A stretch of 63,225 nucleotides of DNA, the filler included, from Lenisia limosa (lineage: Eukaryota > Protista > Breviatea), in the NCBI GenBank assembly GCA_001655205.1. It is 13 parts of 13 records of this genome, joined end to end, with 100 filler letters (N's around TTAATTAATTAA, not from the genome) between each part and the next. Parts side by side here need not be neighbours in the genome. Positions count along the whole stretch, not along the records: positions 49,065 to 58,572 come from LPNZ01011296.1; 12 more parts are not named here. One strand, written 5' to 3'. Numbering within the stretch: position 1 is the stretch's first letter; each line of letters starts with the position of its first letter. Position numbers and translations under genes: made by a program. The notes below the pieces were generated by a model. That model did no database searches and was not told the DNA's origin. It was given only the letters and a program-made list of their open reading frames with translations. This document shows positions 1 to 63,225 of this stretch, piece by piece.

Positions 1-420
1 AATTTGCGAATTACTGATCAATATGGACTCTTTACTACTTACTGGATTTATTTCTCCCAATCTAATATCATTCATTGTATCATCTAGTACCCATCCTTAA
101 ACACTCTTTTTATTTACTTAAACTCTATTATTATGAATTGTCTTGACAGTCAACTGACCCAATCCAGACCCCAGTCGCGCCCACCTCCCTCCCCAGGCAA
201 GCCACCAAGGAAACTGTAGGATCACTCAAGCTATATTATGAGTTATTAGGCAAATGATTGGGTGAATTAGTATGATACTATAATCCAAAATCTCTTATCA
301 ACGTGATGGTGTGGACGACTTCGGCCAGATACAACCTTGTTTTATTTCTCGCCGCTTATTGACGAATTGATACCGTCTTTTTTGGAATCTGAAGGGAGCC
401 TCTAATTGGCACTTCTCCAG

Positions 421-2547
421 GTCCGTGCTCACCAGCAGTTCGGGCGAGTCTCACCCTCTCACAGCCTCATCGTCTCTGAAAATACTCAAGGCCCCTGGTA
501 GACTGGATTGGGGGGTGGTGTGAAAAGTGAGACCTAGGGGAGAGGAATTTGAAAGCCTATGAAAATTTTAACTAATATTACCCCAATGATTGGTTAAATT
601 AATATTATACTATAATTCAATATCTCTTTTAAGCGTGATGATGTCGACAGCCATAATTTATTTCTCATTGATATATATATAATATTACCCCCTTTACGTT
701 TCCATTTTTAACTAAACAGTAGGGTGTCGTGCGATTAATTGCACGACACCCTACAAAACAGGATCATTTCATATCCCCAAATCGTGAATGTGTTTTTTTT
801 GAAAACAATAGAATGTTCTAACGAAATTGACATATTCTAGTGTCATATTTTCTTGCTCTAACAATATAGACATGTTCTCACGAATTGTTTTCTTGCTCTT
901 ACGATACAGACATGTTCGAGTCGAAGAACGAGGGCCTACGACCACTGCACGTAGCCCTCATGTTCCACAAATGGAAGGCTGCAGAGGCCCTTATCAGACT
1001 GGGTGTGACAATACCACTTTCGGACGTGGTCAATTTGGTGGGATCAAAGAATAGGTGTTTTGATTCTCATCTAGAGATGAGAAATAATATCATATATTTA
1101 ATAGAGGATCGGTCATTTTGGTTGAGGACCATACCGCTTTCGGGTAGGGCGGGTGTTTCAGAGTGATCGTCCTATTTATCTATGTATTCTTTTTTTTTTA
1201 TTGAAATAGCATACCTGAACAAGCATCACGATTTAGCCTTGGTATATTTTCTTTCTTATGAATATTTCTTGGATTTTTTTAAAAATATATCATAACATCT
1301 ATATTTATCTTACAATTCTTTCTTTGTTTTAAAAATAGCGCCCAAGCGTCATGATTTAGCCTTGGGAAGCGGCTGTTGTTGCTTCAAGTTCGTCGAATCT
1401 ACCCCGTCTTTGCACCCTGGCGGTTTCACATCTCAAAGGAAACGACTTGGTCCGTTTCGGGCATACCTTTATTGAGGGAAAGGAAATACACAAAACAAAT
1501 CTAAGAATACTTACACCGGGGTACCATTAAACACAATACCAAATTATATACTCCTGTGTCGCACGACACTGGTGATAGTGCATTATTTTTGCGTTTTTAC
1601 ATTTATTTGGCAATTTTTGAGTTCAACTTACCATATTAGGCATGTTTCAAAGTCGGTCTCATTCAAGCTGCTCGGGTTGGGTCGTCAACTATTGCCCAGT
1701 TGCTGGTTTCCAGACTGACAAATCTCAACACCACTGCCAAAGTGCGTCATATTTTTTCTTTTGGGTTGTCTTTTGGTTTCTATTTTGGGTTCTATTTTGG
1801 TTCCTCCCCTTGAAAAGATGCTTTGTGCTTGTTCACCTGTTTTTTGACCTTGTCTTCCCTGTTATTAGCCTACGAAATCCTCTATGACCTTATCAAACTC
1901 ATTACTCGATTATCCAATATTTCTTATAAGCGTGTTGGTGTGGACGCCTTCGGCCAGATACAACCTTGTTATATTTCTCATCATAATGAACATGGTAGAA
2001 CGGGCGATCAGCACTGCATCAAGCTGCTATGGCAGGCCACTCCGACATCTGCAAACTCATTATCAGCGGGGATTCTGACGCCAACCTCCAGGACAAGGTC
2101 TGACCCAAGTAACAGAAACGGTTTTCCTTGTTTTTATTTCTTGTTTATTTCTTGTTTTTGTTCTATTCGTCTTTTTCTTAGTTTTTCTTGCCTTTCATGT
2201 TTTACTTACCATATTAGGAAGGTAACACTGCGCTGCATGTGGCCGCCCAGGCCAAAAAGGGACAAAGTTTCACTGCTATCCTCGCGTGTCGCCCTGATTT
2301 CACCATCAAAAATAACGTGGGGTTTTTATGATAGTATATTACATTAACTATAAAAATACTACACATCTTATTTGATACTTATAGTAGATTTCTACTTAAA
2401 TTTCCTTCATTTTACCCCCCCCCCCCAGGCCGGACTTACTGCAATCGACCTGGCTCTTATGGCCGAACAGCTGCTTGCGCTTCTCGCTTCCGCGGCCGAA
2501 GAAGACCTTAGTTCAATGAACGATGACGATGGGGGAATGATGGGAAG
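421..2547 (+). CDS. Ankyrin-repeat protein, multi-exon, 5' partial
   Basis: GT-AG bounded exons translate to ankyrin consensus: ~1640-1741 ACFKVGLIQAARVGSSTIAQLLVSRLTNLNTTAK; ~1999-2097 NGRSALHQAAMAGHSDICKLIISGDSDANLQDK; ~2219 GNTALHVAAQAKKGQ; 2429+ AGLTAIDLALMAEQLL. Upstream exons at ~421-498 and ~1360-1450. Confidence 0.75.
885..1166 (+). CDS. Ankyrin-like ORF fragment (exon of the surrounding ANK gene or an inserted fragment)
   Basis: GLRPLHVALMFHKWKAAEALIRLG fits the ankyrin G-x-TPLH-A...A-LL-G pattern; a candidate acceptor (tacag) precedes it. Confidence 0.5.
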   Translation: MFSCSYDTDMFESKNEGLRPLHVALMFHKWKAAEALIRLGVTIPLSDVVNLVGSKNRCFDSHLEMRNNIIYLIEDRSFWLRTIPLSGRAGVSE

Positions 2548-2899
2548 GTGGGTGGATGGTGATGATGATGACGGTGATGGTGATGGTGATGGTGGTGGTG
2601 ATGATGATGAGTGTGGTTGTGTTGGAATTATGGGAAGGTAGGATTGATTAAGAAAGGTCAAAGGGAAAATGACAGCAACGTAAGCTGGAGTGATGGGATG
2701 CGCGGGGCTTTGTTTATTTTGTTGTTATCAACCCTTGTGTCTTGTCAGCCAACAGAGTTGATTTTGGGNNNNNNNNNNNNNNNNNNNNNNNNNNNNNNNN
2801 NNNNNNNNNNNNTTAATTAATTAANNNNNNNNNNNNNNNNNNNNNNNNNNNNNNNNNNNNNNNNNNNNAGAGAAACCCAATAGAAAACTCAGGAAAGCC

Positions 2900-3790
2900 T
2901 CTCAGAGTCCTAAATCAGTGAATAAGCTACTGACATTAGCGTTTCGACAGAAACTAAGCAGTTGCCTGCATGAATGAGTTGTTTGATGTGATGTTTGTAT
3001 GGTATTACCCCCGTACCTGGTGCACTTTTCCCTTCCAAACAAATAGCACAATTACCAATAATGGAGTTTTGAAGTTGACCATTTTGTGAAGTCCCTAACT
3101 TCACAGTTTGATAGCTATCTTCAACTACTCGTTATTGCACTGTCTTCAAACACAACACCCACAGCTCTGTGTTCCACTCAGGGCTGTAGAATGTGCCCTG
3201 GTACAAGTGTCCTCAGGAGGGTCTCCGCTGCCTTTATCCTCTCCTATTCGATAAACACATCAGAGGCGTAACAGTCGTCTCCACCAACCGTTGCAATGAA
3301 CTCTGATGTGTATTGCTGGTACAACAGCTTTGAAATGTGTGAAACAATAAAAACGCAGATTGAGGAACAGCAAAACTCTAAATGTTAACTTTTAAATTAT
3401 ATCAGTCACATCGTCTTTACCATAATTTTTGTTCCTCGAAGAAGGTTGTGTACTATGATTTGGTGAATGGTTATTATACTTTCAAAAATATCCCTTCTAA
3501 AAGTTTTATTTTTTTAAAAAAAATGTTGATGAAGTGGATAATAGAAATACAATAAAAAGCAATCGCTCACTTAAAAATAAAAAAAGGGAAGAAGTTCAAA
3601 AAAAAATAAATTTTGAACTTATTATAAAAAATCAATCGCGCCCTAATTTGGGTGTCATGTCTGTCACATTGATTTCGCCCTTGGGCCCGGGTACTGTATA
3701 AAAGAGGGTACGGTGTACGGTGGTGAACTTCACCCCCATGTTCTGCAAGAAGATACCCTTGTTGGTTGTTGCAAACAAGCCAAAACTACA
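2900..3790 (-). CDS. Unidentified multi-exon gene (candidate exons only)
   Basis: AG/GT-bounded open segments, e.g. FATTNKGIFLQNMGVKFTT, QYTSEFIAT, ERIKAAETLLRTL; no family recognised. Confidence 0.3.
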
Positions 3791-4093
3791 GTTATTGTGT
3801 CACAACAATATCATCATTAAAAAGGAAAATAATAGGTCAATTAACGCATTGAGATTGGCCCAGCAGTTCCCACCCAAACACTTCCTTTTTCAAGTGAGTC
3901 ACTACTGAACGCCTACGGCTCTTGTTGGTTTCTTGTAGTGTTTTCAATTTCGTTTTTTACACCGTAGTATATTCCAGAGATTATTTTTGCATTTTAGCAG
4001 AAGAAAAGGTAGTGTGCCAACCGCTCTTTTTTATCCTGATCAACTACCTGTCATTTGTAACAGTTCAGCCCTTCACCTGGCCGGTAGACTAAA

Positions 4094-5813
4094 ATGAGCT
4101 CCCCACGGACCAGTGGAGGAAGTAACACTGAAACTGGTATGGGTTGGGTTACTCTGTTATGTGGTATTGTTATGAACACCTTGAAAGGCTGTGCTCCAAT
4201 TGGGATTTAACCTCCCTCTTAGAGGTGTATTCCAAAGTTCGTGAGGTGATTCGTGGAGCTCTTGATAAAGAAAGATGTCTTTCAGAAGCAGATGTTTGGG
4301 GCGGGGGGGGGGGGNNNNNNNNNNNNNNNNNNNNNNNNNNNNNNNNNNNNNNNNNNNNNNNNNNNNNNNNNNNNNNNNNNNNNNNNNNNNNNNNNNNNNN
4401 NNNNNNNNNNNNNNNNNNNNNNNNNNNNNNNNNNNNNNNNNNNNNNNNNNNNNNNNNNNNNNNNNTACCTTATCTTGTTTTCTTTGCATAATGTCTCTCT
4501 TATTCGGTTGCATCCCTTTGCCGTTATAACGGTTTCAGCGTCGTCATCCCCCCAAGCCACACCACTCAGCCTCTCAGTCCGAATTGCATCCGCCTCCACC
4601 TTCCTCAACCACTTGACACCAACATCTTCGGGCTCTGTGGTTGGAATGGGCTGTTTGGGGTGGGGACAGTAGATCCACAGAATTGCAGTTATTGTCTTCG
4701 TGCAGATTCAGTTGAGTCCTTTATCAGCCATTTTCTTTAGTGTTGCTTCTTATCTACTCTTTCTAACACTCAAGCCCTACCTTGGCCTCCATATTCATTT
4801 TGACGGGGAGCGACGGATATCGGAGCCAACACTAGCCGCACTTGACCCGTCGTTTTCGTCCACACGGTTTGCCGGGATTACAGTATTAGTTGCTGACAGT
4901 GAACAGAACTGTTTTCATGAAGCTGTATTCAAATAGGGGTGGTAATATCCAGTTCCCTAGTATCCTGAGATCCCAGGCCTTTTGTCTTCAATGTGGCATC
5001 AGCTGCTGAATCCCACGCCCTCTTGTCCCCATTGTCATCCCCGGTCCTTACCCCCACTACTTTACTCAGACTCAATTGCCCCCTGACTGTGATGGTATCC
5101 TCTTTGTAAGCAAATTATTCTTGTTACATGGTCTCCCATTGCGATATAACTTCATTTTAACCCTAGGCCGAACAATCACACCCGAGTTGGTGAGCTAATT
5201 GGAAGAGCGACAGTGGACTGGCGGCTTGCAATGGTATGGAGAGGCATAGAAAGTTATTACAAGATCAGGTGAAGGCATGGTTAGTTGTATTTTATGATTG
5301 TACGTTATACCCCTGAGGCTTGTAGATGAATCTGGGTGGTATAGCGGTTTAGATAGCTACTGAATGTCTCGATAAATCCCAATAAATATCGATATACAGT
5401 CTTTTTTGGACCGAAAGGAATAGCTCAATGTGTTTTGATTACTGTTTCAGGCCAATGAGAGTGGCGAAACAACCATCCCCGTTGAGTTGAAGGGAATGAG
5501 ACAAGAGGCGGCAATGACTGTTGGAATTGTTAATGTAAGCAAGTGCAATGATGATAGATAATATTCGCTTCATACTGATACTCAAACATCCACACGTACA
5601 AGAGCTGTTATGCAACAATATAAGTCCAAATGCTATGATTTTGATAAAGGAAAATAGCGTTAGAATTGGATGCTCAATACTCTAGCTCTCAATAAAGCTG
5701 TCTCCTTGGACTGACATTGTCTCAAAGAAGCAGCTTGATGAACAGGTTGGATGGGTTACAATACGAAACCCATAACAGACGCCTGTACGTTGTGTGCGTG
5801 CGTGCGTGTGTGT

Positions 5814-5848
<35 letters not shown>

Positions 5849-8569
5849 CGTGGGTGTAGGTAGGTAGTGGTTATGGAATTAATTGTTAACGATGCAAGGT
5901 AGCCAATTGACCACTATTAGATTGCGTATGAGGACTCAAGACAGTCCGAAGGAAACCGGCTGTTCTTCCTTTATGCTCGACAATGGTGGAAGGAATACTT
6001 GGGGTTGGTCGGGAATGATGAGGGCTTCCCTTCAGTCTCAAATAATACGATAAATCCTCGATAAATATCAATATTTACCAGTCTTTTTCGGACCGAAGGG
6101 AAGCCCTAATTATGATCCACAAAGCTAATTTTCATCAAATGATTCTCATGATAAGAAGAGAATACTTGGATTTTCTGAGATTTATTTCTGACGCGCTTAG
6201 AGCGTCCCCGCTCCACGCGACTCGTCTTGTGAAGGTGAGAGGGTCCCAGGGGGCTCAGATTGTTTTTGCTACTTTGGATGGGGAAACAGTCGATTTTCGA
6301 GGAAAGCATTTATTGTGCCAACTCATTTTACATAGGTCTTTGCTCTTTCAGAGTCAGGCATAAACGTTCCTACGCCTGCTTTGATAACTCCGATCAGGTA
6401 CGCTTATCATATTCCTTTCTTGACTACCATCCTATCTGATCTCATTTAAATAATAGAAAGTGAGTGGGTTGTTTTCTCACTCTCAGGGCGGAAGGACTGA
6501 TTGATACTCCCCGTGAAGCCGCTCGATTTGTATCTCTCATCCCAACCTCATATTTCACGCATGACGTTGGAGACGGGTAAGCTAGGGAATCTTGTGTCCT
6601 CATATCTCTATGTCAACATAGAGCTGGAAAATGTTTTTTCTCATTTGTTGAGTATCAACCGTTTTTCCAATTCTAAAATGGTAGTGTAATAATGATTCAG
6701 TTCGGACGTTTGGCTCTCGCCCTCTGCGTTTTTGACCCAGGGACAAGGGGACGCGGCTGCACATGCTCTTCTTCTTTCATCTCTTTTTGAGGGCTTCGGA
6801 CTCCGTTCCTTCGTATCCGTCGGAACTGTGGGCGGGCTTGAGACGACACATTGCAGAAGATGTGATAGCATTTTTGAATTTTTTTGTGTTACATCACAAT
6901 TGGAGAAAAAGATGCACAGTCCCTGAGAAGAACGGTTTTACCAGAGACAACCATGATATTTCAGACTCACACCGGGCCTCATGTTTGGGTCACTGTTGTT
7001 GACACTTTCTCCGAGCCGCCATCGGCAACGTTCTGGGAGCCGACCACCGGGGCGCGGTAAGCGTGGTGGTCCATATTGTGTGGGGTTCATTTATTCATTT
7101 GTTTAGTTTTGAAGCTTCCAGCGACAAGCACTCTTACTACACTCTTGACTGCTTGATATCTTCCCAGCTCATTTTCGCAAACCTCCAGAATGAAACTTTG
7201 GTATGATATTATGATACGCTGCTCTGTCAAATGCTTTAATTGCTTGTTACCGTTTTTTATTTCCACAGTCTCCCCTCTCCCATCTATTATCTAATCCCCC
7301 CCCCCCCCCNNNNNNNNNNNNNNNNNNNNNNNNNNNNNNNNNNNNNNNNNNNNNNNNNNNNNNNNNNNNNNNNNNNNNNNNNNNNNNNNNNNNNNNNNNN
7401 NNNNNNNNNNNNACTCTTTGAAGATCTTAGCAAGGTCCGTTGGGCATTATCTATTCGAGATGATTAAGAGGAGACGGGAGAAAAATATGTAGGTCATGAA
7501 CAGAACTTTGCTATTTTCATTAAATTATTTAGTGATATCATATTGTGATCCAATATCTCTGATAAGCGTGATGTTGTGGATTGTTTTATTTCTAATCTCT
7601 TCACATTTATCTAGAACACCGTCGCCTAAGCTGCTACCCCCCAGCGTTCCGACGGGAACGTCTGCTATGATAAAATCGGACCTAAAAGACTGGGTGGCAT
7701 CTCAACGAGAGAGGGCTGGAGTAAGATGATTATTTTCATGCTGTTACCAATACTACTTTTGGTAATGGCTGACACTTTAGATGACCACACGTTGGGATAA
7801 TGACCTTGGTTTCCTCTTTGTCCCCGCTTTGGCTGCGTATGAGGCTGAAAGGAAGGTTAGAAGTGGCAGCACGCATGATGTGATTGTGGTTGTGATTCTT
7901 CACAATAGTATAATCCATTGTATTCATGTTCTCATTTCTTTCTTTTGTATTCTACCGCATTTTAGCAATTGTAATGTCATACCTCCTTTGATTGACTATT
8001 TAGACTGGAAGTCAGGTGTCAATGAAAGAGTTCCAAATGGTTTGATCCCACATTATTTCTTTGAGTTTGAAAAAAAAAAAGAGGGGGGAGGGTGGACTAC
8101 TTCGGTCAGATGCCCTTTCCCATTTTCATCATTCCATCCATTTTTTGGTTTGTATTTACAGCAATAGGCCGTGAAACACGCGGTACCGGAATCATGGACG
8201 GTCAAAGTGGGCTACGAAGGACCTTTTCCTCCGTTTTGAGCGTTCAAATTGTTCTCTCAAATCCAATCAGTCCTCTGACAGCTCAGGGGTTTCCGCTCTG
8301 TTCGAACTCGTTTGACATTCCCTCAATCACGTCATCTTTTGCAGAATCTGAAGCTGGAAGAGACGTCATAATGTAGGCCATAGCCTATTGTTTTGAACTG
8401 ATCGATTACCTCAGAGAACCATATAATGCTACCCCCCCCCAGGGCCCAGGGAGACGGCACGCGGCATGCAGTGACCGTTCGCGTGTTCCCTTACCCTGAT
8501 GGCACATGCGCAGTCTGGACTCTCATTGCCACTGCGTATCTCCAGGTAAGCGTTCAAACTCCGTTGTAA
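4094..8569 (+). CDS. CEP76: Centrosomal protein CEP76 (C2 + transglutaminase-like domains), multi-exon
   Basis: Exons match CEP76 motifs: EVYSKVREVIRGALDKE; TTIPVELKGMRQEAAMTVGIVN; GLIDTPREAARFVSLIP; DVWLSPSAFLTQGQGDAAAHALLLSSLFEGFGLRSFVSVGT; TTRWDNDLGFLFVPALAAYEAERK; GDGTRHAVTVRVFPYPDGTCAVWTLIA. The stop position is tentative. Confidence 0.9.
5784..5846. repeat. (GT)n microsatellite; others at 23567-23660 (CA), 34382-34446 (GA), 58672-58780 (CA/CAGA), 2558-2610 (GAT/GGT)
   Basis: Visible dinucleotide and trinucleotide runs. Confidence 0.95.
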
Positions 8570-9395
8570 AAGGCTTTATTTTTCAACTAAAAAGCCATAA
8601 TCTGTAATTTTCTATCTTATTTACGTTAATGAATGGATGATTGCTTTCAAAATGCCATATTATGACAATTAATACTTTAGGTTGAATAGAAATGATGAGT
8701 ATTTTGTATTTTGTTTCAGGTTTCTTATGTGGTATGTATAATAAAATGTAAACTATCTTCTTACAAAGGATTACGGATTTAAGAAGATACCCTCCCCCCA
8801 AAAGCACCCAAATAAGTAAGAAATAAACACAACATTGTATTGGACTGACATCTGGACAATTAATCTCCTCTTGGGGTGTAGGAGTGGGGGGAAGTTTGGT
8901 AATCTGGAGAATGGGTGAAATGGAGAATGGTAAAGCGGGAAATGAGTTGCTGAGCGGGGGGGGGGGNNNNNNNNNNNNNNNNNNNNNNNNNNNNNNNNNN
9001 NNNNNNNNNNNNNNNNNNNNNNNNNNNNNNNNNNNNNNNNNNNNNNNNNNNNNNNNNNNGTATCTGGGCAGTAAAACGAAGAAAATTTCGACAAAGAATA
9101 TTTGAGTAACGTTAAAACTAGACAAAGATCAGAAGGGGGTGGGGGGTAAACTACTATTTTTGAATTCATAGGTAACACAGAGTATCAAGTAATCTCATCT
9201 CAAATCGACTGAAAAATGTACTGCTATTTTCATAACGAGATTGTATCCTTTTATCAAAATGAATAAAGACCAAACATATTTGAAAGTCAATTCATATAAT
9301 GGGTTACTTAGGCTACGTGTGGCAATGTGAAAAGCTTCAATTTATCATCAACATTATACTGGTCCTTCACTTATACCCCTTTTCCCCGAACCAAT

Positions 9396-10285
9396 TTAAA
9401 CCTCGTCTTCAGGAAGAATCATATTGGGGATGCCATTGGCAATGGGATACTCCGCAGCACAGTTAGGGCACGTCAGAGAACCCTCAGTGATCTCAACCTA
9501 CGGAGAGTGAGGGTAAACGTGTTAAAAGATTGAGGCATAGAAAATATCTAAACTTAGTCCGATATAGGCATAATGCCCGTTTACATAGCTTCCTGGAGCT
9601 CTTCATAAATTGGTATTAAAATAGATTGAGCAACGATGAGTGGCAATTCAGAACTGGGAAAAGAGAGATACAAAAGGTACCAGGCCATAAAAACAACAAC
9701 TATTTCTTCGGATTCTTTATATACAGTATCGACTTTTTTGAAGACGCGATAAAAACGAACTATAAAACAAACAAAAACGAAATCCACCCCTAAATTCCAG
9801 AGTTTTTGTTTCAAGCATTGGTGAGAACAAGCAAAATGCCCACATTCATCAAAATACTGAAAAGAGCATTGCAGAACATCTCATCTTGGCTCCAGTTTTC
9901 AGGAATAGTCTCAGGGATACCAGCCATGTTGAGCTACAAGATCATGAAAGGATATGTGTGGTGAACATGACAGCTAGGAGAAGGATGAAGTAAATATCCT
10001 TCAATTAAGCATCAAAAAAGAACTATTCTATTAAAGATAGGAAGGATGGAAAAGAAAACCCCTCCTACATCTTTAGCAGCAGAAAGAATGCCAACCCATT
10101 CGATCTTCTCTACCATACGCTCCAGAAAAGCCATATTACATTCTTCAGCCTCCTAAAAAAGAGGATGAATTATCATAACTCAGCAAAACCTGTGTGATCT
10201 TGGAAGCAGTGATCTTCATTGGAAAAGAAGTGTTCATGCACGCCTTCTTGGGACAAATTAGCATATTGTGGGTAAGAAGCTTCAT
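9396..10285 (-). CDS. TRM112: Trm112 methyltransferase activator, 4 exons, complete
   Basis: [32 protein letters not shown] | [28 protein letters not shown] | [30 protein letters not shown] | [33 protein letters not shown]. Confidence 0.95.
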
Positions 10286-10674
10286 TTCCGTTAAGCTATA
10301 ATAAAATCTGTCAGAATAAAGAGTTTTTTTTTTTTTTTTTTTANNNNNNNNNNNNNNNNNNNNNNNNNNNNNNNNNNNNNNNNNNNNNNNNNNNNNNNNN
10401 NNNNNNNNNNNNNGGGTCAATTTTGTAACTCAAGTTTATGTCATATAAATGTACATAATTCATACAGTCTTGGATAAAAAGAAAGTAGCTTCCTAATAAG
10501 GCAAGTTATGTACAACTGTATTCACACAATACTAAGAAAATCATAAACTAGACGCAACGGCGACGCTTGAAACTAAATTGTCAAAGAAGAAGAGTCCTCA
10601 GTTAATTGAAAATAAAAACGTGGGATTCTCAATGTTCACCCTTCGTTAATATTTAGGAACTACAAAAACACTTG

Positions 10675-14034
<3,360 letters not shown>

Positions 14035-14611
14035 ATTTCGTTATGACACAAAATTGAATAATAAAAGCGAAGTCAAAGTGGAGCAAAAAAGCAAAAAAAG
14101 ATGGACTAATAAATATCGAATAATATCGGAAATTATCGAAAAATCAGCCCCGGGGCCCTTCCGGAAGACTTTGCCGAAATGCGATATTTATGTGGAACAA
14201 CATGACGGCTGTCCTACAGACTGAAAAGGAAGTCTACTAGGGACCGTCCGGTGTACAGAGAACCTGAGCACAGCTGAGCCCGGGGCGCGCCGGATCTCAT
14301 GATATAAGGAAACTAACCTAATTTTCCGAGAATACACCCGCCGGCGTCCAGGGAATTGCTGCTCACTCTCTCTCCTTTCACTATATATCAAACACCAAAA
14401 CATATATTATAATATTTTTTATGATAATTAAGAGACAAAAACAACAAGTCACAATTGCCTCCTCAAACATAGTTAGAGCAGAGTAAACAGCCCCTCGTCT
14501 AGGACTACAGGTGAACTGGTTTGTGTTTTATGAATAATTTTTTGTGAGAAAGTCAGAACGAACGAACAGCACTCTTGGTCACCCTTATTTCTCACTCTGA
14601 CATAGACTAAT

Positions 14612-16379
<1,768 letters not shown>

Positions 16380-16601
16380 NNNNNNNNNNNNNNNNNNNNN
16401 NNNNNNNNNNNNNNNNNNNNNNNTTAATTAATTAANNNNNNNNNNNNNNNNNNNNNNNNNNNNNNNNNNNNNNNNNNNNTAGATTAACACCCCCAAATAC
16501 TACTCTCTCCCCTCATAATTGTACCTCTTTCACTCTACTTTTCAATTCTTCAAGTCTCCATCTCTAACTTTTAAAGATTTATCCCCCCTCTCCCATCTCA
16601 C

Positions 16602-18460
16602 AATCGTGCTTTCCACACTCTCCTTGACGCTGAAGAACATGGAGCCCAATTCTGCAAGCCATTCGCCGTTGACACTGAAGAAGGTAAATGGAAAGTATGT
16701 AAGGGAAGAGTGAATACGGACAACTTATGAAAAAACAAAAACCCTGTCACTTAGCTAGCACATGGGGGTTAAAACAAAACTCATTGATTGGGGATAATTG
16801 AAAAATCTATGAAACCAAAAAATGCCGAACCAACTCGCCCCCCCCCCCNNNNNNNNNNNNNNNNNNNNNNNNNNNNNNNNNNNNNNNNNNNNNNNNNNNN
16901 NNNNNNNNNNNNNNNNNNNNNNNNNNNNNNNNNATACACCACGTAATCCGGACAATGTCCCATGCTGAAGGCGGTCAGAATAAGCTCGAAAAAGGAGGTT
17001 AGAAAACAAACAAGGTTGTATCAATGATGCTGAAAGGGGGGATAGAAGACACTACTTTGGGTTATTGAATTGTGTTAGAAAACAGTCAACAAAGAGCACT
17101 ACCCATATTGAATATTGAAAGGGTTAGAAAGAAAACAAAGTAGTCTCAGGCTAAATATCATGTATGTATTATGTGGAGATGCGATACAAAACAAGGTAGC
17201 ATTCGGCCACAGCCGTCCACACCATCACACATGTGGGCGAGGCAAAGCCCCCAACTCACTTGTACAACGCGGACGTGGGATGAAGGTGGCACTGGAGCCC
17301 GGATCTCATATTGGTGTACTCTCCGACAGACTTCATCTTGGCACTGTTGTGGAAGTAGGCCGCGCAAATGCACTTTCTGAGGGGAGTAAAATTGGAAAAT
17401 TCATGAAACAGAAAAAGCCCAAAATCAACTCTGCTGGGTGGGTGGTTTTGTTGATCAATAAAAGCAGGCTCTATACAATTCAAGATGCTTCCCCGACATA
17501 GTCCGAATGTGTGTTTTGTGTTTATACCCCCTCACCCCCTCCCACCCAATGTCCAATACCCCTATATAGTAATACCCCAATGTCCAATACCCCTATATAG
17601 TAACACACCTATATACCCCTCACCTGATGGTATCGTAGTCGTTGCCTGAGGACACGACACGGACTTTCTGTTGCTTCATCAAGTCTACAAGCTGCAGGTA
17701 CACCTCACGTGCCTGGGGGGGGGGGGGGAGNNNNNNNNNNNNNNNNNNNNNNNNNNNNNNNNNNNNNNNNNNNNNNNNNNNNNNNNNNNNNNNNNNNNNN
17801 NNNNNNNNNNNNNNNNNNNNNNNNNNNNNNNNNNNNNNNNNNNNNNNNNNGAAAAGTGCCTCACTCCGGCGACGTAAAAAGAGACCCCCCCCCCACCTTC
17901 TTGAGGGACTTGCCATGGAGGAACTTCTCCTGGCACCAACTGAGCGAATAGTCCTGGCCCTTCCTACCAAAATGTCAGTTTTAAGACGAAACCAAAACGA
18001 AAGGTTTGGATATGAAAGAAACCAAACATGGGTTTAAAAGGAAGAGAAGGGTAATACACCAGGCAAAGATGTCAAGAAGAGTACCCCCCACCCACCAGGC
18101 ATGGAAGATGTCAAGAAGAGTGATGTGGTCACTTTCAGGATAGAGGAACAGTTCTCTCATACGATCCGCTTCCTCCTCACGCCCCTGATAAATGGGAGTC
18201 AAGCCCAGTTTAACTTAGAAGATAAATAAAATATTAGTAAGGCTTCCCTACGGCCCGAAGAAGACCTTTTAAATATCGTTAGTTAATCGAGGATTTATCG
18301 AGAAATTCAGTCTTTTTGGGACCGTAGGGAAGCCCTAGATATCATCAACACGACAGTAGGCCACTTTTTTGAACCTAAGAGAAGTACATACCTTGGGTCT
18401 GTAAAAGATATTGGGTACTGAAAGCATGGAAACGATAATGGCAATGTCGTCTGTGCATCC
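16602..18460 (-). CDS. DHX38: Pre-mRNA splicing DEAH helicase Prp16, C-terminal part, partial
   Basis: [22 protein letters not shown]; [24 protein letters not shown]; [14 protein letters not shown]; [15 protein letters not shown]; [39 protein letters not shown]; [10 protein letters not shown]; [18 protein letters not shown]. Confidence 0.93.
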
Positions 18461-18819
18461 CTAGGTCGTGAGAAGAATTCTTGTAGAAATGAGAAATAAA
18501 AAAGTATTTAGCCGAAACTTTCCACGCCTTCATATAGTATATATTATTTGATGAAAGGATATATCAATATTTATTACAATTAATCAAGCATGATCCTGTC
18601 ACATTTATGGGGAAAGTTAAGGGCTTATCTTATATCTTGCTGCTTGTTTGTTTGGAGTTTATTCGGTTCGTGATTAGTACCTTTACGCCAATATTCTTCA
18701 TCGAAATTTCCTTCGTTNNNNNNNNNNNNNNNNNNNNNNNNNNNNNNNNNNNNNNNNNNNNTTAATTAATTAANNNNNNNNNNNNNNNNNNNNNNNNNNN
18801 NNNNNNNNNNNNNNNNNTT

Positions 18820-21004
18820 ACTACGAAGAAGAGCTGGACGTTCCGTTGGTTCTCTTTAACTCGGTCATGGACCACGTCCTCAGAATCGACAGGGTGTTGA
18901 GACAGCCCCAAGTGGGTGGGTGTAATTACTGTTAGGAGTGCTTCTCTGTGAAAGAGAGTAAGTATCAAAGCCACCCACCCCCCTCCTGAGGGCTTCACTT
19001 CGTTTTGAAAAAGACTGAATTTCTCGATTAATCCTCGAAAACTATCATTTTTTAAACCGAAGTGAACCTCACCCCACCCCCCACTCTTTCCTCACTTCTT
19101 AGGGGCACCTTCTACTCATCGGTGACNNNNNNNNNNNNNNNNNNNNNNNNNNNNNNNNNNNNNNNNNNNNNNNNNNNNNNNNNNNNNNNNNNNNNNNNNN
19201 NNNNNNNNNNNNNNNNNNNNNNNNNNNNNNNNNNNNNNNNNNNNNNNNNNNNNNNNNNNNNNNNNNNNNNNNNNNNNNNNNNNNNNNNNNNNNNNNNNNN
19301 NNNNNNNNNNNNNNNNNNNNNNNNNNNNNNNNNNNNNNNNNNNNNNNNNNNNTAGTTTTGACCGATTTTTTTAAGATGGAAATATGGTAGCATCTCTCAA
19401 GACTTGACCACAGTACATTTTATTTTATTTTATTATGAATAATATATAATATATTTATGATTCTATATCATATTTAAATGCTCACACTGACCTTCAGGTC
19501 CATCCTCGCTATGGTGCGGAGGACTTCGATACCGATCTCAGGTACGGGAGAGGGGGAGAGGGGGGGTATTAGGTATGTGTGTATGCGAGAGTATTGTGCT
19601 AAATCATCGAAATGCTTCATCTAGAACTATCCTAGTAAATCCGTATAACGGCATTGCAGCGTCCCTATGTGACATCCTAGGACTGTCATGCGCCGAGCGG
19701 GTTGTGAAGGCGAGCGTCTTTGCTTTATTTTCGACGAAAGCAACATTCTGTCCTCAGCTTTCCTTGAAAGAATGAATACACTTCTGGTGGGGGTTTTAAG
19801 CGATTTCATCTGAAAAGTGAAAATTGTTTGTCGTTCTTTGTTGTAAACTGGTTTTGTGTATTTTAACTCACCCTATTAGGCAAGTGGAGAGGTTCCAGGC
19901 CTCTTTGAAGGCGACGACAGGTCATCCCTGTTGCACGGAATTAGAGTTGGGGGAGGGGCACTTCTAATAATAAGACAATTCATTAAATATAATCTAGGGA
20001 TGTAAACAACATGGGGATACTGAGTAATTTTCTCTTTCACTCCTTTCTTGTCAAACAGCTAAAACGAACCTGTCCATATTACGTTTGAAAGGGTTTTCTT
20101 TTCTTACCGCGTATCATCAATCATTGATATTTATTCCCAAATTACCCCCCCTTTAGGAGGGAGCCGCCCGTAAGAACGTTCAGCTCTCGTCCGAGGAGGA
20201 AATGCTTAAATNNNNNNNNNNNNNNNNNNNNNNNNNNNNNNNNNNNNNNNNNNNNNNNNNNNNNNNNNNNNNNNNNNNNNNNNNNNNNNNNNNNNNNNNN
20301 NNNNNNNNNNNNNNNNNNNNNNNNNNNNNNNNNNNNNNNNNNNNNNNNNNNNNNNNNNNNNNNNNNNNNNNNNNNNNNNNNNNNNNNNNNNNNNNNNNNN
20401 NNNNNNNNNNNNNNNNNNNNNNNNNNNNNNNNNNNNNNNNNNNNNNNNNNNNNNNNNNNNNNAACCGACTTCTCATCCCGCGCCGCTACGTCTCCGGCAC
20501 TGTTCAATAGGTGCTGCTCTGCTTCCAAGCTACCTTTACCCCTATCACCACGTATATCTTTTCGATCATCCTATTACTTAGTACCTTTACTTCATCGAAA
20601 TTCCTTCTTATTACTTTGTTTTATTGTTATCAACCCTCGTGTGTTGTCAGCCAACAGAGTTGATTCTGGGCTTTTTTTTTTTGGTTCATAAACGTTCCCA
20701 TTTGCCCCTCCCCCCATAGATGCGTAGTGGATTGGTTTGGCACGTGGGATGACTCAGCTCTGCGGCATGTTGCCTCAGAACTCACTGCTCACCTCGACCT
20801 CGACCTTGACGACTGGAGCTGTCCTGGCGGTGGGGGGTCTAATGATAGTCAAATGTATACCTTTCTGTGTTGCTTTCCCATCCCATTTCTTCACAAATAA
20901 TCATAGCGATATATGATATGAAAGAATCAGTTTTTATACTGCAGAATACCCGGAGACCGCGCGCGAAGCTGTCGTAGAGAGCCTTGTAGATGCACACAGA
21001 GCTG
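18820..21004 (+). CDS. DYNC1H1: Cytoplasmic dynein-1 heavy chain, AAA4 region, fragment
   Basis: [30 protein letters not shown]|GHLLLIG; [11 protein letters not shown]; [13 protein letters not shown]; [11 protein letters not shown]|CVVDWFGTW. Confidence 0.93.
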
Positions 21005-21391
21005 TGGGGGTGGGGTATTTCATCCATTTTCCATTTTGCGNNNNNNNNNNNNNNNNNNNNNNNNNNNNNNNNNNNNNNNNNNNNTTAATTAATTAANNNN
21101 NNNNNNNNNNNNNNNNNNNNNNNNNNNNNNNNNNNNNNNNCATCCAAGGAATCTTTTTTCTAACCACTTGAGCTTCCCTTCGGTTCGAAAAAAGATTGAC
21201 TTTCTCAATATATCCTTGAAAACGATCGATATTTTACCAGCCTTTTTCGGTAATTTGTTTATGGTATCCTTATGTATTTATTCCCTAGGTTTTAAATGTA
21301 TAATATATCGATATTTCTTGTTCAAAAAACTTGTTCTAATTGAAGTGAAGGAAGCCCAACTGAACCCCCCCTCTCTACTCATTTTCCTCAC

Positions 21392-23323
21392 CTCCAAGGC
21401 GTCCTGGTCGAAGTGTTCCATAGCACGCAGCATGTTCGATCTTAAGCCGGTGGGAGGCTCGTTGGTCTTCTTGAGACTGTTCTGCATGATGGAGGCCGGG
21501 ATGTTTGCCTAATAAGGTAAGTACTATACTTGGAACGTTTCATTAGATGAATATTAACCTTAATCAAACACTCACACATACATACACAAAAAAAAACAAA
21601 AAAAAAACATTGCCTCCCCCCCGCCAACCTTTGTGGGGTTGTGCGCGAGGGGCTCTGCACTGAGGAAAATACGGGTATCTTCATGGGACGTTTCGGCCAC
21701 GGTTTCGAGGAGTTTCTCGAGGGAAGGCAGCCAGGATTGGGCCAAATGGATGTTTTGAAGCCTTTTGGGTGAGGTTTGGAAGGAAGTGATTGATGATTGG
21801 ATCAAGATTAGGGCTTCAGGGTGATTAAGAGAATTCTCAATAAATCATCACTACAGTGACCAGCAAAAGTCTTGACCGATTATCCTTGGGAAATCATAGC
21901 AAATCGGTCAAGACCTATCCTGGTCACTAAATATCAATATCGATAGTTTACCAATCTTTTTAAGTAACTTGGTGAAGCCCCCACATGACCCATATAAGGA
22001 AATCTACCATATAAGGAACCCCATCCTCATACATACAGAATATGCCCCACCCCACATGACCCAGGTGCCCTGTTCTGCAGCGCGCAGTAGAGCTGCCTCT
22101 GCTGTCGGCTCCTGTCCCTGTCCGAGAGAGACTGTCGCCAATCGGTCGTCCTGCACGGGGAGTAAACGAAGGAAATTTCGATGAAAAATCTTGGCGTAAA
22201 GGTAGTTATATGGTTAATAGGGGCAGGGGGGAGGGGGGTAAAACTCGAAAATTTATTAAATATAAAAAAAGTCTGAATCAACTCTTTTGGCTGACAACAC
22301 ATGAGGGTTGTGAACAACAAAACCAACAAAGCCCAGGTCAGTCGCTTCTGCAGCACCGAATCACATCACTCGTGAAACGAAAGGAAATTCGAATAAAGCG
22401 GGGAGTAAAACGAAGGAAATTTCGATGAAGAATATTGGTGTAAAGGTAGTAGTTATATGGTTATTATTGGGTAAAATTCGAAAATTTATGAAAAAAAAGG
22501 AGCCCAAATCAACGAACAACAAAACAAACAAAGCCCAGNNNNNNNNNNNNNNNNNNNNNNNNNNNNNNNNNNNNNNNNNNNNNNNNNNNTAATACCGCAC
22601 TCTATAACTAGGGCTTCCCTCTTCCTTATCTTATCCCCACCTCCATAGCGAATCCCTTCTTCCTTGCCAGGGCTTCAACATCAACGAGAGGATCGACGCC
22701 TGAGGGGGGTGTGAGTGAGGAGAGAGAGAGAGAGAGGAGGGTAAAACCTAAAACCTAAAATGGAATGTAAAAATTTATGCAAAAAAGCTGGAAATTTTAA
22801 AATCGATATAAAAAGAAAAATGATACCGAAGGACAAGAATAAGATGGGTGGAGGAACGATGGAATGCAATAATGGAAAAGAGGTCTTACCAGGGGACAAG
22901 ATGAAGAAGATGGGGGTAGCAGGCGAGGCTTCTTTCATCATAGACTCCAGGCCCTATGGTGTTAGGGGAACTGTCACTAATTTGGTCCCTTGGATAGACA
23001 ATGATCGAAACAAGGTTTTATCTTGCCAAAGCCATCACCATCACGCTTTTAGGATAATTCTAATATAGTATATCAAATCACTTTTTGGATCACTTTCATA
23101 GGTGGGGCTATTTTCCACGCAGTGATATAATTGACCGACAAGTCTCAATGATACTCTGATACAGTTGGGATGAACCCTCGTGTTATCTTTGTTCATGATT
23201 TCGACTCGAAAGTCGGTTATAACCCCCTATGTACCCCCGGGTACCTCATTTGGTGGGGTCACGAACTCCGGGCCAAGGGTTGACTCAATGAAGCCTTGAA
23301 GGGCGTATGTCACACGGTCCGGC
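21392..23323 (-). CDS. Axonemal dynein heavy chain, outer-arm beta type (DNAH9/11/17-like), AAA6 region, fragment
   Basis: RPDRVTYALQGFIESTLG; SPATPIFFILSPG|VDPLVDVEAL; VSLGQGQEPTAEAALLRAAEQGTW; LQNIHLAQSWLPSLEKLLE; RIFLSAEP; NSLKKTNEPPTGLRSNMLRAMEHFDQDALE. Confidence 0.88.
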
Positions 23324-23684
23324 CTGTGGGGGGGGGGGCGGCGGTAAAAAGATGGAAATTTCAATGACGAATATTGGCGTAAAGGTACCGAGCAACCTTC
23401 GCAAACTAGGGAGTAAAATTGGAAAATTGAAGAAACAAAAAGCTTAAAATCAACTCTGTTGGCTGANNNNNNNNNNNNNNNNNNNNNNNNNNNNNNNNNN
23501 NNNNNNNNNNTTAATTAATTAANNNNNNNNNNNNNNNNNNNNNNNNNNNNNNNNNNNNNNNNNNNNCACGCGCACGCATACATACACGCACACGCACACA
23601 CGCACACGCACATGCATACATACACACGCACGCACACATGCACACACACAACACACACATTTACGTAAGATATAACCCCCCCAC

Positions 23685-25379
23685 AAAGAGGCCAGCTGTG
23701 ATATGACCTCGGGTTGATTTGGTACCAATTTGTTGAGGGCGTGTAAGTGCGCTGCAGCTTCGTGATAATCACCCAGGCGGATGCAGCACAGGCCTGGGGG
23801 GGGGGGGGNNNNNNNNNNNNNNNNNNNNNNNNNNNNNNNNNNNNNNNNNNNNNNNNNNNNNNNNNNNNNNNNNNNNNNNNNNNNNNNNNNNNNNNNNNNN
23901 NNNNNNNNNNNNNNNNNNNNNNNAACAAGCAATAATAAACACGAGCAACCAACGCTAAAATTAGACAAAGCTATGGACAAATGGGGGGTAAAATTGGAAA
24001 ATGTATGAAGCCCCCTCCCCCAGAATCAACACTGTTGGCTAGCATTTGGGAAAAACATGAGGTGTATCAAGGTCAAATTATATCTTTTTATCCCTGGGTT
24101 TATAGGATTTTCTTGCTATCCAAAAAAAACAACAATTAAACACACAGGCTTCAACAACAACATCCCAAATACCAAGATTGTGGAGGGCTTCAGAACAGTC
24201 ACTTTCAGCTCGAATTGCGCGGAAATACAGTTCTTTGGCCTTTTGGTACTCCTAATTTGGTAAGGACATATTCCTCATATTCCAAATTTGGTAAGTGTTT
24301 TGCAAGCTGTATTCTGTATAACAGATTGAGAGAGAGCCAATGAAGAGCTTCACTGTCGGTTCAAAAAAAAAAAATTCCGAAAAATATTAAGACTGCGCAA
24401 AGGATTGAGACAGTAATTGCAAAATTTCAGAAAAAAAAACACTTCAGCCACTTTAATTTCGAAAACTAACAATTAATTGAACATAGCAAAAATCGTAGGC
24501 TAACAGCCCCCTCCCTACTTTTTTGGAGTAGAAGCAGTTAGCCAGATTCACGAGGGCCTTGGCGTTGTAAGGATCGCTCTCAACGGCTTGTTCGGCGTAA
24601 TGCATTGCCTATAAAAGTAAGTTATGTATTTGCCTCATATGGTAAGTTATGTACTACTTGCCTGAGGTAAGTTCTGTACTTAGCTTATTTAGAAGGTTGT
24701 GGAGAAGGTGTTGAACGTTATGGCAACACCCCACATGTATTGTTTTAATATAATATATATTGTCATATGTATTATTATAAATAGACAACAATTATATAAT
24801 ATATACTGTTATAGTAATAGATATAGTAGTTCATATCATATGATATATTAAAAAACAAACCTGGGTCACCCGGCCTTCTACAAAGTGCAGAAAAGACAGG
24901 TTACACGCCGCTGACGCCATCATGCCCGCGCCTTTACGCTCAAAAGAGTTGAGTACCTGCATGGCCTGGGGGTGGGGGGGTAAAGTTGGAAAATTTATGA
25001 AACAAAAAAAGAACCCATAATCAACTCTGTTGGTTGACTCCACACGATGGTTACTAACAACANNNNNNNNNNNNNNNNNNNNNNNNNNNNNNNNNNNNNN
25101 NNNNNNNNNNNNNNNNNNNNNNNNNNNNNNNNNNNNNNNNNNNNNNATGTGAGTGGAATCACGTCAAAAGGCAATAAAATATGATTTCTCCTATAATTCC
25201 CCAAAAATTAAAAAAAATAAAATAAAAGGTCGATTTTGAAACTACAGACGTTTTTTGAGACAGTCATTAAAAACACAGTAATGTACCTTGGGAAAGTTTT
25301 TCTTCTTAATGAATGCAAGGGCCTTGGCAATTTCGAGTTCAGCAGTAAGGTAACTATATGGCGATCTTTGAACAACTTC
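23685..25379 (-). CDS. IFT88: Intraflagellar transport protein 88 (TPR), fragment
   Basis: EVVQRSPYSYLTAELEIAKALAFIKKK; AMQVLNSFERKGAGMMASAACNLSFLHF; AMHYAEQAVESDPYNAKALVNLAN; EYQKAKELYFRAIRAESDCSEALHNLG; AAAHLHALNKLVPNQPEVISQLA. Confidence 0.88.
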
Positions 25380-25833
25380 CNNNNNNNNNNNNNNNNNNNN
25401 NNNNNNNNNNNNNNNNNNNNNNNNTTAATTAATTAANNNNNNNNNNNNNNNNNNNNNNNNNNNNNNNNNNNNNNNNNNNNAAATATGGACAAGTGAAACA
25501 AAAATAACCCAAGGTGAAAAGTGAATGTAGCTACATACACTGACCAGGATAAGTCTTGACTGTCATAGAGCAAATCGGTCAAGACTTATCCCGGTCACTG
25601 TGAGATATCATATACATATCATATGATATAGTAGTATATTATAAAAAAAAACAACTCAGTTGGCTAATCAAGTGAGATATAATGCTTCAGTGTGTTGACT
25701 TAAATTTTGAAAGGAAATAAGAAATTGGTCTCAGCTATTCTCTCTTTCCAGCGTGCGGAAGGAGCTGAAGAGACATAGAATAAGAAAAGGTGTAATAGAG
25801 AGATTTAACCGGCCGCAAATTCTTAATCACTCA

Positions 25834-28800
25834 CATAAACGCAAGGGTCTTATTGGAACGAGCAGTCAAAACGTCTTCGTTTTCATTTTGGGAATCCTCA
25901 GGCTGGAGAGGTGAGACAAATAACCCTGAATAAATATTTATAAAGAATAAGCAATTTTTAATGAACAAACAACTTCTTTGGGGGACACAAAAGAGACATG
26001 ATGCAAGAATCAACAGGGGAAATGTTTAGTATAGTAATAGTATATTATATGATATCATATATTGTATCTGACAAGTCAAGTCTCAATAACAAGGAGAGAG
26101 CACCATTTCTACGTTTTTATTTGTATGATGTTGTATCCAGAAAAATCAATATAATGTATATTTCCCAGAAAAGGCCCGAATAAGGACCTCCCTCCTCACT
26201 AAAGACCGCATTAAATACTGCACCACCTCTTCAAGTTCATCCTGAGGCCTCCCTCCCACCTCTTCAAGTTCATCCTGGGGAGCCGCCAGAGCCTCGGCCA
26301 GTGTGATACCGTCAACGGACTCTGGTTTGATACCCTCGCCTGCTTGGTCAGTCTTGTCTCGTTGATGATGACGATATCATAGGAAATGAATACGCATTGA
26401 CAGGGAGAGGACTTGACCAAATTTCCTTGGAAAATCATTGCAAATCGGTCAAGACTTATCCTGATCACTGTATTTATGATATTTATGGTGGTTGTAAAAA
26501 GCGCATGAAACACAGACATAAAAAAGTTGATAGCGATCGCAAAAATATTTTGATGAATTGCAATTAGGGCTTCATTTTGGTTCGGAAAAAGACTGCATTT
26601 CTCGATAAATCCAAAAGAACTAACGATATTTTTTGCCGTTATTGTCCGAACCAAAGTGAAGCCCTAATTGCAATTGATGAAGAGGAAATGTTTCACTCAA
26701 AGATTACACCCAAGATAGTCACCCTTGTGTAGACTTTTAATCCTGGCTGGTCACTTCAATCCTACTCCATCCCTATTCCATTACAATGTGAAACCATTTT
26801 TTAGTGCCCAGATCCGTCATACCAAGGTCTCCTCATTGTTTTTTGCCGCCGCCACCAACAACGCCTATTTGAATATTTTGGTTCTTTTTCTTTATTTTTA
26901 CTGAATGTGTTTTTATATAAACATTTATTGTTCTTTCACCCCCCCCCCCCAGCCCCTACCTTCTTGTCTAAACGCTTCCGCAACCTCATCNNNNNNNNNN
27001 NNNNNNNNNNNNNNNNNNNNNNNNNNNNNNNNNNNNNNNNNNNNNNNNNNNNNNNNNNNNNNNNNNNNNNNNNNNNNNNNNNNNNAACAACTTCTCACTA
27101 AATTATGTCACCTTACCACAGTATCCCATAGAAGGAAGTTAGAATATTTGTAGAAGTATAAAACATATAAGACCGAACGCCCACCATTTCAGGTTGTTGA
27201 GTTGCCGGGTCGAACTGATCAAAGTCTGGCACAGGCTCATCCATTGGCATTTCTGCAATGGGATCGTCAACTGAAGGGTTACGGGATCACTCCAAATCAA
27301 AAGACTGACAAAATATCGATAGTTTTCGAGAATATATCGAGAATTCAGTCTTTTCTAGTCTTGGTGTATAGTAGAGACAATAAGATCATACGAGGCGGCA
27401 TATCCATGGGAGCGTCTTCAAGGAACTCCACGATTTCCTCTGGTACATCCTCGTCGTTCTTCTTCTGCTTCTTTTGGTCGGGAAGGAGCGTGACGTCGCG
27501 TTCGGGTCCCTTTAATGTCAGAGGGGGGGGGAGTGCAAAATTGGAAAATTTATGAAACAAACAAAAATAATCAACTCTGTTTACAAGCAGCAGCAGCCGA
27601 GGTTTGAGAACAACAAAACAAACAAAGCCCAAAGCAGTCGTTTCTGCAGCACCGCATCCCACCCATCACTCCATCAGGGGGAGTGCAACTTATACCGCAT
27701 ACAATTTTTGCTTGATGTGCCTTACTCACCATCCCCCCCACTCTTGGAATATCATTTTGTTTGATGTATGCCTCCAGGCCAATGGAGCGAATGGCTCGGA
27801 GTCTCTGCAGCTCTTCCAGGGACTTGGTGAACACGAGAGCCCCGGCACGCAGAGTGTCAAGCTCAGAAGCCAGGTCTGGGGGGTAAAACAGGAACATGTA
27901 TGAAACAAAAAAGCCTAAATCAACTCTGTTGGCTGACAACACACAAGAGTTGATAACAACAAGTAAAAATGGAANNNNNNNNNNNNNNNNNNNNNNNNNN
28001 NNNNNNNNNNNNNNNNNNNNNNNNNNNNNNNNNNNNNNNNNNNNNNNNNNNNNNNNNNNNNNNNNNNNNNNNNNNNNNNNNNNNNNNNNNNNNNNNNNNN
28101 NNNNNNNNNNNNNNNNNNNNNNNNNNNNNNNNNNNNNNNNNNNNNNGCCATTGGAACTTGGTATGCTTGTTGGCTCGGCGCTTCCGTTCCTAAACTGGTG
28201 AAACCGATGGGCTGGGAATGACGCACGTGAATCTGATCGAAACATCCAACACAAGCATGCTTATATACGTAGTAGTATATCATATGATATGATATGCTAT
28301 TAGGGCTTCTCAACGGTGAGAAAAAGACCGTTAAAATATCGATAGTTATCGAGGATTTATCTTGAAATTCAATCTTTTTTGGGACGTTATAAATTATAGA
28401 AATAAAACTATTGATACTATCATCATAAATGTGAAACAATAATAAACTGACCGAATCTAAATCGCATGATATTATGTACTAGTATATTATGATTTCGTGT
28501 ATCTAAATAGCATGATATTATGTATTATATATGATATCGGTCACCAGCCTACTTCCCTGCTGATGATGATGTCACTTGTGTCTTGGAGCTAAAAGGTCAA
28601 CTTGAAGGGGGAAGGGGCCAAGAAAACGTCTTCTAAATTGCCTCCCACCCGGTATTTTATGTTTTTTTTTGTGTGAGAGCAAGAAATATATAAGCCAGGG
28701 AAACATAAGAATTAGCTTCACTTTCGGTTCTAAAAAAGACTAAATCCTCGATAAATCCTCGATAAATATCGATATTTTCCCGGTCTTTAGAACCGAAAGT

Positions 28801-29630
28801 GAAGCTCTAATAATATATATTACCCTCAAAATACCCTCCAACGTTCTTCTTCATGGTTTCGGAAGGAATGCGAATTTCGTGGTCAACGACCAAGGTGTCA
28901 CGGGGGCGCTTTTTCTGCGACTTCGCCTGAGGGGGTGAAGTCAAATAGGGGCATGCTCATAAAATTGTGTTGAAATCTGTAATAAAACAAAGGAGTCTAC
29001 GGAGAAATATCAGTAAACTACGGCGCATCGACTTGGAATTCTTGTTTCCCAGATTTTACATGAATCCAATGTAATTTTATTGTAATTCGAAGAAATTAAT
29101 GGGATTTTCAAATAATACATGGGAATCCCAAGTCGATGCGCCGTAGAGTACAGCCTGCCTACTTGGGTCACGACAGGAGGGGTGCTTTCAAGGAGTGATC
29201 TGGGTTGGGCTATATGGGATAAAACAAGGCCTTTTCCTCTTATGTTTGTCATCAAAAACCTATTGCACTGTGCCGGCTTACTATGCAGCAGATTTACATA
29301 TAATATATACTGAATACTACATATAAAATATGATAGTACACAGTGTATGATATATAGAAATGAGTAAGAAAAAAACAAGTTTGTGTCCGGCCGAAGCCTT
29401 CCACACCGTTACGCTTAAGAGATATTGAATTATAGTATTACTATATCTTATTAATTCACCCAATCATTTGCCAAACAACTCTGTGCACAGCTTTCTGCGT
29501 GCCTCCCCAGAGAGTGTATGATACTTATCAATTTTGTGTGTTGTGTTAAGATTAAGCTGTTATGAAAAGGCTTACAAAGAGCGAAGAACTTGCGCTGGGT
29601 CTGCGCGCGGTCAGAGACCCTGAAATAACG
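25834..29630 (-). CDS. Rad21/Rec8-like cohesin kleisin, middle/C-terminal part
   Basis: AKSQKKRPRDTLVVDHEIRIPSETMKKN|LQDTSDIIISRE resembles the Rad21 SA-binding motif; an acidic/Pro-rich linker follows, then TARSNKTLAFM resembling the start of the C-terminal winged helix. Confidence 0.55.
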
Positions 29631-30202
29631 ATAAATGGTGTTTGATGAAAGAGAACTTTCCTTCTCTTTCGATAAAACTTCAGAACAGCTTTCCCCCTCT
29701 TTCCCTAGTCCGTATTATCCCCCTCTTTCCCTAGTCCGTATTATCCCCCTCNNNNNNNNNNNNNNNNNNNNNNNNNNNNNNNNNNNNNNNNNNNNTTAAT
29801 TAATTAANNNNNNNNNNNNNNNNNNNNNNNNNNNNNNNNNNNNNNNNNNNNGGGAGTAAATAAGGTTAAATTACGCGGAGTAAGAGGGGGGGGGGTATGA
29901 AAGATGTATAATTGAGGGAGGAGTGTCAAAACACAAAACTACATATTATATATCGATATTATGTAGTATATAGTGTACATATGATATAGTTTATAAGCTA
30001 TAAGCTATTTGTTTTGTGTTAGACTTTCGCTACCGCCCAAGCTGCCGTCTCCGGACTATTGTGATGTGTTTCAAGGCTCTCTCCAGAGACAGACGCGAGT
30101 TTTCCATGGATACAACCAGTTTGTATTTACATTTTATATATAGTAAATTATTACATATCTAACATTGAACATATAGGTAGGGGGACATGACCGTGTCCAC
30201 TT

Positions 30203-30895
30203 TTAAAAAAATTCTGGCTGGCAGCCCGGGTTGCCTTTTGTTGAATTTTTTTCTTTGAAAGACCCTTTTTCACAAGTACAAGTTGAACCTTCATATTCTT
30301 TCACAACACTATTTACAAAATCTTTTAATAAGACATCTTTATCAAATATTTTGTCAATGGTTTCGATGGGGAGTTCAATTAGGATTGTCATTTTAGAGAT
30401 AAAAAAATAATTTTTTTCATTTTATTATTTTGATCACATATATTTCATAATTTATTTTTAAGCTAAAGCAATTTTAAAATTCCAATAATATTTTGAAAAA
30501 CTTCCAACTGTTCCATGTTCTTTTCTTTTCGTTAATCTAATTTTCATTTTCCCAGAATTTGTTTACATATGAATTTCCTTAATTAGGTTTTTAGATTTTC
30601 CCTAATCTTCATCAGTAAATTTCTTACCTTTTTCAATTTCCACAATATAATCTTTGAAATATTCATTTAGGATACTATCATCGAATACATTTTGTTAATC
30701 CATGTTGCATGTCATATGTAAATGTACAATATAATTTGTCAACAAATATTTGAGGACATGAACCATAATCAATAACCTCTTCTTCCTCTTCCTCATCATC
30801 CGAGAAAATATCTACTTCATCAACATCATCAACAACTGAAACAATCTTTGCTTCAGCTTTTTTAGTTATATATTCAAATTTTTGAATGCTTGAGA
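30203..30895 (-). pseudogene. AT-rich, intronless pair of degenerate ORFs (possible viral or transposon relic)
   Basis: The upstream frame (acidic run SDDEEEEEEVIDYGSCPQIF...KYYWNFKIALA*) has a frameshift and stops; the downstream ORF 30203-30391 follows TAAAATG. Composition is more AT-rich than host exons. Confidence 0.35.
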
Positions 30896-31359
30896 AATTT
30901 TGGTAGCTTGGAAAATAAAAAATGAAAAATATTTTTTCAAACAGTTTTAAAAAATAAGGGTAATTTTTTCATCCTATTTTTTTCATACATTTATTTTTTC
31001 CTGAGTAATTTCATACAATTTTCACAATTTGGTTTTCGCATGGGGTGTATATACATTCTTTACCTGGGGGAGCATATTTTTCGGATCAACCACAAATTCT
31101 CTCTAGGTAGGTTGCACCAACTCACGCTGTACTAATAATGCCATCAAGTCGGATAAAAGATAGGTGCGCGAAGACTAGTCGCGGCTAGACCTGAACCGTT
31201 ACCGGGTTCTGCTTCTAGCCACATTTATAGCCTTGATATAGAATTATTAGGACCAAAATCTGATGATTTAGGCGGATATAGTTTGCTGCCCAAGATATAC
31301 CCCCATTTCGCTCTTGCAGCCTGTTAATAAAGTTGCAGCAAATGAACTGCGTGCCCTCC

Positions 31360-34150
31360 ACAGGACTGACTACTTCCGTTTGCCGAAAACAAAAAAATAG
31401 AGGAAAATTCCCGCGCCCTTGATGAAACCATTCAAGCCTTTAACTTTATGTTTCAGTTTTACCGTAACCCTCAAGAAGCAATAAGCTACGTCCAGGAGCC
31501 TTGTCCTTTGACTTTATCCCATTTTTTGGCGTTTTATGAATGTGGAGCAAATTGATGAGATTCCACCTGCAGGCTGGCCGTCCTTCTTCAGCGGTTTGCC
31601 AAAAAATATAATTAAGATACCAGGTTGTTTTTGCTCACAGTCAATCTATTTTTACTTCTCATCTATACATCATAAATACTAATGAACCTCATAGAATAAT
31701 TCCTAACTTATTATTCTCAAACAACGCACTAGCAGTTTTAGCAAAACACATTGGTCATGAAAGGACCAACCTTTCCAGCTTCATTCAGAGCCTGTATCTT
31801 CTGGGGAAGAACACTCCCGCGAATGTATGCAATTTGTTTAAATGAATTGTAGGGCTTTTACGATGGCGTTCTCTTATTTTCAAATGTATAGGTCGTCGAT
31901 AGCTTACGCCCAAGGCATCACACTGTCTATGGAAACCGTACGAAATCATTTATCTATTCGGTTTGTTATCTTGTATAGAATTGGGAGGGTAATACATAAC
32001 ATGATGTATTAAACTGATAGTACGTAAATATAGGCAGTGTAACATATTAATTTCATTTGTTTAAGTATTAAGTATTATTGATATTATCATTGGTTTTTCA
32101 CGCACTGATATGAGACCTGTATTGTGATATGCTAATACAGTCAAGATGAACCCTCGTGTTATCTTCGTTCATTATTCCGACCGAAAGTCAATCATAAAAT
32201 CATATCACTAGATAAGAGATTCTATCATAGAATAAGACCATACTCTGAGTCGTGTCAACAGAGGGGGTATCTGGTTCAAGGTCGTCCCCAAGAGTGTTGA
32301 GTACCTCGTAAACTCTCTGTCAAAATGTTATTAATTCCAACCAGGTGAAAAGCACAAACCTGTCGTGCAGTCCAATCGAGGAAAGCAGTGTAATCGTCTG
32401 GTGACGCAAACATCCTATCCGCAGCCTCACTGTCCAGCTTAAAGGGACGTCTGGAGTTGTAAACTCACTTCAAAATCAAATGGACTTACTGTGCTGAGTC
32501 CAAAGACGCGGTCTTGGTGTCATCAATGGCCATCACAAAGAGCTGAGTGAACTGGATCTATTGAAATAACAGATTACAGACATAGTATATCATATCATAT
32601 ATATATGGGTCCTCAAAGCTCCGGACATCATTCAAAACTCCCGGACAGCTTGAAGTTGACACCTTGTATAGACCATTGCTAGTGTTTTTTGAAAAATGCT
32701 TCGACAGATACATAGAGAAATGGACCTCCTATCTGTTCCCTAACTTTTTGTTCAATTTTGAGCAAATGTCAAAATCCGTAAATTTGGTCTCCTGGGGTCC
32801 CCCTTTTGCCTTTTCACAGGATTTTTTTCTGAATCTTACCCTCTTTTAGTGTTAGAAACAAAAATTTGTACCCGCTCGGAGTAATTGGTTCCGGGTTCCC
32901 ATTTGCTTTGGCTGTGTAATGGTGAATATTGAAAAAAAATGCTAAAAATAGCACTGTCTACAGGGGTAAACTCTCCCAGATAGTTGCCATTTATTCCTTG
33001 AATGTGGCCTTTTATAACGGTTTTTGCTTGTTTNNNNNNNNNNNNNNNNNNNNNNNNNNNNNNNNNNNNNNNNNNNNNNNNNNNNNNNNNNNNNNNNGTG
33101 AAGTGTCCGGGAATTTTGAATGATGTCCGGAGCTTTGACTATACATATACATATATATATATATGTATAGTCAAAACTCCGGACAACATTCACAATTCAC
33201 CGGACACATCAAAACTCCCGGACAATTTGAGTTTTTCATAAAAAATCATCATAAACCCTATTTCCCTTTTATTTTCGAAAGTAATTTCAATCTTAATCAA
33301 AGGATGAAACGCCAATTTTACATATTGTAATTAAGTATCTAAGCCGTCTGTTTAAGGCCCCAATACTTTCAAAAACACAAAAAACCGTATAAAGACCATA
33401 TTCAAGGAATAAATGGCAACTATCCGGGAAAGTTTACCCAAGTAGACAGTAATCTTTTGAGCATTTGTCTCTCAAAATTCACCATTATTGGAACCGGAAC
33501 CAATTATTCCGAGAGGTACAAATTTTGTTTCTTAACACTAAAAGAGGGTAAGATTCAGAAAAAAATCCTGTGAAAAGGCAAAAGGGGGACCCCCGGGAGA
33601 CCAAATTCACGGATTTTGACATTTGCTCAAAATTGAAAAAAAAAGTTAGGAAGCAGTAAGAGGTCCATTTCTCTATGTATCTGTCGAAGTAAATTTTCAA
33701 AAAACACTAACAATGACCTATACAAGGTGTCAACTTCAAGCTGTCCGGGAGTTTTGATGTGTCCAGTGAATTTTAAATGATGTCCGGAGCTTTGAAGACC
33801 CACATATATACGTTTAGCAATTCGAAATACAAAATAAGGTTGAATCTGACCACACCATCACGCTTTTATGAGATACTGGAGTAGAGTATAGTATCAGTTC
33901 ATCCAATCATTTGCCTTACAACTCTGTGCACTCAGCTTTCTGCGTACCTCCCCAGCATACATATACTCTACAATATGATAGTCATTCATATTATATATCA
34001 TATTATACTATGTTTATTACTGTTTTTTAAAATATGACATTTTGGTCCAAACATACACCGATGAGCTCGATATTGTCGTAGCATAGCAGAAGTTCTTTTG
34101 CAGTGAACTGCTTCTTCAGGTGAGCAATGAGACAATCGTTACTAAAAATA
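31360..34150 (-). CDS. Hypothetical protein, multi-exon, partial
   Basis: Splice-bounded open exons: NDCLIAHLKKQFTAKELLLCYDNIELI; IQFTQLFVMAIDDTKTASLDSAQ; RPFKLDSEAADRMFASPDDYTAFLDWTARQ; RVYEVLNTLGDDLEPDTPLLTRLR. No family recognised. Confidence 0.5.
32606..33804. mobile_element. Two copies of a ~550-640 bp non-autonomous TIR element in inverted orientation around a (TA)n spacer
   Basis: 32606-33141 and 33166-33804 are reverse complements over several hundred bp; termini TA-TAGTCAAA(G/A)CTCCGGACA and TGGGTC(C/T)TCAAAGCTCCGGACA. Confidence 0.8.
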
Positions 34151-34396
34151 GTAAAACACAAGTTTGATAAAAGAGCCTAACACAAGTATTCCACATAATA
34201 ACATACGATATGATATTTATGTTGGTAGATCTAGTTATATATATGATATATTATATGCGGCCGTTCAAATTCTGGTTTTTCNNNNNNNNNNNNNNNNNNN
34301 NNNNNNNNNNNNNNNNNNNNNNNNNTTAATTAATTAANNNNNNNNNNNNNNNNNNNNNNNNNNNNNNNNNNNNNNNNNNNNAGAGAGAGAGAAAAA

Positions 34397-34446
<50 letters not shown>

Positions 34447-34599
34447 GAATTGCAGGATCAAAACAAAAAAATAATAGCTATAATTACAGCCAGCGAAATT
34501 CACGAAATATGCCCAAGAAAATTATACAAATGTTAATCAGATTTGAAGATAAAACGAATAATACTTTCTTAGTACACTACCCATACTAACTGATTGCAG

Positions 34600-36317
34600 G
34601 GTCCTACCTTATTCTTAGTAAACCACTCATTGATTTGGTCGACCACTGCATCCTCTTCCCATCCGAAAGTACTGAAGGAGGCACAAACGCGATCCTAAAT
34701 TTATGAGAAAATAAAACATTTAGTCAGAAGTATCTATTCGATGAAGAATAAAACACTTCTCTAACAATCTTCGAAAACTATTGATATTTTACCAGTATTT
34801 TTCGAACCGAAGTGGGGCCCAAGATATTGTGTGTCTGGGGGATATTGTGTGATGGTGNNNNNNNNNNNNNNNNNNNNNNNNNNNNNNNNNNNNNNNNNNN
34901 NNNNNNNNNNNNNNNNNNNNNNNNNNNNNNNNNNNNACTCACTACGCCAATATTCTTTATCGAAATTTCCTTCGTTTTACCCGCCTCCACTCCATAATCC
35001 TAATTATGCTATACATATAAACCCCTCACCTTGGCCATGCCGAGTCCGCCAATGTAGTTGAGAGACATTGCAAGCTCAGGCATGTACTGCCCGTTGAGAC
35101 TAAAAAATGAGAGGAGAGTAAAAATAGAAAACTTAAGCCCAAAATCAACTTTGTTGGCAAGAAACAGACGAGGGTTGAGAACAACAAAGCAAACAAAGGC
35201 AACACCGACCCCCATCACTCCAACAAACAATANNNNNNNNNNNNNNNNNNNNNNNNNNNNNNNNNNNNNNNNNNNNNNNNNNNNNNNNNNNNNNNNNNNN
35301 NNNNNNNNNNNNNNNNNNNNNNNNNNNNNNNNNNNNNNNNNNNNNNNNNNNNNNNNNNNNNNNNNNNCAATTAGGGATTCCCTAAGGTCCAAAAAAGACC
35401 CTCAAAATATCGATATTTATCGAGAAATCCGTCCATTTTGAGACCGTAGGGCCCCCAGCAATTATTTTTATCTTACTTACATATACAGAAACCGGTATAA
35501 GTCTTGACCGATTTACTGCATGATTCCCCAAAGAAAATAAGTCAAGACTTACCCCAGTCACTGTACATGTACAATAAACGTATTTGTTCACTTTAACAAA
35601 TATGTGACCCATATGATATGATATGATATGATACATACCCCCATCCCCTTTCAATCATACATAGGTCACTGAACATAATCAGCATTATAGATCTAATCAA
35701 ATCAAAATCCCGCGCACCCAATTCAGTGATGTGAGTGGCCTGGTCATGGACACACAACAGCTTGATGTCGAGGACCGATTCTGAGGAGCATTCGGGGGTC
35801 AGGGAGTTGGCATAGGTCATTGCTCCTTCAGCCTGGGGGGAGGTAAGGGCTGATTGCCTTGTTGGTTTACTCGGATTTAACCAAGGAAGTGTGAGAGGGG
35901 TGTGTGTGTGGGGAAAGTAAAATTGGAATATTTATGAAACAAAAAAAAACAGAATAGAATTAGGGCTTCACTTCGGTTCAAAAAATACGGGTAAAATATC
36001 GAGAGTTTTCGAGGATTTATCAAGTTAGTCTTTTTTCGAACCGAAGTGAGGCCCTACTCATGATAAAGCTTAATATCCTTTTGTTGATATAATGAAAATT
36101 GTAAAAACAAGTCTTATATGAGGGAGTTTAGGCGCATCCAAAGATACAATCTGCTCTCTATTATTACTTAAAAAATATCAAGTATATCAGATATGATATA
36201 TTATCATACAATCCAACCCACAATTGCCTTGGCCATTTTGTCTGAAGAGCCCCACATAGTGTCATAGATAATGCAGAGCTTCGGGTCCATTTTGCCACTT
36301 GCCCATTTGACATAGTT
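34600..36317 (-). CDS. Flavodiiron protein (FprA/ROO, A-type flavoprotein), flavodoxin half, partial
   Basis: NYVKWASGKMDPKLCIIYDTMWGSSDKMAKAI; SLNGQYMPELAMSLNYIGGLGMAK; RVCASFSTFGWEEDAVVDQINEWF. These correspond to the FDP flavodoxin motifs YDTMxGST, SPTLN and FGSYGW. Confidence 0.85.
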
Positions 36318-37324
36318 CTAAAGAGTGAGCGAAAATAAGTATGGAGTGTGTGTGGGCAGGGGGTGGTAAAATTGGAAAATTAATGAAACAGAGAAGCCAA
36401 AATAAACTCCTGGCTGGCAACACACGAGGGTTAATAACAACAAAACAAAAAAGAGGGGGGGGGGTAATGTTTACGGCCCATTTTGCGGTTCATTTAGGTT
36501 TTTTTGGCGTCTATAGTGAAAAAAAAAAAAGTGATCAAAGTGATATTCTTGTGAACAAAATTTAAGATGTCTAATCGTGTTTATTCCTTGCCATTATGTA
36601 AACACAATACCCCTTTTCTCACAAGTAGGGTTTCACTTCGGTTCGAAAAAAAGACTGAATTTCTCGATAAATCCTCGAAAACTCTCGATATTTTACCGGT
36701 CTTTTTCGAACCGAAGTGAACCTACTCACAAGTTATCAAAGTTATCTGATATCTACCCACATCAAAAAAGTCAAGAATCCAAAATCCCAGCTGTTTACCC
36801 CCCACACACACACCTTCCATAAATATATAGCTATATCAGTAATCAGTTNNNNNNNNNNNNNNNNNNNNNNNNNNNNNNNNNNNNNNNNNNNNTTAATTAA
36901 TTAANNNNNNNNNNNNNNNNNNNNNNNNNNNNNNNNNNNNNNNNNNNNATTTTTTTTAAAGATTAGTCAAGGAATATTTTGACTTTAAGGTCAAATTTTT
37001 TCAAAAAAAAAAAAAATTGTCTTGCAAGATCCTTCTGTGGTTTCCACCACTTTTGAGAGAATTCAACTTCAAGATTGTCTAAAAACCGGAATTGGCAAAA
37101 AAACCGGAATTTTGAACGGACGCATATGATATAATAAAATGAACTTATTCTTCTCAATTCTATTTTACTCTGTTCAGGTCTTTAACCCCATTACTAAAGT
37201 GACTATTATTGAACAGCCGTATGGTACAAACAAAGGACAGGTTTGTTGCTCTGATTTGTGACTTGGTAGTAGTATTATGTGATATAATATATACATACCA
37301 TATTCATCACATTGTTTCACTCGT

Positions 37325-38220
37325 GCAGACATATGTGCGGACCGATGATGAGTTATCAGCGTATTTCCATCAACCAGTTATTAAGGTAGCTCTTGTTTTG
37401 AAAACTATCTTTTGGGCATTTTCTGGCAGCAAGAATATTAATACAGTATAAACTGTTAGATGCTGATACTTTAAATAGCATGGGGACCAGGGTAGTGCCT
37501 CTTTATTATGACACCACCATTTTAATGCTCTCATTTTAAGGGAATAATTCGCACTCTCACACCGTCAGGTTCACCTCTCTTTTGAAGGCCTTTCAGGGTT
37601 CATTGACCTCGACGAGACCTCTTACCGTCCCAATTACTATGTTAAAGTCACTGCATACACGTTCAACAAGAAGGTGAGTGAGAAGAGTAAAACATCCGTA
37701 TGATATTGCCAGAATTTGAGTCTGTTTTTGTGAAAGAGACAGTATACTTGTGTTTGACAACATAAGTCTTGAAATGACATCACCAGGCCCTTGAATGGCA
37801 ACCATCTTCAGCCTCTTTTGTGTTCAGTGATGTCGCTCACAACCCCTATCACATTCTTCACTTTCAAGATTTAAGGTATTTCTGCTTCTTTTAGGGGTAT
37901 ACAAGCAATGCAAATCTCCAGATGGTATGAGTATTTCTGACTTCTCTTCAGGTTTCGCTCCGGCTTCTCTGGAACATATCGGCTTTCATTCTCAGTATGT
38001 GAACTCGTTAATCTGGAACGCCTTTATTTGGAATAAACTGCAATTAAGAAGCGAGCATAATATGATTATTTGTTCACTCTCCTGTTAGTTACAAATATAG
38101 GGACAAATTGATAGTACGCTCACTTCTTAATTATCATTCCAGGTTTTTGACGTTGAAAGCGAACTCAGCGAAGAGGTGTACCTCCATAACCCCAATATCC
38201 CAGACACCGCCAATCTTAGT
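37325..38220 (+). CDS. Unassigned exons, possibly the N-terminal part of the downstream STRA6-like gene
   Basis: Splice-bounded open exons: VHLSFEGLSGFIDLDETSY; SFVFSDVAHNPYHILHFQDL; VSLRLLWNISAFIL; VFDVESELSEEVYLHNPNIPDTANL. Confidence 0.45.
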
Positions 38221-38519
38221 AGGCTCTTTTATCAGTGTGGTTATCTATTTATAGCATTAATAGGGATGTGTGGGGAATATTGAATGGCTTTTACCCCTCA
38301 CGGCCTAGATCATTTAACCATATTCCCTTTCCCTCACGGCCTAGATCATTTGACTGCGTCAATGCTCTTTGTTGCCGTAATCCAAGTCCCCTACCTTTGG
38401 GCAAACGTTCCGGTTGATCGTTTGGGGGACTTGTAGGACTACATATAGCATAGTAACTATATACATGTAACATAAATAGATTTTTGTTAAGATGTGTTTA
38501 GTTCTTTGCTTGAAATACC

Positions 38520-41500
38520 TTCAGTCACCATTTAGACGCCTATCGCATCTACTTTGCCATTGTTTGGGAGTTGCTTGTTGTGGCCTCCATTGCTTTCGAT
38601 CCTTTCGGGTAATGGGGTGTGTGCCAGAAACTCAGATTTTGAGATTATCACAACTTATATGTATACTCACTGAGAGTTATTGTCCATTGATGGCTTTTTA
38701 CTTTAACCTGTACAGCACAAGACCGGACGTTGATTTCTTTTACCACTTCATGGCCTATGTCACCTTCTTGGTAGAGGGGGGGTGTTTTGCTGACAATTAA
38801 GCCTGAAATGTGCTCTCACAGTTGATTGTTTTCAGGTTGTCTATTTACTCTTATTGGGTCTTATTTACACGGTTGTTCGCCACTTCAAACGAATCAAGGT
38901 TTGGGAATAGTTTGACCAAGGGTGATTTCAGCAACAAAATCTGTATACTTATGCATTTCAGAAACACAAAAAGCTTCATGAGAACAAAAGCTCAGGAAAT
39001 GGTTCATATGTAAGTGGAGCTTCTAACCTGGATGTCTCTTCACTGGTGTTACTAATAAACGGTCTTGGTGAACTAATAAACTCTGACCCATCATTAGGTT
39101 GCCCTGAGAGAAATTCCACCCCACGACTCACAGAAAGAGCTGAAAGTGGGAAATATGATAGTATTGAAGTTGAGAAGGCTTTATAGGTTCATAACAGTGC
39201 AGAACGCTCTTCGTCTCCAAATGGACTCGACACATAACCCCCTGCTGAGTGTTGACTTCGACACTGTCTCTGCCCTCGCAACCCCCTTCGTTCCTTCTGG
39301 GAAACTCGGGCCAACCAGTTCTCTGAGAATGTGCGTGGTTCTTTGCCTATTCTGCAAAAGGGGTAATATCACTTGGATTTTATTTGGAATATAATTCCAA
39401 TGTTGTCAATTTCTTCAGACTTACAAAATAATACTTACAACCTATAGGTTTGTACTGAAGGTCATTGGATTAGCTTCAACTACAATTCCTGAAGATGACC
39501 TGAAAGAAAGCCGAATACAAAACAACCCTAATGTAGGCAGCTCAGCAATCGTAGTAACACGTGTAGCACCCGTATCACAATAGAAACGCTTTCTACAAGG
39601 TTGGCGGCCAGAAAACATGGAACCACTCCTGATGTCCTTTTCCTTTATTGTTTAGTTCATCCGCGCAATGTTATTGGCGCTCAAAAGACGAGTCAAGTTC
39701 ACAATCACGCCCCTCCAGGAGCCACCCAGAGTAAGTACTCTGTTTAGTTGTGATCTCCCTTTGAATTCCTTCCGTCTGACATTTCAGTCGTACAAAAACG
39801 GGTTCCTCTACCCCCAAAGATTCCTCCTTACCTTCGCAATTAGTCTCTTTGTAGGAAATGGGGTCGCTTTTGTTGTATTTGCTGCCCTACCAGGTATTTT
39901 CATTTCCTCAAATCTACATGTATTTCTTCGTGTCATATTTGGTTTTGCCCTCTCAAACTCTAGCTCCAAGGGGTGATGATCATGGTGATCTACTGCGGCC
40001 TGTTGTGGTTCAGCTTGTCCATTGAGCGAATCCGTTTTGCGCTGAGTGTTGAGGAGGTCTTGGCCTCCACATACCTTGAGCGCCACGGGGCAACTATTGG
40101 TTGGTGGGCTGCTGAATACTATGAATCGATTTTAATCCGTGATGTTTCATCATTTGTTAGACCAGAGGGCGGAGCAAATGGAGGCCATATCCAACTTGGG
40201 TGCCTCGTATTTCAGTTCGCAACAAACAGATAACTCTTGGTTGTCACCCGTGCTTCTCCAGGTGCGCGTTGCTGTCTTTTGCTGCTTTGAATGAGGTTCA
40301 CCCTCTCGCCGAAGTGTTATCACTCCCAGGTTCTCGCGAAGTACCCTGGGATGATGGTCGGCCAGGAATCTGCCACGTCATCCTTGGAAGATGCCGTGGC
40401 GTCGTCGTCGGAAAACGTGGGCTGATTAGCGCTTCTTCTGCTTTTGGCGTTTCGCGCAACCGTTTTATCCGTTATTTTATTATCCCAGAGCAACCAGCTG
40501 CTCAGAGAAATCGACTCCGCAGTTTGGACTTCGGTGCAGGTTTGTCGGTGAAATTGTTCATATCAAGAACGTTTTATCACTAAGTATCATGATAATCCTC
40601 ATGCAAAACCTGTAGGTTGGAATGGCGATGTCGACCATTGCTGTTGGCGTCATCTGGTTCCTTATCTTTAGATCTTATAAAAAGATTGTGAGTTGAGGCT
40701 GACAAGTAGGGCTTAACTTCGGTTCGAAAAAAAACTGAATTTCTTGATAATTTCTCAAAAACTATCAATATTTTACCGGTATTTTTCGAAAAGAAGTGAA
40801 GCCCTACTGACAAGGCTTCTTTCCCATGTCCAACCGTCACAATCTTCAGCTGCATTCAGTGAGGAGGGGAGACGTTTGGTCGGGTCCACGCCACCGCTAC
40901 CCTCCACACAAGTGCTCCAAATACACTGGACACCAGGTGGGTTGTTGCCACTTTCTAGTATTGTTTGTTGACTGTTCCGCAGTGGCTTATAATCAAAACT
41001 GATCATCACAGGCAGGAAGAATGATACTGTTTGCCTTTGTGGTGATTCTGATGGTGAGCTCCGTGATTGTCGTTTACCGGCTTGTCAAACCTTCCGCGGT
41101 AAAGGCAGCCAAAGAAGCGTCGCAGTCTCTCCTTATCTACTGCGGTTTGAGGGCTTTTCTCCCCCCATGTCTCTGCACTCATTTCTTGATCAATCGCTGC
41201 TTTCAGTGTTTCCGTAAACCATTACTGTGCTTACCTCCAAGGTTCAATAGCGTTGTGGTACAAACTGGTTAATATGATTCTCATTCGATTTGTGGCGACT
41301 GACAGCAAAGAACGAGTAAAAAGGTGGGGGTATTACTGATTTTCGATGTCTACCCCGGAATGCAAGGAATTACTTTCATCTGGCACGCAATGTTGAACAG
41401 AATTTGCATCACCACCTAGACGCACAATGTATGCAATATTTGATTTCATCGGTACGATTGTCAGTTTTGTTGCTGGCCTTCTTGCTGGCATTGTATTCCT

Positions 41501-42451
41501 CATCAAGTCGTTTTTCAAGGTCAGGATATATGGAAGTGTTAGTTGCTGTTCACCCTCTTGTTACTCCAGCACCTCATACTCTAGACCCTTCTCATGTTCC
41601 CTCGACTCGACCACAACTCGGGGACAGCAGCAGTGCCTCCAAAACGACCGGTCAAGTTCTTCATGAAGCCAAGCAGCGGATTCAGAATATGTGCAAGGGA
41701 GGCAATACTATACATTGATATAAATGATATAGTAGTAAATGATACGATATATCACACTCTTTCTTGAAACCATATTAGAAATGATCATTTCTAACCACGT
41801 AGTCATGTCAATGGTTCTACAGCACCATCGTTACCGTAACCCGGTGGTATCAACGTTCGTGTTTCTTTTGTCGATTGGTTGGTCACGTTCATTGTTGCCA
41901 TGTTGTTCATAATTTTAGGTATGTATGAGCGAAGGAAAAACCCTTATGACCACATCTCAAGCCCGACCAAATCAGTCCGAAGGTTTGTTGGTTGTCTTTT
42001 TATTTTGTTTTCTCTTATTGACGTTGAAGGTGGCAGAAGACGTACACACTATTGCGAAACCCTCAGCTGGTAGTTCATTCTACGACTAACATCAACTTTG
42101 TCAAACCAGAAATACTCAAAGATGATGGTAGGCCCTATTAAAATCTGGAGATGAAGGACTTTTTGGTATTTAAAAGAGCCTATTTGCTCTAACCAATAGA
42201 TTTGAGCGATGATGAGTTTATTACGTGAAACGCAGCGGCGGGATTTCAACTTGTGTAACTTGTATGGTATTACACTACTTATGTCAATGTATTGTTTCTT
42301 CTTTCAACAAGATTCATTCAGTCCTCCTCGGTCTTCCACTCGAGAGAGTAACAGGATCTCTAATGAGACAAATATTACTGGTTCATGGTATCTGTTTAAG
42401 ACGGTAGCTGTCGGGGAGAGAGGGGATATAAATCAAAAAATGAAATTTTAA
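38520..42451 (+). CDS. STRA6-like (RBP receptor family) multi-pass membrane protein
   Basis: YKKI|LHSVRRGDVWSGPRHRYPPHKCSKYTGHQ|AGRMILFAF; YAIFDFIGTIVSFVAGLLAGIVFLIKSFFK|TLLMFPRLD; SGFRIY|MSMVLQHHRYRNPVVSTF; RWQKTYTLLRNPQL. Order and spacing parallel STRA6 motifs (SHPAMTAF, RWGLAYTLLHNP). Confidence 0.72.
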
Positions 42452-42928
42452 AAAAGGTTCAACATTTGTCAAAATGTCACAATCCTCTTTTTTTTTTGGG
42501 GGGGGGGGTCAACTGTTGGTGCAAAACAAATACACATCCTGAACGAGAAGACCAATCACACAATGCACGATTCCTTGGACCTGTTCATTCTGGGTCTCTC
42601 CTTGCATTTTTTCACCCATATGATCACCTAATTACTAAGTTTATTATAATATATCAAATTATTATATCTGTAAACTAACCGGATGGATAGAACAAATTCA
42701 AATCATGAAGTGACAATTTTGGGCTCGGAGAAAAATAGCCGAAGTTTCCAAAAAAGGAAAGTTGTGATAGTTCTTGAGTGTGAGCGGAAGCCTTTTATTT
42801 TATCGCGTTAAGTAGTTAAATAAAGTTGAAATAATACAGTATTATAGTGACCATATCTTAAGTATAATTATTCATCCAAAAGAATCACCACTTTCATTTC
42901 ATCCTTCTTTCCTCAACTCCCAAACCAA

Positions 42929-44532
42929 ATGGAGCCGCAAGACGTTCATGGTGGATTGGTATCCCCTGCGGTTGCCAAAGAGAACCCCACTCTCGCAAAG
43001 GGTAGGCCTACTTTATTCACCTTCCACAATATACGGTCTTTGTTGGTTGAGGGTGTTTGTGCTTGTGGTCTCAGGGCATACTTTTCAGAACTGAATAACA
43101 TTAATATGTGACATGTTCAATTTTGATACATATCATACTAACGTCTTCCAATTTGATTTCTCATTTCGCATTTTCGCTTTCGCCTTTTTATTGTCTTGAC
43201 CTACCCTCATAGTGATTGATGCGGAGCAACATACCCCGCGAACAAGAGACGTCAGCCATCGCATAGCCACTCCCGATGTCATTGGTACTCGCTCCCAATT
43301 CAACCGCTAATCCTCATGTCTTTAGACCAAGAAGGGCCAGACGCTGTTATTCGCAGACGAAAATCCCCTGCGGTTTGTTGGGTCTGCTGAATGGTGCTCA
43401 CTTACCATTGTAGAGTGAAGAGAAGAAGGAGGAAGACACAGCAGTTGCATCGACAACTTCAGAGGTATGAGATTATGACAATCTTTAGTCGGAAATATAA
43501 ACTATATGTATATATGTTATTCTATCTGAGATAATAAAATCAATTTTCTTTTTGCGAACCTCAAATATAATTCAATAAAACGTAATTCCACCGCCAGGTT
43601 GAGTCTTTGGACCTTGCTGAGCCTTCCGAACATGTCGTCATTGCCATTGATGAGTGGGTCTGGTAGCACTGAATTTGACATCAAATCTCTGCTGTTATAC
43701 AACTGACTTAGTAGTTCGGAGTTCAGCCACAAGGCATTTGACTGGATGCTGAAGCACAAGGTCAAGGGTCAGCATTTCACGTTAGTCAATGTGCAGGTAT
43801 CTTGGGATGCGTGGGTTCATGATGTTGATTTACCATCAAACTGACACCTAAGATCCCGCCGGCAGCGCCAATTCCTCCGATCGGATTAATGGGTGTGCCG
43901 ATTAGAGCTTCTGTTGAATCAGGAGGTCTGGTAATCTCTTGACGATTGTAGATGTTGAAATGCATGCTTCTTACTATGAATCAGATACGATGCATCTTCT
44001 GGAGGAGGAGGTTCGTGGTTTCTAACGTGATCAGTTTAATGTGTATTCGATATGATAAATTTTAAATGCAATTTGGCTATTGGTAATTTGGTCTATTTTT
44101 AAAGTGACGACTTTAAAAATGATGTGTCAAATGTAATGAAGAAATGAATCTCCACTTGACATGTAGGCTCGCATTAGGGGAGAAAAGATTCTTCGCAAGT
44201 ACTACCATTTCGCAAAGGCCTACGGGGTAGGGGGAGGAAGTTTCATAAAAGGAAAAACGAGCTCCAGTAGTCAGAGTATTTACCATATTAGGTGCGGCCG
44301 CGTCTAGTGCTCCGATTTGGCGACCCGAAACACGGCATTGTCGACGCCGTTGTTGACCTTTCTGCAGACCTTGTGGTCATCGGATCTCGCGGCAAGGGTG
44401 CTATTAAGAGGTGTGCATGGCTGGAGGTGGTCCCATTCATGCTCAATTGTAATCTGTTTTAGAATGATTCTAGGAAGTTGCAGTACTTATGCTGTTCATC
44501 ATTGTCAGTGTCCGGTTATGGTTATCCATTAA
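42929..44532 (+). CDS. Universal stress protein (UspA domain), multi-exon
   Basis: HVVIAID|DSEFSHKAFDWML; GDPKHGIVDAVVDLSADLVVIGSRGKGAIKR|MILGSCSTYAVHHCQCPVMVIH*. Confidence 0.92.
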
Positions 44533-44683
44533 GCCTCTCTATTATTATAATCAGTGTCTTGTTAATCTGACAATGAATCCAACTGTCTTCTTTACAAACG
44601 TACAAATAATTACATAAAGCTAATCCTAGAACAACACTTAACCATTATTACACCTTACTCTTTGCTCTCCATTTCCCAAGAAC

Positions 44684-46842
44684 CTACAAAGTCACAACCG
44701 CAACAATTGGACAAACCTTTAACGCCCGCGTTTCCTTGAGAGTCTGGCTTTCAAGCTCAGATTTGAACATACGCACATAGAGCCTGGGGTGAGGGTGGTA
44801 AACAAGGTTCCAAATGCACAGAACCAAAAAAACAGCATACCAATTGAGGGAGTTGGGCGGTTTGATCCTCCACTTGAGCTCAACATCACCATCAGCACTA
44901 AAAAGTAAGAGCGCGCTTCTACTACACCTCCTCACAGTCGCAATCCCCCCACCCGTAGGTCCTTGGGTTTTCCAGGATCAATCGTCGCATTCGGATGGAC
45001 ATTGGCATTTCCATTAACTGGTCCTTAGGCATCCTGAACCGGTGACGCGTTGACACTCAGCCAATTATCATGTTAAGGACTTCCCAAGAATTCCAAAAGA
45101 TCCCCAGTTATCCATCATCCACCCAATCTCTACAATCCGCCTCACGTTACATCGGCCGGCATTCCTACAGTGTGTTAAGTATCAAAATAATGGAAAACAT
45201 ATTTGATGGTAAACACGGTTGCCGATATATCCCCCACGATTTACGAGGGTCTTCAACTCGTGTTCAGTACTGGAGATTTCCACCTGGATGGAGTATACCT
45301 CAAGCACCAACTGAGGGGGGTAATGGAAATTAACAAAACCTGACAATTAATAAGAATCAAAAGAATACTGGCCAAATAGGTGGAAAGGCGGACACCAAAC
45401 CAACTGAGAAGACTACCGACGTCATAATAACAACAAGGAATACATGGCTTGCCAGGAAAAAGAGCTAAATCATGAGAACATCGTTCAACAAGTATGGAAA
45501 TAAAATGTAACTATCAGGGTACCCTGCAATTTTACTCGCCCACCCCACCCATGACCAATCTGAAGAGCCTGCAGCGAAGCCTGACGCTAACACATGCCAA
45601 TTATTACCCTACAGAAGGTAAACGCGAAGGCAAGAATTATGTTTTGGCAAAAGTGGAACCCCATCTCACAATCAAGATTTCGGCCATAATGACAATCGCC
45701 CTCGAGAAGGAATTGAAATTATTGTTGTAGTACCTGGGGGGGTGGGGTGAAATATGAATCTATCCAGAAATATCAGATGTTATATTCAGATGTTACTCGG
45801 TTAGTATGACCTGAACAAGGCTACATCATAATATCAGAAAAAAATACAGAAGCATATCATACTATCCGAATTTTGATATTACAACTTCATTGTGATTATT
45901 CATTCCCCCAAACTCGTTCTGTCCATACAGACTGTCCTCGACCTCGGGGTCCGTATTAGGAGCGCCATTGTTGAAGAGGGACATACCGATGATTGAGTAC
46001 GCATAGAAGATCGACTAATATGTTAGTTCAAGAAGATCCAAGTAATAAGCCAAGCCCACCAGGAACATTCCGAAGTAAGGCAAGAGGGCCACGCAGGTTT
46101 TAAGAAGGGCACGAGTGATGAGACGGAACCTGTGTGCGTTAGAAAATCAAAGCAGACGTCATGATGCAAGAACTGAGGCTCACGATCTGAAGAGGCGAAG
46201 GAGTCGGGCAAGGCGGAACGTTCGGAGCAGCAAAACAACAAGTAACACGAGGGGTGGAACTAGGGGGTAAGAACAAGTAACACGAGGGGTGGAAAAGGTC
46301 AAGCTGCTGATCATTATTGAAAGATGGAAGGCACATGGGTAGGATGAGTCTGGACTTAGGATGAGTCTGGACTTACCAGAGAAGTAGAATTGGCAAAAGT
46401 TAATTGCTGCAATGGATCCAACTAAAGCCGTCAAAACATATGAATTTGATGTTTAGCCTCAAAATACCAACATACTCAGGAGGAAGTCGAAGCGATTCCA
46501 TCCCCGCTCCCAGTAGCATCTCCATCCAAGGGCCCAAATCTACGATGTTAAACAACCCCGCCGATGATAAGATAACAAAGCTCNNNNNNNNNNNNNNNNN
46601 NNNNNNNNNNNNNNNNNNNNNNNNNNNNNNNNNNNNNNNNNNNNNNNNNNNNNNNNNNAGATTTGACTCACTTTGAGTACAGTTTCTCCCATAAATATAG
46701 ACGAAAAGACCTGAATTGATCAATACTGGAGAGAAGCTTTTCATAAAAAGGAACAGTGTGGCACTCAACCTACTGTATCGTATTTGTGGTCGGCAACAGA
46801 GTAGTCCTGCTCTATCGACACTTCGTGGATACTCATCATCAC
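44684..46842 (-). CDS. Two-pore channel (TPC)-like cation channel, second domain, 5' truncated
   Basis: IWALGWRCYWERGWNRFDF; S4 LLRTFRLARLLRLFR; IFYAYSIIGMSLF; pore YYNNNFNSFSRAIVIMAEILIV; S6 LFFLASHVFLVVIMTSVV. Confidence 0.8.
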
Positions 46843-47361
46843 CTGCGTGGATAAGGGGGGGGGGGACTAGCACTGAGCGAGGGNNNNNNNNNNNNNNNNN
46901 NNNNNNNNNNNNNNNNNNNNNNNNNNNTTAATTAATTAANNNNNNNNNNNNNNNNNNNNNNNNNNNNNNNNNNNNNNNNNNNNGGGGGGGGGGGTAAAAT
47001 GAAACGAAGGAGATTTTGATGAAGAATGAAAGAGAGAGGTTCTAATCGCGACAAAAAATCTGTTAAATTGGAAAATTGAAAAAACACAACACAGAAAAAA
47101 ACTGCAAAGAGGGAATGATAGAGATGCCCTTTTGCCCCGCGCAAAAAACCCCCGCAAAACCGCAGCGCATTGACGTTTTGATTTTGCACGGAGTAAAAGG
47201 ACAGATGGAGGGGGGGAGAAAGAATAATAACTGGGAAATGACAAATTTGAAACAAAAAGTAACAAATAAACTCTGCTTGCGAAGATGACGATGGGAAACA
47301 ACAAATTCACCCAATCATTTGCCTAACAACTCTGTGATAACACTTTTCTTTCCAGCCAACC

Positions 47362-47620
47362 TCAAAGGGGGCGTTGCTGCTGTCACAGACAAGCGTGCCA
47401 GCAACCATGCTTTTCCCAACCAAAATATTGGGGGCACAAGCTGGGTGGGGTAGTAATTTATTTTGTGAAGAATATCATTATATGGTAGTACTTTATCATA
47501 TTACCAAGTTTTGAAGTGGAGAGGACCAAATATAGTATCATGGTCATAAATAAGCCCTTACTTCCATAGAAGATGAACTCGGCATTTCTGCTGTTGGCCA
47601 TTTTGTCAAAGGTACCGGCC
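47362..47620 (-). CDS. Exons of an arrestin-fold protein, possibly VPS26C/DSCR3-like
   Basis: AGTFDKMANSRNAEFIFYG|TCAPNILVGKSMVAGTLVCDSSNAPFE weakly resembles DSCR3 (FLLRGHL...LTGELVVESSEAAI). Confidence 0.35.
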
Positions 47621-49511
47621 TGAAGTCATCATTATTGGAGGAGAGTAAAAATGGACAACTTATGAAAAAAAAACCCCCCCAAATCAACTCTTTTGGCTGA
47701 CAACGGGGGTGGGGGTGGGGGGGAGTAAAACGAAGGAAATTTCAATGAAGATGGCGTAAAAGTACTAATCACGAACCGAATAATCTGAAACAAAAAACAA
47801 AAAAACAAGCAACAACAAACATGAACCAACGCTAAAACTTGACAAAAGCCAGATGACAAAAACACAAAAACAAAAACAAGCCCNNNNNNNNNNNNNNNNN
47901 NNNNNNNNNNNNNNNNNNNNNNNNNNNNNNNNNNNNNNNNNNNNNNNNNNNNNNNNNNNNNNNNNNNNNNNNNNNNNNNNNNNNNNNNNNNNNNNNNNNN
48001 NNNNNNNNNNNNNNNNNNNNNNAATGGGAGGGCATCAAGGGTTAATACGTAGGGCTCCGTGTAATTGGAAAATTAGAGACCTATTGTAATGGGATCTCCA
48101 TTTCAGAAACTTAAATTACAAATTATCAATTAATTGTTCGAAGAAATTAATTGCACGGAGTCAATAAGTATTGGGGTGGTGGGGGGATATACAATATAAG
48201 ATTGTATCTGGCCCGAAGCCGTCCACACCATCACTCTTCTTTGAGATATGATTATAGTATACAAATATTAATTCACCTTATCATTTGCCTAGCAACTCTG
48301 TGCACAGCTTTCAGTGTGCCTCCCCAGCTTGGGCGCGGAGGCATGGTAATGTGTTTATGTTAACTTTATGTATTCGTTTGTTGCCCTAGATTTCTAATGT
48401 ATTTCTCTGGTTCANNNNNNNNNNNNNNNNNNNNNNNNNNNNNNNNNNNNNNNNNNNNNNNNNNNNNNNNNNNNNNNNNNNNNNNNNNNNNNNNNNNNNN
48501 NNNNNNNNNNNNNNNNNNNNNNNNNNNNNNNNNNNNNNNNNNNNNNNNNNNNNNNNNNNNNNNNNNNNNNNNNNNNNNNNNTGCACAGAAACAAGTCGTA
48601 GGTTTCTGGGGGGGGAGGGGGGTAAAATCGGAAAATTTATGAAACAAAAAAATAGCTGAATCAAATTTGTTGGTTCACAACACACGAGGGTTGATAAAAA
48701 TAAAACAAAAGCCCAAGCTAATCGCTTCTGAAACAGCATCCCATCACTCCATCGTGGAGGAGGGGGGGATTGAAGAATTGATTCTGGGGGTTGTCGGTTT
48801 CTGGGGCGGAGAAAAACCCACTTCTCACAATCATAAACGAATCCCACACACCCCGTTTAAAGGTGCATTTTTAAAGGTGTAGGGCTTTACTTCAGTTCCA
48901 AAAAATACCGGCAAAATCTCGATAGCTTTCGAGGATTTATCAAGAAATTATGTCTTTTTTCGAANNNNNNNNNNNNNNNNNNNNNNNNNNNNNNNNNNNN
49001 NNNNNNNNTTAATTAATTAANNNNNNNNNNNNNNNNNNNNNNNNNNNNNNNNNNNNNNNNNNNNTCCAAATGTACTATACTGGGAATGAAAGGATGTGAT
49101 ATGGGTTTATATTTCTAAACATTGGAGTATGAAAAACATCTATCTTCATGACAATATTTTCAAATAATTCAAAGAGTCAATAAAGTTTCATAACAGACAG
49201 CTAATTCGTGAACATGCTTGATCGATAATCTGTCATGAATAGGGATCAAATGCCCCAGAGCATTGCCCCCCCCCCCCAACAAACCTCACGGCCGGNNNNN
49301 NNNNNNNNNNNNNNNNNNNNNNNNNNNNNNNNNNNNNNNNNNNNNNNNNNNNNNNNNNNNNNNNNNNNNNNNNNNNNNNNNNNNNNNNNNNNNNNNNNNN
49401 NNNNNNNNNNNNNNNNNNNNNNNNNNNNNNNNNNNNNNNNNNNNNNNNNNNNNNNNNNNNNNNNNNNNNNNNNNNNNNNNNNNNNNNNNNNNNNNNNNNN
49501 NNNNNNNNNNN

Positions 49512-50223
49512 GATATTCGCGAAATATGTTGCAAAAATGAAATATTAATATTGAAGAAGCTTGAGAGAAGTCCTGCTATTTCGACCAAATTGAAGCCATT
49601 CTGTTCTCCCCCAAGCGCCAACTTGTTAACAGGGGACTTCTTGTGGTAGATTCCAGACTTTGCGGGTGACCGACGTCTCACTGGGCTTCTGAAGGAGTGA
49701 GATGTAAGGCATTGGATGAGCTAAGTCACCCCATTATGTATGACCCTTCGTCTGGGTATCCCACAAAAATAACAACCAAAAATATTTATCCTAATGAAAT
49801 GAATCTGCACTAATCATGCTTATTATTGAGAGCTTTTGTCTAAAAAAACAGCCGGTTTTTCTTCAAAAGAAATCAAAGAATGCAGAGATGTGAGTTTGAT
49901 ATGCAATTGTTTTTTGTTTTTGATTTTTTACTTCTTTCTCATTAATAGAGAGCATACCTTTGTTTTCTCACTGGTGACCTTCCACGTCTGATTGGGGATC
50001 TGCTGCGTCTTCTTACGGGGGACCTTTTCATTGGTGATCGAGAGCGTCTTCTCATTGGGGAGCGGCGCTGGACAGGGCTTCTGGAGCGTTTGAAGGGCTT
50101 GGGGCTCAGGTCACGGCCAGCAAAAGGACTTCTGCGCCGAGGAGAGATAGAAGGACTCCGACGACGATTAGGGGAACCCTTCCTGATGGGAGATGGGGAC
50201 ATTGGCCGTGCATGGTAAACCAT
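49512..50223 (-). CDS. Arg/Ser/Pro-repeat (SR-related) protein, 3' partial
   Basis: MVYHARPMSPSPIRKGSPNRRRSPSISPRRRSP...RRRSRSPIRRGRSP; a second exon near 49690 has PVRRRSPAK. Confidence 0.7.
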
Positions 50224-50560
50224 TTTATCTAGTATCAATCAGTAACATGCGCTAGAGCTTGCCAGTCGCGCTAAATCTGCAAAACAAACCTGTTCTCTTA
50301 GCAAATGATGTTTCTCTTCTTCTACCCTGATTTATAGTTGATAAATTAAATAATAATAACTTTTCTGAACTTGTTGATTTTGTTATTGTGATTGAAAAAT
50401 TTGGATATTAATATCGATAAATATCTCGAAACTTATCGATATATTTTTGCTTCACAGTCATATCGGTGAATAAATACAGACAGATTTAGAGAGAGAAAGA
50501 GAGAGAGAGAAACAGAAAAACTGATAACGGATTGATTAATAGACAAACGAAAAGGAAGCA

Positions 50561-52688
50561 ATGTTGAATCCTGTTCAACTCTCTGTTGTACTTGCCTATG
50601 TTGGTCTACTAACCTTTGAATACGTTGCTATTCAGTTATCAAGGTCAAATGGTACTGAATTTGCCTATTCACCTGCAGCGGCTATTTTTGTTGTTGAGTC
50701 ACTAAAGCTTTTCATCTCCATCATCCTTTACAAGCGTGAAGAACAAACAAACCCCGAATTTGTTCCCTGTAAATTCAGCAAAGTGACATGGTACTTCGCA
50801 GTTCCAGCTATTCTCTATGCTCTGCAAAACAATGTCATGTTCTATGCCCTTCTGTACGTCCCTGCTCCCACTTACTCTGGTTGGCTAGGAGGGGGTAGAA
50901 AGGAAAAGTTTTTTTGTTGAAATTGCTCTTCACCTGCTATTCTTCTCCTGTGTCTCCCTTACAACATGTTAGATTCCCGTTGAACTCTTCTTGCCATAAC
51001 TGTTGCCTCATTATTATGGAAATCCATAATATGTACTGCTCTCAAACCCGTTCATGATATCCTGACATACCAGTATTCCTCAACCTCCGCGTTGTTATGA
51101 CAGCGCTTGTCTACTTGCTTGTTCTTGGTCGAGTGATTAAACCCAACCAGTATGCAACACTGCGCTTTGAATCCTTTCAAGTATAATTGCGCTTTCCATC
51201 TGTAGAATCGATCGTCCAATCAGTTCAGTTTTCTTTTTGTTTATGACTGTTTTTATCCTAATAGAGTTCACCCCCTCCTTTTTTTTTCCCACCCCGCAGA
51301 TGGACAGCAATTGGAGTGATCATGGTAAGTGTGGCGCTGACGCAGCTCACGCCGGAGTTCACTGTTGGCATCCCTTTCATCGGTCTCTGTCTTGTGATGG
51401 TTGTGGTAGGAGGGGCGGGGTAACAATCCTGAATTCCATTGTTTTGTTGAATATGTTTGTGTTTTACCATTTCCCAATTGTGAACGCCCATCATTCATTA
51501 TATTTCCCATAATAGTCATTTCCCCGTATCTTTGATCAGAATTCTCCCTCTACTTTCCCTAATGCATGCAGTGTACTTTGTCCGTTGGTAACGGTGTCTA
51601 TTCTGAGATGCTGCTGAAAACAGTTGACCAGGTGAGGTATATTCATGACGTTCCTCGATCAAAACCCTGAGTAATATTGTGAACTCCATGTAGTAATTCA
51701 GGAACCCTCACCCTTTAGTCCTTGCATTTCCAAAACATGCAGCTTTACATCTTCGGAATCATAGTCAACTTCATGCTCTTCTTTGTTGCGGTGAGGCTCG
51801 GACATAATAATAGGGGCTTAGTCACATTCACGATAGCTTGTAATATACAAACATATATGATGACAATTGCTTTCATTCGTAACTAGAAAAACGATAGCTA
51901 TTATTCTATACAATGTTTCAGAGATATTTATATTCCTCCCAAACACTTATGATCATGATATATTATGAAGCAAGGTTCCGGTTTTAACCACTCCAGGAAG
52001 GCTCGATTTTGAACATTTTTGAAGGTTTTACGCCGCTTGTCTGGGCTATCATCTTGTGCCAGGTATGTGACGATTTGCATATAAACAGATACTGCATATT
52101 CGACGACGTCGGAATTCTATCACAGTTCAAACTAATTTAACATCAAAGTCACACAATACATCTGATTAAAAGAGGGGTTGTGTATAATCCATTTCTTCAT
52201 CATTGGGAATTTTTTTTATTAATGTACAATCTTTTCTTTGTGTTTATTTCACTGATTGTTACTATATTCCTACACAATCTTGTTTTTTATTTCTCTTTGC
52301 TATCTAATCATATACCTCTGATAAACATGACGCTGTGGACGGCTTTTACTACCTTGCTTTATGTCTCTTTTCCATACAGTCATTTCAATAACCCCGCAGG
52401 CTTCAATGGGCATAGTCATTTCGGCAGTCATGCGGCTGACCGACAATATTGTAAAACTCTTCGCGTCAGCAGCGTCTTTGATCACCTCCGCCATTCTCGC
52501 CACTTTTCTCATTTCAGAGTGGGGTGGGATGAGAGTGACCGACCGTATAATTTTGATCCTCTTCCACTGCCTTTTTTTTTTTTTGAACGAATCAAATGTG
52601 TTCTCACGTTTTCAGTTTCCACATTTCAGGGCTCTTTTTCGTTGGGTGTGTTGGTATTGGAGCTGCCATCAGGTTGTACATTAAGTAG
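50561..52688 (+). CDS. SLC35A-family nucleotide-sugar transporter, complete
   Basis: AYSPAAAIFVVESLKL; FAVPAILYALQNNVMFYAL; MGIVISAVMRLTDNIVKLFASAASLITSAILA; ends GAAIRLYIK*. Confidence 0.9.
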
Positions 52689-53023
52689 CATTGTATTATT
52701 AGTCACCTGTTTCTTTTATGGTATTATGGAGTGTTTTTAATTTCACTTTGGTCCTCAAAGAAACGGATTAGAGCTGCTTTATAATATGACATAAGGTAAT
52801 GTTGAATTGATAGGATACAGAGAAATCTTTTCTATAAGAATCACCAATCTTTTTTCTTTTGCTCTTATGCTTTGCTCTTTTGAATGCACACCCAGTGGAT
52901 GCCTCATCAATATATCACGACTATGTAAATGTACATGTACAATCTGTACTCCTTCGAATATGAACCAGTCCCAATACTTCCCACCCGACTGTTGTTCTAC
53001 ATATTCGATACATTCCATCAACA

Positions 53024-56000
53024 CTACTCGAAGGAGTTCACCAGTATCTCTTCAAGCTGTATTGTTAGGGGAAAAAGAGCTTAAAAGTGATGATCAAAAA
53101 GAGGAAAATGTGAAAATTCGACTATAAAAAATGTTATCAAAACGAAGCCAAAAGGACCCACATGTTCTGAGAAGGCAGTGTGAGAAAAGAGGTCCTTCAC
53201 CCGCTGTCTGCCAGCCTCTCCCATCCTCCTGGCTGTTTCGGTGTTTTCAGTGAGCTTCAATATGGCTTCTGGGATGGGGTTAGAGGGAAATACCCCACCG
53301 AATTAACAAAGGCAAGGTGCATAAAAACATAGTTCAGACCAACTAAGAGCAAAGTGTTTGAGAGAGGGTTTTTTTTTCTTGTATTACTCACCATCCTTGA
53401 GTACCATTGTTCCTCTCCGAGATTATTTGCCTACCGCCAAAGTCCTGGCCGTCAGGGTTGCAGTGGAACCCGGTGACGTCATGCTGTACAGATTCCAAAG
53501 GTCCGCCTGACGCACAACACACAACAGGTGTGGAGAGGTACTGTTGGGTGAGTGAGTGGGAATGTTAGGTTTCATCAAATAACATGGTAAACGCAGAAAA
53601 AAAAATCACAAAAACACAATTCTCAAAAAAATGACAGTGTGTTGACAGTCCATGTACTTACCATTGCTTCACAAGGAACAATACCGAAGTGTTCGAAAGA
53701 GGGCGTGTAGACAAGGCAAATGGCGTGCTTTAACAGAGCATTTCCTAGAGAGGGTAAAGAACTAAAATGGAGAAAATCGTTCATATGATAATATGAAACC
53801 GGCTAGTATACAGTTTAAATCAGTTTACTTGATATCTGCATACTCATTTCAAAAGGTATTGATCGGAGGAACAGAATATCATCACTTAAACGTGACAGCT
53901 CAGCTTTCCCCTTCAATTCCTAAAGAAGGTCAATAATCTTGAAAAGAATACTTAGATATAGCTCTGAATCTAGGGAAAAGGGAAATAGAATAGATCGTGG
54001 TCAAAATTCTGAACCGCTTGATCAGGTCTTACTATATGCAAATGCTACATTTTACCATCCCAAAAAGGCCACGCAATGTACTCACCTCGTAATGGTCAAT
54101 GTTCTCCGTGTTGTTTGGATCATAACCACCTAAAAGTGAATATGACTAAGGAGGAACATCTTGATTGAATGAAGGCAGAGAACTAGGGCTTCACTTCGGT
54201 TCAAAAAAGACCGTTATTTTTCGAGGATATATCAGGAAATTCAGTCGTTTTTTGAACCGAAGTGAAGCCTAATAGAGAACGTTGCAAAATCACTTTTACT
54301 TTGAATGTAAGAGAACTTTGTGAGTAGGTTTCTTTCATTTTACTATTAACACAGTGCTGAGATGGTGGATTGAAAATGAACTGACTCACCAGCTATCACC
54401 AAAACAATGTCTGAAGAAGGCTTCTCTTTTTGAACCTGGATATGTGAGACTTAATCGTTCTAGTCCCAACTTCTCTGTTGAATCTTACATGATAGACATG
54501 TAGTACCGCCCACACCACGCCCAATGCATCAATAGTACCCCCCACACCACGCCCAATGCATCAATAGCAAGGTCAATGGATTTCTTTCGTTCGTAGCGGT
54601 TCAGAGACAAGATGAACTTCTTTCCCCTTGTGAAGTCAAACCAAATTCAATAAGTAAGAAAATCGAAATCTCAGAGCTTTTCGCTCTGGATGGATGGATT
54701 CCCTTTATTGTTGTTTTTATGTGTTTTATAACGCAAATATGAGATCAGAATAGGTGACTGGTACAAACTTTATGTTAAAAATAATAGAACTACAAGTTTT
54801 TAATTGAAATTTGGTGTGGGACACTATAACGAGAACTCTATTGTACATCCTTTGCTAACATATTTCATCAAAAATCAATGCAGAGATTACAAAAAAAAGC
54901 TACAGTTCCCCTCACTTCAACTCGGGTGGCAGAAGGCTGACACTTGTGTCACATGAATCAAGTGCATCAAGGTCAACACCAGGGTATACAACATGGGGGG
55001 TTGTCTGGAAATTAAGAGAAAATATAGGACCAGATGATTCCTTGCTGATTGAACACAGCAGACCTTCAGTGTTGTAAACGCCTTGGTAAACACCGAGGCA
55101 GTGAACTCACTATTGACCATGATCGCGTCAGCCTTGCCTGCGGAATTACTGGGTATACAGTTATGATTGTGAAGATAGGTGCATAAAGATCCAACCATGA
55201 AAAAAGTGATTTATCCGTAAAACACGATGATTGTAATAATTGAAAACAAATGAAATATCTTAGCTAATTCCACTGACGATCACTGTTGTCAAATATTAAT
55301 TCCATTTGAGCATATCCGATGATTTTTTACTGGTAGTAAGGTTGTGTACAACTGTTCGCAGTCCACTCATACCGGTTGCATATTCTTCAAGAGTGTCGAG
55401 GGGGTATCTAAACTAAATCAAAACTTGAGGAATCGTTGTTGCATAAATTCCAAACTAAACAGCCCGCATACCTGTAGATCTTTTTGGCAGTAGATTGGCG
55501 TGCAGTCAACAGCATATCCGGGTAGTGACAGTAGAACAGGATCTAAGAGGTAAACCAAAGCACTCGGTAATCTAACCTCTATAATCGACACCCACCTTAG
55601 CGGATCGCATTAATTTGAAGACAACTACGGCGGCGGCCACCTGATCACAGAACACCGCGTCAAACTCACTGAACAGACACTGGAGGGTGAGGGAACTCGG
55701 GTATTAGACAAGATTGTCTTCAAAAAAGACACAGGAAATCTTATACTGAGGAGAATAGGGCGCAAAACGCACACCCTCAAACCATAATGAAAGCCAAGTA
55801 AATCATTCGAATGTAGGCGCATAAGGCGTACATGAAACCAAAAATATTTTTTGGTAACCAATCACCATAAACCTCCACCTCGAGAGTGCCTGTGTGACTG
55901 GTCAGAAATAGCAGTAATTTCCAGACAGCTATTCTTTATTGTGGGTATAGTGGTCGTGGAATATAAGGGTGGTAAACAACACATCATATAATTAATTAAA

Positions 56001-56483
56001 AAAAAAAAAGTTAAACATCACATACAATGAGTATTGGAAGTCGGATGACGACAAGACACCCACCATCAACAGTTTCCTCGAAACAATGACCTCGGTCGTG
56101 ATGTGCGGTGTACATAGTCACCTGGTGGCCCTGGCTTTTCAGAGCCACAGCCGCATCTATGACAAGGCGCTCTGCCCCGCCTGTGGGGATGAATTAGAAG
56201 AACTACATTTCTTGTCATCTCATAAAGCAGTTTCATTAGACACAACATACACAATAAAAAAGAATGAAGAGGGAGTTGGTGATATTTCAGGTTGCGTCAT
56301 AAATTCTAAATTCAAAACAATCATATTTAAAACTGTATGAATCGCCCGTATAGGGATTTAAATAAAGCCATACTGCCCGGACAAGGAAATGGGATAAATG
56401 AATTGGCAGAAAAGGCGGATAAAAAACTATTGCCCGTTTCCCTTACCTATTCCTAAGTCTGGATGAATGAATGCCACTTTCAT
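53024..56483 (-). CDS. ALG2: Alpha-1,3/1,6-mannosyltransferase ALG2, complete
   Basis: [13 protein letters not shown]|[13 protein letters not shown]; [13 protein letters not shown]; [11 protein letters not shown]; [15 protein letters not shown]; [16 protein letters not shown]; SGGPLESV. Confidence 0.96.
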
Positions 56484-56617
56484 GGTGGGAAAGTAACAGG
56501 AGAAGGAGAACCCTGCCCTTCCAGCAAAATATATATCCTGCGGTGATTATATGACTTCCTTTTTGCGATTTTTTGCAGCTCTCAGGCCCTCTAATCATAT
56601 AGTTGTTGTTGGCAAAT

Positions 56618-58559
56618 ATGATTACCTTCTTTTTGAATGGAAGACAGGTACTGCAGCTTTCGAGGTGTTTCCTCACTAAATTTCTAGGTCGATGTCGCTC
56701 ACCCCGAGCCATCCATGTCTCTGTTGACTTACATCCGTGAGGTTGCCTACCTTACCGGAACTAAGGATGCGTGCCAGCAAGCTCGGACTGGAACTGACAC
56801 CGTTCTTATGTCTTTCTGGGACGCTGAAAAGAAGGCTGAGAAGTATGAGGGATTAGAGAAGATGTGTTCTCGAAAAATCATTTTCGTGAATGGAAAATGG
56901 AGATTTAATGACGAATTACAGGCATATCTCCATCAATGCTGGTATTCTTCCCCTTGTTGCCGCTGATGGCGTTGCTATCACCACCATTGAGGCTCTTGGC
57001 AACCCTCGCGACGGACTTCATGCCATCCAGGTGAGCAAACACGCCCCAACCTCCCTTGATCTAACCTTATTATAGGAGTCTTTCAAGAAGAACCATGCTA
57101 CTCAGTGCGGTTTCGGTGAGATCTTGTTTTTCAGGGAGGCGTTCTCACATGCTCCTCTGGGGTCATTCTACACTATATTTAATATTGGGAATAGTTATGA
57201 TAAGCCATTTTTCCTCCGAAACTCCTCTTCACATACCATGGAAGAAATATAGAGATCCTCTTCGCAGTGACTGATATCGTACATTGTATTTGCCGTTCTT
57301 CTTCTCTTTAATTGATGGCAAAATAACATACGTTGAAGAGCAGGACTGGTTCGTTTACAGGCTACTATAATGGGTATTGTAACATACCATAATCAAATAT
57401 ATCTTGATAGTGTACTATCCTGTAAATATCATCGATATTGATGGGTACTATCCTGTAAATATCGTTCGGCCAGATACTCTATTGCTTGTTTTTTTTTTTT
57501 TTTNNNNNNNNNNNNNNNNNNNNNNNNNNNNNNNNNNNNNNNNNNNNNNNNNNNNNNNNNNNNNNNNNNNNNNNNNNNNNNNNNTCTCTCCTCAAGAAGC
57601 ACCCTCAGCCCACCGACCTCCAGATCCAGGTCTGCCCCCCTCCAAGACTGGAGTCAATAAGATGAGGGAATAGTGTTATTTCAAGACAACATCACTGATA
57701 GCTTGGTTGATAGTCCTTGTTCACAATATCATGCTGAAACGCGATGGTATGAAGAGCTTTGCTCTGAATCAACCTTCTTCAACAAATATCATTTTCCAGC
57801 TCGGGAAAGGGAGGGCGGATTCTTCGGGTTTTATGTATTACCGGATAGGATCCATCATGCTGAATTTCCGTCTCACCGCCCAGGAATGCTTTGACGGTAA
57901 CCTTGACCGTTGCTGTGGATACCGCCCCATTTTCAAGGCTGCGCGTGACGTCGCCGCCAACCCCGAGGCTATGATCACCACTTCCAAGGTGGGGATGATT
58001 GGAATGTCATGACAATGGGGTATTTTTATGTGTTGAAGGGAATTGACATGCTGAAGTTGACCCCCCTTCTTCTTAACGCTTAAGGCTCTTCTGTTCCCCC
58101 TTCTTCTTAACGCTGAAGGCTCTTCTGTTCCCCCTTCTTCTTAACGCTTAAGGCTCTTCTGTTCCCCGAGGCACTCAAGTCCTATGAAATCAAGGATCTC
58201 ANNNNNNNNNNNNNNNNNNNNNNNNNNNNNNNNNNNNNNNNNNNNNNNNNNNNNNNNNNNNNNNNNNNNNNNNNNNNNNNNNNNNNNNNNNNNNNNNNNN
58301 NNNNNNNNNNNNNNNNNNNNNNNNNNNNNNNNNNTGTTCTACCGCCCCACTTCTGTCGAAGGCGTCAAGAAGGCTCTCGTATGGGGGGCACATAGCAACC
58401 GGAGTTAAGTTGCGTTATTCATTACACTAGCCTTAATACCCGACTTTGGCGTCTCCTTTTACCCTATTCACCCCCAGGTTGAGTCTCCCTCCGCTCTCAT
58501 CATGGCCGGTAACACCGCCTCAGGTGTCGACAAATTCCGTGAAGGTTGCATCCCTGACG
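56618..58559 (+). CDS. Xanthine dehydrogenase/aldehyde oxidase-family protein with degenerate Fe-S motifs, 3' truncated
   Basis: MITFFLNGRQ|VDVAHPEPSMSLLTYIR...GTK; AITTIEALG; HATQCGF; FDGNLDRCCGYRPIF; FAD-domain start FYRPTSVE...LIMAGNTASG. Confidence 0.9.
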
Positions 58560-58805
58560 TGGGGGGGGGGGGNNNNNNNNNNNNNNNNNNNNNNNNNNNN
58601 NNNNNNNNNNNNNNNNTTAATTAATTAANNNNNNNNNNNNNNNNNNNNNNNNNNNNNNNNNNNNNNNNNNNNCAGACACACACAGACAGACAAACACACA
58701 CAGACAGACACACATACACACACACACACACATTACACACACACAGACAGACACACACACACACAGACAGACACACACATTATACCTCCCCCACTATTCC
58801 ACCCG

Positions 58806-59060
58806 GAAGAAGATGGGGAATCGGGTAGAGCGGCGTGGTGTAAGTGAAGGGTCGCAACGGCGGCGGCATGTTCAGTCTTTTTTCAGGCCTGCTGGTAAAA
58901 TTGGAAAATTCGTAAAACAAACAAAAAAAGCCCGTTAAAATCTACGAAGCCGAAAGACTCCAGGTATTCCAGGGGAAAGATATGCAAAACACCTCCCAAA
59001 AGAATGTTAAACAAACGTTGCCAGAGAGAAAGGGATAGCTGGATAGAAGAGTGAAGTGCA
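58806..59060 (-). CDS. Unidentified coding exons
   Basis: Splice-bounded LSLSLWQRLFNILLG and PEKRLNMPPPLRPFTYTTPLYPIPHLLP. Confidence 0.4.
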
Positions 59061-62000
59061 TTGAAACGGTAATAGCTGGATAGAAGAGTGAAGGAAGTGT
59101 ATTGAAACGGGGGGGTGGCCTTCTTTCTTATATCCAACTGAAGAGCATTGCTATTGTTCACTGAATAGAGCTTCTCGATACTTGTCCAAAGCCAAAAAAG
59201 CACAATGCACATCATAGAAACATGAAGCTCAACGTTCTCTTTAACAACAAGATCACCCCCCCAACCTTGGAGCCTGACATCTGAAACCTTCACAAGCCGC
59301 AGGGGCTGGGGATTAAAACGTCGATAAAACGCAACAAAATGAGCGTAACTGTTTTAATTCGGGAGAGTCCAGATGGTGCTTTACAGTGAGGGATCCTGAA
59401 GTTCTCGAGATCTAAAAATACGACTTGCTATCCGTGCCTCAATACGGTTTTAAAGTGGTTTTAATAGGAACAAGATGGTATTATAGAGTGGTGAAATAGG
59501 TTTTTTTTTATTTTCCGTTTGTTAGTCTCGCGGATGGATATTTTATTAATATTTAAGTTTCCAGCAGTTTCCTTTTACAAGCTTACATTTCACGCTATCT
59601 TTACTCTTGTTAAGTAAAAATTATTAAATTATATTGTAAACTAGAAGGAAATCAACATAGCTCTTGACTTTTCTCATTACTTGTCATGATCATGCGTGTT
59701 AACGAAGCATGAACGACAATGAATTTCATCAAGCACCAGCCAAAGCATTACTCGCTCTCTCAAGTTCCTGTTAAAACAGCGCATAAAAAGCTTTCGCATC
59801 TTACACCTCCATCACGAAGCAGGTTAGTTTGGATTATGAAGAGGAACTATCTGTCAAAAGTTGTATTTTGCTTCTCCACAAATGTACCTTTCACCAGCTT
59901 TTCGCATCTATTCAGATTATTTGAGATAACATTTTCAACAAATTGCAATGTTTTCTCATGCTAAGTGTATGTTGAAGATAACAGAATAATATTTAGCAGT
60001 GTCACCTTGTTGCATCATTTTCGAATCAGGTCGCTTTACACCCGATAATTTGTCCAGCTCCTCATACTATGAGAAAATGAATGCATGATTCCTTTTTAGA
60101 AGCAGATCTCAAAGAGAGACGAGTTCAAAACGGTCACTTGAGAAGGTCATTGAAGGTTATTGGGGTGAAAGTTTCGCTTTCATATCAAGTACAATTTGGG
60201 CAATTGACAAGAACCATCCTTCATGCCTGCAATTATTTTCATGAGTTTGAGCTGACGTGTCATCTGCTTTTGATGTGATTAGAGAAATTTTCAAATTGTA
60301 TTGGATTGGGTGTACTTTGCTTTCTGTAAGTCCGCATTTCAAATGCTCTATTTTATCTGTTTTTTAAGTGTTTGTTTTAAGTCCTTATTTCAAACAGCTC
60401 AAAAACTACACGACAGCAAGAAAAGGAAATCCGGTAAGTGATTTTTGATCTGTTGACAACTGACTAGAAAAATATGAAACAAGTAATATATGATATATAA
60501 ATATTTAATAGTCATGATATGATCAAGCTACATTACAAAAGATTTCGTATCATATACATACATACAACATATTTCCTTTTACTTGGCTTTTGGACAGTAT
60601 TATCTATCACCCTAATTATAATCAAAATTACAATCTATCCTTATTGCCATTATTTGCGTTCTAAAACAAAGTCTTATTTTCACTAAAATACTGCTCCACA
60701 TTAAGCGGATTTTCACCATGATAGGGGAATTTGAAGTATCTCGTGGGCCAGGCTCGGGGCTTCACACATTATTTGAGAAGATTCGAGAGAAAAAGCTGGG
60801 AGCTGTGGATCGTATGCAGGGCATTCTGTTATTTTGGATACTATTATGATTTAGGGCCCATAAAAATGCATATCTTGGTAAATTCTCGATGTACAATATT
60901 GATATTTTGACGGTCTTTTTAGACCAAAATGGAGTCGCTAAAATAATCTGTGAATAATCTTTATTAGCGTGAAATGGTGAAGGTGTCTTTGACCAGACCT
61001 GATACCAAGATACCTCATAAATATAATGAAATCTAATTATGAGAATGCACTTTGGATAAATATTTATTGAAGTGTATTGTTATTCTATTGGGTAAATTAA
61101 TATACAATATCTCTTGAAGCGTGATAGTGTGGACGGCTTCGCCCAGATACCACCCTCTATTATTTCTCATCTCAATAATGTATACCTTCATCAATCTTGA
61201 TGCTTTCCCGCGATTTATAATTTAGGATACTTTGGTAGCCTCAAAAGAAAGTTACAAAACAGAGTTCCTCCCACACCGCTTCCGTATCCCCCACAGCAGT
61301 TCTCTGACAACGATGATTTAGATGTATGAATCAATATTACCAGATATTTTAATAAGTAGAACAATAATAATACATCATATATTATTATCTGATCAAACAA
61401 CAGCACCATTTATTGTGTATTAAGAGGTTTCATTTAAATATCTTTTCAAAATATACCAAATTAGGCAGAGATGTACAAATTCCAATGAATATTAAAGCAT
61501 GTCAAAAGCATAAAGGGCATTTTTGGATTATTTTCGACATTTAATTCCAACAATGGCCTTTTAGAATGAACAGGAACTTAAAGGGGATTTTGAAGACGTC
61601 TTTAGTCCACTAAACTACTCTTCGCATTACACCCCTATCCAGTCTCAGATGTCTCAAAATGTTGGTTGGGGGAAAGAACAATAAGGCATTTCTGTGAAAG
61701 ATTATATCCAAAGTTCTTGAAAAAGCACCATAACTTGGTAAGATACACAACTAGAAATTTTAAAATCTGTTGTCAATGTAAAACTGAATAAGTGGTATGT
61801 TTTGCAAAAATCATGAAAACATCAGAAAACAACAATCTAATAAAACAATCATGAATAAACAGTTACTCAACCTAGCACTATAGCAATTCTAAAAAGTGTA
61901 AAAATTGGTAAGAGAAGTGGCACCTTGAAGTGTGTTTGGCAGTCTTTCTTGCTTTGATACTCTTCATTATTTAGGTGAGGAATGTTCCATAATATTGAAC

Positions 62001-63225
62001 TGTTTATTTTCTTGAATTTTTAAGTTTTCTTTGATCCGTAGTTTCTGACAAATTTGCAAAGTAAATTACGTTCAAGATTTTGAAAACGCCATCTTCAACA
62101 TACCAAATTCAAACTCCTGGGACAGCTGACACGTTTTATTCTCTCGACCGTCCGTTAGCGGGACAAGGATTGTATACTTTAATTATATAACGTGATATAA
62201 GTTTCCATTGTAAATATCTGATTAAGGGGATGCTGTCTTGTTATAATTTCCTTTTATAATTGCACGATTTGGCCTTATTAATGACTCATTAATGAATTGT
62301 TCAAATTTACTTGTCAGATGATTTGATTTGTAATGAATACCATTTACTTGTCATTGGATCTGTAAAGCAAGTCACATTTATACTAGTCAAAATTTGTATC
62401 TGTCATACCTCTGTCTTTTATTTGTTAGAGTGGCATCGAGACAGTCAGAGAATGACGTTCATGTGGGTTTAGGAAACGTTGTTAATAATGTCTCATGTAA
62501 AGCAAATGGTGTAATAAATTGGCATTTTGATTCATTGTTTCCAATTAGCATTACAATGACAAGAATATAAATCATCTTCATTATCGTGACAATCAACATA
62601 ATTTGTATTATCACCATCATTCTCTACCATATCAAGGGCCAAAGTGGGACAATCTAAAAGTTTTCTTTTTCTCAACACAATACACATATGCAACAATTGT
62701 CATTTCCACATTCAGCAAAATAACAATTCTCATTTCCACATTTAGCAAAAATTCACACTATAGGAGTGGGCTGACGAATATGCTGACATGAGCCAAAGCA
62801 GAACATCAAGTAAGTTGATTGAGAGTCCGGCTTCACTTTGTTCGATAAATATTGATATTTTATCAATCTTTTTCGAACCGAAGTGCCCTTATTGAGAGGG
62901 ATACTTTTGAACTTTTTTACTAATCTTTGATGATTTTTTTCATCCGCTCCCCGCAAAAATAAGATTTCTTCTTACCTCCTCCCCCTCTCATAATTGACTT
63001 TTACAGTTATTCAACCAAGGGCACTTGTTGATGATCTGTCAAGTTCCTCTCCTGTCTCCCGCGGAACTGCTGAGGTGTGAATAGTATTATATATCAAAAT
63101 ATACATATGTTTGTATGCTAGGGAGGCACACAAAAAGCTGTGTGCACAGAGTTGAAGGCAAATGATTGGGTGAATTAATATTATACAAAACTCCAATATC
63201 TCTAAAAAGCGTGATGGAGTGGACG

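What the first reader, a model, noticed from the sequence alone, without database searches (positions are those of the whole stretch)
56715..57925. XDH/AOX-like protein has lost 5 of 8 canonical [2Fe-2S] cysteines, two replaced by Asp
Seen, in gap-free alignment to mammalian XDH: GTKLGCGEGGCGACTVMLS becomes GTKDACQQARTGTDTVLMS (C43 kept, C48->T, C51->D); NACL becomes NAGI (C73->G); QCGFC becomes QCGF plus a split codon starting with G (C116 cannot be Cys); GNLCRCTGY becomes GNLDRCCGY (C148->D, C150 kept, extra Cys). The frame and surrounding fold residues are intact. Known: both clusters relay electrons from Moco to FAD, and Asp can ligate Fe-S clusters in some proteins. Inference: an Fe-S-less pseudoenzyme or flavoprotein, or altered non-Cys cluster ligation.
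Basis: partly seen in the sequence, partly recalled or inferred. Interest (0 to 1): 0.72.

Follow-up and report, generated by a model that had tools for sequence, protein, structure and literature searches.

The report
Xanthine dehydrogenase without its electron wire
An unidentified intron-rich eukaryote has an intact, transcribed xanthine dehydrogenase gene that keeps its molybdenum active site but has lost the residues that hold both iron-sulfur clusters and two universal FAD-site residues; I found no such enzyme described.

Summary
Spliced poly-A RNA contigs and an identical 34-kb public metagenome contig fill both N gaps. They show the predicted splicing and an intact frame.

- **Fe-S ligands:** the C116 codon is GAA (Glu). 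Only 3 of 8 ligands remain: C43, C113 and C150. The others are T48, D51, G73, E116 and D148, and there is an extra Cys at 151.
- **Gene integrity:** the contig carries almost the whole gene. My model has about 38 exons, GT..AG introns, about 1,260 codons, no stop and no frameshift, with a strong coding signal.
- **Targeted loss:** the N-terminal 168 residues align to XDH without a gap. They keep 22 of 25 non-ligand positions that are invariant in animals, against 3 of 8 ligands (p=0.01).
- **FAD site:** D360 is now S and K422 is now E. Both are conserved in animal XDH and in bacterial XdhA.
- **Molybdenum site:** it is fully XDH-type (Q767, E802, R880, R912, F914, F1009, T1010, E1261).
- **Relatives:** no relative with the same substitutions turned up in any search.

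Verdict: a real gene under constraint, not a pseudogene, whose internal Mo-to-FeS-to-FAD relay is broken. How it turns over is inferred only. The organism is unidentified and no orthologue was found.

The parts
56618..56647 (+). Exon 1: start codon and MITFFLNGRQ. An in-frame stop lies 5 codons upstream.
   Evidence: Read directly. It places without a gap on XDH consensus columns 8-17. The GT donor is at 56648.
56688..56842 (+). Exon 2: ferredoxin-type domain holding the degenerate cluster II loop GTKDACQQARTGTDTV (C43 kept, C48T, C51D).
   Evidence: RNA contig record 9 covers 56688-56843 with no differences. It aligns without a gap to bovine XDH 20-60. The ESM features search places it nearest Fer2 clusters.
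56922..57030 (+). Exon 3: NAGI (C73G) and the conserved TTIEALG stretch.
   Evidence: It aligns without a gap to bovine XDH 67-102. The exon 3 to exon 4 joint is seen as a 12-letter loose end of RNA record 10.
57076..57115 (+). Exon 4: ESFKKNHATQCGF plus the first base of the split codon. C113 is kept (TGC at 57106-08).
   Evidence: RNA record 10 covers 57074-57115 and continues into exon 5.
57116..57584 (+). Intron 4 (468 nt in the ungapped contig) and the first 29 nt of exon 5. The N run 57504-57584 hides 109 nt: 80 nt of intron ending CCCCAG, then the exon start.
   Evidence: 29 letters join the two sides in the RNA contig. The same letters are in the X1 DNA contig and in L122/L123. The codon is G|AA, so E116.
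57585..57629 (+). The visible part of exon 5: SLLKKHPQPTDLQIQ.
   Evidence: RNA record 10 covers it. The joint 57629 to 57884 is GT..AG.
57884..57988 (+). Exon 6: cluster I motif GNLDRCCGYRPI (C148D, C150 kept, T151C). The 3' end is not verified by RNA. An alternative donor lies 17 nt further on.
   Evidence: RNA record 10 reaches 57928 with no differences. It aligns without a gap to bovine 142-166. Pfam Fer2_2 is a weak hit.
58062..58167 (+). A 34-nt tandem repeat (3.1 copies) that multiplies a candidate acceptor just before the next exon.
   Evidence: Tandem Repeats Finder. The exon 6 to exon 7 junction is unresolved.
58153..58201 (+). Exon 7a: (A)LLFPEALKSYEIKDL. The start is uncertain. It runs 12 nt into gap 2.
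   Evidence: RNA record 11 runs from 58164. The ungapped sequence was read.
58202..58334 (.). Assembly gap 2. It hides 75 nt: 12 nt of exon, a 54-nt GT..AG intron with a G14 run, and 9 nt of exon.
   Evidence: The DNA contig has 75 letters here and the RNA has 21. L122 17670-17744 fills it.
58335..58378 (+). Exon 7b: (KRV)FYRPTSVEGVKKAL, the start of the FAD domain.
   Evidence: RNA record 11 covers it. The joint 58378 to 58478 is GT..AG.
58478..58558 (+). Exon 8: VESPSALIMAGNTASGVDKFREGCIPD, holding the FAD GNT..G loop. The donor GTGGGG at 58559 starts the poly-G run at which the assembly broke.
   Evidence: RNA record 11 leaves the window at 58559 and continues with the next exon. That exon is found 122 nt downstream in L123.

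Best explanation
This is the 5' quarter of a real nuclear gene for a full-length XDH-type molybdoenzyme. It is spliced and polyadenylated. All seven domains are present in the usual order.

**Shown:**
- The molybdenum active site and purine pocket are intact.
- Cluster II has lost 3 of 4 ligands and its loop is remodelled. Cluster I has lost 2 of 4.
- Two universally conserved FAD-site residues are replaced.
- The fold-determining residues around all of these sites are kept.

**Inferred:**
- The protein folds like XDH and binds Moco, but it cannot pass electrons from Mo through Fe/S I and Fe/S II to FAD. It is therefore neither a classical dehydrogenase nor a classical oxidase.
- The most likely mode of action is a Moco-only hydroxylase in which both half-reactions occur at the molybdenum site. 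Xanthine or hypoxanthine would reduce Mo(VI). A small oxidant that reaches the Mo centre, such as nitrite or O2, would re-oxidise it.
- The dead Fe-S and FAD domains are kept as scaffold for the Moco domain and the dimer.
For: **Expression and splicing.** Four GT..AG or gap-spanning joints, plus two joints seen as loose ends, appear in poly-A RNA contigs. There are no base differences over the exons.

**Gene integrity.** ENA contig NODE_236 is identical to the piece. A spliced alignment to a profile of 107 XDHs gives 37 exons and 36 GT..AG introns, with no frameshift and no stop, over profile columns 1-1266 of 1330. Adding the RNA-verified 54-nt intron gives about 38 exons. GC at codon positions 1/2/3 is .60/.43/.68 against .40 in introns. 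There are 0 stops in frame against 22 and 59 in the other two frames.

**Targeted loss of ligands.**
- The Fe-S region places without a gap on the consensus.
- Non-ligand invariant positions kept: 22/25. Ligands kept: 3/8 (p=0.0099). At the 98% threshold: 32/40 against 3/8 (p=0.025).
- All eight lost non-ligand positions are conservative changes.
- Canonical controls keep 8/8 Cys with similar or lower non-ligand retention: bacterial XdhA mean 28/40, three fragment sequences (P0003-P0005) 31-36/40.
- The five replaced Cys codons (ACT, GAC, GGT, GAA, GAC) need at least 10 base changes from TGY. The loss is therefore old, or it was driven by selection.

**FAD site.** D360S, K422E, F337T, G349A and N351S. 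D360 and K422 are kept in 100% of animal XDHs and in 96/96 and 95/96 bacterial XdhA.

**Moco site.** Q767, F798, E802, R880, R912, F914, F1009, T1010, A1079 and E1261 are all kept. R880 is confirmed against bovine 1FO4 numbering. The Moco domain keeps 94/104 near-invariant columns. Single exons pass the Pfam thresholds for MoCoBD_1 and MoCoBD_2.
Against: - There is no biochemical evidence of any kind.
- No orthologue was found, so neither dN/dS nor the age of the change could be measured.
- Only the first eight exons have RNA support.
- Several FAD-domain exons and the exon 6/7 junction are modelled with low confidence.
- E802 depends on choosing one of two possible splice pairs.
- The last ~60 codons are cut off by the end of the contig.
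- As far as I know, direct re-oxidation of the XO-type Mo centre by O2 is slow in known enzymes.
- A canonical XDH paralogue may exist elsewhere in the genome, which would leave this copy free to drift.
- The FAD-contact roles of D360 and K422 are recalled from annotation, not tested here. Only their conservation was measured.
- The RNA and DNA come from one study.
Confidence: 0.6

Rival explanations
1. Cluster I survives in a non-canonical form. It would be ligated by C113, C150 and the new C151 plus Asp148 or Glu116, and would hand electrons from Moco to an external partner. Only cluster II and FAD would be lost.
For: In the two cluster I motifs every non-ligand residue is kept (QCGF-TPG and GNL-RC-GYRPI). 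A new Cys appears right beside C150, and both replacements are carboxylates. The cluster II loop, in contrast, is remodelled throughout. From general knowledge, 3-Cys-plus-Asp [2Fe-2S] and [4Fe-4S] sites exist, for example in E. coli SdhB and Pyrococcus ferredoxin.
Against: These motifs also pack against the pterin, and that alone could explain why they are conserved. Two adjacent Cys rarely bind the same cluster. Cluster I is buried, and without cluster II it has no known exit route.
Confidence: 0.15
2. The protein is not a redox catalyst. It would be an XDH-derived binding, storage or scaffold protein, for example for purines or for Moco, that needs an intact Mo pocket but no turnover.
For: All three electron-transfer sites are degenerate while the folds are kept. 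The RNA contig depths are low, although depths from contigs cannot be ranked.
Against: The catalytic base E1261 is kept, along with the whole set of transition-state and substrate residues: E802, R880, Q767 and the Phe pair. Simple binding would not require all of these.
Confidence: 0.15
3. The gene is decaying, either as a redundant paralogue or after the pathway was lost. It would still be transcribed and simply not yet have acquired a stop codon.
For: Essential ligands are gone. The Fe-S domain is 43% identical to the animal consensus, slightly below the mean for canonical bacterial XdhA (44%), although the Moco domain is closer to animals than bacterial XdhB is (53% against 47%). One FAD exon finds no PDB relative. 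There is a repeat-bearing 468-nt intron, and a tandem repeat stands at an acceptor site.
Against: About 1,260 codons are open and all 36 modelled introns have GT..AG ends. Codon-position GC is strongly coding. 90% of the Moco near-invariant positions and 80-88% of the Fe-S non-ligand invariant positions are kept, while the five lost Cys codons have changed at 10 or more bases. Uniform neutral decay cannot give that contrast.
Confidence: 0.1

Closest known systems
Canonical eukaryotic xanthine dehydrogenase/oxidase (bovine XDH, PDB 1FO4/1FIQ; animal XDHs such as XP_061195293.1)
   Same: The seven-domain order is the same. The Fe-S region aligns without a gap. The Moco site is XDH-type with E802 and R880. 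53% of the Moco domain is identical to the animal consensus.
   Different: Five of the 8 Fe-S ligands are replaced (T, D, G, E, D), and the FAD-site residues D360 and K422 are replaced. Of the 120 animal family members retrieved, 116 keep all 8 Cys and the other four are truncated gene models. All nine of the nearest relatives of exon 2 keep the three cluster II Cys that exon 2 covers.
Desulfovibrio gigas aldehyde oxidoreductase (MOP) and other FAD-less XO-family enzymes (from general knowledge)
   Same: These are XO-family Mo enzymes that work without a functional FAD site.
   Different: They keep both [2Fe-2S] clusters and simply lack the FAD domain. Here the FAD and Fe-S domains are present, but their cofactor residues are gone.
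Plant sulfite oxidase (from general knowledge)
   Same: It is a eukaryotic molybdoenzyme that lost its internal electron-transfer partner and is re-oxidised directly at the Mo centre. This is an analogy for the proposed mechanism.
   Different: It belongs to a different Moco family (the sulfite oxidase fold). The heme domain was deleted there, not retained in a dead form.
Asp-ligated iron-sulfur sites such as the [2Fe-2S] of E. coli succinate dehydrogenase SdhB (from general knowledge)
   Same: A carboxylate stands at a canonical Cys ligand position of a ferredoxin-type motif.
   Different: Those sites keep three Cys. Here cluster II keeps one, and cluster I keeps two plus an adjacent new one.

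Membership tests
Xanthine oxidase family, eukaryotic XDH/AOX architecture | Domain order Fer2, Fer2_2, FAD_binding_5, CO_deh_flav_C, Ald_Xan_dh_C, MoCoBD_1, MoCoBD_2 in one chain | tested here: met
   The spliced profile alignment is collinear over columns 1-1266. Pfam scores for single exons: FAD_binding_5 33.5 bits, MoCoBD_1 55.1, MoCoBD_2 45.4, Ald_Xan_dh_C 30.5, CO_deh_flav_C weak, Fer2_2 weak. The Fer2 domain is seen only through PDB alignments and ESM features.
Xanthine oxidase family, eukaryotic XDH/AOX architecture | Eight Cys ligands of the two [2Fe-2S] clusters (43, 48, 51, 73; 113, 116, 148, 150) | tested here: not met
   The residues are C, T, D, G; C, E, D, C.
Xanthine oxidase family, eukaryotic XDH/AOX architecture | FAD-site residues: the GNT..G loop, D360 and K422 | tested here: not met
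   The loop is kept. D360 is now S and K422 is now E. Both are conserved in 107/107 animal XDHs and in 96/96 and 95/96 bacterial XdhA. Their role as FAD contacts is recalled, not tested here.
Xanthine oxidase family, eukaryotic XDH/AOX architecture | Moco-binding and catalytic residues (Q767, F798, R912, A1079, E1261) | tested here: met
   All are kept. The Moco domain keeps 94/104 near-invariant columns.
XDH subtype (purine hydroxylase) as opposed to aldehyde oxidase | E802 and R880 in the substrate pocket, with F914, F1009 and T1010 | tested here: met
   R880 is confirmed by the gap-free alignment to 1FO4 residues 827-889. E802 depends on choosing the better-supported of two possible splice pairs.
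Xanthine oxidase family | Actual content of Mo, Fe and flavin, and activity | not testable with these tools
   This needs purified protein.
Processed or unitary pseudogene | Stops, frameshifts, lost splice sites, or no spliced transcript | tested here: not met
   No stop or frameshift in about 1,260 codons. All 36 modelled introns, plus the RNA-verified 54-nt intron in gap 2, have GT..AG ends. Spliced poly-A RNA contigs are present.
Non-Cys-ligated [2Fe-2S] site (3 Cys plus 1 Asp/His type) | At least three Cys plus one alternative ligand in the positions of the motif | tested here: inconclusive
   Cluster I has C113, C150 and the new C151 plus D148/E116, which is possible on paper. Cluster II has C43 only, with Gly at position 73, so it does not meet the feature. 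No structure model was made.

The most novel reading that the evidence does not exclude
This would be the first XO-family enzyme that turns over with molybdenum cofactor alone. It would be a xanthine hydroxylase whose Mo(IV) is re-oxidised at the Mo site by a small oxidant, for example as a xanthine:nitrite oxidoreductase that makes NO. The alternative is that it carries a [2Fe-2S] cluster with carboxylate ligands on one iron. Either way it would have evolved by dismantling the Fe-S/FAD relay while keeping the domains as scaffold, possibly to save iron.
Probability: 0.3. Interest if true: 0.85.

Novelty: new variant of a known kind. Interest (0 to 1): 0.7.

Why it matters
In every XO-family enzyme I could retrieve, the two [2Fe-2S] clusters are fixed features. 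That covers 116 full-length animal proteins, 111 of 118 bacterial XdhA, and the nearest relatives of exon 2. Textbook mechanisms route every electron through these clusters.

This protein keeps a complete XDH-type Mo site and has lost that route. It would show one of three things:
- the Mo centre can be recycled in another way;
- the Fe-S and FAD domains have a structural role that can be separated from electron transfer;
- carboxylates can replace Cys in this type of cluster.

It also gives a natural 'wire-cut' variant for studying the reductive half-reaction, nitrite reduction and Moco insertion on their own. If the organism lives under iron limitation, it may be an example of iron sparing.

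Tried and rejected
**Searches for relatives that found nothing with the same substitutions**
- The word search with exon 2 and with Moco exon 26 gave no candidates. The length window allows only fragment-sized proteins.
- The exhaustive phmmer search with exon 2 gave nine hits, all with canonical Cys. The best are 52% and 50% identical. They come from a 648-nt NCBI contig and from an ENA metagenome contig that looks like a GC-rich eukaryote.
- The back-translated pattern GNLDRCxGYRP gave 0 hits in JGI metagenomes and 0 in prokaryote genomes.
- The search for related loci with exon 2 in metagenomes confirmed nothing.
- Seven literature searches found no XO-family member with substituted ligands.

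**Other steps that led nowhere**
The look-up of the neighbouring transporter ORF succeeded and gave the full contig.
- PDB searches with exons of 23-24 aa and with FAD exon 12 gave no hits.
- The organism could not be identified. There are no Rfam or tRNA hits on the 34-kb contig, the neighbouring genes are not diagnostic, and the ESM taxa were uninformative.

**Modelling notes**
- A first spliced alignment guided by a single oyster XDH mis-modelled the FAD region. It was replaced by a profile-guided one.
- The gapped DP alignment artificially matched CC to C-x-C, so I used ungapped placement instead.

**Explanations rejected**
- Assembly artefact: the RNA agrees with the DNA.
- RNA editing or alternative splicing that restores Cys: the RNA contigs carry the non-Cys codons.
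- Variant genetic code: the same codons encode conserved T, D, G and E elsewhere in the gene.

- Inside local scripts, joined exons were used only to count stops and codon-position GC. Nothing joined was printed or searched.
Full report
**What is in the window.** The piece 49065-58572 is eukaryotic nuclear DNA with short GT..AG introns. It holds three genes:
- a nucleotide-sugar transporter gene on the + strand;
- an ALG2-like GT4/GT1 glycosyltransferase gene on the - strand;
- head-to-head with the second, the 5' part of an XDH-family gene that starts at ATG 56618.

That fixes the ligand positions as C43, T48, D51, G73, C113, D148 and C150, with an extra C151.

**The gaps, splicing and expression.** One DNA run (X1) holds the stretch completely. 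A poly-A metatranscriptome run of the same study (X2) holds the exons. When laid on 56400-58572, the RNA contigs show the following:
- exon 2 intact;
- exon 3 joined to exon 4;
- exon 4 joined across the first N gap to 57585 through 29 letters;
- 57629 joined to 57884 (GT..AG);
- 58201 joined across the second gap to 58335 through 21 letters;
- 58378 joined to 58478 (GT..AG);
- the last exon leaving the window at 58559.

There are no base differences over the exons. The 29 letters make the split codon G|AA, so position 116 is Glu, followed by TPGMEMSLY in frame. The transcript is therefore spliced as predicted. It carries the non-Cys codons at positions 48, 51, 116 and 148. The codon for position 73 is not covered by RNA.

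**Getting the rest of the gene.** An exact look-up of the neighbouring transporter ORF found ENA metagenome contig ERZ3820729 NODE_236, 34,228 nt long. It is 100% identical to all four N-free blocks of the piece.
- Gap 1 hides 109 nt: 80 nt of intron and 29 nt of exon.
- Gap 2 hides 75 nt: 12 nt of exon, a 54-nt intron and 9 nt of exon.
- The terminal poly-G run is real sequence at an intron donor.

Two further look-ups gave the whole contig as loci L122-L124. The gene runs on the minus strand of L123 from 9556 almost to the end of the contig.

**Gene model.** I wrote a spliced aligner with codon matches, GT..AG introns in all three phases, and penalised frameshifts. I ran it first with one oyster XDH as guide. 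I then ran it with a profile of 107 full-length animal XDHs retrieved by the word search.
- The profile run gives 37 exons and 36 introns of 40-468 nt, all GT..AG. It has no frameshift and no stop, and covers profile columns 1-1266 of 1330.
- It read through the RNA-verified 54-nt in-frame intron, so the true count is about 38 exons.
- The end of the contig cuts off the last ~60 codons.
- The RNA-verified introns were recovered, except at the exon 6/7 junction, which lies in the poorly conserved linker next to a 34-nt tandem repeat.
- The coding signal is strong. GC at codon positions 1/2/3 is .60/.43/.68 against .40 in introns. There are 0 stops in frame against 22 and 59 in the other two frames.
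- Pfam, run exon by exon, finds FAD_binding_5, Ald_Xan_dh_C, MoCoBD_1 and MoCoBD_2, most of them above or near threshold.

**Is the Cys loss specific?** Each Fe-S exon places on the XDH consensus without a gap, and the placements are contiguous over columns 8-168.

| Columns compared | Non-ligand kept | Ligand Cys kept | Fisher p |
|---|---|---|---|
| Invariant in all 107 animal XDHs | 22 of 25 | 3 of 8 | 0.0099 |
| At least 98% conserved | 32 of 40 | 3 of 8 | 0.025 |

- The eight non-ligand losses are all conservative: G/A, M/L, L/I, C/V, V/I, G/A, G/A and T/C.
- Among canonical bacterial XdhA sequences taken from the control pattern search, 111 of 118 keep 8/8 Cys. The other seven look like partial alignments. 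On average they keep 28 of the 40 non-ligand positions.
- Three partial sequences from the exon 2 search (P0003-P0005) keep 31-36 of 40 and all eight Cys.
- All 116 full-length animal family members keep 8/8 Cys.

The fold is therefore conserved as well as in working enzymes, and the ligands alone are gone. The replaced codons (ACT, GAC, GGT, GAA, GAC) need at least 10 base changes from TGY. The cluster II loop has also lost its glycines (GCGEGGCGAC has become ACQQARTGTD). Both point to an old or a selected change, not a recent accident.

In the cluster I motifs, by contrast, every non-ligand residue is kept. A new Cys sits beside C150 there.

**The other cofactor sites.** Numbering was transferred through a seal XDH, P0099. 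It carries the eight Cys at the human and bovine positions and runs one residue ahead of bovine from about residue 260 onward. I checked this offset on bovine 1FO4, where exon 26 aligns without a gap to residues 827-889.

The Moco and substrate residues are all kept. In bovine numbering they are Q767, F798, E802, R880, R912, F914, F1009, T1010, A1079 and E1261. E802 plus R880 is the signature of XDH as opposed to aldehyde oxidase. This signature, like the residue roles in this section, is from my own knowledge. The Moco domain keeps 94 of 104 near-invariant columns. E802 rests on one of two possible splice pairs. The chosen pair has the much better acceptor.

In the FAD domain the GNT..G loop is kept. 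The following residues are changed:
- D360 is now Ser. A gap-free alignment to mouse AOX3 confirms it.
- K422 is now Glu.
- F337 is now T, G349 is now A and N351 is now S.

D360 and K422 are invariant in the 107 animal XDHs. They are kept in 96/96 and 95/96 bacterial XdhA. Overall, FAD-domain conservation is no worse than in bacterial enzymes.

**Relatives.**
- The exhaustive phmmer search with exon 2 against 1.84 billion representatives gave nine hits at E of 0.001 or better. All are canonical at the cluster II loop, and the best is 52% identical.
- The derived motif GNLDRCxGYRP has no exact match in the JGI metagenome contigs or in one genome each of 185,579 prokaryote species.
- The word searches and the metagenome protein scan found nothing.
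- No paper retrieved describes an XO-family member with substituted ligands.

Absence here is limited by the exon-sized queries and by what has been sequenced. The organism itself remains unidentified.

**Interpretation.** It is shown that the gene is real, expressed, spliced, nearly full-length and constrained. Its Mo site is XDH-type, while cluster II, half of cluster I and two universal FAD-site residues are lost.

It is inferred that the Mo-to-Fe/S I-to-Fe/S II-to-FAD relay cannot work. Any catalysis must therefore recycle molybdenum at the Mo site itself. XOR is known to reduce nitrite to NO there, which I cite from general knowledge. The silent domains would then serve as scaffold.

Three rivals remain: a non-canonical cluster I, a non-catalytic binding role, and early decay. 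Uniform decay fits the data poorly.

**Limits.**
- Joined exons were used only inside local scripts, to count stops and codon-position GC.
- RNA support covers exons 1-8 only.
- The RNA and DNA come from one study.
- One difference between RNA and genome (GAA against GAG, which would be synonymous) sits at the very tip of an RNA contig and may be an error.

Noticed in passing
window 53084-56484 (- strand): An ALG2-like GT4/GT1 glycosyltransferase gene with many introns. Its 5' exon (about 56446-56484) lies only ~130 nt from the XDH-like ATG, so the two genes diverge from one short promoter region. A 1,210-nt RNA contig covers this exon.
   Followed up: partly
window 50543-~52700 (+ strand): A nucleotide-sugar transporter gene (Pfam Nuc_sug_transp on the first long exon). 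Its ORF was the key to finding the identical ENA contig.
   Followed up: partly
window 49945-50238 (- strand); L124 16476-16832 (-): An Arg/Ser-rich ORF (RRRSPS repeats) lies about 1.2 kb from an exon that reads like an RRM (recognised by eye; Pfam found no family in the RS-rich ORF and the RRM-like exon was not scanned). Together they look like an SR-type splicing factor gene.
   Followed up: no
window 57489-57503, 58560-58572; L123 ~7925 (inside gap 2): Both assembly gaps in this stretch and the end of the piece coincide with homopolymer runs (T15, G14, G13) inside introns. G-rich donors (GTGGGG, GTGGGC, GTGGGT) make up 9 of the 36 modelled donors in this gene.
   Followed up: partly
window 58062-58167: A 34-nt tandem repeat (3.1 copies, 97% matches) that triplicates a candidate 3' splice site just upstream of exon 7. 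Which copy is used is unknown.
   Followed up: partly
window 57400-57470: A direct repeat of about 20 nt (GGGTACTATCCTGTAAATATC) inside intron 4. At 468 nt this intron is unusually long and AT-rich, so it may hold a small insertion.
   Followed up: no
L123 ~7494 (g 2207), next exon after the window: The RNA contig reads GAA where the genome reads GAG. The change would be synonymous. It sits two letters from the contig tip, so it is either an allele or an error.
   Followed up: no
L001 (ENA GROS21-1 metagenome contig, 551 nt): This is the second-nearest relative of exon 2 (50% identity; P0001 is 52%) and has canonical Cys. It sits in a GC-rich eukaryotic contig with its own introns. There the FFLNG and P-x-P parts are in one exon, so intron 1 of the window gene is not shared.
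   Followed up: partly
L124 1561-2938 (+ strand): Exons that read like an amino-acid transporter (recognised by eye, not scanned with Pfam) lie on the far end of the same 34-kb contig.
   Followed up: no
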